Assembly (NCBI RefSeq): GCF_036365525.1
Contig: NC_090410.1
Location: forward strand, 7,267,873-7,331,872
DNA: 64,000 bases
Source of the DNA: Heterodontus francisci
Taxonomy: Eukaryota
Reading direction: 5' to 3'
Shown here: positions 1 through 64,000 of the stretch, in pieces
How positions within the stretch are numbered: the first letter of the stretch is position 1
Layout: every line of letters begins with the position of its first letter
The notes under the pieces: model-generated
The model's input: the letters and a program-made list of their open reading frames with translations, nothing else
What the model was told of the DNA's origin: nothing
Database searches by the model: none
Translations under genes and position numbers: made by a program

Positions 1-449
1 CTTCATGAGCTATTCACTACTAGAACCTAAAACATCATCAAACGTGTATTTATATAGCGCCTTTAACGTAATAAAATGCCACAAGGTGCTTCACAGGAGT
101 GTTATAAAGCAAAATTAAACACTGAGGCACAGATGGCAATGTTCGGGCAGCTGGCCAATAGCTTAAGTGAAGGGGTAAGTTTTAAGCAGCCTCAGCTGGA
201 CTATTGTGTCCAGTTCTGGGCACCACACTGTAGGAAGGATGCGAAGGCATTGGAGAGAGTGCAGAAAAGGCAGTGGGAGTGGGACTAGGGGAGTTGTTCT
301 TGCAGAGAGCTGGCACAGACACGATGGGTTGAATGGCCTCCTTCTGTATTGCAACCATTCTATGATACTTCTATGATTCAAGGACTAACAATTCCCTAGT
401 CCTGAGAATGAAATAAAAAACAGAAAGAAGTCACTCGGAATAATAATCA

Positions 450-551
450 AATAAAAGCAAAATACTGCGGATGCTGGAAATCTGAAACAAAACAAGAAAT
501 GCTGGATTCACTCAGCAGGTCTGGCAGCATCTGTGGAAAGAGAAGCAGAGT
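450..551 (-). mobile_element. Penelope-like pLTR fragment with TSD TAATAATCA
   Basis: TSD at 441-449 and 552-560; empty site visible in the paralogous copy at about 2750; same family as 896-1033 and 3119-3250. Confidence 0.75.
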
Positions 552-895
552 TAATAATCACCCTGGCTGATTATTTTTGCCCTCTTCAGCAATGGCAACT
601 CCTCGGGTCCAGTCCCAATTCCAATCAGATAACTCACCAGCCACCAGGGATTCCCTCACCCTGTCCTCCTTTGAACATGCTCAAGCAGGCCTAGCATCAG
701 TGCTAGGTTTTCCCTATTTACGCCCAAAAATACTCAGCAAGAAAGTATCTGAAGTGAAATTGGTTTGATCTTTCGTGACCAGTGACTCATCACAGGCCAG
801 GATTCAAACTTGGGACCTTCCCTGAACACGATTAACTCCCTGACTGTGTCACTAGCGACTCTCCTGGTGTGAGTTACCAACTGGAATGTAATCGA

Positions 896-1033
896 GGTTC
901 TGATGAAAGGTCACTGACCTGAAACGTTAACTCTGTCTCTCTCTCTCCACAGATGCTGTGCGACCTGCTGTGTATTTCCAGCACTTTCTGTTTTTATTTC
1001 AGATTTCCGGCATCTGCAGCATTTTACTTTTAT
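896..1033 (+). mobile_element. Penelope-like pLTR fragment with minimal hammerhead ribozyme motif
   Basis: GGTT CTGATGA AAGGTC-ACT-GACCT GAAA CGTT AACT followed by the T-rich pLTR body. Confidence 0.7.
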
Positions 1034-1084
1034 GCAATCAAGATGAGTGGCTGGTTTATGTTTAGAATAAATGAATACCTGACA

Positions 1085-1545
1085 TATACCAGGTGTCATT
1101 CAGTGGTTGGCACTTGCACCTCTGAGTCAGAAATTTCTGAGTTCAAGTCGCACTCCAGACACTTGAGCATGAAAGTTTTAGGCTAACACTTCCAGTGTAG
1201 TACTGAGGGAGTGCCGCACTGTTGGAGGTTCCATCTTTCAGATAAGGCATTAAACAGAGATCCCATCTGCTCTCTCAGGTGGACATAAAAGATTCCATGG
1301 ACACAATTTTAATAGGCAGGGGAGTTCTCCCGGTGTCCTGACCAATACTTATCCCTCGATGAATATCACACAAACAGATTATCCGGTCATTATCACATTG
1401 TTGTTTGTGGGAGCTTGCTGTGCGCAAATTGGTTGCTGCGTTTCTTACATTACAACCGTGAGTACAATTCAAAAGTTCTTCCTCGCTTGTAAAGTGCTTT
1501 GAGATGGCTGGTGGTTGTGAAAGGCGTTATATAATTGCAAGTCTG
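1085..1545 (+). mobile_element. DeuSINE (SacSINE1-like), tRNA head and L2-type tail
   Basis: GTTCAAGTC..CCACTCCAG head, CAGTACTGAGGGAGTG...CTCTCAGGTGGA...TTATCCCTC...GCAAATTGG body, AAAGGCGTTATATAA tail. Confidence 0.75.
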
Positions 1546-3118
1546 AAAAAAGCTGGATCTGATCATTTGTCATCAGTGACATATGAAATCGACATACAGG
1601 AAATGATCAGCTAGACCATTGAGCCTGCCCCTTCCCTTGTGCTGGCAGGTGCCTTGTGACTAAACACTTCCTAACACTGTCCCCTGCTGCAGCCATTGTC
1701 ACCTCCTGGGAGAGAAAAAAGTATTCTGTAAGATTCCTCTCTGACCCTCCTCAGGCAATCGAAAGCAGACCAGAATATCACGAGAGTTATCTGTTAATCC
1801 ACTGACCTTCTACATGATGCGATCTCTGGCCCAGTCAAGAACCGGTCCAGCTCCCTCTTGAAGGCAGAGAGTCAGTGCCCATCACATCAGCTGCAATGTA
1901 TTCCGGAGGCTTTTGTGTCTGAGTTGGAAGGTTGGGATAAGGAAGAATGTGCAGGGTTCCAGGGAGAAGGCGGGGGAGTGGCACTAAGTGAATTGCTCAT
2001 TCGGTAACACAATGGGCACCTTCTGCGCTGTAATGATTCTGTAATTCTGGGTTTAAGCCCCACTCCAGGATTTGAATACAAATTGAGGCCGACACTTTGG
2101 TGCAGTACTGAGGGAGTGCTACACTGCCAGACATGCTGTCTTTAAATGGGATGAGAGATATTTGTTTAGATGACTAGAAGGACCTACTCAAAGTTGAGGG
2201 ATTTGTTGTGGCTTACAATTCCTCTATCAACCCAACACCATAAAAGCAAATGAACTGATATTCCTCTAATTAACTGTTTCTGGTTGTCGATTCAATTCCC
2301 TCACCCTGTCCTCCTTTGAACATGCTCAGGCAGGCCTAGCATCAGTGCTAGGTTTTCCCTATTTACGTCCAGAAACACTCAGCAAGAAATTATCTGAAGT
2401 GAAATTGGTTTGATCTTTCATCACCAGTGACTCAGCACAGGCCAGGATTCAAACTTGGGACCTTCCCTGAACACGAGTAACTCCCTGACTGTGTCACTAG
2501 GGACTCTCCTGGTGTGAGTTACCAACTGGAATGTAATCGAGGTTCTGATTAAAGGGGGAGTGGGACTAGGGGAGTTGTTCTTGCAGAGAGCTGGCACAGA
2601 CACGATGGGTTGAATGGCCTCCTTCTGTACTGCAACCATTCTATGATACTTCTATGATTCGAGGACAGATCGTGATGGACAATAAATGCTGGTCTTACTA
2701 ATGATGCCCTAGTCCTGAGAATGAAATAAAAATAGAAAGAAGTCCCTCGGAATAATAATCACCCTGGATGATTATTTTTGCCCTCTTCAGCAATGGCAAC
2801 TCCTCGGGTCCAGTCCCAATTCCAATCAGATAACTTATCAGAGACTCGGGATTCCCTCACTCTATCTCACTCCCCCTGCCTTCCCACTCCAGAAGTCCCC
2901 TGCCTATTAAAATTGTAGCCATGGAATCTTTTACATTCACCTGAGAGAGCAGATGGGACCTCTGTTTAGTGCTGCATCTGAAAGACAGAACCTCTAACAA
3001 TGCAGCATGAAGAGATTTATGATTTTAACCCCTTATAGGGACTAAACCAAATCAGGAGTACATCCCTATAAACCTCCTTTAATTAAGTTCAAACCAGACA
3101 AACTCTTATAGACACTTA

Positions 3119-3250
3119 AATAAAAGCAAAATACTGCGGATGCTGGAAATCTGAAATAAAAACAAGAAAAGCTGGAACCACTCAGCAGGTCTGGCAGCAT
3201 CTGTGGAAAGAGAAGCAGAGTTAACGTTTCGGGTCAGTTCCGAAGAAGGT
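3119..3250 (-). mobile_element. Penelope-like pLTR fragment (rearranged hammerhead region)
   Basis: Near-identical to 450-551; continues GAGTTAACGTTTCGGGTCAG and then an inverted piece CAGTTCCGAAGAAGG. Confidence 0.65.
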
Positions 3251-3304
3251 ATAATATATTAACTATATCTAAATGCTACCTAATTAAGCCATCACAAGCA
3301 CAAA

Positions 3305-4005
3305 TCTAAACTGACATTCCCAGTGCAGTACTGAAGGAATGCTGCATTGTTTTAGTTTTTAGAGATACAGCACTGAAACAGGCCCTTCGGCCCACCGAGT
3401 CTGTGCTGACCTTCAACCACCCATTTATACTAATCCTACCCTAATCCCATATTCCTACCATATCCCCACCTGTCTCTATGTTTCCCTACCACCTACCTAT
3501 ACTAGGGGCAATTTTTAATGGCCAATTAACCTATCAACCTGCAAGTCTTTGGCATGTGGGAGGAAACCGGAGCACCCGGAGGAAACCCACACAGACACAG
3601 GGAGAACTTGCAAACTCCACACAGGCAGTACCCAGAATTGAACCCAGGTCGCTGGAGCTGTGAGGCTGCGGTGCTAACCACTGCACCACTGTGCCGCTGT
3701 GTTGGAGGTGCAGTCTTTCAGGTGAGATGTTAAACCAAGACCCTATCTTCTCTCTCAGGTGGATGTAAAAGATCCCACTGCACTGTTTGAAGACGAGCAG
3801 AGGGAGTTCTCTCCAGTATCCTGGCCAACATTTATTCCTCAACCGACATCTCTGGTCATTATCACGTTGCTGTCTAGGGGAGCTCGATGTGGGCAATCTG
3901 GCTGTCCTACATTACAACTGTGACCACACTGCAAAAATGGCTACAAAGGGCTTTAGCACATTGTGAGGTTCTGAAAGGCGCTATATAAATGCAAGTCTTG
4001 TTTTA
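3305..4005 (+). mobile_element. DeuSINE interrupted by HE1 SINE
   Basis: Body breaks at ..GCATTGTT (3350) and resumes GTTGGAGGTGCAG (3701). Confidence 0.7.
3351..3697 (-). mobile_element. HE1 / V-SINE
   Basis: tRNA head GCGGCACAGTGGTGCAGTGGTTAGCAC, V-domain GTGGGTTTCCTCCGGGTGCTCCGGTTTCCTCCCAC, CR1-type tail GGGCCGAAGGGCCTGTTTC. Confidence 0.85.
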
Positions 4006-4875
4006 AGTGAGGATGCAGAGTGGCAGAAGTTATAAATGTTCTGGACATGTTTGGCTGCTTAAAGTGAGCCAAGTGTTCCCCCTGTTGGTATAACATTGCA
4101 GCTGCAGCATACAGGCAGAGCTAGTCTAATTTGTCAAAGATCTCAGGATAAATGTCCTGATAACAAGCTCCCATTGGAGAGCGTGGAGAGAGGTTGTGGG
4201 GCTATAACACACTAGCATCAGTGGATTAACCTGTTAGCTCTGTATCCTGTTTATATTAGCTCCTCAGGGCTGAGCATGTGCGCTAATATATGTCACAACT
4301 TCAGAATTCATTGATATTTATGTGATGATTTTTTTTCAGATGCCTTGCATTTATGAATTCATATTATTCACAAGAGCACAATCCTCTTAATTGAGATGCA
4401 ACATTGTAGTTCCCTTCCCATCTGAATTTCACAGGCTCTGGATGCTTGCTGGTGTCTCACTGAAGTGGCCACATGTCAAGTCTGAGTCCTGGTAGTGAGT
4501 ATCAGCAGGCTATTCAACCGTGGAGCATCACTGTGAACCCCAGTTCTGCTTGTATCCAATGTCCACATTTGCTGTGAATTCTGATTTTTCGTTGTCAATC
4601 ATCTCCTGTACACGGGACGGAGGAAGGGCATTTTCCTTCTTACAAGGTTCAGGTGTCAATGAGTGGAAACAGAATCAGATCTTCAGACCTCAGCAACTCT
4701 CAGCCTTTAAAGAGATGATTGGGAGGAGAGGAAAGGGAATCCGGAAATCCCAGCACAATAGCGCCATCAGATGGCAATTAGAAGTATTACAGCAACTGGA
4801 TAAAATGCTCATTTGTGTCTGAACATTTGTTCAAATTCCGTTGTAGATATGGGGAGAGCTTACTTTCCATATCTA

Positions 4876-4876
<1 letters not shown>

Positions 4877-4916
<40 letters not shown>

Positions 4917-4920
4917 TATA
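4877..4920. repeat. (TA)n/(CA)n microsatellite
   Basis: tatatatata...cacacaca. Confidence 0.9.
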
Positions 4921-4939
4921 CAAAGATAGCTGAACTTTG

Positions 4940-5370
4940 CCCCAAAGTCCGAAGTCTGTGGGTTCAAGCTCCACTTCAGGACATAAACCCCTCGGCTGAC
5001 ACTTCAGTGCAGTACTGAGGGGGTGCCGCACTGTCAGAGATGCCATCTTTCAGAAGAGACGTTAAACTGAGGCCCTGTCTGCTCTGGCAGGTGGAAGTTC
5101 AAGATCCCACAACAATATTTTGAAGAAGAGCAAGGGGGGATATTCCCAGTGTCCTGACCAATATTTATCCCTCAACCAACTCCTAAAAACAGACTGTCTG
5201 GTCATTATCACACTGCTGTTTGTGGGTGCTTGCTGTGTGTGAATTGATTGCTCTGTTTCCTACATTACAACAGTGACTTCACTTCAAAAGTACTTCATTG
5301 GTTGTAAACTGCATTGGGATGTTCTGAGGTCATGAAGGATGCAATACGAATGCAAGTCTTTCTTTCTTTA
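4940..5370 (+). mobile_element. DeuSINE
   Basis: Same family motifs as 1085-1545. Confidence 0.75.
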
Positions 5371-5384
5371 CATCATTTTTTGCA

Positions 5385-7910
5385 TTTATTCTTGAGATGT
5401 GAGCATCGCTGGAAAGGCCAGAATTTATTGCCTATCCCTAATTGCCCTTGAGAAGGTGGTGGTGAGCCACCGCCTTGAACGACTGCAGTACATGTGGTGC
5501 AGGTATACCCACAGTGCTGTTAAGAAGGGAGTTCCAGGGTTTTGACCCAACGACAGTGAAGGAACGGCTATATAGTTCCAAGCCAGGATGGCGTTTGCCT
5601 TGTAGGGGAACATGCAGATGGTGGTGTTCCCATGCAGCTGCTGCCCTTGTACTTCTAGGTGGGTAGAGGTTGCAAGTTTGGAAGGTGCTGTTGAAGAAGC
5701 CTTGGTGAGTTGCTGCAGTGCATCTTGTAGATGGTACACACTGCTGCCACTGTGCGCCAGTGGTGGAGGGAGTGAATGTTTAAAGTGGTGGATGGGGTGC
5801 CGCTGAAGTGGGCTGTTTTATCCTGGATGGTATCGAGCTTCCTGAGTGTTGTTGGAGCCGCACTCATCCGAGCAAGTGGAGAGTACTCCATCACACTTCT
5901 GACTTGTGCCTTGTAGATGGTGGACAGGCTTTGAGGAGTCAGGGGATGAGTTACCCGCCTCAGAGTTCCCAGCCTCTGACCTGCTGTTATAATCACAATA
6001 TTTAAATGGCTGGTCCAGTTAAGTTTCTGGCCATTGGTAACCCCCAGGATGTTGATAGTGGGGGATTCAGCGATGGTAATGCCGTTGAATGTCGAGGGGA
6101 GATGGTTAGATTTTCTCTTGTTGGAGATGGTCATTTACTGGCATTTATATGGTGTGAATGTTACTGGCCACTTATCAGCCCAAGCCTGAACATTGTCCAG
6201 GTCTTGCTGCATTTGAACACGGACTGCTTCAGTATCTTAGGTGTTGTGAATGGTACTGAGCACAGCACAATCATCAGCAAACATCCCCACTTCTTGTTAA
6301 ATTCCAGAAAGTTTGTTATGGAAAGTTAAGGCTGGAGCTTGTATTTACTCAGTTTCACATTTACCGTGCAGAATAAAAGGATTACAAACATGTAGCTCCT
6401 CACTCAAAACCTTCCCCAGTCCCAGTGAATGTCTACTTATAAATGCTCAACTAAAACCCCAATTAACACCGTTCACTTGCATATAATCAAACCATTGACA
6501 CACAATTAACACTTCTGACCTTATGATGGAAGGAAGGTCATTGATGAAGCAACAGAAGATAGTTGGGCCTAGGACATTATCCCGAGGAACTTCTGCTGTG
6601 ATATTCTGGAGCTGAGATAATTGGCCTCCAACAACCATAATCATTTTCCTTTGTGCTTGGTATGACTCTAGCCAGTGGAGAGTTTTCCCCCGATTCCCAT
6701 TGACTTCAATTTTGCAAGGGCTCCTTGATATCAAGGGCAGTCACTCTCACCTCACATCTAGAATTCAGCTCTTTTGTCCGTTTTTTTCTGAGTCTATCCC
6801 ATTTAGCATGGTGCTAGTGCCACAGAGCACCATGGAGGGAGTCCTCAGTGTGAAGAAAGAACTTTGTCTCCACAAGGACTGTGTGGTGGTCACTCCTAAC
6901 AATATTGTCATGGATAGATTGATCTACAACAGGTGGATTGGTGAGGACAAGGTCAAGTAGTTTTTTCCCTCTTGTTGGTTCTCTCACCATTTGCTGCAGG
7001 CCCAGTCTGGCAGCTATGCCCTTTAGGACTTGGCCAGTTTAGTCAGTAGTGATGCTACCAAGCCAGTCTTTGTAATGGACATTGAAGTCCCCCACCCAGA
7101 CTACATTCTGTGCCCTTGCTACCTTCAGTGCTTCTTCCAAGTGGTGTTCAACATGGAGAAGTACTGATTCAGCAGCTGAGGGAGGATGGTAGGTGGTAAT
7201 CATCGGACGGTTTCCTTGCCTGTGTCTGGCTTGATGCCCTAAGACTTCATGGGGTCTGGAGTCAATGTTGAGGACTCCCAGGGCCATTTCCTCCCAACTG
7301 TATACCTCAGCTGTTGGGACAGACCATATCCAGGAATGGTGACAGAGGAGTCTGGGACATTGGCTATAAGGTATGAATTGGTGAGTATGACTATGTCAGG
7401 CTGTTGCTTGACTAGTCGATAGGGCAGATCTCCCAGTTTTGGCACAAGTTCCCAGATGTTAGTGAAGAGAACTTTGCAGGGTCAACAGGGCAGGGCGTGC
7501 CTTTGTCATTTCTGGTGCCTCGGTCAATGCCGAGTGGTCTGTCTGGTGTTATTCTTATTTGATTTTTCCTGTAGTGGTTTGATACAACTGAGTGGCTTGC
7601 TACGCCATTTCAGAGGGCAGTTAAGAGTCAACCACATTGCTGTGGGTCTGCAGTCACATGTAGACCAGACTGGGTAAGGATGGCAAATTTTCTCCCTTGA
7701 AGGGCATGCGTGAACCAGATGGGTTTTTACGACACTCCAAATGTTTCATGATCATTATTAATGAGACTAGCATTTTATTCCAGATTTATTAATTAATTGA
7801 ATTTAAATCCCCCCACCCCCAGAAACCGTGGTGGGATTTGAACTTATGTCTCCAGACCATTAGGCCAGGCCTCTGGAATACTAGTCCAGTACCACTACGC
7901 TACTGTTCCC
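5385..7910 (-). mobile_element. Degenerate, internally deleted CR1/L2-group LINE (APE endonuclease and RT) with a tRNA-derived 5' head
   Basis: EN: PDIVILTNSYL, VVWVGDFNVH. RT: VP..VLGPTIF..FINDLPS, TIYKAQVRSVMEYSPL. 3' tail CTTCTCAAGGGCAATTAGGGATAGGCAATAAA. The 5' 350 bp match the SINEs at 14100 and 29205. Confidence 0.8.
6295..6511 (-). mobile_element. Solo LTR (217 bp) inserted in LINE RT
   Basis: Termini TGTTAA...TTAACA; 5-bp TSD CTTCT (6290-6294, 6512-6516); host LINE resumes seamlessly. Confidence 0.7.
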
Positions 7911-8194
7911 ATTCAAAGCAGTTTCCGTTTTTATTTCAGATTTCCAGTATCGGCAGTATTTTGCTTTTGAATCTGTACTACACAGACTGCCTGCTGAGGA
8001 GCAGAGATTAATCTGTTTGCCTCTGCTTAATTAGTTTTGTAGGCCCACTCCTCTCCCCCTCTTTCTTATTAATTAGATTAAATGCAGAAAGGCTACTCTC
8101 TCATCTCTGAATCCCGAATAATTGCGAATGTGTCTTAAGTCAAAGATATTACTGTCATCAAAGTACTACCTCAGAGCAGTGTAGCTATTAGCCC

Positions 8195-8965
8195 TGTGAC
8201 TCAAAAGGTTGTGGGTTCCAGTCCCACTCCAGAGATTTGTGAACAAAATCTAAGTTGCCACACCCAGTTGCTGTGCTGAGGGAGTGCTGCACTGTTGGGG
8301 GTGCTATCTTTTCGATGAGACATTAAACCGAAGCCCCCTTTTCCCTCTCAGGTGGATGTAAAAGTTCCTATTTTGGGTGGCACACTGGCACAGTGGTTAG
8401 CACCGCAGCCTCACAGCTCCAGCGACCCGGGTTCAATTCTGGGTACTGCCTGTGTGGAGTTTGCAAGTTCTCCCTGTGTCTGCGTGGGTTTCCTCCGGGT
8501 GCTCCGGTTTCCTCCCACATGCCAAAGACTTGCAGGTTGATAGGTAAATTGGCCATTATAAATTGCCCCTAGTATAGGTAGGTGGTAGGGAAATATAGGG
8601 ACAGGTGGGGATGTGGTAAGAATATGGAATTAGTGTAGGATTAGTATGGATGGGTGGTTGATGGTCGGCACAGACTCGGTGGGTCAAAGGGCCTGTTTCA
8701 GTGCTGTATCACTGAACTAAACTAAAACTAAGAGCAGGGGAGTTGTCCCCCATGACCTGCCAATATTTATCCCTCAACCAACATCACTGAAATCAAATGA
8801 TCTTCCCATTAACACATTACTGTTTGTGGGATCTTGCTGTGCACAAATTGGCTGCTGTGTTTCCTGCATTACAGCAGTGACTATGCTTCAAAAGGTAATT
8901 CATTGCCTTTAAAGCACTTTGGGATGTCCGGAGGTCATGAAAGGTGCTATATAAATGCAAATCTA
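8195..8965 (+). mobile_element. DeuSINE interrupted by HE1 SINE
   Basis: Body breaks at CTATTTT (about 8374) and resumes AGAGCAGGGG (8731). Confidence 0.7.
8375..8730 (+). mobile_element. HE1 / V-SINE
   Basis: GGGTGGCACACTGGCACAGTGGTTAGCAC head, V-domain, CR1 tail ending (AACTA)n. Confidence 0.85.
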
Positions 8966-9534
8966 TCTCTGTATACAGAAGGCAACATAACTTTATAAGT
9001 CAAAGGGAGAGAAGCCATCACGGTTAATTAAGATTAGAAAATCAAGCCTTTGGGCTTTGTCATAGTGGAGAGTACACCAATCCTTTTGCACAGTGTAGTT
9101 TTATTCAGTGAACTAGCTGACGAGATCTTCTTGTGAAAGAACACAGTGCAAAATGAGGAGGTTTAAACGATTGGTGTGATAAAGCTTCCCTGGGTTCTAT
9201 GACGTTGGGGATTGGAATCCATTTGGGAAAAGATTTAAAAAGGCACAGGACTAAAATGCCCTCTCGTGTTGCTCAGCTAATGGAGTGACTCTGAACCCGA
9301 TTAAAAGAAGGCAACTTTGATCATAATCTCTCAACTGTGTGAAGCCTGGTGGCTTGCATAGTGTATGAGAGGTCATAGCTGAACAGAAGACAGAGCTTAA
9401 TGGTTGCTTCAGAAATAGGAGAAGACATTCTCTCACTTCCTTCTCCCTTAAATTGTGGAACAGACGCTGGGAAACGGAGCTCAGGCGATAAGGAAAAGGG
9501 GAGAGTCTGAGAGCATTTTATTGTTGTTTCTTGA

Positions 9535-9633
<99 letters not shown>

Positions 9634-11004
9634 TAAGACCCTGCTGGGGGTGGATAAATATTCACCTTTTAGGTAAAAACTGCATCGAGCCTGTTGGGAA
9701 AACCCTAGCTGCAATCTTGCAACATATATAAGACGATGAATATTCTTAAATTAACCCTTCGATTATTGTGCACCTATTTCTAATGTTGAAATGTGAGGTT
9801 TTTTTTGATTATATGAAGAATTTAATAAATTGCACAAATGTGTGTGTGTTTGTGTGTGTCTTTATTGAAGAGATTAGATGTTTGACCCAGACCTTTCTCA
9901 TAGATCTGCAACTACAAATAGTATTTTAGGGACTTAATAACCTTCACCCAAATAGTAAATCAAATTGGATTCCATTTAATTCACTAAATTGCTATTTACA
10001 GATCAGCACGGTGGCTAAAAGCTAAGTGTTACCCTCTGCCATTGTTTACAAGCAGACGATGCTTCCTTTAAAATAGTGAGGATGAATGATAAAGGACGAT
10101 AGAACATGGGGTTGGGTATTGGGACAGAGGGAGAGTGGCTATGCCCTAATACTGTCGTTTCTGGTCTTGTATGATATAGTTAGGCCAAAAACAAAATCAG
10201 TGAGGTTTGGCTGGAAAATAAGTGACCCTTCAAGTTAAAACATCTAATTTTCTGAAGGAGTGTTTCATGAGAATATCGGATCTCTTTGCAGCATTTAAAA
10301 AGTATTAAAATAGTCAGAGGGAAGGACGTCCAGACTAACTGGTGGAATCAGGAATTTTACAGCACTGTGGGTGGCTATTCAGCCCAACAGGATTGTGCTC
10401 ACCCCCTGAAAGAAACCTCCCCCACCTGCCTTAGTGCCATTTCTCTGTCCTTTCTCCTTCGGCCAATGGTTTGTGTGCTGGCTCCCTGGAAGAGCACTTG
10501 TCTTAGTCCAATTTGCCCTGCCACAATCCTCTTATCTCTTTTTGAATGTTTCCTTTTCAAATATTTATCCATTTCCTTTTAAAAGCTATAGTGGTTTTGC
10601 TTCTGATATTCCACAGCCTAACAGCCTTCCTAAGTTTGAAAAAAATTAATTCTGCAAAGCTCATTCTTTTGCTTTTCAATCTTAAATTGATGTCCCTCTA
10701 GCTACTAACTCACTCGCTAATGGAAATAATCCTTCCCAATTTAACTTAAAATCCAGCATAATTTTGAATATCTCTATCAAATCTCCTAACCTTCGAATTA
10801 GAAAGAAACCCCATTTCTCTAATGTTCACAGAATTAAAGCCTCTCATCCCTGGTATGAGTTGAATGAATCTCTTCTGCACCTACTCCATGGCCTTGACAT
10901 CTTTCAGCATGTGTGTTCACCTGCTAATATTATCAATGATCATTTCTACCCTAATATGTTGTTACCAAACACTTAAAGTGCCCACCATACTAAATTAAAT
11001 GAAA

Positions 11005-11425
11005 TAGCCTGCATTTATAAAGTGCTTTTCACAACCTCAAGACATCCCAAAGCACTTTCGTTGTATTGTTGTAATGTAGGAAAATCAGCAGCTAATTTGT
11101 GCACAGCAAGATCCCACAAACGGCAATGTGATAATGACCAGAACGTGGTTTAATGATGTTCGTTGAGGGATAAATTTTGACCAGGACACCGAGGAGAGCT
11201 CTCTTTCTCTTCTTCGAGACACTGCCATGGGATCTTTTATGTTCACTTGGGAAGGAAGATAGAGCCTCGGTTTAATGCCTCACTCAAAAGATGGCATCTC
11301 TGACAGTGCGGCTCTCCCTCAGTACAGCACAGGGAGTGCCAGCCTAGATTGTTGTGCTCAAGTCTCTGTAGTTAAACCTACAACCTCTGACTCAAGTGAG
11401 ACCCGCTGAGCCACAGCTAACACCC
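11005..11425 (-). mobile_element. DeuSINE in connexin intron
   Basis: Reverse-complement family motifs. Confidence 0.7.
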
Positions 11426-12059
11426 ATGTAATTATTATAATGGACAATGTGAGGGCATATGTTGGTTACAATTAGAGATTAAGGCAAGATGCAGTGACAG
11501 AAATAAGCCAAAGAGCATTTTGGGGCTGTGTAGAATCAAACACACAGAGCTGTACATTCTGTGAAATGAAGGCAATGGACTGACGGGAGGCTCGCGGGTC
11601 ACTAATTCACAAAGAACAGGAGTTCTTTTTATGGATGACTGAATTCCAAGATGTTACTTAAATGTTATTCACTGTGTTTCATCGTCCCTGCCACCCTCCC
11701 GCTCTCTTCTATCTCAGCTAGAAGGCAGTGATTCCTTGAGCAGCAGGCACTCTCTGTACTGGGGCCATGTGTGATTCTCAGTGGATTATCTGATCATGGC
11801 AGAGGTACTATAGCTGAATTTGACCCTGTCCTTAGCCAATGCCAACATCAGCTGTTGGATAATTCTTTTAATATGCCCAATAATTAACCACATTCATTAT
11901 CCTTTCCAAACACTAATCATATGTCTACATACAGAACCATATATGCAGTCCTAGATCTGGAAAACTCATGTAAAGAACTCCCCGGGAATCGCGAGTGGTA
12001 CCTCCCCTCGAATGTAGCTCAGGATCCTTAACTGATCTTTGCTTTGTTGATGGGGGGGT

Positions 12060-12416
12060 GGGGAGGTCGGTAACCAGAGGCCATATGTTTAAGATAATTG
12101 GCAAAGAAATGCCAGAGGGGGAGAGGAGGAGAAATGTTTTTACGCAGTGAGTTGTTGTGATCTGGAATGCGCTGCCTGAAAGGGCGGTGGAAGCAGATTT
12201 AATAGAAACTTTCAAACGGGAATTGGATAAATACTTGAAAAGGAAAAGCATGCAGGGCTATGGAGAAAGAGCAGGGGGTGAGTGGGACTAATTAGATAGC
12301 TCTTTCAAAGAGCTGGCACAGGCATGGAGGGCTGAATGGCCTCCTTCTGTGCTGTATGCTCCTATGTTTAAGATAATTGGCAAAGAAATGCCAGAGGGGG
12401 AGAGGAGGAGAAATGT
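12060..12416 (+). mobile_element. CR1 3' fragment followed by 54-bp duplication
   Basis: TGGAATGCGCTGCCTGAAAGGG...GAATGGCCTCCTTCTGTGCTG tail; 12084-12137 repeated at 12363-12416. Confidence 0.7.
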
Positions 12417-12690
12417 GGTGATAAGTCATGATATATGGTATGATGCTTGGAAAGTAATATGGCTGCTGAAATTACTTTGATAATAAGACATGTGACTGGA
12501 CTGGGTGTGATTTTACGAAGACTTGCATTTATATAGCGCCTTTCATGACCTCAGGATGTCCCAAAGTGCTACAAAACTAATGAAGGAATTCTGAAGTGTT
12601 GTAATGTGTGAGTCTGGCATGCAGGAGCTATTTAATACGCTTGTTCACTCTTGTAAGATTTGTCTAAGTAACTTCTTGTTTGATTTTTAG

Positions 12691-13543
12691 AATCCTCCTC
12701 ACAGTGGTGGTGATCTTCCGAATTTTAATCGTTGCGATTGTCGGCGAGACGGTCTATGAAGATGAGCAGACTATGTTCCTGTGCAACACGCTTCAGCCCG
12801 GCTGTAACCAGGCCTGCTATGATAGAGCTTTCCCCATTTCCCACATCAGGTACTGGGTCTTCCAGATCATCCTGGTGTGCACGCCAAGCCTCTGCTTCAT
12901 CACGTACTCTGTGCACCAGTCGTCCAAACAGAGGGAAAAGCGTTTCTCCACGCTCTATTCTCTTCTGGACCGGGATTTCACCAGAGTGTCTGCGGAACAG
13001 AAAGAGGACACGAAGCCGAGAAGCAGCCTCATCAATGGGATTCTGTGCCAGAGCCGAGAGGGAGCTACACAGGCACTGGAACCAGACTACTTGGAGAGCA
13101 AGAAGATATCTAACCATTCAGGATGGATCAATAGCAAAAACATGAAGATTAAGCGTCAGGAGGGCATATCGAGATTTTACATCATCCAAGTGGTCTTTAG
13201 GAATGCCTTGGAGATTGGCTTCTTGATGGGACAATACTTTCTCTACGGGTTCAACGTTCCTGCAATCTTTGAGTGCGACAGGTATCCTTGTGTCAAAGAG
13301 GTGGAGTGCTACGTTTCCAGGCCGACAGAAAAGACAGTCTTCCTGGTCTTTATGTTTGCAGTCAGCGGCATTTGCGTGGTTCTGAACCTGGCTGAGCTCA
13401 ACCATCTGGGCTGGAGGAAGATCAAGCTGGCTATCAAAGGAGTACAAGCCAAGAGAAAGTCCACGTTCGAGGTTAGGAAGAAGATCCCGCCATATTTCAG
13501 TGCCCAGGGAAGGGCCCAGTCTCGTGAGTCTGCATATGTATGA
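12691..13543 (+). CDS. Gap junction delta-2-like connexin, coding exon 2 (307 aa in total)
   Basis: Acceptor tttttag|A is phase-compatible with exon 1. Encodes [44 protein letters not shown]...[14 protein letters not shown] and C-terminal SAYV*. Exact paralog (gjd2 vs gjd1-like) cannot be resolved without phylogeny. Confidence 0.95.
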
Positions 13544-14021
13544 GTGGCAAGTCTTCAACTAAGTTCCCTTTAAGCCCAACGCCAGCCAAATGCATGGAAA
13601 GAATACTGTATACAATGGAAAAAGATCTGTGCTCGGTCCACGACTGCGGCTTGTCTTTGAAAAGTGTGTCTTGCTGGTAAAGTAAAGATGTTAAAGGACC
13701 AAGTAGTGTGAAGGGAGTCTGCACCTAATGTGTATTGGGGGCAACAACATGGTCAAGTCACTTCTTCTTGGATTTCCAATCTTTTGTACTTGACATTGGA
13801 ACAATATTCAGGATCTGAACCAATGAGGCCTGCCACATCATTCGACTGAACACCTGAATTATGGTGTATAGTTTATTCCCAACATTTTTGCATTTGGTCT
13901 CCACTTGGGAATAAAACTATACAGAATAGCTAATATCACGAGGATTGCTCTTGTTGGCAAAACAGCAACGGAAGTGTTGCACTCCTGGGACTGAGTAACG
14001 AAGCGGGTTCGGTAACGAGGT

Positions 14022-14091
14022 GACAAGGTGGCCGAGCGGTTAAGGTGTTAAACTTGTAATCCACACATGGGTACAAATCTCATCCTTGCTG
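14022..14091 (+). pseudogene. tRNA-Ser(GCT)-derived pseudogene
   Basis: GACAAGGTGGCCGAGCGGTTAAGG...TAATCCA-CACATGGGTACAAATCTCATCCTTGCTG follows vertebrate tRNA-Ser(GCT) (GACGAGGTGGCCGAGTGGTTAAGG...GGGTTCGAATCCCATCCTCGTCG). The variable arm is deleted and the B box and anticodon are degraded. Confidence 0.6.
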
Positions 14092-14099
14092 TTAATTTA

Positions 14100-14445
14100 G
14101 GGGAGATGGTGGTGTAGTGGTAATGTCACCAGACTAGTGATCCAGAGGCCCAGGCTAATGGCCTGGGGAAATGGCTTCGAATCCCACCATGACAGCTGTG
14201 GCATTTAAATTCATTTGATTAATAGAAATCTGAAATTGAAAAGCTAGTCTCTGTAATGGTGCCATGAAACTATCATCAATTGTCGTAAAAACCCATCTGG
14301 TTCACTCATGCCCTTTCAGGAAGGAAATCTGCTGGCCTATATGTGACTCCAGACCCACAGCAATGTGTTTGATTCTTAACTGCCTTCTGAAATGGCCTAG
14401 CAAGTCACTCAGTTCAAGGGGCAATTAGGGATGGGCAACAAATTA
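14100..14445 (+). mobile_element. tRNA-derived SINE sharing head and tail with the LINE at 5385-7910
   Basis: GGTGGTGTAGTGG (A box), TTCGAATCCC (B box), CCCATCTGGTTCAC...GACTCCAGACCCACAGCAATGTG core, GGGCAATTAGGGATGGGCAA tail. Confidence 0.75.
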
Positions 14446-15250
14446 CCTCCTCTTTCACCATTGCCTGGGTTGCATCTTGTTCCTTGGTAAAGACAGATGC
14501 AAAGTATTCATTTAATACCTCAGCTCTGCCCTCTGCCTCCTCGTGTAAATCCCCTTTACGGTCCCTAATCGGCCCCACTCTTCCTTTTACCACCCTTTAA
14601 CTATTTATATGTCTATAGAAAACTTTGGTATTCCCTTTAATATTAGCTGCCAGTCTCTTTTCATGCTCTCTCTTTTGCTTCTCTTATTTCCTTTTCCACT
14701 TCCCCTTTTGACCTTCTATATTCAGCCTGGTTCTCAATTGTATTTTCTACCTAGCATTTGTCATAAGCACACTTTTTCTTCTTTATCTTAATTTCCACCT
14801 CTTTGTCATCCAGGGAGCTCTGAATTTTTTTACCCTACCATACCCCTTTGAGGAAACATACCTTGACTGTGCCCGAATTATCTCTTCTTTGAAGGTCACC
14901 CATTGTTCAGCTACTGTTTCTCCTGCCAACCTTTTGATGCCAATTTATTCGCCCCAGCTCCATTCTTAACCCATAGAAGTTGGCTTTCCCCCAGTTAATT
15001 ATTCTTACTCTGGATTGTTCTTTGTCCTTTTCCGCTTCTTCACACAAAGGGGTAGTGGAAACCTGGAGCTCTGTCCCCCAAAAAGCTGTTGAGGCTGGGG
15101 GTTAAATGAAGATTTCAAAACTGAGATTGATTTTTGTTGGGTAAGGGTATTAAGGGATGTGGAACTGAGGAAGGTAAATTGAGTTAAGATACAGATCAAC
15201 CATGACTAACTGAATGGCAGAAGAGGCTCGAGGGGCCTACTTCTGTTCCA
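14445..15250. mobile_element. CR1 fragments (internal piece on minus, 3' tail on plus)
   Basis: Minus-strand LNEYFASVFT-like segment; plus-strand tail CTTCACACAAAGGG...GAATGGCAGAAG. Confidence 0.55.
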
Positions 15251-15254
15251 TTGT

Positions 15255-15577
15255 TAGAGAGTCAAAGAGAGATATAGCACTGAAACAGGCCCTTCGGCCC
15301 ACCGAGTCTGTGCCGACCATCAAGCACCCATTTATATTAATCCTACATTAATCCCATATTTCCTAACACCTACCTACACTAGGGGCAATTTACAATGGCC
15401 AATTTACCTCTCAACCTGCAAGTCTTTGGCAGTGGGAGGAAACCGGAGCACCCGGCGGAAACCCACCTGGTCACAGGGAGAACTTGCAAACTCCACACAG
15501 GCAGTACCCAGAACCCAAACCCGGGTCGCTGGAGCTGTGAGGCTGCGGTGCTAACCACTGCGCCACTGTGCCGCCCT
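15255..15577 (-). mobile_element. HE1 / V-SINE
   Basis: Same motifs as 3351-3697. Confidence 0.85.
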
Positions 15578-16304
15578 GATGTTCCTGATGCTGCTTTACT
15601 GTTATTGCCATTACCGGTGTTTATTCTCCACATGAGTCTCCTCCCACCCCTCTTCGCACCCTACCAACATATCCTTCTTTTCCTTTTTCACTCATGTGCT
15701 TATCTAGCTTCTCTTTAAATACATCTATGCTATTCACCTCAACAACTCCTAGTGAGTTCAATATTCTCACCCTTTTCTGAATAAAGAAATTTCTCCTGAA
15801 ATGCCCTTTTTTTTAGTATCTTATATTTAAGATCTCTAGTTTTGATCTCCCCCAGAAGTGGGAGCACCTTCTCCACTATTAAACCCCTTCAGTATTTTAA
15901 AGACTTCTATCAGGTCACCTCTCGGCCTTCAGAGAAATTAGCCCAACTTTATTTGGTTAAGATTTATTTAGTTGTAGATTAAGAATAACTACATTCAGTT
16001 CTTAGCACTGTAGCTAGTGGTGGTTTGTCTGAGAGTAACAAATGAAAAAATAGTTAAGAGTTTAAAACATGTGCTGTTTAATGATGAGCCATTTTTACTC
16101 ATACTGCCAATCATACAAACACTTCTGGGTCAGGGGGTGTCGGTTAGGAGATGTCCTGTCCTTGACTGAGTAACAAATTGCATCAATAATTGTACCTAAG
16201 TTGGCTGTTTCCCAATAGGAAAACCCAATCCGAGCCCATGCATATCTGCTAACTGGATTCAGAGGATTGATAGAGACTCAGATATAGGGCATCTGAGCAC
16301 CAGA

Positions 16305-17230
16305 ACAGAAGAAATAGCAGCCGGAGTAAACCAAAGGGCCCATCGAGCCTCCTCCACCATTCAAAACGATCATGGGTGATCTTAAGATTCAACTCCACTT
16401 TCCTGCCTGCTCGCCATATCCCTTGATTCTCTGAGAGACCAAAAAACTGTCTATCCCAGCCTTCAATGTATTCAACAATGGAACATCCACAACCATCTGA
16501 GTGAAGTAATCTCTCCTCATCTCAGTTCTAAATGATCAGCCCTTTATCCTGAGACTGTGCCCCCGTGTTCTAGATTCCCTGACCAGTGGAAACAATCTCT
16601 GTGCCTACCCTATCCAGCCCTTTTAGAATCTTATATGTTTCAATGAGATCACCTCTCATTCTTCTAAACTCCTGAGAATACAGGCTCAATTTACTTAGTC
16701 TCATCATAGGACAATCCTCTCATCCCAGGAACCAATCTAGTTAACCTTCGCTGCACTGCCTTCAATGCAAGTATATTCTTTCTTAAATGTGGAGACGAAA
16801 ACTGCACACAATATTCCAGATGTGGTCTCACCAAAACCCTGAACAATTGTAGCAATACTTCCGTATTCCTGTACTGCAAACCCTTTCAATAACAGCCAAC
16901 ATGACATTTGCCTTCCTAATTGCTTGTTGTACCTGCATGTTAACTTTCTGCATTCCTTGTACAAGCACGCCCAAGTCTCTTTGAACATCGACACTTAGAA
17001 GTTGCACACCATTTTTTCTATTCTTACAACCAAAGTGCATAACTTCACACTTCTCTACATTATACTCCATCTGCCATCTTATTGCCCACTCACTTAAACT
17101 GTCTAGATCTCTTTGCAGCCTCTCTGTCCTCCCCGCAGCTTACCTTTTCACCGAGCTTTGTATCATCAGCAAACTTAAATAAATTACCCTCTGTCTCTTC
17201 ATCTAAGTCATTAATATAGATGGTAAATCT
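16305..17230 (-). mobile_element. CR1 LINE 3' fragment
   Basis: RT C-terminus: KFADD, EKCEVMHFG, LVRPHLEYCVQF, QRRLTRLVPG; frameshifted. Confidence 0.85.
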
Positions 17231-17309
17231 GCCTTCTCAACCATTATTGGTGCATGGTCTAGGTGCACTTTAAAAAAAACTCACACATAAAGAAATGGAC
17301 TCTGTGAAT

Positions 17310-17765
17310 AAGAAAGAAAAGGTCATGCATTTCTATAGCACTTTTCACAACCTCAGTACATCCCAAAGCACTTTACAGTTTACACTTTTTGAAGTGCAGT
17401 CACTGTTGTACTGTAGGAAATGCAGCAGCCAATTTGCACACAGCAAGCTCCCACCAACAGCAATGTGATAATGACCGGATAATCTGTGTTTGTGATGTTG
17501 GTTGAGCAATAAATATTGGCTAGGATATCGGGGAGAACTCTCCTGCTCTACTTCAAAATAGTGCCATGGATCTTTTACATCCACCTGAGAGGGTAGAAGG
17601 AGCATTGGTTTAACGCCTCACCCGAAAGACGGCACCTCCGATAGTGTCGCACTCCCTCAGTACTGCACTGAAGTGTCAGCCTTGATTTTGTGCTCAAGTA
17701 GCTGGAGTGCAACTTGAACCCACAACTTTTTGACTCAGTGGTGAAAGTGCTACCAGCTACACTGC
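17310..17765 (-). mobile_element. DeuSINE
   Basis: Family motifs on minus strand. Confidence 0.75.
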
Positions 17766-17959
17766 TCTAAGATTGTAATCCATTGAGAAACACTAAGAAT
17801 CAAAACGATTTTTTTTTTTTCTCCTTTGTTCCACAGAAGTATATTTTTTAAAAGATTGTTTTTACAATTGGAATTTAAGGCACTGTCTCTCTTTCTTCGT
17901 AATTCTGTTCCTTCCATCTTCAGTCACACTAACCTGGGACCTCCTGCAAGAGCAGTGAT

Positions 17960-18360
17960 GGGATTCAGAAGGTTAAGGGGGTGATTTGATCAAAGTTTTC
18001 AAGATATTATGGGGAACAGACAGGGTGGATAGAGAGAAACTATTTCTGTTGGTTGGGGAGTCTAGGACTGGGGGGCATAGTCTAAAAATTAGCGAAGATC
18101 TTTCAGGAGTGAAATTAGGAAACGCTCCTGCACACAAAGGGTGGTAGAAGTTTGGAACTCTCTTCCATAAACGACATTTGATGCTAGATCAATTGTTAAT
18201 TTTAAATCTGAGATTGATTAGATTTTGGTTAACAGAAGGTAATAAGGAGTTTTGGGCAAAGATGTGGATTTGGAGTTAGGTTGAATATCAGCTATGATCT
18301 CATTAAATGGTAGAATAAGCTTGAGGGGCTCAATGGCCTCCTCTTCCTCTGTTCCTATTT
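17960..18360 (+). mobile_element. CR1 3' fragment
   Basis: RLRGDLI..FKI...DRVDREKLF...; tail AATGGCCTCCTC. Confidence 0.65.
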
Positions 18361-18864
18361 CCTTTTCCCCTAGGGGTTACCAAGGTTTGTTATTACTTTA
18401 TAGCATGTTCTAAGAGGCTGAGGGTGGTGGGATCTTTATTTATTTATCTGCAAGACAAAAGCAGGAAATTAGGAAAAAGTTCACTGAAAAATGAGAGAAA
18501 TCCTAGAAGATCTGTATCATCATTTGAGTGAGGAGTGATGTTCGGATTTTAAATGTTTAATTCCCCAATGTGGTTTACAAACAGAAACTCTTTTGTAACA
18601 ACGTTGTAGAGATAATGTTTGATAATTGTGAGTTAGAATTGTACTGATTTCTGATTCTGTATTGTATTATAATGTGTGTTGATTTTGTTTTGAACTTTGT
18701 ACTCTAGGCATGGTGAAGAAATTACAAGGCAGATTATTTAATATGTGAATGTCTAATTATCTGTTTGTTCAATAATTGTAGAGGGGTCCAAACATAATGA
18801 AACTACTTCTGTGACAAAATAAAGGGTTATTTTTAACTAGACCAGTCTGACTCCTTTCTCCAAT

Positions 18865-19125
18865 AGAGAGGGGCAGAGAGAGATTGCATGAGAGGGGCAA
18901 GTGAAGGGCAGAGAAAGAGTGAGGTTGAGAGGGGCAGAGAAAAAGATAGCGCGAAAGGGGCAAAGAGTGTGGGGAGGGGCAGAGAGAGACTGAGAAAGAG
19001 GGGCAGAGAGAGAGAGCATGCGAGAGGGGCAGATAGGGGTGGAGAGAGACTGTGCGAGAGGGCAGAGAAAGAGAGAGAGTGAGACGAGCAGAGAGAGACA
19101 GCGAGACTGGCAGGGAGAGAGGGGA
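18865..19125. repeat. GA-rich low-complexity repeat (GAGGGGCAGA)n
   Basis: Degenerate purine-rich tandem units. Confidence 0.8.
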
Positions 19126-20634
19126 ATGTTATTGCTCTCTGTAAATTTCTGTGTAAATATATAAGATTTGCAACTGCATTTCGGATCCTGTGAGGCTTTT
19201 GGTGTTTTATAGATTAACGGTTGGCAAGCTTTAAGCCGAGAGTTTGGACAGGTGCCCGAAGGAAGGATTGCTATCAGAGCCAACTTGATGGCAGCTCCTG
19301 TCACACAGTGTTCTCGATTTGTTGATGGCTGTGTGCTCTACTTAACACCCATTTTAATACCTTTCAATATTCAGAGCTTTCTGAAAGTGCGATAAGGCTA
19401 CAATTTTACTGTGTTCTGTGTATCAAACAAAGAGATGTCATGAGGTATTATATTATTATGTATTGTATTATAACTATTTATAATATATCAAAAAAACTTA
19501 TGATTCTGTGCACTCTGTCATCTTTTTCCATTATAAATTCTTAAGTCCACATTTATAATGAAACAATCTACATAAACTTGTCACGCAGCAATTACATCCT
19601 CCCACCAATGGTGACTCTCTAGTGACCTTGGTTTTGTGTTTCCTGGCTCCTCGGCAAAATCCCTCTGCTGCAACCGGTTCTGCTCGATTGTAAAGCCCTC
19701 CATGGTTGAATAGGATTATAGAACAGTTACAGCACAGAAGGCCATTCAGCCCTTCGTGTCCATGCCAGCTCTCTGCAAGAGCAACTCACCTAGTCCCACT
19801 CCCTCGCCTTTTCCCCATAGCCCTGCAATTTTTTTCTCTTCAGATAATGTCCACATCTCTTTTGGCTGCCAGCACTCTGTCTGTCCAGGATCACACATAG
19901 AGGAGCTACCAGAGGGCTGACAGTGCCTCTGGAACTGCACCGTAAGCCAGGGTTAGCTCTTTCCAGTCTCCTCCAAAGGATTTCAAAGTCACAAGATTTG
20001 GCAATTAACTATAGTCACTGAATAATTTGCAATGCCGGATCTCTGTAAACATGTGTTAAATTTTCAGATCATATCGTTCTTTTCTTGCTTTGTAGTTTAA
20101 TAGTTGATGAGCATTAAACAGGGTATTTGGACATGTGCCCAGCTGAGGGATATCTCTTGGAGTGTGAGCTCAGCACCATTCCCACTCCTTTTACACAGTG
20201 CCCTTAATTTGATGATGGCTCTGTGCTGCTTTTTAAACCCATCTTTAAGCTCTCGGAGCTTTTAGCAACTGCCATCTGGCTGCAAGATTTTGAACCGGCT
20301 GTGTGTCAAATGATTATTCTTTTACAGTTTGATAGCGATATTTTAATAGGAAGAGGTGCAAACTATACAGAGGAAACAAATCGGAATGGGAATTTTCTTT
20401 TCTTAAAGAGAAAGAGTTTGCAGGGAGGGAAGGCCCAGTCATTTTCTACTGTTTTGTCTGGTGTTGAGGAAACCAGGAGAGGGTCTCAACAGTGCCCAAT
20501 CCAGAGAAAGGTACAGCGGTGTGGATGATAATTAGCTGCTATTTAACCCAGGAATCTGTTTGAGAAGAAAATAAACTTGAACTTATATAGAATCTCCAGG
20601 ATATCCCAAAGTACGTCATATAACTACTTTTAAA

Positions 20635-21530
20635 TAGAAACATAAGAAATTTACAGCACACAAGGAGGCTATTCAGTCCATCGTGTCTGTGCCAGTCGGA
20701 AAAGAGTCATCCAGCCAACTCCCACTTTTCAGCTCTTGGTCTGTAGCCCTGTAGATTACAACACTTCAAGTGCATTTCGAAGTATTTTTAAAATGTGGTG
20801 AGGGTTTCTGCTTCTACCACACTTTCAGACAGTGAGTTCCAGACCCCCACCACCCTCTGGATGAAAGTTTCTCCTCAACTCCCCTCTAATCCTTCTCCCA
20901 ATTACTTTAAATCTATGCCCTCCTGGTTATTGACCTCACTGCTAAGGGGAATAGGTCCTTCCTGTCCACTCTATCCAGGCCCCTCATAATTTTAAACACC
21001 TCAATTAAATCTCCTCACAGCCTCCTCTTTTCGAAAGAAAACAACCCCAGCCTATCCAATCTTTCCTCGTAGTTAAAATTCTCCATTCCTGGCAACATCC
21101 TCCTAAATCTCCTCTGCACCTCTCTCGTGCGGTCACATCCTTCCTGTAATGCAGTGACCAGAAATGTACGCAGTACTCTAGCTGTGGTATAACTGGTGTT
21201 TTATATATAATTCGAGCATAACCTCCCTGCTTTTATATCCTATGACTCAGCTAGTAAAGGAAAGTACACTATGCCTTCTTAAGCACCCTATCTACCTATC
21301 CTGCTACCATTTATTGTGTATTCCCTTGCCTTGTTTGTCTTCCCCAAAAGCAATGCTTATATTCCTTTGGATTGAATTCCATTTGCCACTTTTCTGCCCA
21401 CCTGGCCAGTCTATTGATATCTTCCTGCACTCTTCAGCTTTCTTCCTCATTATCAACCACATGGCCAATTTTCTTATCATTTGCAAACTTCTTAATCATG
21501 TCCCCTACATTTAAGTGCAACTCGTGGATA
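20635..21530 (-). mobile_element. CR1 LINE 3' fragment
   Basis: KFANDKK, WQMEFN, LEYCVHFWS; tail (CATAAGAA). Confidence 0.75.
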
Positions 21531-22354
21531 TATATACCCCAAAGTCAGCTATGTGGACAAATGAAATTTCTGCACAAATTTATCCCAGAGATAGACGACC
21601 AACTGTTTTGGTAAGTATTGGTTGAAGGAAGAGAAAGACTTGCATTTATATAGCTCCTTTCACATCCTCAGGATGTCCAAAAGCTCTTTATAGCTAATGA
21701 AGTACGGCATCTTTTAGTGCTCATTTCTGGAATAGGACTTGAACTCAAAACCATCTAACTCAGAAGCAAGAGCACTAACCACTAAGCCAAGGCTGACTCT
21801 AGACTTCCATAAAAATGATGCTATGTTGTGTAATTCTGTAGCTCATTGTTTTGTACAATTTTATGAATGAATCAAAGAATGATACAGCACAGGAGGCCAT
21901 TTGGCCCATTTTGCCTGTGCCAGCTCCTTGCTGGAGCTAGCTAATTAATCACACTCCCCCACCTCTTTTCCCACTGCCCTTTTTTTTCCCTTCAAGAATT
22001 TATCCAATTCCCTTTGAAAGTTACTATTGAATCTGCTTCCACTGCCCTTTCAGGCAGCGTGTTCCAGATCACAACAACTCACTGTGTGAAGAAAATGTTT
22101 CTTCATCTTCCCTCTGCTTCTTTTTCTAATCACCTTAAATGGGTGTCCTCTGGTTAACAACCCTTCTACCACTGGAAACAGATTATCCTCATTTACTCTA
22201 TCAAAACCATTCATGAATTTGAACACCTTATGGGGTCTCCTTAGGACATCTCAAAGCCCTTCACAGCCAATGAAGTACTTCTGAAGTGTAGTCATTGTTG
22301 AAGTATAGGCAACTGCGGCAGGTAATTTGTGCACAGCAAGCTCTCACAAATAGC

Positions 22355-23005
22355 AACTTATATTTATATAGCACTGTAAATGTAAGAAAATATCCCAAGG
22401 CGCTTCATAGAGGAATTATCAAACAAAATATGACAGCGAGCCACATAAGGTGATATTAGGGCAGGTGGCCAAAATCTTGGTGAAAGAGATAGGTTTTAAG
22501 GATCATCTTAAGAGAGGGCTGAGGTAGCGAGGCGGAGAGGTTTAGAGAGGGAATTCCAGGGCTGAGGGACTTGCCAACTGAAGGCATGACCACCCATGGT
22601 GGAGTGATTAAAAGCAGGGATGTGCAAGAGGCCAGAGTTTGAGCAGTGCAGATATCTCAGAAGGTTGTGGGGCTGGAGGAGATTAGAGATAGGGAGGGGC
22701 AAGGCTGTGGAAGGATTTGGAAACAAGGGATGGGAATTTTAAAATCAAAGCATTGCTAACCAGGAGCCAATGTAGGTCAGCGAGCACAGGGGGTGATGGG
22801 TGGACGGGACTTGGTGAGAGTTAGGACACAGGCAATAGAGTTTAGGATGAGCTCAAGTTTACGGAGGGTAGAACATGGAAGGCCAGCTAGGTGTGCGTTA
22901 GAATAGTCAAGTCTAGAGGTAACAAAAGCATGGATGAGGGTTTTAGCAGCAGATGAGCTGAGATCGGGGTTGGAGTCAGGCGATGTTAGGGAGGTGGAAA
23001 CAGCA
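22355..23005 (-). mobile_element. L2 LINE 3' fragment
   Basis: AAKTLIHAFVTSRLDYSNAHLAGLP..LRKLELI; GG.AFS..P..WNSL; tail GCGCCTTGGGAT...GCTATATAAAT. Confidence 0.8.
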
Positions 23006-23179
23006 ATGAGATAAATAAGCAGATAATTCTGTTTGTTTTTAGTGATGTTGGATGATTCAAGGCGATGCAATGTTGAGTTTTCCTGCAGCTTAAGTGATTA
23101 GCAAAGTCAATGTGTCCCAATGCAATTCCAGTCTTTGTCCTTGGCTCCATGTTCATTAAAGTAGATGTGAACTTTCAGC

Positions 23180-23850
23180 ATCTGCTAGTTGCTATGGGCA
23201 ATCAACTGCCCCAGTTCTGAGATTGACAGCTGGCTTCAGGGACGCAGGGGAATGACGTCATGAGAACTGCGCCCATGCGTAACTAAATCATTTGTATTAA
23301 GGATAGGGTTCGCCTATTTAATAAATAGAAAATGTTTAAAAATAAACTCCAAAATAGAACAGTTTACCTAATTAATAAATATGTAATTAATAATTACATT
23401 CATTTTGAATACGTTCCTGTTTTTTAAAAGAAGTTAGAGATATTTAAATTATATTCTTTTTTCTCTCTCCCTCCCTCTTTTTATTCTTTGAATGGTGCGT
23501 CCGGTTGCCAACCACGCGTCAACCAAACGCCCTTCTTGATTGACGTCTATGCTCAGCCAATGCTAGGTGCGGATGATGGGCGATTGGCGAATCACGACCG
23601 GTGGGGGGGGCGGGACGAGGCGTGCAGACGTGCGTTAGGTTGCGCGCGGCGGAGCCCGGGCTTCTCGCCGCCTGGGGACGGAGTCGCAGGGGGTCGGCGG
23701 CTCGACGCTCGGGTAACGGGACCTTGGGAGTCGTGGGCTAGCTGGAGAGGATCGCCCGGGGCGGGTCCGTGGTTAACGGGGTCCGGTCTGCACCCCGGTT
23801 CTGAGATTGGCTGGGCAATTCGACTGTGGGGGGCATCACTGCTCAGCCCC
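23180..23850 (+). promoter_or_regulatory. CCDC61 promoter / CpG-rich region with probable non-coding exon 1
   Basis: CpG-dense 23500-23830; X-box-like GTTGCTATGGGCAAT 23188-23202; CRE TGACGTCA 23253-23260; CCAAT boxes (about 23557, 23583, 23805); GC box; candidate donor GG|gtaac near 23712. Confidence 0.65.
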
Positions 23851-23861
23851 TCTCCTCTGTT

Positions 23862-24030
23862 TAATACAACATTTAAGAAGTATTTAGATGAGCACTTGAA
23901 ACGCCATAGCATACAAGGCTACGGGCCAAGTGCTGGAAAATGGGATTAGACTAGATAGGTGCTTGATGGCCAGTACAGACACGATGGGCAGAAGGGCCTG
24001 TTTTTGTGATATATAACTCTAAGACTCTAT
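23862..24030 (+). mobile_element. Short CR1/HER1 3' end in CCDC61 intron 1
   Basis: Near-identical to the 3' ends at 33620-33778 and 44212-44370 (TFKKYLDEHLK...GKWD*). Confidence 0.8.
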
Positions 24031-24755
24031 TAATGTTGGTTGACGGGTGTTATCAATTTAATAATGCATTAAGTACGTGCCTCCCTCCTCCTTAAAGGGG
24101 AACAGTCAATAAACTGTAAATTGAACCAAAGGAATTACAGGAAATGCCTGTCCTGCCCCCCCCCTAACCCACCCAAGTCCCACAACCATTCCAGTATGGG
24201 TCATTGGGCCATGATTTGGAGCCGTATCCCTGGCTGATTTACCCCCATCTTGGTTATGCAGTGCCCCAAATAGATCTGCCCTCTACTGTAAGAAGCAGTT
24301 AACTCAGAGAAGACCTGGGATCTTGCTTGTCTGTTGTGGGTCAATTCCATGCCAGGCTGTACACGTACCGAAAGAGTAATTCACTGGGTGTGAAAATCCT
24401 TAGGACTGTCTAATGACTTGAAAGACTCTGTATCAATGCAAAAATTACCCCCCCCCCCACCCTGATCTGTTGGAATCAATGCTACACCAATTGGTGAACT
24501 TACTTAGAAGAGATTCTTTGAGAGAGCTGGGACAGTTTAAGGGAATGTTCAATCTGGACACACATCCCAGTATATTATACCAAAAAAAAACACAATTTGG
24601 AGCAGCATGTTGGTGACAATTAATAACATTTTATCCCATTTCTAATAATTTCATTTTCTATCAACAGCTTAAAAGATAAAACTGCTCATTGCCTCTGTTG
24701 ACACTGTGGGTCTTGCCAATTTGCCGTGAAGCACTGTCCGCTCACCGCCTACACC

Positions 24756-24903
24756 ATGGAAGGAGGATCTTCTGTACAAGCAAATTATGTTTTCCGGGGG
24801 ATTGAGTATTTAATCACGATGATGGTGACTGGAGATGTGTTGGAGGTGGAAGTCGAGGACAGGCTGACTTCTGAGCAATGGAGAGGGGAATTTGAGGCTG
24901 TTT
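24756..24903 (+). CDS. CCDC61: CCDC61 (VFL3 homolog, SAS-6-like head) coding exon 1
   Basis: accATGg; MEGGSSVQANYVFRGIEYLITMMVTGDVLEVEVEDRLTSEQWRGEFEAV; donor T|gtaagt; upstream acceptor at 24667. Confidence 0.92.
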
Positions 24904-25839
24904 GTAAGTCCAAAGCTGCCCTTTCTTGTGTAACCTGTCTCTCCTACATTTATCCACTCCCAGTTGTGGCATTTTCAATTGTAGAAGAGTTGAGAAATAT
25001 ATTTCCAAGCTCTTTTGATAGTTCAGTGGCTAAATGGTCAGCCCAGTGTTGTCTTAAACAAGGTTCATTGCCTTATCTGTGCTGAGCTATTTGAATTCTG
25101 CTAAAGTGGGTCGTAGGGGTGCTGCAAGGGGCCTCTCTGATCCTGGACTAGTGGTAAGGTATCTTGCTTCTAACCATTGTCCAGACATGCATTGCTGTTA
25201 GAAAGTACACTTGTGTAGATGTGTAGTTCAGCTCTGTTGTTCTTCATGGTCAAACAGTCTACAAACAATATCTGGACTCCGAATAGAATCGTAGAATGGT
25301 TACAGCACAGAAGGAGGCCATTCGGCCCATTGAGACTGTGCCGACTCTCTGCAAGAGCAGTTTAGCTAGTTCCACTCCCCTGTCATTTCCTTGTCGCCCT
25401 TCAGTTCTTTTCCCTTCATGTATTTACCTAATTACTTTTTGAAAGCCTCAAATTGAATCTGCCTCCACCACCGTCTCAGGCAGTCCATTGCAAATCATAA
25501 CTACTCATTGCGTAAAAAAGTTTTTCCACGTGTTGCCTTTGGTCCTTTTGCCAATCACCTTAAATCTGTGTCCTCTGGTTCTTGACCCTTCTGCTAATAG
25601 TAATAGCCTCTATCTACTCTCTCTAGACTCAATTATGATTTTGAACTTGCAAAAAATTTCCAAAAAAAAATTATTTTGGGTATAATGTATTTTGAGGATG
25701 TACTGGAGGATCTCTGGAACTCTACTTTATGGCTCCACATCATTCGTGACATTCTGTTGCTAAGCGATAGTATAAAAGGTAGCAGGAGTTTAACGGATAC
25801 CTAACTGACTGTCCATCTTATGTCTCTGCTTTGTTGCAG

Positions 25840-25922
25840 ACATCGAGGATGTCACTCACAAAACCGGAAACTTTAAACAGTTCTCAATTTTCTGCAACAT
25901 GCTGGAGTCAGCCATCACAAAG
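25840..25922 (+). CDS. CCDC61: CCDC61 coding exon 2
   Basis: ttgcag|; YIEDVTHKTGNFKQFSIFCNMLESAITK (KTGNFKQF motif); |gtacaa. Confidence 0.93.
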
Positions 25923-26119
25923 GTACAATCTGGTTCGACAGAGCAAATGTCTGTTGCTAGTGTCTGTCCTGCACTACTTTAAGCCCAAGTCCACACAAGA
26001 CTTGAGTGCTTCTGTAATATCTGAGGATGCTCCTCTCATACCTCTTTCACGTTCCTGAACAGCAAATAAGATGGGAGATTCCTCTCATCTCTAGCTTCCA
26101 GTTCTCGTTCTCTCTCTCT

Positions 26120-26450
26120 CTACAATGAAGTACTTTTGAAGTGTAGTCACAAATCCATGCACAGCAAAAAATAGCCATGTGATAACTAGATAATTGTGTC
26201 GTCTTTTAGTGATGTTGGTTGAGGGATAAATACTGGCCAGAACACTAGGAGAGCTCCCTGGTCGTCTTCAAAATAGTGTCACGGGATCTTTTTATGTCCC
26301 CTGAGAGGGCAGATGGCGCCTCGGTTTAACATCTCATCTGAAAGATGAGTGTCAGCTTAGATTTTTAGTGCTCAGGTCTTTGGAGTGGGACTCGAACCCA
26401 CAAACCTTCTGACTCGGAGGCAAAAGTACTTCCCAGTAAGCCACAGCTGA
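26120..26450 (-). mobile_element. DeuSINE
   Basis: Family motifs on minus strand. Confidence 0.65.
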
Positions 26451-27327
26451 TACTTCACCTACTTCTGCTTGCATGATTGGTGGGCTCTGCATGGAATACT
26501 GTGTCCAGTAGACACAAGTAATAACGTTATGGTATAGTTTTCTATGCTGCTTTAGGATCTGTTGAAATTGAACTTTGTTTCAGTGTTTCTACCAGTGTTG
26601 CCTCCTTAAAACAAAGGGTCTCGTGCAGATTTGTTCCTCTGTCGATGATACTGGAGCAACCCATTTTTATGGATCAGTTTTTTGTTTAGAAAGGCATATA
26701 TAATAGAACTTGACTATCCAATTTTAGTTTTATTTTAAGCTTTATTTGGTTTAATTGGACCACATGTTTGACTACAGCATTAGTGCTGCCCTTTTAAAAT
26801 GGGCACTTGCAGTGCTGATTTCTGCCAGGGGATACTAGGGCAACTCAGTGTCACCTGATTAGTCTAAGAAGGACTGGCTTGGCTTGGTAAACACACGTAG
26901 GGCCTTGTTTGCTCAGCCAGAGGTCAAATGTACAAGACTCAGGACACCACTGACCCAACATTAATTAAAATTCAGTTTCCAGGTTATGTTCTAATTATAT
27001 TTGACACAGCTGAGAATGAAATGTAGCACTTTTCCTAATAGCACCTTTGGCCCAATGTCTAATTTTGTCTGATATATGCTTCTGCCAAGGGGCCTGGTTT
27101 GTGTTTTATAGTAAGTGTGCTGTATGAGTGTATGTTCTTATTGTGGTATGCTTCCAGGTTAAAATTTTTAACTTTAATTTTTAATTATGAAATATATGAC
27201 CTCTTTCACATGCAGTCTATCTATAATTCACTCTTCCTTTGTCCTTTAAAATAATTGAATTAAATTATTTGAATGAAGCAGCGTATATAATACAGCAAAC
27301 TGGGAACCTGGTGCCTAATAAAATTTG

Positions 27328-27671
27328 GTAGCACAGAACTTGAGTATTGCTGAAAATAGAGACATGTTGTCGGAGCTTTTCGTTTTGCACTCATCAGGAC
27401 AATCTGAAAGAATACCAATGTAAGAGAAAACAATAGCTTTATACTGTACGAGAAGCGAGTGCTGATTGGTTGACTTGTGAACTCTGATTGGTAGAGGCAT
27501 TGCCATGGAGAATGCACCAGTTTATGGTGACTGACAGTTAACTGCCAAGCTTTGTCTCTTCTCATACAGTATAAAGTTGTTGCTTTCTCTTACATTGGTA
27601 TTCTTTCAGATTGTCCTGATGAGTGCAAGACGAAAAGCTTCGACAACATGTCTCTATTTTCAGCAATACTC
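27328..27671. mobile_element. Palindromic Penelope-like/retrozyme-like element with about 115-bp inverted arms, each carrying a hammerhead motif
   Basis: Arms at about 27340-27455 and 27557-27673 are reverse complements; flanked by AAAATTTG direct repeats (27320-27327, 27672-27679). Confidence 0.75.
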
Positions 27672-28022
27672 AAAATTTGAATCATTGGATAATTTAAATT
27701 GAGGGACTGTAAATTATGAGTTGGATTGTAGCTGCAGATTAGTTGAAGTGTTGAATAATTGAATTGGTTTCAATGCCGAGATGATTCCTTTAGTTGCTTT
27801 CTGTTTGCTAACCTCTATTTTTTTCCAAAATGGGAAGAAAATACAGAATTGTATTTCTAGTGAAATAGCTTTATGTTCAGAAGTTAGGAATGCTGGCACT
27901 TCCTATCTGAATTCCTGATCCTCCCAACCCCTAGTTATGCTGGTCATTCCTGATGCTGTGCAGGTGAGGGCAGGAATGAAAACTGCAGCATCTCTTGACG
28001 TGCTGGATTTATTTTATTTCAG

Positions 28023-28183
28023 AGCAGTGAATCAGTGACTCTTGACCTGCTGACTTATTCTGACCTGGAGTTGCTGAGAAACCGGAAAACTGGAGTTCCA
28101 ATGAGGCATGTGCCACCACCAAAATCGGGAGCGCTCAACGCCAAACGCTACCTCATCCTCATCTACTCGGTGGAGTTTGACAG
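28023..28183 (+). CDS. CCDC61: CCDC61 coding exon 3
   Basis: tttcag|; SSESVTLDLLTYSDLELLRNRK...AKRYLILIYSVEFD(R); |gtacgt. Confidence 0.93.
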
Positions 28184-29204
28184 GTACGTGGAGGAATTGA
28201 ATCTCGTCAGAACTTACCACCCAACTCCAGGGTTTTACATGCGGACAAGTGTAGCTTAAGCTTTCATCCCACATATACCAACTGACCAGAAGAAATTCCC
28301 ACTAGCGGTTAATGAGAGAACAGTGCAGTCTGATTCCACTTGGAAGGTGTCATCGATATAATATAAAACTGCTTTATTTAACAGCGCCTGTATCTTGGCA
28401 TTGTCTCTATTGTAATGTTCAGTTTCAATTACCATGAAAGTAGCTGCTGTGTAGTTCACAGACTCTGAATCATACGGTATTGCAGCATTAATTGGGTTTG
28501 ACCCCACTTCAATTTGAAGGGGCAGTGTTCAAGGTTACAGCATGTATTTGGCAGAGCAGAACTCTTTTTTTTTTTTAGGTACCTTTCTAACATTGATTTT
28601 GGGTGAAAAAAATCTTATCCGTGCAACAGCTGATTTAGCTGGAGTCTCAAACAGTTTGAATTGTTTCAATGTTCCACTGATTCGGGTCTTCTTGTATTGC
28701 ATCTCGTTATTTTCCATGCTTGTACTCCCAAAATCTTCGCACAGATCTCTTCCAAAGGGCTCTCGGAAGAACTTTCCATGATGTCCGATCTTAAATACCT
28801 TAAACAATAATAATTTAACACCTCTTCAGCCAACTGGACCAATCGTAGTAAGTGAATGCCATCAATGATCTGAAAAGATCTTTCAACAGGGTGAAGTTAC
28901 AGTTACCAAGTTAATGTAACTGATTATTTTGTTTCATTTTAAGGATTTATTGCACTGTGTGATCTGCAACAAGTCTTTGGAGAATAACCCCCTTGTATTT
29001 GTCTTCAATTGAGCTAGGAAATTGTGCTAAAAATTATATCTATCCGCTTAACTTTTATCTTCATAACCTTTGCTACTTGACAGAAAACCAAGGAGAATAT
29101 TTTTTTTTTGTTAAGCTCTACAAACACATCTTGGAAAACTTGGCTGTTGCTTTAGTCGTGTATGCACCCCTACAATTTTAAGTTTCAATCACAAGGGGTA
29201 CGCT

Positions 29205-29590
29205 ACGGTAGGGTAGTGGTTGTGCTACTGCATTGGTAGTCCAGAGCCCTGGACTAATAATCCAGGGAATGAGAGTTCAGATCCCACCATAATAGTGGAA
29301 TCTGGAAATAAAAAGCCGGTATCTGTTTAAAAATGACAGTGAAGCTGTCGGAATGTTGTAAAAACCCAACTGATTCCTTTTAGGGAAGGCAACCTGCTGT
29401 CCTTACCCAGTCTAGCCGATGGGTGACTCCAGGTGCACCCAATGTGGATGACGCTTGTGCTCTCTGGCCTAGAAAACCACTTGGGTTGTATCAGATGCTG
29501 CTAAGCACTTCTAGAAGAAGGCCCACCATCACCCTCTTGGTACAGCTAGAGATGGTCAATAAATTCTAGCCTTACCAGTGACAAAAATTA
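29205..29590 (+). mobile_element. tRNA-derived SINE related to 14100 SINE and 5385-7910 LINE
   Basis: GGTAGGGTAGTGG...GTTCAGATCCCACC head, TTTAGGGAAGGCAACCTGCTGTCCTTACCCAGTCT core, GTTGTATCA, then LINE-tail-like CCCACCATCACCCTC...GATGGTCAATAAATTC. Confidence 0.65.
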
Positions 29591-29749
29591 ATTAAATAAA
29601 GACTGAGGAAAACAAAAAACCTTCTGTTTCTTTAGTTGTTTTAACTTGGTATAATTTTCATGGTAGGATTTCAGTATTGGCCAGTATTGGATTAATTTAA
29701 GAAGGTTGACTGCCTAATTCAACCCATAATTTGAGCTACAGGTAGGTCA

Positions 29750-30712
29750 CAAATCTGCGCCATCACTAAGGCCGCCTATTTCCACCTCCATAACATTGAC
29801 CCTGCCTCAGATCATCTGCTGCTGAGACCCTCATCCATGCTTTTGTTACCTCTAGACTTGACCATGTCAACACACTCCTGGTCAATGCTGCCTCTAAGCT
29901 GCACTGTCACGCAGCAGCCTGGAGTTACCACACAGGCCGCGTACAGGTCGTCCCCTTTAAAAGATAGCGTGTGCGCGACCGGGCAAAAAAAAAAATAAAG
30001 GTACCAGGTACTTAAATGAATAGATAGGGGACGTTGCTGCTGGCCCTCAAGGCTTTGTGAACCTGCCTAAATGGCCCACATTCTGCCCTGCACTTTAGGA
30101 ATTCCCAACACTGTAATGGAGAGTCTGATTTCAGAGGCAGCAGTGTATCCTAGTCCAATAGACCGTCTCCACTGGCTCATCTTAAAGTTTTGAAGAATAA
30201 CATCTGGGTCAGTACAGATTTCTACCAGCTTTGGTAAAAGGAAAAATAAACTACAAGTATAAAAATCTACCCTCCGTCAACTTGTGGTCATCCAAAACTT
30301 TGCTGCTCGCTTTGCCTGTTTTCTCTGACTTACATTGGCTCCTGGTCAAGCAGTGCCTCAATTTTGAAAATTCTTATCCTTGTTTTCAAATCCCTTCATG
30401 GCCTCACCCCCTCCCTATCTCTGTAACTCCTCCAGTCTCACAACCCTCCAAGATTTCTGCACTCCACTAATTCTGGACTCTTGAGCATCCTGATTTTAAT
30501 CGCTGCAGCGTTGGGGCTGTGCCTTCAGCCACCTAGGCCCTAAGCTCTAGCAGTCTCTAAATCTCTCCACCTCTCTACCTTGCTTTCCTCCTTTATGAAA
30601 CTCCTTAAAACCCACGTCAAATTTTTGACCATTTGGCTTATGTGGCTCCGTGTCATACTTTGCTTTGTAAAGCTGTGAACAGCCTTGAAACATTTTATTA
30701 CTTTAAAGGCGC
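29750..30712 (+). mobile_element. L2 fragments split by an unrelated insertion (about 29890-30270)
   Basis: AAETLIHAFVTSRLD; LHWLLVKQ; tail TTTAAAGGCGCT. Confidence 0.6.
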
Positions 30713-31281
30713 TCTCTTCCTCAAAAGGTGGTGGAAGCGGAGTCTTTGAATATTTTTAAGGCAGAGGTAGGTAGATACTTGATAAGCAAGAGGGTGAAAG
30801 GTTATTGGGGGTAGGCGGGAATGTGGAGTTGAGATTACAATCCGATCAGCCATGATTTTATTGAATGGTGGAGCAGGTTTGAGGGGCCGAGTGGCCTACT
30901 CCTGCTCCTAATTCGTATGAAAGTCCTCTCTGACCCTCCTTGGATGTTGAAAACTAGTCCAGGAGCTCGCTCTGGCCTGATAGTGCTACGACTTGCCTAC
31001 CTCCTGTACGAGGTGATCTCCACCCCAGCCAGAAACCGATGCAGTGCTCGCTTGAAGGAATATAGGATTGGGGCTTGTGAGATTGGCAGTTGTTGGAGAT
31101 GTGTCATGACCCACAGATCATAGTTGGGCATCAAGTAGATTGGAAGATCTTGAATAGGGCATCTGTTTTTGAGAGATTCTTGTAATTGGTCAAAATTCAG
31201 AACCAAAAACTGTTTTCTCTCCCCCCACTGAAGAAAATGACTTTCAAAGCAGCGACTGATCCTTCTTTTTGATGTCTGCAG

Positions 31282-31434
31282 AATACACTACCCACTGCCA
31301 CTACCCTACACAGGAAAGCCAGATCCAGTTGCTCTCCAGAAAGTAATCCGAGGACTGAAGGAGGAACTTGCCAGTGTGAGATCGAAGCAAGGCAAAGATT
31401 ACCGTGACGCAGAGCTTAGACGGTTGAGAGCAGA
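31282..31434 (+). CDS. CCDC61: CCDC61 coding exon 4
   Basis: ctgcag|; IHYPLPLPYTGKPDPVALQKVIRGLKEELASVRSKQGKDYRDAELRRLRA(E); |gtgagt. Confidence 0.93.
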
Positions 31435-32559
31435 GTGAGTCTCAGCAACTTCTTTGTTTTCCCTCCCGTTTTTCCCTTCCCCTTCCTCGCTCCCCCTCAA
31501 ATTTCTTTTCTGCATGTCACTTGCCAACTCTCAGCAATGACCTGATATAACTAACATTCTTCACTAGAAGACGTGTAGAGTCCCGACTTCTTGGGGTGTT
31601 GTGACAGCATATAGTAGGGTATGGCCAGGGCCCACAATCCTTAATAGGAAGTTCTCACCTCTTGTCTGCACATAGAAGTTACAACATAGCACAACTTGTT
31701 CGCATTTACCTGCTGTCCCCATACTCCTTAATCCACTTACTCAACTTAATACTGAAATTGACCTAATTTCTGCCCTCAGCCCCTAATATACAGTGCAAAG
31801 AAATTTCTGCTACCCTTTGTTCTAAATCTCAAATTTTTGGCCTCTTTATCTTGACCACTCAACTATTGGGAACAATCTGTTTCCATCTACCCTATGCTAT
31901 CCTTCCATTATTTTAAACACTTCTATCTTGTAATCTGTATTGCTATAATCAAAAAGACTTTTTTCATATATATATTTGTCCCTGGGATGTGGGCAGCACT
32001 GGCAAAGCCAGCATTTATTGCCCATTCCTAATTGCTCTCTTCCCTTCCACTACACCAAGCCTGCCTCCTTTCTGTGGATAATTACTAACTTTATTTAAAC
32101 CAAAATGGATCACCTCACATTGACTTCCTTCACCTACTTTTTAGCCTATTTGCCCACCTTATAAATATTCCTTTGCGGCCTCCTTCGGTCTTCGAAAGAA
32201 TTAACTACACCTACTATTTTGCTATAAACTTGAAATTATCACCGCCACTCCCTCTAGGCCTCTATCTGAATCATTAATAAACAGGGGGAACAGAAGTGGG
32301 TCCCAGAACTGAACTTTGTCGGACACCACCACCCCCTTTCAAGCACTCTGGAAACCTGCCTTAACTCCTATTGTCTGCTTCTTCCTGTCTAACCAATTTT
32401 TAATCCAGTTTGCTATCCTCCCCTTAATCTGTTAGAGGTGCTGTCTTTTGGATGAAGCATTAACCCAAATCCCCGCCTCGCTTGTGGACCTAAAAGATCC
32501 CAGGGCACTATTTGGAAGAAGAGCAGGGAGTAAACCCTGGTGTCTTGGCCACTTTATCC

Positions 32560-33778
32560 CTTGAACATAGTAGCATTGAAAGGGAGGAAGTATTAGCTGT
32601 TTTAGCAGGCTTAAAAGTGAATAAATCCCCAGGCCAAGATGAGATGTATTCCAAGCTGTTATGTGAGGCTAGGGAGGAGATAGCAGGGGCTCTGACACAA
32701 ATTTTCAAATCCTGTCTGGCCACAGGAGAGGTACCAGAGGACTGGAGGACAGCGAATGTGGTGCCATTATTCAAGAAGGGTAGCAGGGATAAACTAGGTA
32801 ATTATAAGTCGGTGAGTCTAACATCAGTGGTTGGGAAACTATTGGAAAAAAATTCTGAGGGACAGGATTAATCTCCACTTGGAGAGGCAGGGATTAATCA
32901 GGGATAGTCAGCATGGCTTTGTCAGGGGGAGATGGTCTCTAACTAACTTGATTGAATTTTTCGAGGCGGTGACTAGATGTGTAGATGAGGGTAAAGCAGT
33001 TGATGTAGTCTACATGGACTTCAATAAGGCTTTTGATAAGGTCCCGCATGGAACATTGGTTAAGAAGGTAAGAGTCCATGGGATCCAGGGCAGTTTGGCA
33101 AATTGGATTCAAAATTGACTTAGTGGCAGGAGGCAGAGGGTGATGGTTGAGGGTTGTTTTTGTGAGTGGAAGCCTGTGACAAGTGGTGTACCACAGGGAT
33201 CAGTCCTGGGACCCTTGCTGTTAAAACGCTAGTTAGGAGTACTGTGTACAGTTCTGGGCATCACACTATAGGAAGGATGTGATTGCACTGGAGAGGGTGC
33301 AGAGGAGATTCACCAGGATGTTGCCTGGGCTGGAGCATTTCAGCTATGAAGAGAGACTGAAAAGGCTTGGGTTGTTTTCCTTAGAACAGAGAAGGCTGAG
33401 AGGGGACCTGATTGAGGTTTACAAAATTATGAGGGGTATTAATAGGTTAGATAGGAAGAAACTTTTTCCCTTAGCGGAAGGGCCAGTAACCAGGGGGCAT
33501 TGATTTAAGGTAAGGGGCAGGAGGTTTAGAGGGGATTTGAGGGGAAAAAAATTCACCCAGAGGGTGGTTGGAATCTGGAACACACTGCCTGAAGAGGTGG
33601 TAGAGGCAGGAACCCTCACAACATTTAAGAAGTATTTAGACGAGCACTTGAAACACCATAGCATACAAGGCTACGGGCCAAGTGCTGGAAAAGGGGATTA
33701 GAATAGTTAGTGCTTGATGGCCAGCACAGACACGATGGGCCGAAGGGCCTGTTTCTGTGCTGTATAACACTATGACTC
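32560..33778 (+). mobile_element. CR1/HER1 LINE, 5'-truncated and internally deleted, inserted in a DeuSINE
   Basis: KSPG.DE, VPEDWRTANVVPLFKKG, QHGFVRGR, VYMDFNKAFDKVPH, GVPQGSVLGP then a jump to LEYCVQFW; DeuSINE flanks 32430-32560 and 33778-33975. Confidence 0.88.
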
Positions 33779-34153
33779 AACCAACACCACTAAAACCAGA
33801 TTCATTGGTCATTTATCCCATTGCTATTTGTGGGATCTTGCTATGCACAAAGTGGCTGCTGCATTTTTCTTGCAGCACAGCAGCAGCCACTATGCTTAAA
33901 AATTCAGGCATTCATTGGCTGTAAAGCGCTTTGGGGTGTCCTGAGCTGGTGAAAGGCTCTATATAAGTGCAGCTCCTTTCTGCTTGCATACCAGGATGGA
34001 TTTGTTGGGCCGAATGGCATGCGCTGTAAAATACAAGTAACCGCCAGCAGTAACACTGAGGGCAGTCATAGCAGCCCCACTACACGGCTGTGCTGTCAGA
34101 AAAGAATCGCTGTCACAGAGTTTAATGCAATCATTCTTCTGTGTGCTCCTCAG

Positions 34154-34370
34154 GTTCGATAAGCTGCTGCAGGAGAAACAGGAGCTGGAGGTCATGATAC
34201 TGCAGCTCCAGGAGCAGATGAAACTCTCCACCACAACATCTGTATCCAAAGATGTGAAAATCCTGAAAAAGGTCATCCAAAGCTTGGAAGAGGAGCTGAT
34301 GAAGGAGAAAACGAAAAATCAGAAAGCAGCAAATAAACGGAACCAAGAGTACCGGCAGCTTTTGGATGAG
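34154..34370 (+). CDS. CCDC61: CCDC61 coding exon 5 (coiled coil)
   Basis: cctcag|; FDKLLQEKQELEVMILQLQEQ...KVIQSLEEELMKEKTKNQKAANKRNQEYRQLLDE; |gtgaga. Confidence 0.9.
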
Positions 34371-34380
34371 GTGAGATTTC

Positions 34381-35372
34381 AGAACACAGGAAATGGGAGC
34401 AGGAGTAGGCCATTCGGCCCCTTAAGCCTGCTCTGCCATTCAAATAGATCATGGCTGATCTTCTACCTCAATGCCATTTTCCTGCACTGTCCCCATATCC
34501 CTTGATGCCTTTAATATCTAGATCTTCGTCTTGAACATACTCAATTACTGAGCCTACAACGCCCTCTGGGATCGAGAATTCCAAAGATTCACCATCCTCT
34601 GAGTGAAGAAATTCCTCCTCATCTCAGTCCTAAATGGCCTACCCCTTAATCTGAGACTGTGTTCCCTGGTTCTAGACCCTCAGCCAGGGGAAACATCCTG
34701 CATCCACCCTGTCGAGCCCTGTAAGAATTTTGTATGTTTCAATGAGATCACCTCTCATTCTTCTAAACGCTAGAGAATACAGGCCCAGTCTCCTCAATCT
34801 CTCCTCGTAGGACAATCCCGCCGTAAGTCTGGTGAACCTTTGTTGCACTCCCTGTATGGCAAGTATATCCTTGAGTAAAGAGACCAAAACTGTACACAAT
34901 ACTCCAGGTGCAGTCTCACCAAGGCTCTATACAATTGCAGCAAGACATCTTCATTGCTGTACTCAAATCCTCTTGCAATAAAGATCGATATACCATTTGC
35001 CTTTCCAATTGCTTGCATGTTAGCTTTCAGTGACTCATGAACAAGGATACCCAGGTCCCTTTAGACATCAACACTTCCCAATTTCTTACCATTTGAGAAA
35101 TACTTTGCATTTCTGTTTTTCCTACCAAAGTGGATAACTTCACATGTTTCCACGTTATATTCCACCTGCCATGTTCTTGCCCACTCACTTAGTCTGTCTA
35201 ATTCCCCTTGAAGCCTCTTTACATCCTCCTCACAACTCACATTCCCACCTAGTTTTGTATCATCAGCAAATTTGGAAATATTACATTTAGTCCCCACATT
35301 CAAATCATTGATGTATATTGTGAATAATTGGGGCCCAAGCACTGATCCTTGCGGTACCCCACTAGTCACAGC
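34381..35372 (-). mobile_element. CR1 LINE 3' fragment
   Basis: VTSGVPQGSVLGPQLFTIYINDL...KFADDTKLGG...LEYCVQFWS. Confidence 0.88.
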
Positions 35373-36354
35373 AAGATCGAGCAAGGATGGAAGTGTTTGT
35401 CTTGAAATATGAAGATTGCAGAGTCTTGTTTGTTAAATATTAATGGATAATAAGTAATTTGGCAGATATCTAGAAATTGAGATTTTCTACTTGTTAAATT
35501 CTGCTGAAGTGAAGAGTCTTGGACAGGAACAGAAACATTTCCGCCTTTCCCTTCCCCCCAGATGTAACGCACAGTCAGTATTAATCACTTCCCAGTCAAC
35601 TAAAGCTTGGCTTAGATATAAAAAGAAAAGCTACCTCTATGCTATCCTGTCAAGTACATGGAGGGGAAGTAAAAATACACAGAGGGGATTGCCTGCTTTG
35701 CATTTACTACACAGACTATGCAGCACACTTGGCCCAGTTGGTCTATGCCAGTGTTTACGCTCCACACAAGCCCCTCACATTCTAATTCACCTTTTTTGTT
35801 TGTTCTAAAGCGGCAGTCACTTTCAGTACCTCCTGGTGGTACTTTTTATTTGTTCATGGGATGTGAGCGTCGCTGGCAAGGCCAGCATTTATTGCCCATC
35901 CTTAATTGCCCTTGAGAAGGTGGTGGTGAGCTGCCTTCTTGAACTGCTGCAGTCCATATAGTGTAGATGCTGTCCAGCTTTTGTCACTATTGCCAGGAAT
36001 GACGTAACACAATTTTGTTTTCTAATTAACCTTTGTCAATACCCGTTTCTCCCATGTCGCAATTCACCCTAATTCTGTCTCTTGTGGTGGGCCTTGAACT
36101 GTGTTGCGGGGAGCGAGTTGCCTTGTAACAATGTGTTTTGTTACTGGATGCTGTTTTGACAGAGTAGCATACTGAACTGAGAGCAGAGGTACCAATTAAA
36201 AATAACAGCACTAGTGGCAGACAAGCAGGGCTGTACAGTTTAGAAAGCCCTGTCTTGTTGCGAGTGTTGGGGCTTTGCTGCCCATTTCCAATGCTATTCA
36301 ACGCTGGATTCTGTCTCACGGGTGTGTTGAGTTTTACATTGTTAACTTCTAGTT

Positions 36355-36860
36355 TCATAGAATCATAGAATGATACAACACAGAAGGAGGCCATTCAGCC
36401 CACTGTGCCCCTGCTGGCTCTTTGGTTGAGTTATCTGATTAGTCCGTGCTGTTTCCCTGTATTCCTCTAAATTTTTTCCTTCGAGTATTTGTCCAGTTCT
36501 GCTTTTGAAAGTTACTATTGAATCTGCCTGCACCACCCTTTCAGGCAGCACATTCCAGATCACAACAACGCGCTTTCTGAAAGGGTGGTGGAGGCAGATT
36601 CAATAGTAACTTTCAAAAGGAGAACTGGACAAATACTTGAAGGAAAAAATTTACAGGATTTTTTTTTCCCCTCTCATGTCCCCTCTCGTTCTGTTGCCGA
36701 TCACCTTAAATCTGTTCTCTGGTTACCGATCCTTCTGCCAGTGGAGACAGTTTGTCCTTATTAACTTGTATCAAAACCCTTAATGATTTTGAACACCTAT
36801 ATCAAATCACGTCTTAACCTTCTCTGCTGTAAGAACAACTCTAGTCTCTCCACATAACTA
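36355..36860 (-). mobile_element. CR1 3' fragment containing an 81-bp inverted duplication
   Basis: (CATAGAAT)n tail at 36356; inverted arms 36464-36544 and 36577-36657. Confidence 0.75.
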
Positions 36861-36878
36861 ATTTTTTTCCTTTTTCAG

Positions 36879-36961
36879 CTTGAAGAGGTAAAGGCATCAG
36901 AGCGGAAACTGAAGGTGCGAATGAAGAACCTGACCACTGAGCTGACCTTGTACAAAAGGGG
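36879..36961 (+). CDS. CCDC61: CCDC61 coding exon 6
   Basis: ttttcag|; LEEVKASERKLKVRMKNLTTELTLYKR(G); |gtgagt. Confidence 0.9.
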
Positions 36962-37199
36962 GTGAGTTTGCGACAGAAACTCGACATGCATCGAAATCTG
37001 ATAATGTTATAAAGCACAGTGACTGCTGATTCCCTGTCTGCACAGTTCCCTGCCAAGGCAATTATAATCCAAACTCCTGGACATGGGAGGGGAATATCAT
37101 CCAGTACAGTGGCAGTTGGGTGGGGTGCTAGGTTAAGTTTGGCTGCAATGCTGACATGAACGTGCATCTTGCGAGCAGTCACTGCCCAAGCCTGTTCAT

Positions 37200-38765
37200 A
37201 AGTGAAACATAGAAAATTTACAGCACAGAGGAGGCTGTTCAGACCATCAAGTCGTCAGCGTCAGCTGAGAAAGAGCTACCCAGCCAAATCCCACTTTCCA
37301 GCTTTTGGTCCTTTGGTTAGAGCACATCAAGTGCTTTTTAAATGTGATGAGTGTTTCTGCCCCTGCCACATTTTCACGCAGTGAGTTTCAGGCCTGTACC
37401 CTATTCTGGGTGAAACAATTGCTCCTCAAGTCCCTTCTAATTCTTCTGCCAATTACTTTAAATCTATGCTGTCCACCGGCCCTCCCCCCCCACCCCCTGC
37501 AGTTATTGACCTCTGTGCTAAGGGAAATGAGTTCTTCCTAGCCACTCTAGGCCTCATAATTTTATACAGCTCAGTTAAATCTCCCAGCCTCCTCTGTTCC
37601 AAAGAAAACAATCCCAGCAAGAGTTGCTACATAGAATATACAGTAAAGAAACAAACCTTTCGGCCCAACTAGTCTGTATACGCAATAGAAGTCTCTTCCC
37701 ATTCTATCTGCCTCATCTCAGCCTTTTAGCCTCTCTTTCTTTTCCTTTTCTCTCATGTACTTGTCTAGTTTCCTTTTTGAAAGCATCTCAGCTATTTGCC
37801 TCAACCACTGCCTCTGTTAACAAGTTCCACATTCTCACCACCCTCTGTGTAATGAAATTTCCTTTTATTTCCCTATTGGATTTATTAGTAACACTCTTGG
37901 ATTTATGGCCCCTAGTTTTGGATTCTCCCACCAGCTGAAACATTCTCTCCACATCTACCTGATCCAACCTAATTTGTAATTTTCAAGACCTCTATCAGGA
38001 CTCCTCCAGGTCTTCTCTTATCTAAGGAAGAAAGCCCCAGTCTGTTCAGTCTTTCCGGATAGGAGTAATCACTCAGTTCTTAGCATAACCGGTAAATCTT
38101 TATTGTGCTTTCTCCAGTGCTTCTATACCTTTTTATAGTATGGAGACCAGAACTGTGTACCGTTCTTTAAATGCAGCAAGTTTAAAATAAGTTCACTAGT
38201 TCTGAGTTCTATACCCCTTGAAATAAATCCCAGTGCTCTTAGCAGTTTTAATTGCTTTGCTGACTTGCGATGTTGCTTTTAATAATTTGTTCACCTGCAT
38301 CCTTAGATCCCATTGCGCTTCTACCCCATGCAGTTTATTTTCTAAGGTGTAGGTGATGTTTCTGTTTTATCGACCAAAATGCATCGTCCCACATTTATCT
38401 GCATTAAAGTTTACTTGCCACTCAGTTGCCCAGTTGGCACATTTTCTATCTGAGTAGACACAGAGAGTGTGTTTCCACTTGCGGGAAAGACCAACACTAG
38501 GGGCCAATATAAGACAGTCACCAAAAAATTAAATGGGGAATTCAGAATGAACTACTTTACCCAGAGAATGGTTAGAATGTGGAGGGAGCATTTGAGGTGA
38601 ATAGTAGAGATACATTTAAGGGGAAGCCAGATAAGCATGTGAGGGAGCACGGAATACAGGGTCATGTTGATAGAGTTAGATGAGGAGGGTTGGGTGGAAG
38701 CTCGAGCTGAGCATAAATACTAATATGGACTGATTGGCCTGTTTCTATGCTGTAAATTCTGCATA
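37200..38765. mobile_element. Cluster of old CR1 3' fragments, both orientations
   Basis: Degenerate CR1 tails and RT C-terminal pieces. Confidence 0.5.
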
Positions 38766-39261
38766 ATAAAATCTTTTTGTCATATTTTTAATATCTGGTT
38801 ATTTACTATTCCTTATATATAAACCATCCAAACCGGCATCAGTTCTTTCTCTCCCCCCAACCCCTTGCGCAACCCAAGTGATGTGGCCATTTTATCTTGT
38901 AAGCCACAATATCTATGACCTCCACTGGTGCAGTTCTGCATGTGGATGGAGATAGTTTTTATCTTTCACAGGGGACTGGGATCAAAATTTGTTAGACAGT
39001 GCTCCCGTGAAGTGCCTTGGGATGTCTTACTATGTTAAAGGTGCAATATAAATGCAAGTTGTTGCTGTTTGGGATGTTGCTGATCTTTACTGGGGTTTTG
39101 ACTGGTCTGCTTAGCGGTAGTGTTGTGATGTTCTCCCCACTTTGTTTTGAAGATCCCCATATTCCCACTGTTAGCAGCTGCACATACACTTTAAAGATAT
39201 TCTCCCCTCTTTCCCCAACTGCCCACACCTTGTCTGCCTGACATTCTGTTTTTCCTTTCAG

Positions 39262-39548
39262 TCGTCTAACTCCAGTCGGACCCTCTCCACAAAACCGATC
39301 GAATTTAAATCTCAGCTCGGGTCGGCGTTCTCAGACCAGGACAGACTCAGCCGCCAGAGTTCGAGAGGACAGTCGCTCGGCGTCGCGGGAAAGGAGCAAG
39401 CAGTGGTCAGGGCCCCGAAAGAGGGAAAGGTCCACGTCCAGAGAGAGAAGTGGCCAGTGGTCAACATTCCGTGAGAGGGAACGGTCTTCCTCCAGGGAGA
39501 GCCAGCAAGGAAATCATTGCCGTGTCCCCAGACTGTCTCCCTCTCCAG
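39262..39548 (+). CDS. CCDC61: CCDC61 coding exon 7 (R/S-rich low complexity)
   Basis: tttcag|; RLTPVGPSPQNRS...SRSASRERS...RERSTSRERS...RLSPSP; |gtacag; open frame with consistent phase. Confidence 0.87.
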
Positions 39549-41085
39549 GTACAGCTTATGCTAGAGAAGAAATGCTTGGAAGTCAAGTGAGAAGCATAGA
39601 ATAGTACAGCACAGAAGGAGGCTATTCAGCCCATTGAGTTTACGCTGGCTCTTTCGGAGAGCAATCCAGTTCATCCTGCTGTCCTCTTTTCCCATCCCTG
39701 CCTTTTTATTTCTTCTTCAGGTCAATCCAATTCCCTCTTGAAGGCTACTATTGAATCTGTTTCCACCGCCCTATTAGACAGTGCTTTCCAATTTGTTGCG
39801 TTTTTTAAAAAAAAAAGGTTTCTCCTCATGTTGCCTGTGATTCTTTTGCCAATCACCTTAAATCTGTACCCTCTGATTATCTACCCTTCAGCCATTGGAA
39901 ACCACTTCCCTTTATTTAATCTGTCTAAACCTATTCATGATTTCAATCATCTCTCAAATCTTCTCTTTGCCTTCTCTGCTCTAAGGAGAACAACCCCAGC
40001 TTTTCCAGTCTATCCACATAACTCATCCCTGGAACCATTCACAGTTATTTTTGGTTCAGCATTTTATTAACATCTGCTATATTCTTCGCCCCTACGTGAA
40101 TTATGTGCTTATGAAGGTTAAAGTTAGTGTTAAGATATGAAACACCTTTACCATTTTGGGCATCTAGTGTCTGTTCCAGGCATTTCCCAAGGCCAGGCAT
40201 ACACAACAGGTTAGATGCAGTGGAAATCTCCCTCTCCAGTGCTCCCATCAATGTGTTTCAGTCCTAGCTTCAGAAGAGTGTCACATACTGTACCCATGTG
40301 ACATTTCATCTCCTGTCCTAGGCAATGTGTGACACCTCTAAGCAAGATTACCAGTGAGTGTGTGACTTCTGGCATTAATTGTAATGAAGATGCTGGACCC
40401 CAAGACGCAAATTCAGCCCAGTACAAGCCTTCCTGACTACAATGCCATAAACGTGGAGCCTTGTACATGCGGACTAATAGGATATCCATGCTCCCTGGTC
40501 TCCTGTGCCGTAAATTTCTGTCACTGTACTAATAAATCCAGGAGGGATTGCAGCATAAATATCTTTACCCAGAGAGTGGTGGGAATGTGGAACTCGCTAC
40601 CACAAGGAGTGTAGATAAAAAAAAAAATAGCATAGATGCATTTAAGGGGAAGCTGAATAAACACGAGGGAGAAAGGGATAGAAGAATATGCTGATTAGGG
40701 TGAGATGAAGTGGGGTGGGCGGAGGCTCATTTGGCACAGACAGTTGGGCCGAATGGCCTGTTTCTGTGCTGTTAATCCTGTGTAGTTACATTTTCCCTTG
40801 CACCCCGGAATGATTTATGTACATTTGCAACCGGTACTTGAAACCTTTCAAAACAGTGGCAGCTCTCACGTCTCCTGATTTGTAATTTGCATCTGCCAGG
40901 ATCCCGGAGACCTCTTGGTATCACCAGATCCACCAGCAGAATCTTTGTTTGGGTTTTGTAGATGCAAGTTGCAGTTCGCTTTAAGGCCTGTTACTCTGTA
41001 TCCATGACTCCTCCAAGTGGCCTCGCCTCAAGGGAGGCAAATCTGATAATAGGCTGTTCTCCCTTAATGGCAAAATGCATTAAGA

Positions 41086-41498
41086 CAGCGGTTCTCAAAC
41101 TGGGGTCTGTGGACCTATGGGGGGGGTCTGTAGAGACTTTCTAGCTAAATAATTGAGCGATGGCCGGAAGTGGGTTTGTTGCATGCTTGGAGGCTTGAGC
41201 AGAGGTGCTGCTGCCACGTGTGAAGTACCGAGTGGGCTCGCAATCTCATCAGGAGGGGAGCGTGCATGGAGGAGCATTGAGAGCGCAGGAAAATCACCAG
41301 GTAGACCCACAGTTACCAAGGCTGGCAGTGGGTGCCAGAAGAGTTCAGCTTTGTTTAAACAGCACTTTCATGAGTATTATGTAGTGTTATAATTTAGATG
41401 GGGGGGGGGGGAGGGGGGGTCCGTGATTACTAATCCATTTGGGACGGGATCCTTCAACCAAAAAATAATCATAGAATCATAGAGTTTGAGACTAACTG
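41086..41498. mobile_element. hAT (Charlie-like) non-autonomous DNA transposon
   Basis: TIR CAGCGGTTCTCAAACT ... AGTTTGAGACTAACTG; 8-bp TSD CATTAAGA / CATTAGGA. Confidence 0.7.
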
Positions 41499-41589
41499 CA
41501 TTAGGATGCTCAATGTTAATATGGAACAGAGCTTCAGTGGCAGGGGATAGTCAAACTGCTCTCACTCTCACAGCCTTTATTTTCCTCAG

Positions 41590-41668
41590 GAACCCGACAA
41601 CCCCGCTTTGACCCCACTGCATATGTGCACGACAGGGAACGCAAGCTGAAGGAGGCAGACCAGAGGAA
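41590..41668 (+). CDS. CCDC61: CCDC61 coding exon 8
   Basis: cctcag|; GTRQPRFDPTAYVHDRERKLKEADQR (PRFDPTA motif); |gtaagt. Confidence 0.9.
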
Positions 41669-42533
41669 GTAAGTTACTGAAAGGGGGGGGACTGGTAAAT
41701 AAAATTAAAAAAACACTGTGTTTCATTGAATGACCGGGACCTAGTCTTTACGTAGCAGCTTACAGACAGTCCTGTTGAGTGAGATCACTTTTTACTGTTG
41801 TAGTGATGCAGGTATCTTTTGGTTCTGCATTTCTGTGTTGCTGTAGCTTTGTGAACCTTCAGTTGGGTTGGTTCTAGTCCCTTGCACAGTGCCTGGACTA
41901 TGTGAGGAACACTGGGATTAAATTTTAAACTTAGATTCTTGGAATGGAATGTTCTTATTCTGGTGGACTTCCCATCAGTGGTCAAAGCTATCATCTATTC
42001 CCCTCCCCTCTGCAATCCCCAGGGGTTGCAGTAATTAGAGGGCATTTGATATTATTGCCAGGTTGTGGAAAATCGACTGCATGCTTTCTGTCACAAAAGC
42101 AAAATGCTCCACAAGCTGGAAATCTGAAAAAGAAGAAACTAAGATGCTGAAAATACTCAGCAGGAAAGGCAGCAGCTGTGGAGAGAGAAATAAAGTTAAA
42201 ATTTCAGGTTGATAATTTTCATTAAAATTGAGGTGTTGTTTGAGGGATAAATATTGGCCAGGACACTGGGGAGAACTCCCCTGCTCTTCTCTGAAATAGC
42301 TGCTGTGGAATATTTTATGTCCACCTGGGAGAGCAGGTGAGGTCTTTGTTTAATGTCTCATCAGAAAAACGGCACCTCTGACAGTGCAGCACTCCTTCAG
42401 CACTGCACTGGGATTGTCACCTGGATTCCGTGTTCCAGTCTCGGAACTGAGAGAGTACTGAAACACGTCTCGAGTCCTTTGCTGTATTTTTAAACTGATG
42501 TTCACATTTGCCATGATGCTGTCTCTCGTGCAG

Positions 42534-42670
42534 CTTGAGGAAGATCTACAGGAGCATGAACTGCCTGACCAATGAGGAATGCGGAAGGTCAAAATCCAGA
42601 AACTGCTCCCGGGAAGGCAATGCCAGGAAGATACAAACATGCGGTCAAAGTCGTGCTCGGAGTTCCTCAG
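42534..42670 (+). CDS. CCDC61: CCDC61 coding exon 9
   Basis: gtgcag|; LRKIYRSMNCLTNEECGRSKSRNCSREGNARKIQTCGQSRARSSS; |gtaggg; phases fit both neighbours. Confidence 0.78.
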
Positions 42671-43618
42671 GTAGGGGTTGATCCTGAAAAGCAGTTGAGG
42701 GTGGGTTACATTTGGGGCTGAGCCTGCAATCTGTGCACTGGGCAGAACATTGGAAGATTTTCCTATTGCCAGTTTAGCCAAAGCAAACTGTGTGGTTTTT
42801 AAATTCAGGAAGACTGAGCTGATCAGAATTTTAGAAATTCTGTTAGCTTTTGCAACTTTCATGAAGGACTGGGGAAGACTGAGAAATCTCAACCCACTCC
42901 CATCTGACGGAGTTCTCGTGTGTCTTTTTTTTAAATGTAATGAACAGGGGTTGCCTCAAATGAATCAATAAGGCAATAAGAATGTAACCAAAAACCACAT
43001 TATCCAATCAGCAATGGAAAAGGTGACAACTCTAGTCAGGATCATAAGAATTTGCTGAAATGGGTTACATCAGAGATGCAATTAGATGTTAAATATAACA
43101 TGACGATCCTTGCCTGACAAACCTTCTTGGAAAAGAGTCCCTCAGAGGTCTATGCTTGGAACCCCTATCATCTCTAATGTGCATAAGTTATACGGGTAGC
43201 AAACTGATTGTCAGCTTGTCAGACTTGCTGACAGTCCTAAAATAAGCAGAAGCACAGCAATAGAGGACAGATTGGAGAATATTAAGTTCCCCGCTCTTTG
43301 GAGAAAACTGTTAAAGGGAGGCATCTGATGGAATATTAAATGGTATACAGAAAGTAAACCCAGAATATTATTTATTCAAAATGCAAAGGAGGGACCAGTA
43401 ATTTGCTAGATCTTGCGTTTTGAGTAGGCAAGGAAAGGGGGTGTGTGTTTATCTAGCCTCTTGAGATTTGTGGAAAGGTAGAGAGTGATTGTCATCTTGG
43501 AGTCCATGTGAAGTTAAGCCGCAGAGTGCACGTGTGAAGGGTGTTGTCCCTCAGGTTAAGATGTTTGTTCTGCCCATGTTGGTTGGGATGTTACGTCGTT
43601 GCATCTCCTCCTCTGCAG

Positions 43619-43697
43619 TGGAAAATCACCGAAGCAGATTCTCCTCGGCAAGCTCGGTCAGTGATTTTGAAGACAGCAGAGGACATGCCAAGTGCAG
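43619..43697 (+). CDS. CCDC61: CCDC61 coding exon 10
   Basis: ctgcag|; VENHRSRFSSASSVSDFEDSRGHAKC(R); |gtaagt. Confidence 0.85.
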
Positions 43698-44211
43698 GTA
43701 AGTATTTGACTCGAGGTGGGCAGAGTTGCCACTGGCTATGTTTAGTGAATAGATTTTAATGTTTTCTGATTTGTTGCTTGTTAGATGTTCCAAATTCATC
43801 TGAAATTACTCTCACCACCAGTGATGATCAGCGATTCATCCAGCATTGTGCAGCTTGAATTACTCTCTAAACACAACACGGGTCTGGAGAATTGTACTGC
43901 ACTGGGTTTCTTTTCCAGTTTAACTGAGTATGGTTCACAAGTTTCATCTTGAATCCTAGTGACAACAGTGAAAGCTTTGGATAGAATCCATGCACAGCTC
44001 GTGCTGTGGAGAACTCCGCTGCTGTTCTTGAAATAGTGGCCGAGAGATCTTGTACGTCTACCCCTGAGGGGCCTTAGTTTAATGTCTTGTCTGAAAGACG
44101 GCACCTCTGTGCAGCGTCCCTCAGTAGTGAACTCCACATAGATTTTGAGAAACTTAAACCCATGACCTTGTGATTCTGAAACCAGAGTGCTCTAACTAGA
44201 AGGCCTCTGGT

Positions 44212-45065
44212 CATAGAGTTATACAGCACAGAAACAGGCCCTTCGGCCTATCGTGTCTGTGCCGGCTGTCAAGCACCTATCTATTCTAATCCCATTTTCC
44301 AGCACTTGGCCCATAGCCTTGTATGCTATGGTGTTTCAAGTGCTCGTCTAAGTACTTCTTAAATGTTGTGGTGATTCCTGCCTCTACCACTTCTTCAGGC
44401 AGTGTGTTCCAGATTCCAACCACTTTCTGGGTGAAAATTTTTTTCCTCAAATCCCCTCTAAACCTCCTGTCCCTTACCTTAAATCTACGCCCCCTGGTTA
44501 CCGGCCCCTCCGCTAAGGGAAAACGTTTCTTCCTATCTAACCTATCAATGTCCCTCATAATTTTGTATACCTCTGTCAGGTCCCCTCTCAGCCTTCTCTG
44601 CTCTAAGGAAAACAACCCAAGCCTTTTCAGTCTCTCTTCATAGCTGAAGTGCTCCAGCCCAGGCAACATCCTGGTCAATCTCCTCTGCACCCTCTCCAGT
44701 GCAATCACATCCTTCCTATAGTGTGGTGACCAGAACTGTACACAGTACTCCAGCTGTGGCCTAACTAGCGTTTTATACAGCTCCATCATAACCTCCCTGC
44801 TCTTGTATTCTATGCCTAGGCTGATAAAGGCAAGTATCCCATATGCTTTCCTAACCACCTTATCTACCTGTGCTGCTGCCTTCAGTGATCTGTGGACAAG
44901 TACAGCAAGGTCCCTCTGACCTTCTGTACTTCCTAGGGTCCTACCATCCATTGTATATTCCATTGCCTTGTTAGTCCTCCCAAAATGCATCACCTCACAC
45001 TTCTCAGGATTAAATTCCATTTGCCACTGCTCTGTCCATCTTACCAGCCCATCTATATCGTCCTG
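44212..45065 (-). mobile_element. Young 5'-truncated CR1/HER1 LINE
   Basis: Uninterrupted 262-aa ORF (WQMEFNPEKCEVMHFG...LEYCVQFWSP...GKWD*); possible TSD CTGGT. Confidence 0.92.
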
Positions 45066-45719
45066 GTGTTCCACATAGACTAGTTCTCTACTGTTGTTGT
45101 CATTCTAACAATATCTATATATCAATAACAAAGAATTATATGAGCACACAGACTACAATCAGAGTCTGTAGTGGGATACCCATATCCCAATAGCTGGCAG
45201 GGCCACATTGAGTAAATGTTATACATACAGCTTTCCCAGTGATATGTCATAGAGTTGTACAGCATAGAAACAGGCCCTTCGGCCCACTGCGTCCATGCCG
45301 ACCATGTCTTTCACCTCAAGGAAATTTAGTTGTGGACTAATTTTTTTTTAAAGTTAGATACAGATTACAGGTAACTTTCAAATGGAAATTTGATATGCAT
45401 TTGAAAAACAAAATTGCAAGGCTATGGGGAAAAAGCAGAGAGAATAGGGCTAATTGGATAGCTCATTCAAACAGTACAGGCACGATGGGTTGAATGGCCT
45501 CTTTCTGTGTTGTATGATTCTATGCACCTTGTATAGCTAGCTGGTTGGTCCTAATTCATTTGACAGCTCAGTTTACTTCAAGGTGTGGACTGTAAAGGTG
45601 GCAGATTTAATCACTGAGTCTTGCTTAGTGATGTTGAGGCTTTGCTTATAACTCCAGTGCAATCTGTAATTAGTTTAAAAGAAAATTTTTTTTTTCCTTC
45701 CTACCCCTCCCAACAACAG

Positions 45720-45783
45720 ATTGCAGAGAGGCAGAAGACCTAAACGGCCATTGGTATTGGCTTCCTGGAGCAGTCCGAACTTG
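45720..45783 (+). CDS. CCDC61: CCDC61 coding exon 11
   Basis: caacag|; LQRGRRPKRPLVLASWSSPNL; |gtgagt. Confidence 0.78.
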
Positions 45784-46446
45784 GTGAGTAGATCCTTGGT
45801 CTCTGGAAAACAGGATCCTCACCACTCACATTCCCCATGCCACTTAGCCTGATTTTAGTTCAAGCTTTGTCCTCTGATCATACTATGCTGCCTTCACCCT
45901 TTCTAGATTCCTTCCCTGCACGATGAGAGGAATATCAGAGCTGAGATTTGTGACAGAACTTGAGCTTCTAATAGTAGTTTTCAATATCTCAGGATAGCCC
46001 CCTTTGTGAAGGTCTGAGTTTCACAGCATAGAATAAAAAAGACTTGAATTTATTTAGCGCCTTTCACAATCTCAGGACGTCCCAAAGCGCTTTACAGCCA
46101 ATGAAATACTTCTGAAGTGCAGTCACTGTTGTAACGTGGAAAACGCAGCAGTCAATTTGCACCCTGCAAGATCCCACAAACAGCAGGATGGTAAATGACC
46201 AGATAATCTGTTTTATAGTGATATTGATTGAGGCATAGCACTGGTGCTGATTTATTGTGACAGTTGTAGGTTCCATCTCCTTCCCTGTGCCCTTCCTTCC
46301 CCATCTCTAAGCTTAAAGATTAGGAAATGTGTTGGAATTCGCTGCCTGAAAGGGAGGTGGAAGCAGACTCGATACTTACTTTCAAAGGGGAATTAGATAA
46401 ATACTTGATCCAATGAAATTTTAGCCTCCTTGTTTTGTTTTCCCAG

Positions 46447-46519
46447 CCACAGAGGAAACCAAAACAGAAGCAACGTTTAGCCAGCACCCCAACTAAGCAA
46501 AGCAAAGCATCTGACAAAG
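46447..46519 (+). CDS. CCDC61: CCDC61 coding exon 12
   Basis: tcccag|; PQRKPKQKQRLASTPTKQSKASDK; |gtaagc. Confidence 0.82.
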
Positions 46520-46559
46520 GTAAGCGCATAATACAATTAATCAGTCCCTGCACTTTTAA

Positions 46560-47610
46560 CAACGGTACCAATTTGTATTTATATAGCACCTTTCATGTAA
46601 ACATCCCAGAGTGCTTCATAGGAGCGTTATAAAATAAGACACCGAGCTACATTAAGGAGATATTAGGTCAAATGACCAAAAGCTTGATCAGAGAGGTAGG
46701 TTTTAAGAAGTGTCTTAAAGGGGGAAAGTGAGGTAGAGAGGCAGAAAGGTTTGGGGAGGGAATTGCAGAGCTTAGGACCTAGGCAGCCGAAGGCACGGCC
46801 GCCAATGGTGGAGTGATTAAAACAGGGGATGCTCAAGAGTCCAGAATTATATGAGCACACAGATTGCACAGGGTTGTGGGGCTGGAGGAGATTACAGAGT
46901 TAGGGAGGGGCGAGGCCATGGATGAATTTGAAAACAAGGATGAGAATTTTTTTACATCAACACGTTGCTTGACTGAAAGCCAGAGTAAGTCAGTGAGCAC
47001 AAGGGGGATAGGTGATTGGGGCTTGGTGCGAGTTAGGACACGGGCAGCAAAGTTTTAGATGACCTTAAGTTTATGGAGGGTAGAATGTGGGAGACCAGCC
47101 AGGAGAGCATTGGAATATAGAGTCGAGAAGTATCAAAAGCATGGATGAGGATGTCTGCAGCAAATGAGTTGAGGCAGGAACAAAGTCAGTCAGTACTATA
47201 GAGGGGAAAATAAGTGGTCCGAGTGATGTCACCTATATGAGGTTGGAATCTCATCTTGGGATCAAATATGACGAGTTGCGAACAGACTGGCTTAATCTCA
47301 GACTGTTGCCAGGGAGAGGGATGAAGTCGGTAGCTAGGCAATGGAGTTTGGAGTGGGGACTGAAAACAATGGCTTTAGTCTTCCCAGTATTTAATTGGAG
47401 GAAATTTCTGCTCATCCAGTACTGGATGTCGGATAAGCAGTCTGATAACTAAGCAATAGTGGAGGGGTCGAGAGAGGTGAGGTAGAGCTGAGTGTCATCA
47501 GCGTACATGTGAAAACTAACGCTGTGCTTTTGGATGATGTCGCCGAGGGGCAGCATGTAGAGAAATAGGAGAGGGGCAACAATAGATCCTTGGGGTCACC
47601 AAGGACACCA
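46560..47610 (-). mobile_element. L2 LINE 3' fragment
   Basis: [38 protein letters not shown]; L2 tail. Confidence 0.8.
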
Positions 47611-47987
47611 GAACACGAAAAAAGCATTCAGGGAGTGCCCAAATCATAACAGCGGATGTGTCAGTCTGCCTGGGTCAGGTTATCTAGTGCTGGTCTGTTG
47701 CTAGTTCAAGCTAGATGATGCTATGCCATGTAGCTGAGAGACACTGGCTTTGTGCAACTTAAACCCCTGAGCTCACCCCTACTGCTGCGTGGGAGATACC
47801 TCTTGGAGGGAGGGATAGGGAGAAGGAGTTGTCAGCTGTGCAGTTCAGGTGCAGGTGTGCTGGTCCGTGAGTCTGCAAGGAAAGGAACAAAATTGTATTT
47901 ATGCATTTACTGCAGCTCTGATGCCAAGTTGGATTTCCACAAGATGGAATTATCTAAATGCATAAAAAGCTTTTTTCCCCTCTCCAG

Positions 47988-48082
47988 AAAATTATTTGGA
48001 CTCATGTGACCTATCCGAAATCGATGCCAGGCTCAACGCCTTGCAGGAGTACATGGAAAAGCTGGGCGCACGGACAGAGTGA
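47988..48082 (+). CDS. CCDC61: CCDC61 last coding exon
   Basis: ctccag|; ENYLDSCDLSEIDARLNALQEYMEKLGARTE* (conserved EIDARL.ALQEYM helix). Joined CDS is 1659 nt = 552 aa. Confidence 0.92.
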
Positions 48083-49444
48083 GCTGAGCAGCAGATCCTT
48101 CAGCCAGGCACTGCACCACAAACACATCACCGAGGGGAGGGGTGGGGTAAGACTGTGTGGGAGCAGATGCACAATCTGTCCACAGTGATCACAGTATCTC
48201 CGAGGCCCAAGTCAAAATCAGCAAAGCCGACTTGGACTAAATGGGGCTTCCTTTTCTTGAACCAGATGGAAGACCTGAGCATTGTTCCTTTACTGTAAAT
48301 AGGAATTGTTTTTTTAAAAAGGGATAAGTTTTCTGGACATTGAACAGTGCTACGTCGCCTTAATGTGCTGCTACGCTATTTGATAAACCATGCGTGCGCA
48401 GTTACTGGCCAAGATTCTTCCTGAACACCTACAAGCAGTCAACACAGACTACCATGTCACTGGAGCGTGAGTGGGTCGAGGGTAATGCGTTTCTGAAGAG
48501 TTGACTATCCTGGTCACCCCTTATTTGGAAAGTCAGAACCAGTGGCTGGTGAAAACATTCTGGGATGTTTCAAAGCCTCCCAGTGTTTTTCACTTTAATA
48601 CAAGGTGTGATTCTTTCCCATGTGCTGTATCCTATGCAATATTCTGATGTGCATGTGAAATTATTGAATGCTAGATTCCCCAGTTATGAGTCCACATCTG
48701 ATGTGCATGGGCATTCAAGCCTAAAGGGAAGAAGGCACGCGTGACTGTCCATTCAGTGAAATATTGCGTAGGAAAAGGAGTCAATCATTCAGCCCCCTCA
48801 CTCATTGAGACCACGGCTGATCTGTGACTCCAGAGACCTGCCTTTGCCCCATATCCCTTAATAGCTTTGGTTAACAAAAATCTATCTATCCATAATATCA
48901 TTCCAAATTTTACCCTTTTCTAGTTTCCATTAGTGCCCCCGTTGTCCCATTCTGGCAATTTAAAATAACATTCTGCATTTTTCGTTTCTATTTTCTTTAA
49001 TTTTTTTCTCGTGACTCCGAGATTACCACTTTTCCAGTCAACTCAGCCCTCTGATTGTGAGGATCAGCCACGTCACTCCTCTGCGCTGCCTCCAGCTCTC
49101 GAATGTGTCCTGGTGACCACAGCTGATGCATTCCAGGTGCAGTCTGACCAGTTACTGTGCATTTTGACCAATCAATTCATAATCCCATTTTAAACTTGTT
49201 TTATTCATATTTTTAAATCATTTGAGGTAAACGTAATGAACTGTGGGGAAAAAGGGCTTGACATAATTCATGAGCAAAATGTACGAGTGGATAAATTGTG
49301 TTGCCCTGTAAAAAAATCTAGTTGTGAGTTTTTTTGGGTTGGGACTGCAAGTGCGGGCCTGAGGTGAGTAAAACCTATGACAGTGCCACAGTTCCTGATA
49401 CCATTAGTTGTGTGACATTCTGCTCAATGCTTGCAAACACTATT

Positions 49445-50833
49445 CTTTTGGGCCTCCTCATCTCGAGAGACAATGGATACACGCCTGGAGGTGGTCAGTG
49501 GTTTGTGAAGCAGCGCCTGGAGTGGCTATAAAGGCCAATTCTAGAGTGACAGGCTCTTCCACAGGTGCTGCAGAGAAATTTGTTTGTCGGGGCTGTTGCA
49601 CAGTTGGCTCTCCCCTTGCGCCTCTGTCTTTTTTCCTGCCAACTACTAAGTCTCTTCGACTTGCCACATTTTAGCCCTGACTTTATGGCTGCCCGCCAGC
49701 TCTGGCGAACGCTGGCAACTGACTCCCACGACTTGTGATCAATGTCACAGGATTTCATGTCGCGTTTGCAGACGTCTTTAAAGCAGAGACATGGACGGCC
49801 GATGGGTCTGATACCAGTGGCGAGCTCGCTGTACAATGTGTCTTTGGGGATCCTGCCATCTTCCATGCGGCTCACATGGCCAAGCCATCTCAAGCGCCGC
49901 TGACTCAGTAGTGTGTACAAGCTGGGGATGTTGGCCACCTCGAGGACTTCTGTGTTGGAGATATGGTCCTGCCACCTGATGCCAAGTATTCTCCGGAGGC
50001 AGCGAAGATGGAATGAATTGAGACGTCGCTCTTGGCTGACATACGTTGTCCAGGCCTCGCTGCCATAGAGCAAGGTACTGAGGACACAGGCCTGATACAC
50101 TCGGACTTTTGTGTTCCGGGTCAGTGCGCCATTTTCCCGCACTTTCTTGGCCAGTCTGGACATAGCAGTGGAAGCCTTACCCATGCGCTTGTTGATTTCT
50201 GCATCTAGAGACAGGTTACTGGTGATAGTTGAGCCTAGGTAGGTGAACTCTTGAACCACTTCCAGAGCGTGGTCGCCAATATTGATGGATGGAGCATTTC
50301 TGACGTCCTGCCCCATGATGTTCGTTTTCTTGAGGCTGATGGTTGGGCCAAATTCATTGCAGGCAGCCGCAAACCTGTCGATGAGACTCTGCAGGCACTC
50401 TTCAGTGTGAGATGTTAAAGCAGCATCGTCAGCAAAGAGGAGTTCCCTGATGAGGACTTTCCATACTTTGGACTTCGCTCTTAGACGGGCAAGGTTGAAC
50501 AACCTGCCCCCTGATCTTGTGTGGAGGAAAATTCCTTCTTCAGAGGACTTGAACGCATGTGAAAGCAACAGGGAGAAGAAAATCCCAAAAAGTGTGGGTG
50601 CGAGAACACAGCCCTGTTTCACGCCACTTGGGATAGGAAAGGGCTCTGATGAGGAGCCACCATGTTGAATTGTGCCTTTCATATTGTCATGGAATGAGGT
50701 GATGATACTTAGTAGCTTTGGTGGGCATCCGATCTTTTCTAGTAGTCTGAAGAGACCACGTCTGCTGACTAGGTCAAAGGCCTTGGTGAGATCAATGAAA
50801 GCAATGTAGAGGGGCATCTGTTGGGTTAGGGTT
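49445..50833 (-). mobile_element. Young 5'-truncated RTE (BovB-like clade) LINE with 19-bp TSD
   Basis: Open ORF: AFIDLTKAFD, GVKQGCVLAPTLF, LLFADDAA, C-terminal CSTCGRACHSRIGLYSH; TSD AATGCTTGCAAACACTATT at 49426-49444 and 50834-50852. Confidence 0.95.
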
Positions 50834-53529
50834 AATGCTTGCAAACACTATTAGAGATTCTTTATTTAAAGTGCCTAAAACCCCATGACTGGGTCCAGTA
50901 CTTCAAACTTTGCTCCTGATTCATTTGAGGAACCCACTGATGACATTTCCATTTTAATATTCCCTTTTATTTAAAAAAAAAAATCCAGGCAATGTAACTT
51001 TTTGTTTGGGTTCAGGTGACTGTACGAACAAGGAGTAGGACTGAGTTTTTAATGCCCCTGAATCTCTGGGCCTTGTGTGCTTCCTTTTATTGGTAGATGC
51101 ACACTAGTGTTACCACCATTACAAGCTCCACATAATTTGGTCTGACTTGTTCCTCACTGATCGGAGTTGGACAATGGGGTGCATTTTATCTCAAGTCCGC
51201 ATTTGTGAATAACTCCAATAACCTCTCAGCTGCAGCCCTCATAACCTTGTGGTGTGGCATGATACTCTCACTATGGAATTTAAAAACAGAAAACACTCAA
51301 CAACTGTGGCCAGCACCCACAGTTAACGTAGCAATTGGGACACTTGGTTTATTGTGATTAATTTTTCAGTCGCAGCTGCCTTTATATCAGACTTGCAGCG
51401 TATGTTCCATTTTGTTAAAAACCTGCATCTGATTTTAACCTGCAACCATTTGGATTTAACTAGAGTGAGAGCAGTGCAGAGCTACTATAACACTAGCAAA
51501 CAAGTGTATAAAGTGAGATGTGGCTGGCCTGTGTGCCTGGGTTTATATTATTCGTAGGTTTAGCAAACCTGTGTGTACGCACGCCTGCTGGTTGTAAACA
51601 TTGCAGGTTGGAAAAGCTGCTTCCACTTTCAGCCTCCGCTTGCTCTGTTTGCCAGGTTCTGCTCAGATACCTACCCTCCTCCTGAATGTGCCACAGGGCT
51701 TCGGCAGAAGCTGTAATTTACTGTTGTCTTACGCATGCTCTATGTGTTCATCCTAGAACAGCTGAGCCTTCAATAATCTGAAATTTTAAACACAATTACT
51801 TGTCATCAATACAATTTATTTGTACTGATTTTACAGTCATTTTGTAAATAAATCTTTTAATACAACATTGAGCAGGTTAGTCACTTATTAAAGCAAAATC
51901 ACTTCATTATGTTGAGACCACATACATTTCTGGTCCATACGCTCACTGCTCACACTGATTTCAACTACACTGGCACTCCACACATATCCTTTGCAATTTT
52001 GAGTGAGCAGTGGTTGGAGCGGAGAGGCTACAATACTCTGGGCACAGAATACAGTTATTTGATCTGCAACAAGTAGATTCAACCAAATAACTGAAGTGAT
52101 AGTAGATACTGGGTATTATAATCCTTGGAATCTGATGTTGAATGATAGATTTAACGCTAATTTGAAGTCTCAGTTCAAGTGAATTTGAATAGGAAGACCA
52201 AAACTAGGGGCCATCAATATAAGATAGTCACTAATAAATCCAATAAGGAATTCAGGACAAATATCTTTGGTTAGAGTGGTGAGAATATGGCACTCACTAC
52301 CACAGGAAGTAGTTGAGGTATAGCATAGATGCATTTAAGGGGAAGGTAGATAAGTACGTGGAGAAGAAAAAACTGGCATTTGTGTAGCGCCTTTCACGAC
52401 AAGACCCCTTAAAGCACTTTTAAAGTATACTGACTGTTGTAGGTTTTGTTTAGGGTCTCAAAGCCTCAAACTCCAACAGAAAAAGCACTGCAGCTGTTTG
52501 GCCACTGGTTTTGAAAAGTAACAGACATAGGCTACCCAAACCATAACCAGGGCTGCAATGAGAAAGAACAAACTCTGTACCACTAACACTTCCCTCAAAC
52601 ATCTCAAGACACTCTACCTAGAACAGAGGAATGTATAGTTACTGTTACCTTAACTGTGGCAGGTAATTTGGGCAAAGCAGTGCCAAATGAGCAAATGCAA
52701 AATTAAGAACTTTGCATTCAGGTAGATTATTAAAAGCACAACCAGAGAGATGGGACCTCTAATCAGTTGTGACATCCAGAGAGATTGAGAACTTGGCATT
52801 GTATAGAAGGATCTTTAATCCTTCAAAATGATACCCCAAGGATATATATGTCCACAAACCAACACATTGACAAACACACACACACCCCTGCTCTGTTTTC
52901 TGTGCGGACATTTTCCAATTAATTACATCCTACTGTAGCTTTCCAGCTCCTCACCTTCCTAAGAATTGAATGCAAAGCTAGGGTTGACTAAACAGTTCAC
53001 TAAATTTCAGCAAAAGGTAAAAGGGAAGACAGTCGGCATTTGAGAGACAAATGAAACATTTTGGGTAGAAATCCTACTTTCGAGATTAATTGAAAGTGTA
53101 GAGGGGCCTTTACGCCGCATTTAACTGTGACACTTAAAAAGTGCTCAGTAGGACAGTATGAATGGAGTGAGCTGGGAATGGTTAATGGGACAGTATAGAG
53201 GGGTTTATGCTGCATAAAACATGCTACACCTCAGCAGGGAGCACCTGATGCAAATACTTGCCAGAAACAGAAAATGTTTCATTCTCTAGCACTAAAGCTC
53301 CCTTAACGAGAACAGAATGAATCAGGGAATAGGGTGCACATTTTCCAGCCTCCTGTCCCAGCATATCAGGAGTTAGAAGGGCTGTGTTCCATTGGATCTT
53401 TAGTGCAAATTGCAGAATCATGAAATTCCATACATCATAATGCCACACTCTGTACGACTAATAGAAACACTTCCAGCCATGTTGAAATTTATGAATAAGG
53501 TAAAGACAAGCCCCCAAACTGCAGAAAAA

Positions 53530-53932
53530 GAAACAGACTTGCATTTGTATAGCACATTTTACAACCAATGAAGTATTTTTTAAAGTGTAGTCATTGTTGC
53601 AGTGTAGGAAACCTGGCAGCCGATTATGTGCACAGCAAGATTCCACGAACAGCAATGCGATAATGACCAGATAACCTGTTTTTTTTGCTGGTTGAGGGAT
53701 AAATATTGGCCAGGACACCAGGGAGAAAGAAACTCTCCTGCTCTTCTTCGAAATGATGGACATGGGATCTTTTACATTCACCTGAGGAGCAGACGGTTTA
53801 ACGTCTCATCCAAAAGATGGCACTCCCTCAGTACTGCCAGCCTAAAGTTTTGCGCTCAAGTCTCGAGTGGAATTTAAACCCACAACCTTCTGACTCAGAA
53901 GTCAAAGTGCTACCAACTGAGCCACAGCTGAC
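53530..53932 (-). mobile_element. DeuSINE
   Basis: Family motifs on minus strand. Confidence 0.7.
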
Positions 53933-55661
53933 GTGGCGAAATTTGGGGGGTACAGTGCTTGACCTATTTGCAGTACAAATGCCACTCCACGCCCAGCCTC
54001 TGCAATGTTAATGAAACTGCTACACTGAAATGTACCAATACCTGATTTCAGTTTATTCAGTGTGGGAAAACATCTCCGTTAAGTCAATGTACTTCTTGTA
54101 CAATACTCAAAAGTACATTTATTTACAATGCAAACTGATGAGATCATGTAAATGTAGCTGAAATTGAGCACCCATGACTGTAAAGATAACTTCCCTCCAT
54201 TTCACTGCCAATCTTTGAGTGGTACCAAGCTAAAACTGTAGTTTAAATGCACCCTTAATTCTTCACCCCAGACAGCTCCCGCCAGTTACTCCAGCATCAC
54301 ACAACTTAAAATGCTTGTTGGGATAAAACCACAGATTTGAAAAGGCTTTGGTGTAGCAGTGTGATTGTTACAGCTTAAGTTGACAGAGTAGTACACACTT
54401 TGCTAAAATCCCAACACTGCAAAGGGACGGTGACGGGACACGGGCAGAGGAGGGGGTCCTCAATCCATTTACACACATACTCCACAGCCCACAGAATGGA
54501 AATCAAATCCAGTCATTTACTGCTGGAGTTTATAATTCCAGCAAAAATGAAGAAACACGATTCGCACTTTTCAATAAATTACCACTGGCTCAGTATAAAG
54601 AGGGTCCCACCCAGTTGTATAAAACTAGCGTAAAGAGAAGTCAAATCTTTTAGTCTGAACTGTAATATAAGGAAATCAGAAGATGGGCCACTAGAACTGA
54701 AAAGTCCTTCCCCTTTCTGAGGTGGTGGGAGTCGCAGATTGTTAACGTCTGCCGCCATTCCTTTATATAAACTGGAGTCTGGTATCCTTTGCAATTTTGC
54801 CTGTTGTCACTGGACATGTTTAGTGCACGGGTATCAAGATTTCAGGAAAGAAACATCACAATACATTTTAATGGCGCGAGATGTGTGTCTCTTTGTTGGT
54901 CCGTCTATTCTCAGTTGAAGTTGCTCCTGCTCCAAGTGTACAAAGAGCAAAATGTTGGGGGAAGGGATGGAACATAAAGCATACGGTGTGGAAAGTCAGC
55001 ACGCTAAAACATCCTGTTCGACCAAAATCCCCACAGACAACATTGTTTTCCTGACAGCAGGTATTGATGCGAAATTCGCTTTTCTCGAATTAGGCAATTC
55101 GGGGGGGACACACTGGCCTACGACGCAGTTTCCTAAGCGTGGCTTCTGAGAGACTGTGCTTTTCACTCCCTGGATCCATGGGTCCTTCGAGCAGCTGCTT
55201 CCTTGAACACCAACCACCGCACGTCAGGAGCCCTTGAACAGACAGTCTTAACAGGAGGAAGTTTCGACATCGCAGCAGAATTTAAGCTAGCATGATTGAC
55301 AAATGGTTAATGGGTCCAAGGCACGCAAATATGCTGCTCTTCACACTCGTGACTACAGCACAAACGAAAAAGTTTGATACAGGCACAAATGCAGACATGC
55401 ACGTACAAACAGGACAAAGTGTTCTACACCATCAATATGAGAGACTGAATGTTGAAATACAACAGATTTACAGCGGGCAATTTTTCACCCATCAATGCCT
55501 TATCTTTTCTGTCCCCCCATTCCCTGTGCCCCCACACTCTAATTCAACAGGATTCGTTTGGAAGTGTAGCTCTTCAACCTGAGCTGCAGTCTGAAATGGG
55601 ACAATTTTAATCCCCATCGACGGATTTTATCCTCTTCTCTCTCAAAATTCAGTTCGAAGTG

Positions 55662-55987
55662 TTATTTTGAGACCTGCGGCAGCGAGTGAACAAGGCGATT
55701 GTTTTCTCGCACTCGGGCATCGAGTTCTTCGACGGTCAAGGAAAGCTGTGCGACTTGCTGCTCCAAGCTCTGCAGTGTGCTGTTGAGTGCCTCCTCTTTC
55801 TTCAGGCTGTTGGCTGCCTGCCTTATGTATTCGGCCAAGATGCAAGCCCCTCCGATACCAAATACAATCGCCTCGCCCAGGAGTTCCGCACCCAGTTCGG
55901 CCGCAACCTCCTCACTTAAGGGTTGGACTTGAGCACCTTTAAACCCCATAATCCTCATCTTTGCCTTCATTTCAATCCAGTGATAGA
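55662..55987 (-). CDS. OPA3: OPA3 exon 2 (155 aa in total)
   Basis: ttgcag|; [16 protein letters not shown]...[35 protein letters not shown]... to TAA. Confidence 0.95.
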
Positions 55988-56164
55988 CTGCAACAGACAG
56001 AACACCAGGTGAGACAAAAGCTACAATGGGATCAGTCTCTGTCTTGCTGGTTTACAGGAAGATTCTGCCAACTCAATCATAAATCTCCACCTCCCAGGAT
56101 GGTGTTGAGGCCACCAGGCGACAGGTTGCATCCCCAGTCTCGACCATTTTCAGATGGACTCCCG

Positions 56165-57432
56165 TTCACCATTGCCCCCGTTCCATTCACCCTCCCCCCC
56201 GTTCCATTCACCTTCCCCCCCCATTGCCCCCAATTCCATTCACCCTCCCCCCCCATTGCCCCCAATTCCATTCACCCACCCCCCCCATTGCCCCCAATTC
56301 CATTCACCCACCCCCCCCATTGCCCCCAATTCCATTCACCCACCCCCCCCATTGCCCCCAATTCCATTCACCCACCCCCCCCATTGCCCCCAATTCCATT
56401 CACCCTCCCCCCCCATTGCCCCCAATTCCATTCACCCTCCCCCCCCATTGCCCCCAATTCCATTCACCCTCCCCCCCCATTGCCCCCAATTCCATTCACC
56501 CTCCCCCCCCATTGCCCCCAATTCCATTCACCCTCCCCCCCCATTGCCCCCAATTCCATTCACCCTCCCCCCCCATTGCCCCCAATTCCATTCACCCTCC
56601 CCCCCCATTGCCCCCAATTCCATTCACCCTCCCCCCCCATTGCCCCCAATTCCATTCACCCTCCCCCCCCATTGCCCCCAATTCCATTCACCCTCCCCCC
56701 CCATTGCCCCCAATTCCATTCACCCTCCCCCCCCATTGCCCCCAATTCCATTCACCCTCCCCCCCCATTGCCCCCAATTCCATTCACCCTCCCCCCCATT
56801 GCCCCCAATTCCATTCACCCTCCCCCCCATTGCCCCCAATTCCATTCACCCTCCCCCCCATTGCCCCCAATTCCATTCACCCTCCCCCCCATTGCCCCCA
56901 ATTCCATTCACCCTCCCCCCCCATTGCCCCCAATTCCATTCACCCTCCCCCCCCCCATTGCCCCCAATTCCATTCACCCTCCCCCCCCCATTGCCCCCAA
57001 TTCCATTCACCCTCCCCCCCCATTGCCCCCAATTCCATTCACCCTCCCCCCCCCATTGCCCCCAATTCCATTCACCCTCCCCCCCCATTGCCCCCAATTC
57101 CATTCACCCTCCCCCCCCATTGCCCCCAATTCCATTCACCCTCCCCCCCCATTGCCCCCAATTCCATTCACCCTCCCCCCCCATTGCCCCCAATTCCATT
57201 CACCCTCCCCCCCCATTGCCCCCAATTCCATTCACCCTCCCCCCCCATTGCCCCCAATTCCATTCACCCTCCCCCCCCATTGCCCCCAATTCCATTCACC
57301 CTCCCCCCCCATTGCCCCCAATTCCATTTACCCTCCCCCCCCATTGCCCCCAATTCCATTTACCCTCCCCCCCATTGCCCCCAATTCCATTCACCCTCCC
57401 CCCATTGCCAATTCCATTCACCCTCCCCCCCC
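56165..57432. repeat. About 31-bp C-rich minisatellite (CCATTGCCCCCAATTCCATTCACCCTCCCCC)n, about 40 copies, in the OPA3 intron
   Basis: Highly homogeneous tandem units with variable C-run length. Confidence 0.97.
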
Positions 57433-57499
57433 ATATTAATATTTGCCCCTCTTATTTCTTCCTCTCTATTTTCCAATCTCAATGTGACATTTCGACCTC

Positions 57500-57875
57500 T
57501 CAAAATGGAAGCCCCGCCCCAGTTGTTGCCCTCACCTTTTCGGGACCCTGATTGGCCACCCCACAGAGGCCCTCTATTCCCATTGGCCGATGGCGCTATC
57601 ACTCTCCCCGGGCCCCGCCCATCCGCGGCCTCCCCGCTTCAGGCTCCGCGGCTGCTCCCTCACTCACCCTGCGCAGGCGGGAGGCAGATGTAGCGCTTGA
57701 AGAACTGGCTCCTCCGGGCGCTCGCCTTGATGGAGTTAGCGAGCGGACGGCTGACCTGCCGGACTCCGAGCATCAGCAGCTTCACGATGGGGTAGGCGCC
57801 AACCACCATGCTGCCCACTCGACGTCACTTCCGCCCGCAGGGAGCACCGCCCAGCAGTGACGTCAGGAGAAGCCA
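57500..57875 (-). promoter_or_regulatory. OPA3 CpG-island promoter with ETS-CRE composite and full CRE
   Basis: GACGTCACTTCCG 57821-57833 (CGGAAGTGACGTC on minus); TGACGTCA 57858-57865; GC and CCAAT boxes 57510-57620. Confidence 0.7.
57668..57809 (-). CDS. OPA3: OPA3 outer mitochondrial membrane protein, exon 1
   Basis: [47 protein letters not shown]; 142-bp exon; donor |gtgagt. Confidence 0.95.
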
Positions 57876-57877
57876 CA

Positions 57878-58517
57878 CCCACTTAAAGGGCCATCCCCAA
57901 CTCCCATCCACTTAAAGGGCCATCCCCAACTACTGATGCTAGAAACATAGAAAATAGGAGCAGGAGTCGGCCATTCGAGCCTGCTCCACCATTCATTATG
58001 ATCATGGCTGATCATCCAACTCAGTAACTTGTTCCCGCTTTCCCCCTATATCCTTTGATCCCTTCAGACCCAAAGCTCTATCTACATACAGAGCCATCCC
58101 CAACTCCTGCTACTTAAAGGGCCATCCCCAACTCCTGCTACTTAAAGGGCCATCCCCAACTCCTCCCACTTAAAGGGCCATCCCCAACTCCTCCTACTTA
58201 AAGGGCCATCCCCAAATACTTTCTCCCCCTCACTTAAAAAGGCATCCCCAACTCACCCCACTTAAAGGGCTATCCCCAACTCCTCCCACTTAAAGGGCCA
58301 TCCTCAATACCCCCTCCCCACTTAAAGGGCCATCCCTAAATTCTCTCCCCCCACTTAAAGAGGCATCCCCAACACTTCTCACTTAAAGGGCCATCCCCAA
58401 TTCCCCCACTTAAAGGGCCATCCCCAACTTTACCCACTTAAAGTGCCATCATCAAGTCCCCTCATTTAAAGGGCTATCTGCAACTCCCCCTACTTAAAGG
58501 GCCAACCCGAACTCCCT
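57878..58517. repeat. About 28-bp minisatellite (CACTTAAAGGGCCATCCCCAACTCC..)n upstream of OPA3, interrupted by a CR1 tail (57940-58083)
   Basis: About 17 degenerate tandem units. Confidence 0.9.
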
Positions 58518-58649
58518 TAGTGAATCAATTAAGATGATTAATCACAATTTCATTCTTTAAAAGGGGCACCAGCAATGAATTCCAAATGCTAATAACACAT
58601 TTTCAAATTATAACTCTGGTCCCTTTTATCAAAAGCTGACACTCCCAGT

Positions 58650-59055
58650 AAAGAAAGACAGGCTTGTATTTATATAGCACCTTTCACCACCACCAGCCGT
58701 CCCCAAGCGCTTTACAACTAAGGAAATATTTTTGAAGTGCAGTCACAGTTGTAAAGTCGGAAAAACAGCAGCCAATGTGCACACAGCAAATTCCCAAAAG
58801 ACAGCGATGTGTTAAATGACCAGGTGATCTGTTTTTAGCTATGTTGGTTGAGTGATGGTGAATCGGTGGGGACACCGGGGAGAACTGCCTGTACTCTTCT
58901 GTAAAATAGTGCCAGGAGATCTTTTACATCAGCACCCCCAACAGTGTAGCACTCCCACAGTACTGCATCGGGAGTGTTAGCCTAGATTGCATGGGCTCAA
59001 ACTCACAACCTTCTGACTCAGAGGCTAGCATGCTACTCCCTGAGACACAGCTAGT
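58650..59055 (-). mobile_element. DeuSINE
   Basis: Family motifs on minus strand. Confidence 0.65.
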
Positions 59056-59459
59056 AGCAAATAGAGAGGGTAAGAGAGGACCCCAGCAATCAACTACTGA
59101 AATTGTTAGACCATCGGGTAGTTCTAAATGGATCCAGTCCAGGCAGGATGGCTAACATTGTACCAAAGGGCCCAGCTTACGTTATCAATGGTATCTTAAA
59201 GAGCACAGACACTGAGTTACAGAGGTGAGTGGTGACCAATATCGAATTAATTCAATCAGAGAGTTCTGCTGATGTCAGAAACAGGTAACTGAGGTGAGGA
59301 ACTGCGACACAAAGAGACTAAACACTTTTACCAATGTCACTTTACAACGGTCCAGCTCTGTCCTGAGTCAGCGTTTCTCAGTTGCGGTGGCGATTTGTCT
59401 CGGTGCCCCTGGGCTAGGGAGAGCCGGCGCTCCCGGGTGTAATCAAATGACAACAGTGT

Positions 59460-60075
59460 CAACCTGCATTTGTGTAGCGCCTCACAGGAGCATGATCAAA
59501 CAAAACTCGACACATGAGGAGATATTAGGGGGCAGGTGACCAAAACCTTGGTCAAAGAGGTCAGTTTTTAAGGAGAGTCATTAAAGGAGGAGAGAGAGGC
59601 GGAGGGGTTTAGGGAGGGAATTCCAGAGCTTAGGGCCCCAGGCAGCTGAAGGCACGGCCGCCAATGGTGGAGCGATTAAAATCGGGGATGCTCAAAGAGC
59701 CAGTATCAGAGAATGGTTCCGTACGAAAAGAGGCCATTCGTTCCTTAGATTCCCTGCCAGCTCTCTGCAATGAGAATTGGGGGAGTGTGTTTATCTTGGA
59801 GGGTTGTGGGGCTGGAAGGGGTTACAGGGGTAGGGAGGAGGTGAGGCCATGGAGGGATTTGAAAACAAAGATGAGAATTTTAAAATCGAGGGGTTGCTCG
59901 ACCGGGGGCCAGTGAGCGATGGATGGACGGGACTTTGGTGTGAGTTAGAACACGGGTCAGCGGAGTTTCCGACAAGTTCAAGTAGACGGAGAGTGGAAGG
60001 TCGGGAGGCCGTCAGGTGAGCTTGGGACTAGTCGAGTCTGGAGGTAAGAAAGGCACGGATGAGGAATTCAGCAAT
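59460..60075 (-). mobile_element. L2 LINE 3' fragment
   Basis: TIGGRAFSCLGP.LWNSLP-type segment and tail. Confidence 0.7.
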
Positions 60076-60654
60076 CACTGGGAACAGAGGAACACATTGT
60101 GCTGCAGCCCTGGAGCATTACAATGTGTCAGAAAAGCTCAGTGAAGATTTCAAATCACCGAAGCACTGAAATTCCTTAAATGCCAACGCAATCGTCAGAT
60201 GCCGTGTCCACACAATCAAGGAGCAGGCCATTCACCCCCTTAAACCTGTTCTGCCATGCATTTAGAACATGGTTCACCTCTTTCACAAAGGACTGATTCC
60301 TGCAATCCCAGCACGAAATAACCCAGAGATCAACTCGCCGCCCGGCCTAATTGCAACAACGGCCTGCATTCATATAGCGCCGTTAACGTAGTAAGACGTC
60401 CCAAGGCGCTTCACAAGATGCGCTATCAAACAAAATTTGACACTGAGTCACACAAGGAAATACTGGGATAGGTGGACGTAGGTTTTGAGAAGTGTCTTAA
60501 AGGAAGGGAAAGGGGTGGAAAGACGGAGAAGGAATTACAGAGTTACATCACGCTCCGGCGCACTGACTCTCAGCCGGCGGACAGGTTCCACGGGCACTGG
60601 CTGGTCTCCCGCAGCTCAACCAGGTGGAGTGTCGGGACTGTCAGCCAGCTATTT

Positions 60655-62885
60655 TAGGTTAGGTTTACCTTAGCGATGGGCAGGGACAGGTATATACCGC
60701 AGGGCAAGAATTATAGCTGGGGGAAAGGAAATTATGATGCGATTAGGCAAGATTTAGGATGCGTAGGATGGGGAAGGAAACTGCAGGGGATGGGCACAGT
60801 CGAAATGTGGAGCTTATTCAAGGAGCAGCTACTGCGTGTCCTTGATAAGTATGTACCTGTCAGGCAGGGAGGAAGTTGTCGAGCGAGGGAGCCGTGGTTT
60901 ACTAAAGAAGTTGAAGCGCTTGTCAAGAGGAAGAAGAAGGCTTATGTTAGGATGAGACGTGAAGGCTCAGTTAGGGTGCCTGAGAGTTACAAGCTAGCCA
61001 GGAAGGATCTAAAGGGAGAGCTTAGAAGAGCGAGGAGAGGACACGAGAAGTCATTGGCGGATAGGATCAAGGAAAACCCTAAGGCTTTCTATAGGTATAT
61101 CAGGAATAAAAGAATGACTAGAGTTAGATTAGGGCCAATCAAGGATAGTAGTGGGAAGTTGTGTGTGGAATCAGAGGAGATAGGGGAAGCGTTAAATGAA
61201 TATTTTTCGTCAGTATTTACAGTAGAGAAAGAAAATGTTGTCGAGGAGAATACTGAGATACAGACTACTAGGCTCGATGGAATTGAGGTTCACAAGGAGG
61301 AGGTGTTAACAATTTTGGAAAGTGTGAAAATAGATAAATCCCCTGGGCCAGATGGGATTTATCCTAGGATTCTCTGGGAAGTCAGGGAGGAGATTGCAGA
61401 GCCTTTGTCCTTGATCTTTATGTTGTCATTGTCGACAGGAATAGTGCCGGAAGACCGGAGGATAGCAAATATTGTCCCCTTGTTCAAGAAGGGGAGTAGA
61501 GACAGCCCTGGTAATTATAGACCTGTGAGCCTTACTTCGGTTGTGGGTAAAATGTTGGAAAAGGTTATAAGAGATAGGATTTATCATCATCTTGAAAAGA
61601 ATAAGTTCGTTAGCGATAGTCAGCACGGTTTTGTGAAGGGTGAGTAGGTCGTGCCTCACAAACCTTATTGAGTTTTTTGAGAAGGTGACCAAACAGGTGG
61701 ATGAGGGTAAAGCAGTGGATGTGGTGTATATGGATTTCAGTAAGGTGTTTGATAAGGTTCCCCACGGTAGGCTATTGCAGAAAATACGGAAGTATGGGGT
61801 TGAAGGTGATTTAGAGCTTTGGATCAGAAATTGGCTAGCTGAAAGAAGACAGAGGGTGGTGGTTGATGGCAAATGTTCATCCTGGAGTTTAGTTACTAGT
61901 GGTGTACCACAAGGATCTGTTTTGGGGCCACTGCTGTTTGTCATTTTTATAAATGACCTGGATGAGGGTGCAGAAGGGTGGGTTAGTAAATTTGCGGATG
62001 ACACGAAGGTTGGTGGAGTTGTGGATAGTGCCGAAGGATGTTGTAGGTTACAGAGGGACATAGATAGGCTGCAGAGCTGGGCTGAGAGATGGCAAATGGA
62101 GTTTAATGCGGAAAAGTGTGAGGTGATTCACTTTGGAAGGAGTAACAGGAATGCAGAGTACTGGGCTAATGGGACGATTCTTGGTAGTGTAGATGAACAG
62201 AGAGATCTTGGTGTCCAGGTACATAAATCCCTGAAAGTTGCCACCCAGGTTAATAGGGCTGTTAAGAAGGCATATGGTGTGTTAGCTTTTATTAGTAGGG
62301 GGATCGAGTTTCGGAGCCACGAGGTCATGCTGCAGCTGTACAAAATTCTGGTGTGGCCGCACCTGGAGTATTGCGTGCAGTTCTGGTCACCGCATTATAG
62401 GAAGGATGTGGAAGCTTTGGAAAGGGTGCAGAGGAGATTTACTAGGATGTTGCCTGGTATGGAGGGAAGGTCTTACGAGGAAAGGCTGAGGGACTTGAGG
62501 TTGTTTTCGTTAGAGAGAAGGAGGAGGAGAGGTGACTTAATAGAGACATATAAGATAATCAGAGGGTTAGATAGGGTGGATAGTGAGAGTCTTTTCCCTC
62601 GGATGGTGATGGCAAACACGAGGGGACATAGCTTTAAGTTGAGGGGTGATAAATATAGGACAGATGTTAGAGGTAGTTTCTTTACTCAGAGAGTAGTAGG
62701 GGCGTGGAACGCCCTGCCTGCAACAGTGGTAGACTCGCCAACTTTAAGGGCATTTAAGTGGTCATTGGATAGACATATGGATGAAAATGGAATAGAGTAG
62801 GTCAGATGGTTTCACAGGTCGGCGCAACATCGAGGGCCGAAGGCCCTGTACTGCGCTGTAATGTTCTATGTTCTATGTTCTATTT
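60655..62885 (+). mobile_element. Young 5'-truncated CR1/HER1 LINE (2.2 kb)
   Basis: Two long ORFs (323 and 386 aa) separated by one small frameshift at about 61640; YRPVSLTS, QHGFVKG, GVPQGSVLGP, KFADDTK; (ATGTTCT)n tail. Confidence 0.95.
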
Positions 62886-62974
62886 GGCCATGGGAGGCGT
62901 CACAGCCAAACCCAATCCTGTCCTCAGCCACTGTGCGTGATTCATCAAAAACTGGGTTGCCCTGGCTGGTTGTT

Positions 62975-63310
62975 TGCAACATCAGAGGTGCCGTCTTTCA
63001 GATGAGATGCTACATCGAGGACCCGCCTGCCCTCTCGGGTGGGTGGAGGGGGTAAAAGATTCCATGGCCACTATTTTGGAGATGAACAGGGGGTGTTGTT
63101 CGCCCCAGATCCTGCCCGATATTTATCCCTCAACCAACATCGTTAAAAACAGTTTATCCGGTCATTATCACATTGCTGTTTGTGGCATCTTGCTGTGTAC
63201 AAACTGGTTTCCTACATTACAACGATAGCCCCACCTCATAAAATTGGCTGCGAGGTCCTTTGGAGCGTCCTGAGTTTGTGAAAGGTGCTATATAAATGAA
63301 AGTCTTTGCA
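62975..63310 (+). mobile_element. DeuSINE
   Basis: Body and tail motifs. Confidence 0.7.
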
Positions 63311-63619
63311 TCCCAGTTCTCTTGGGATTGCAGCCTTCCCTCCAGATGTGAGTGTTTGTGTTTGTACCGGAAAACAGCCCAGGGTGATTTTTCAGGCCAT
63401 TTGCTGGGCATCTCAAGCCGTGCCAGGGTGTGTTGGTTTGTGGTTAGTATCTCTGTCTCTCTCGCTCGGTCTTTCTCTTTCTCCCTCCACAATGATACAA
63501 CACTCAGTTCTCTCGGATGTTGCTTGACCTGTCAGCTCCCATTGTGTATCTCCACTCTCAGCTCAGGCAGAAGAAAAATGTCCTAATCAAATGATTGTAT
63601 CTAAACTTGAGGGGATTAA

Positions 63620-63799
63620 AGGAGAGAGAGAGAGGGAGAGAGAAACACAGAAGAGAGAGAGAGAGAGATAAAGAGTGCGAAAGCAAGGCAGAACGAGAGA
63701 GAAAGGCAGGGAGAGAAACAAGGAGAGACAGAGAGAAAAACAAGGAGAGAGGGACGGAAAGAGGGAGAGAGACAGAGAAAGAGGGAGACAGAGAGAAAG
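63620..63799. repeat. GA-rich microsatellite leading into assembly gap
   Basis: (GA)n-like purine run. Confidence 0.85.
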
Positions 63800-63968
63800 N
63801 NNNNNNNNNNNNNNNNNNNNNNNNNNNNNNNNNNNNNNNNNNNNNNNNNNNNNNNNNNNNNNNNNNNNNNNNNNNNNNNNNNNNNNNNNNNNNNNNNNNN
63901 NNNNNNNNNNNNNNNNNNNNNNNNNNNNNNNNNNNNNNNNNNNNNNNNNNNNNNNNNNNNNNNNNNNN
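63800..63968. other. Assembly gap (N run)
   Basis: 169 N. Confidence 1.
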
Positions 63969-64000
63969 GGGAAGGAGCGAAACAAGGAAATAAAAATTTT

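What the first reader, a model, noticed from the sequence alone, without database searches (positions are those of the whole stretch)
5385..7910. A LINE with a tRNA-derived SINE head in place of 5'UTR/ORF1, and SINEs that look like its internal deletions
Seen: on the minus strand, 7910-7560 is a tRNA-type head (A box GTAGCGTAGTGG, B box GTTCAAATCCC) plus the core CCCATCTGGTTCAC...GACCCACAGCAATGTGGTTGACTCTTAACTGCCCTCTGAAATGG...GCCACTCAGTT. It has no SINE tail. It continues GTATCAAACC... about 110 bp into an APE endonuclease frame (NIWELVPKLGDL..LVKQQPDIVILT...VGDFNVH), then RT, then the tail CTTCTCAAGGGCAATTAGGGATAGGCAATAAA. The SINE at 14100-14445 has the same head and core but jumps from CACTCAGTT straight to CAAGGGGCAATTAGGG. 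The SINE at 29205-29590 keeps the extra GTTGTATCA and joins a longer piece of the same tail, so it has a different breakpoint. Inference: the autonomous element is a single-ORF LINE headed by a Pol III-type tRNA promoter, and this SINE family arose more than once by internal deletion of it. Established: SINEs normally share only 3' tails with partner LINEs, or carry bipartite LINE ends behind a separately acquired head.
Basis: partly seen in the sequence, partly recalled or inferred. Interest (0 to 1): 0.8.

Follow-up and report, generated by a model that had tools for sequence, protein, structure and literature searches.

The report
Shark LINE with a tRNA promoter
A common jumping gene of sharks and rays begins with a tRNA-type promoter and has lost the T-runs that stop RNA polymerase III, so it may be a protein-coding retrotransposon read by the polymerase meant for small RNAs, and simple deletions of it keep producing ready-made SINEs.

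Summary
Confirmed and extended. The element at 7910-5376 (minus) is a damaged copy of the elasmobranch Zenon LINE (CR1 group). The tRNA-head/core/endonuclease junction is a family trait: 12,367 exact junction matches in this genome, dozens of 3.2-3.3 kb copies starting at one position, and all 7 published shark and ray Zenon consensuses begin with the same head, unremarked in that paper's text. New here: the sense strand is purged of Pol III terminators. Both subfamily consensuses have no internal TTTT; copies carry 0.18 per kb against 3.4 in other LINEs of this genome; the window copy's only three lie in a later insertion. The 975-codon ORF has no in-frame AUG before codon 285. Short forms join head-core to tail at many breakpoints, are not one clade (AU p=0.0008), and young ones match the young LINE at both ends. 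Best reading: a Pol III-transcribed autonomous LINE that sheds SINEs by deletion. Known already: Zenon lacks ORF1 and makes deletion derivatives in moths. Not shown: polymerase, start codon, origin of the head.

The parts
7820..7910 (-). tRNA-derived head; family 5' end at 7910; A box 7902-7892, B box 7843-7834 (54-nt spacing)
7586..7819 (-). 5' leader ('core') shared by the LINE and its short forms; most conserved part 7723-7586; ends with AUG-codon-UAG mini-frame at 7608-7600
6786..7585 (-). Start of the single ORF: basic N-terminal extension and APE endonuclease (frameshifted in this copy); no in-frame AUG in the family consensus
6785..6786 (-). Site of a copy-specific deletion of about 940 nt (about codons 281-596)
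6512..6785 (-). RT domain, first remaining part
6295..6511 (-). Later 217-bp insertion, TG...CA ends, 5-bp duplication; solo-LTR-like, not part of the LINE; holds the only three TTTT runs of the copy
5438..6294 (-). Rest of RT and C-terminal part of the ORF; stop codon 5440-5438 lies inside the 'tail'
5376..5437 (-). Short 3'UTR (about 55 nt) and A-rich end
14100..14444 (+). Short form (SINE), main junction class: head+core joined to the last codons and 3'UTR; tail cut off at about 14444
29204..29599 (+). Old short form of a second junction class, keeping about 10-15 nt more of the 5' side and about 35 nt more coding tail

Best explanation
An autonomous, single-ORF Zenon LINE of sharks and rays whose 5' end is a tRNA-derived type 2 Pol III promoter. 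SHOWN: fixed 3.25-3.3 kb unit (head, about 220-nt leader, 975-codon EN+RT frame, 55-nt 3'UTR, A tail); ORF under purifying selection; sense-strand T-runs purged; no AUG for the endonuclease; many head-to-tail deletion forms. INFERRED (about 0.75): Pol III starts about 12 nt before the A box and reads the whole element, which is why TTTT is purged, ending at the first T-run at or beyond the 3' end. INFERRED (about 0.5): the same uncapped RNA is translated by internal, non-AUG initiation guided by the conserved leader, as is thought for R2 (recalled). INFERRED (about 0.85): RT starts on the 3' tail and sometimes jumps to the end of the leader; since promoter and RT-recognition tail both survive, each deletion is at once a working SINE, and this happened repeatedly.
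For: Family-wide junction: 12,367 exact LINE-type and 6,086 main SINE-type junctions; 18 of the first 30 core matches in genome order run on into the ORF; 12 of 29 copies picked by an EN-only probe reach the head and none shows another shared 5' end. 7 of 7 elasmobranch Zenon consensuses start with the head; 3 of 3 hagfish and coelacanth ones do not; six B-box probes hit only these Zenon rows in that table (first 400 nt of each row only). T-runs: 0 internal TTTT in the young and old consensus; TTT 4 against 15.6 expected from synonymous shuffles, z -3.7, the most depleted non-CpG trimer in the young ORF, while six control LINE frames give z -0.1 to -1.1; 0.18 TTTT/kb in 58 frames of this family against 3.4/kb in 15 frames of other LINEs; 53 of 53 long related ORFs from metagenomes have at least 1.2/kb; A-runs are not depleted. 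In-frame AUG 0 in codons 1-284 against 16 in the other 691, out-of-frame AUGs not depleted; 8 homologues hold 2-7 Met in their first 290 residues. Old versus young ORF: 91 synonymous, 65 non-synonymous codons, 100 of 169 changes at third positions. Short forms: at least 5 junction classes among 12 in the unbiased sample; monophyly rejected, p-AU 0.0008; 7 nest in the young-LINE clade (SH-aLRT 98) and 6 of them also have young-LINE tails; the same joints occur in four other sequencing runs.
Against: No RNA evidence of start site, strand, cap or polymerase (all runs laid were contigs). Absence of TTTT alone is not significant against the element's own codon usage (P 0.06) or a first-order Markov null (P 0.13); it is the TTT deficit and the cross-family contrast that carry weight. 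Copies are not independent, and this family is poorer in T (0.20-0.21) than most controls (0.21-0.27). No Zenon without a head and of similar closeness was available as a control (nearest proteins 36-44% identity). The stingray consensus has a degenerate B box. Pol III RNAs lack a cap, and the field's view is that autonomous elements need Pol II (PMC10886601). No start codon was found; readthrough of the upstream AUG-codon-UAG is unlikely because 3 of 6 published consensuses read by eye are out of frame with it and Squalus has an in-frame stop. The head-core tree has 1 starred branch of 120 and no root; the young LINE clade sits among old SINEs, so a head passed back from SINE to LINE is not excluded.
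Confidence: 0.68

Rival explanations
1. Two-transcript model: Pol III makes the full-length template RNA (hence the T-run purge), but the protein comes from a minority of capped Pol II transcripts (leader promoter or host read-through, perhaps with an AUG supplied by splicing or a frameshift) and acts in trans.
For: Explains the T-run deficit without translating uncapped RNA; efficient mobilisation of thousands of short forms shows that the protein works in trans; an out-of-frame AUG just before the basic extension is present in the young subfamily and 6 of 7 published consensuses.
Against: That AUG is absent in the old subfamily here; the ORF stays under selection, which needs some preference for the coding RNA; no splice-type joint stood out among the best-supported joints.
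Confidence: 0.17
2. The head is a vestigial or merely structural relic; the LINE is an ordinary Pol II element and T-runs are avoided for another reason (U-rich processing or decay signals, RT slippage, base composition).
For: Lower T content and C-ending codon preference in this family; ORF1-less Zenon elements work without a head in moths (PMC6740152).
Against: A and B boxes and the start position are kept across sharks and rays while the spacer changes; the deficit is strand- and base-specific and exceeds codon usage; no other LINE tested shows it.
Confidence: 0.1
3. SINE first: a conventional tRNA-core SINE with a Zenon tail existed, donated head and core to the LINE by template switching, and the two have swapped ends since; the old, abundant SINE class is then not a deletion product.
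For: Hagfish and coelacanth Zenons have no head, so it was acquired from somewhere; old SINEs mostly form their own cluster and the young LINE clade sits among them in the unrooted tree; junction microhomology (1-4 nt) fits either direction; Zenon-tailed tRNA SINEs exist in bivalves (PMC11481361).
Against: It needs the capture point to fall at the SINE's own core/tail border; no tail remnant lies between core and ORF; the oldest short forms keep 10-35 nt of LINE-only 5' sequence; young short forms with new breakpoints match the young LINE at both ends. It does not touch the Pol III question.
Confidence: 0.25
4. One-off chimera or SINE insertion in front of a truncated LINE.
For: None.
Confidence: 0.01

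Closest known systems
Elasmobranch Zenon LINEs (CarCar, HypSab, RhiTyp, ScyCan, SquAca Zenon; Stuart et al. 2026, PMC13343379)
   Same: Same family: the first 400 nt of the published consensuses match head, core and ORF start by eye; 2.9-3.3 kb; no ORF1; A tail.
   Different: The paper's main text has no occurrence of tRNA, promoter or polymerase III; T-run purge, missing AUG and derived SINEs were not in the passages I saw.
Lepidopteran Zenon and its Persaeus SIDEs (Wang et al. 2019, PMC6740152)
   Same: Single-ORF 3.1-3.7 kb Zenon giving short 5'+3' deletion derivatives several times, with variable breakpoints and microhomology.
   Different: Persaeus has no tRNA homology and no Pol III promoter and is therefore not a SINE; here the derivative inherits one from the LINE.
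Bipartite LINE-derived SINEs (Bov-tA, WALLSI2, CoeSINE4; Kojima 2018, PMC5786205)
   Same: tRNA head plus LINE 5' and 3' parts.
   Different: There the head is added to a deleted LINE afterwards and the LINE is taken to be Pol II-driven; here the autonomous element carries the head.
RTE-1_DAn and relatives
   Same: LINEs with a tRNA-like sequence, mentioned in one sentence of PMC5786205.
   Different: RTE clade; position and function of the sequence not given in what I read; could be a precedent, not testable here.
Cassandra, Helenus, Ajax (TRIMp3; PMC10886601)
   Same: Retroelements with Pol III promoters outside ordinary SINEs.
   Different: Non-autonomous, under 1.3 kb, LTR type; the author argues that autonomous partners must use Pol II.
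R2 retrotransposons (recalled, not read)
   Same: Single ORF, RNA made by a non-Pol II polymerase and uncapped, unusual initiation; gives deletion derivatives.
   Different: R2 is co-transcribed with rRNA by Pol I and is site-specific; different clade and nuclease.

Membership tests
Zenon (CR1 group) | Single ORF with APE endonuclease and RT, no ORF1 | tested here: met
   975-codon frame; Pfam Exo_endo_phos and RVT_1; no other frame over 123 aa in the unit
Zenon (CR1 group) | A-rich / poly(A) 3' end | tested here: met
Zenon (CR1 group) | Sequence identity with named Zenon elements | tested here: met
   5' 400 nt match published elasmobranch Zenon rows, compared by eye; rest of those rows is cut off
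Zenon (CR1 group) | RT phylogeny places it in the Zenon clade | not testable with these tools
tRNA-derived SINE (short forms) | tRNA-related head with A and B boxes | tested here: met
   Rfam score below gathering threshold
tRNA-derived SINE (short forms) | Short, non-coding, multicopy, 3' end shared with a partner LINE | tested here: met
   about 400 nt; 6,086 exact main junctions
tRNA-derived SINE (short forms) | Transcribed by Pol III | not testable with these tools
   No raw RNA reads offered
SIDE (short internally deleted element) | Made only of 5' and 3' ends of a LINE, one junction | tested here: met
SIDE (short internally deleted element) | Lacks small-RNA head and Pol III promoter (as defined for Persaeus) | tested here: not met
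   Head present; works like a SIDE in origin, like a SINE in anatomy
MetaSINE | 66-bp Meta-domain right after the tRNA head | tested here: inconclusive
   No likeness by eye to two bivalve MetaSINE alignments; the domain consensus figure was not available
Canonical CR1 / L2 with ORF1 | ORF1 upstream of EN-RT; microsatellite tail | tested here: not met
   No ORF1; A tail; only 22-31% identity to the other LINE frames of this genome
Pol III-transcribed unit | No internal T4+ on the sense strand | tested here: met
Pol III-transcribed unit | Pol III occupancy, 5' triphosphate, A/B-box dependence | not testable with these tools
   needs experiment

The most novel reading that the evidence does not exclude
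An autonomous retrotransposon whose 3.3-kb protein-coding RNA is made by RNA polymerase III and translated without cap or AUG from a conserved leader, kept so since the shark-ray ancestor; it is a LINE and a SINE master at once, and its SINE 'core' is simply the LINE's functional leader, giving a direct route and a function for one enigmatic SINE body.
Probability: 0.45. Interest if true: 0.92.

Novelty: new variant of a known kind. Interest (0 to 1): 0.8.

Why it matters
The working rule is that LINEs use Pol II and SINEs Pol III, and that a SINE is assembled from separately acquired head, body and tail. This element breaks the first rule if the inference holds, and offers a one-step route to SINEs that can be watched happening several times in one genome. 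It would be a natural, long Pol III mRNA, making cap- and AUG-independent translation of Pol III RNA testable on a real substrate, and it suggests that a SINE core can be a LINE leader with a job. The T-run test used here can be run on any repeat library to find more such elements.

Tried and rejected
Target-site duplications: 1 plausible case among 34 copies with both ends; not a usable marker. Readthrough of the upstream AUG-codon-UAG: in frame in both subfamilies here but not in 3 of 6 published consensuses read by eye; rejected as general mechanism. Which frame codes between leader and endonuclease: old/young differences do not decide. Long-range pairing of 5' and 3' ends as deletion hot spot: a 7-bp stem coincides with the old junction class, but 3 of 48 control windows pair as well overall; weak hint only. 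Splicing as source of short forms: skipped part does not end in AG at the main junctions. Headed relatives outside elasmobranchs: none; 0 tRNA calls in 60 of 80 metagenome loci scanned, no B box upstream in the 80, but they are only 25-47% identical and many are 5'-incomplete. Core motif in viral contigs: 0. Expression: RNA runs hold the sequence but as contigs only, one is only guessed to be RNA; no evidence drawn. One search folded the wrong strand and region; discarded. The script stopped before its last step; identities were redone, where the old-SINE reference was built from the copies scored, which favours that match. Earlier findings of the scan: none.

Full report
OBSERVATION. The copy is damaged: about 940 nt are missing between EN and RT, and a 217-bp TG...CA insertion with a 5-bp duplication sits in RT. 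The short elements at 14100-14444 and 29204-29599 share head, core and tail but join them at different points.

IS THE JUNCTION A FAMILY TRAIT? Yes. A junction probe gave 40 scored matches, all near full length, from 4,779 candidates. An EN-only probe, blind to the 5' end, gave 29 other copies among the 30 loci fetched: 12 align into the head, 6 into the core (two of these reach the head when re-aligned), 11 stop further 3'; the upstream flanks of the 17 shorter ones share no alternative 5' end, apart from one duplicated pair and pieces of the element itself. A 26-mer at the core end has 13,484 exact matches (control 0); of the first 30 in genome order 18 run on into the ORF and 12 jump to the tail. 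Exact junction counts are 12,367 for the LINE type (this pattern also catches the old short class) and 6,086 for the main SINE type. Of 60 longer loci, chosen by similarity, 34 have both ends; young ones are 3.15-3.3 kb and start at the same G-run about 12 nt before the A box; homology ends there. One of 34 had a plausible TSD.

ANATOMY. The consensus of 24 young copies (91.5-97% identical to it) has one stop-free frame of 975 codons with APE and RT domains, ending inside the so-called tail; its last codons align with the C-termini of homologues, so the SINE tail is LINE coding sequence plus a 55-nt UTR. An older subfamily (19 loci, consensus 92% to the young one) differs at 91 synonymous and 65 non-synonymous codons, 100 of 169 changes at third positions, with CpG decay inflating the non-synonymous count: an autonomous lineage under selection. 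There is no in-frame AUG in codons 1-284, against 16 in the remaining 691, while out-of-frame AUGs are common, and about nine AUGs lie upstream in the leader; eight homologues carry 2-7 Met in their first 290 residues. Ordinary scanning therefore cannot make the endonuclease.

IDENTITY. Stuart et al. 2026 (PMC13343379; abstract, passages, and the first 400 nt of supplementary rows seen) report Zenon elements in elasmobranchs, hagfish and coelacanth, always without ORF1 and with a poly(A) tail. All 7 elasmobranch rows (5 species, sharks and a ray) begin with this head, core and ORF start; the 2 hagfish and 1 coelacanth rows do not. Six B-box probes hit only 6 of these rows in the whole table as held; the ray's B box is degenerate. 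The main text has 0 occurrences of tRNA, promoter or polymerase III. Near-identical sequence is held by runs of five coded organisms, and the head-to-tail joints recur in all four runs laid; those contigs were too short to show head-ORF contiguity or expression.

POL III SIGNATURE. Vertebrate Pol III stops at four or more T (established knowledge). Neither subfamily consensus has an internal TTTT in 3.3 kb. 12 of 24 young copies have none and no copy has T5. Open frames of this family carry 0.18 TTTT and 2.8 TTT+ runs per kb (58 frames, overlapping and related) against 3.4 and 14.0 in 15 frames of other LINEs from the same loci, whose counts match their synonymous shuffles. In the young ORF TTT occurs 4 times against 15.6 expected (z -3.7), the most depleted trimer without CpG; six control frames give z -0.1 to -1.1; AAA, CCC and GGG are normal. 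All 53 related metagenome ORFs of 600 aa or more have at least 1.2 TTTT/kb, though they are distant and richer in T. In the window copy the only three TTTT runs lie in the later insertion. Against over-reading: zero TTTT alone has P 0.06 under own-codon shuffles, 0.13 under a Markov null and 0.005-0.008 under looser nulls, and no close headless relative was available.

SHORT FORMS. The 12 short forms of the unbiased sample fall into at least five junction classes; about 13 of 29 relatives of the 29204 element share an older class that keeps more of both sides. In a tree of 123 head-cores (78 LINE, 45 short; 2 unclassified rows left out) short forms are not one clade (p-AU 0.0008); 7 lie in the young-LINE clade (SH-aLRT 98) and 6 of these also have young-LINE tails, while 31 have old-SINE heads and tails. 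This is what repeated deletion predicts. The tree is weak elsewhere and unrooted, and the young LINE clade sits among old SINEs, so exchange of heads in the other direction, and a SINE origin of the first head, remain possible.

MECHANISM. Most likely Pol III transcribes the entire element from the internal boxes (inferred, about 0.75); the RNA is translated by internal non-AUG initiation (about 0.5; otherwise from a rarer Pol II RNA); RT recognises the 3' end and inserts copies mostly without TSD; template jumps from tail to leader end yield elements that keep promoter and tail and so spread as SINEs (about 0.85). 6 of 39 intact 3' ends carry three or more extra T before the A tail, which may record termination at a T-run; not controlled.

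PRIOR ART. [quoted passage not shown] Also seen: PMC4824008 (parts 1-2 of 6, supplement part 1 of 4), PMC7140322, PMC7245038, PMC3531059, 10.1101/443036 (passages). Eight searches listed no paper describing a tRNA-headed or Pol III-transcribed autonomous LINE; the library lacks most subscription papers, Repbase and Dfam, the SINEBase supplement could not be read, and bioRxiv supplements are closed, so a database note may exist.

VERDICT. Real, family-wide, and at least as old as the shark-ray split. A new variant of a known element, with sequence evidence for a mode of expression not described for LINEs in what I could read. Interest 0.8.

Noticed in passing
window 6511-6295 (-): 217-bp solo-LTR-like insertion (TG...CA, short inverted ends, 5-bp duplication); 2,867 candidates in the genome, with pairs about 5 kb apart on three contigs, suggesting a full LTR element of that size.
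   Followed up: partly
window 14022-14091 (+): Rfam tRNA match (30.4 bits) ending 8 nt before the SINE at 14100; a degenerate tRNA copy. Whether this family prefers to land beside Pol III genes was not tested.
   Followed up: no
window 14444 onward: The SINE's tail is cut off and followed by unrelated sequence that looks CR1-like on the opposite strand (recalled motif; one search was in an uninformative frame).
   Followed up: partly
L212, L216, L230, L237, L239 (old short class, like window 29204-29599): The junction brings together a 7-nt word just after the core and its reverse complement near the ORF end, leaving a hairpin with a 3-nt loop; the 5' word is largely kept across species although the frame there is not. 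Overall pairing is not better than controls.
   Followed up: partly
3' ends of family copies, e.g. L137, L149, L169: 6 of 39 intact 3' ends have 3-5 extra T between the last conserved bases and the A tail, even in young copies.
   Followed up: partly
L131-L150, core: A young sub-lineage has a 24-nt deletion in the otherwise conserved core and still produced full-length copies.
   Followed up: no
window 8380-8640: Another tRNA-derived SINE on the + strand about 470 nt upstream of the element, resembling the V-SINE/HE1 type (recalled motif).
   Followed up: no
window 12668-13543 (+): 291-aa frame that reads like a connexin (gap-junction) gene (recalled).
   Followed up: no
window 49495-50847 (-), 60658-62800 (+), 44286-45104 (-): Long open RT frames of other LINEs: an RTE-like one with a C-terminal CCHH motif and two CR1-like ones (labels recalled); used as T-run controls.
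   Followed up: partly
window about 56100-57450: About 1.3 kb of C-rich tandem repeat, open in all three + frames.
   Followed up: no
L250, L263, L270, L280, L286 and similar: Many metagenome relatives are single-ORF elements of 1,100-1,200 aa with a shared hydrophobic N-terminal motif (about WRxxIGxF) ahead of the endonuclease.
   Followed up: no
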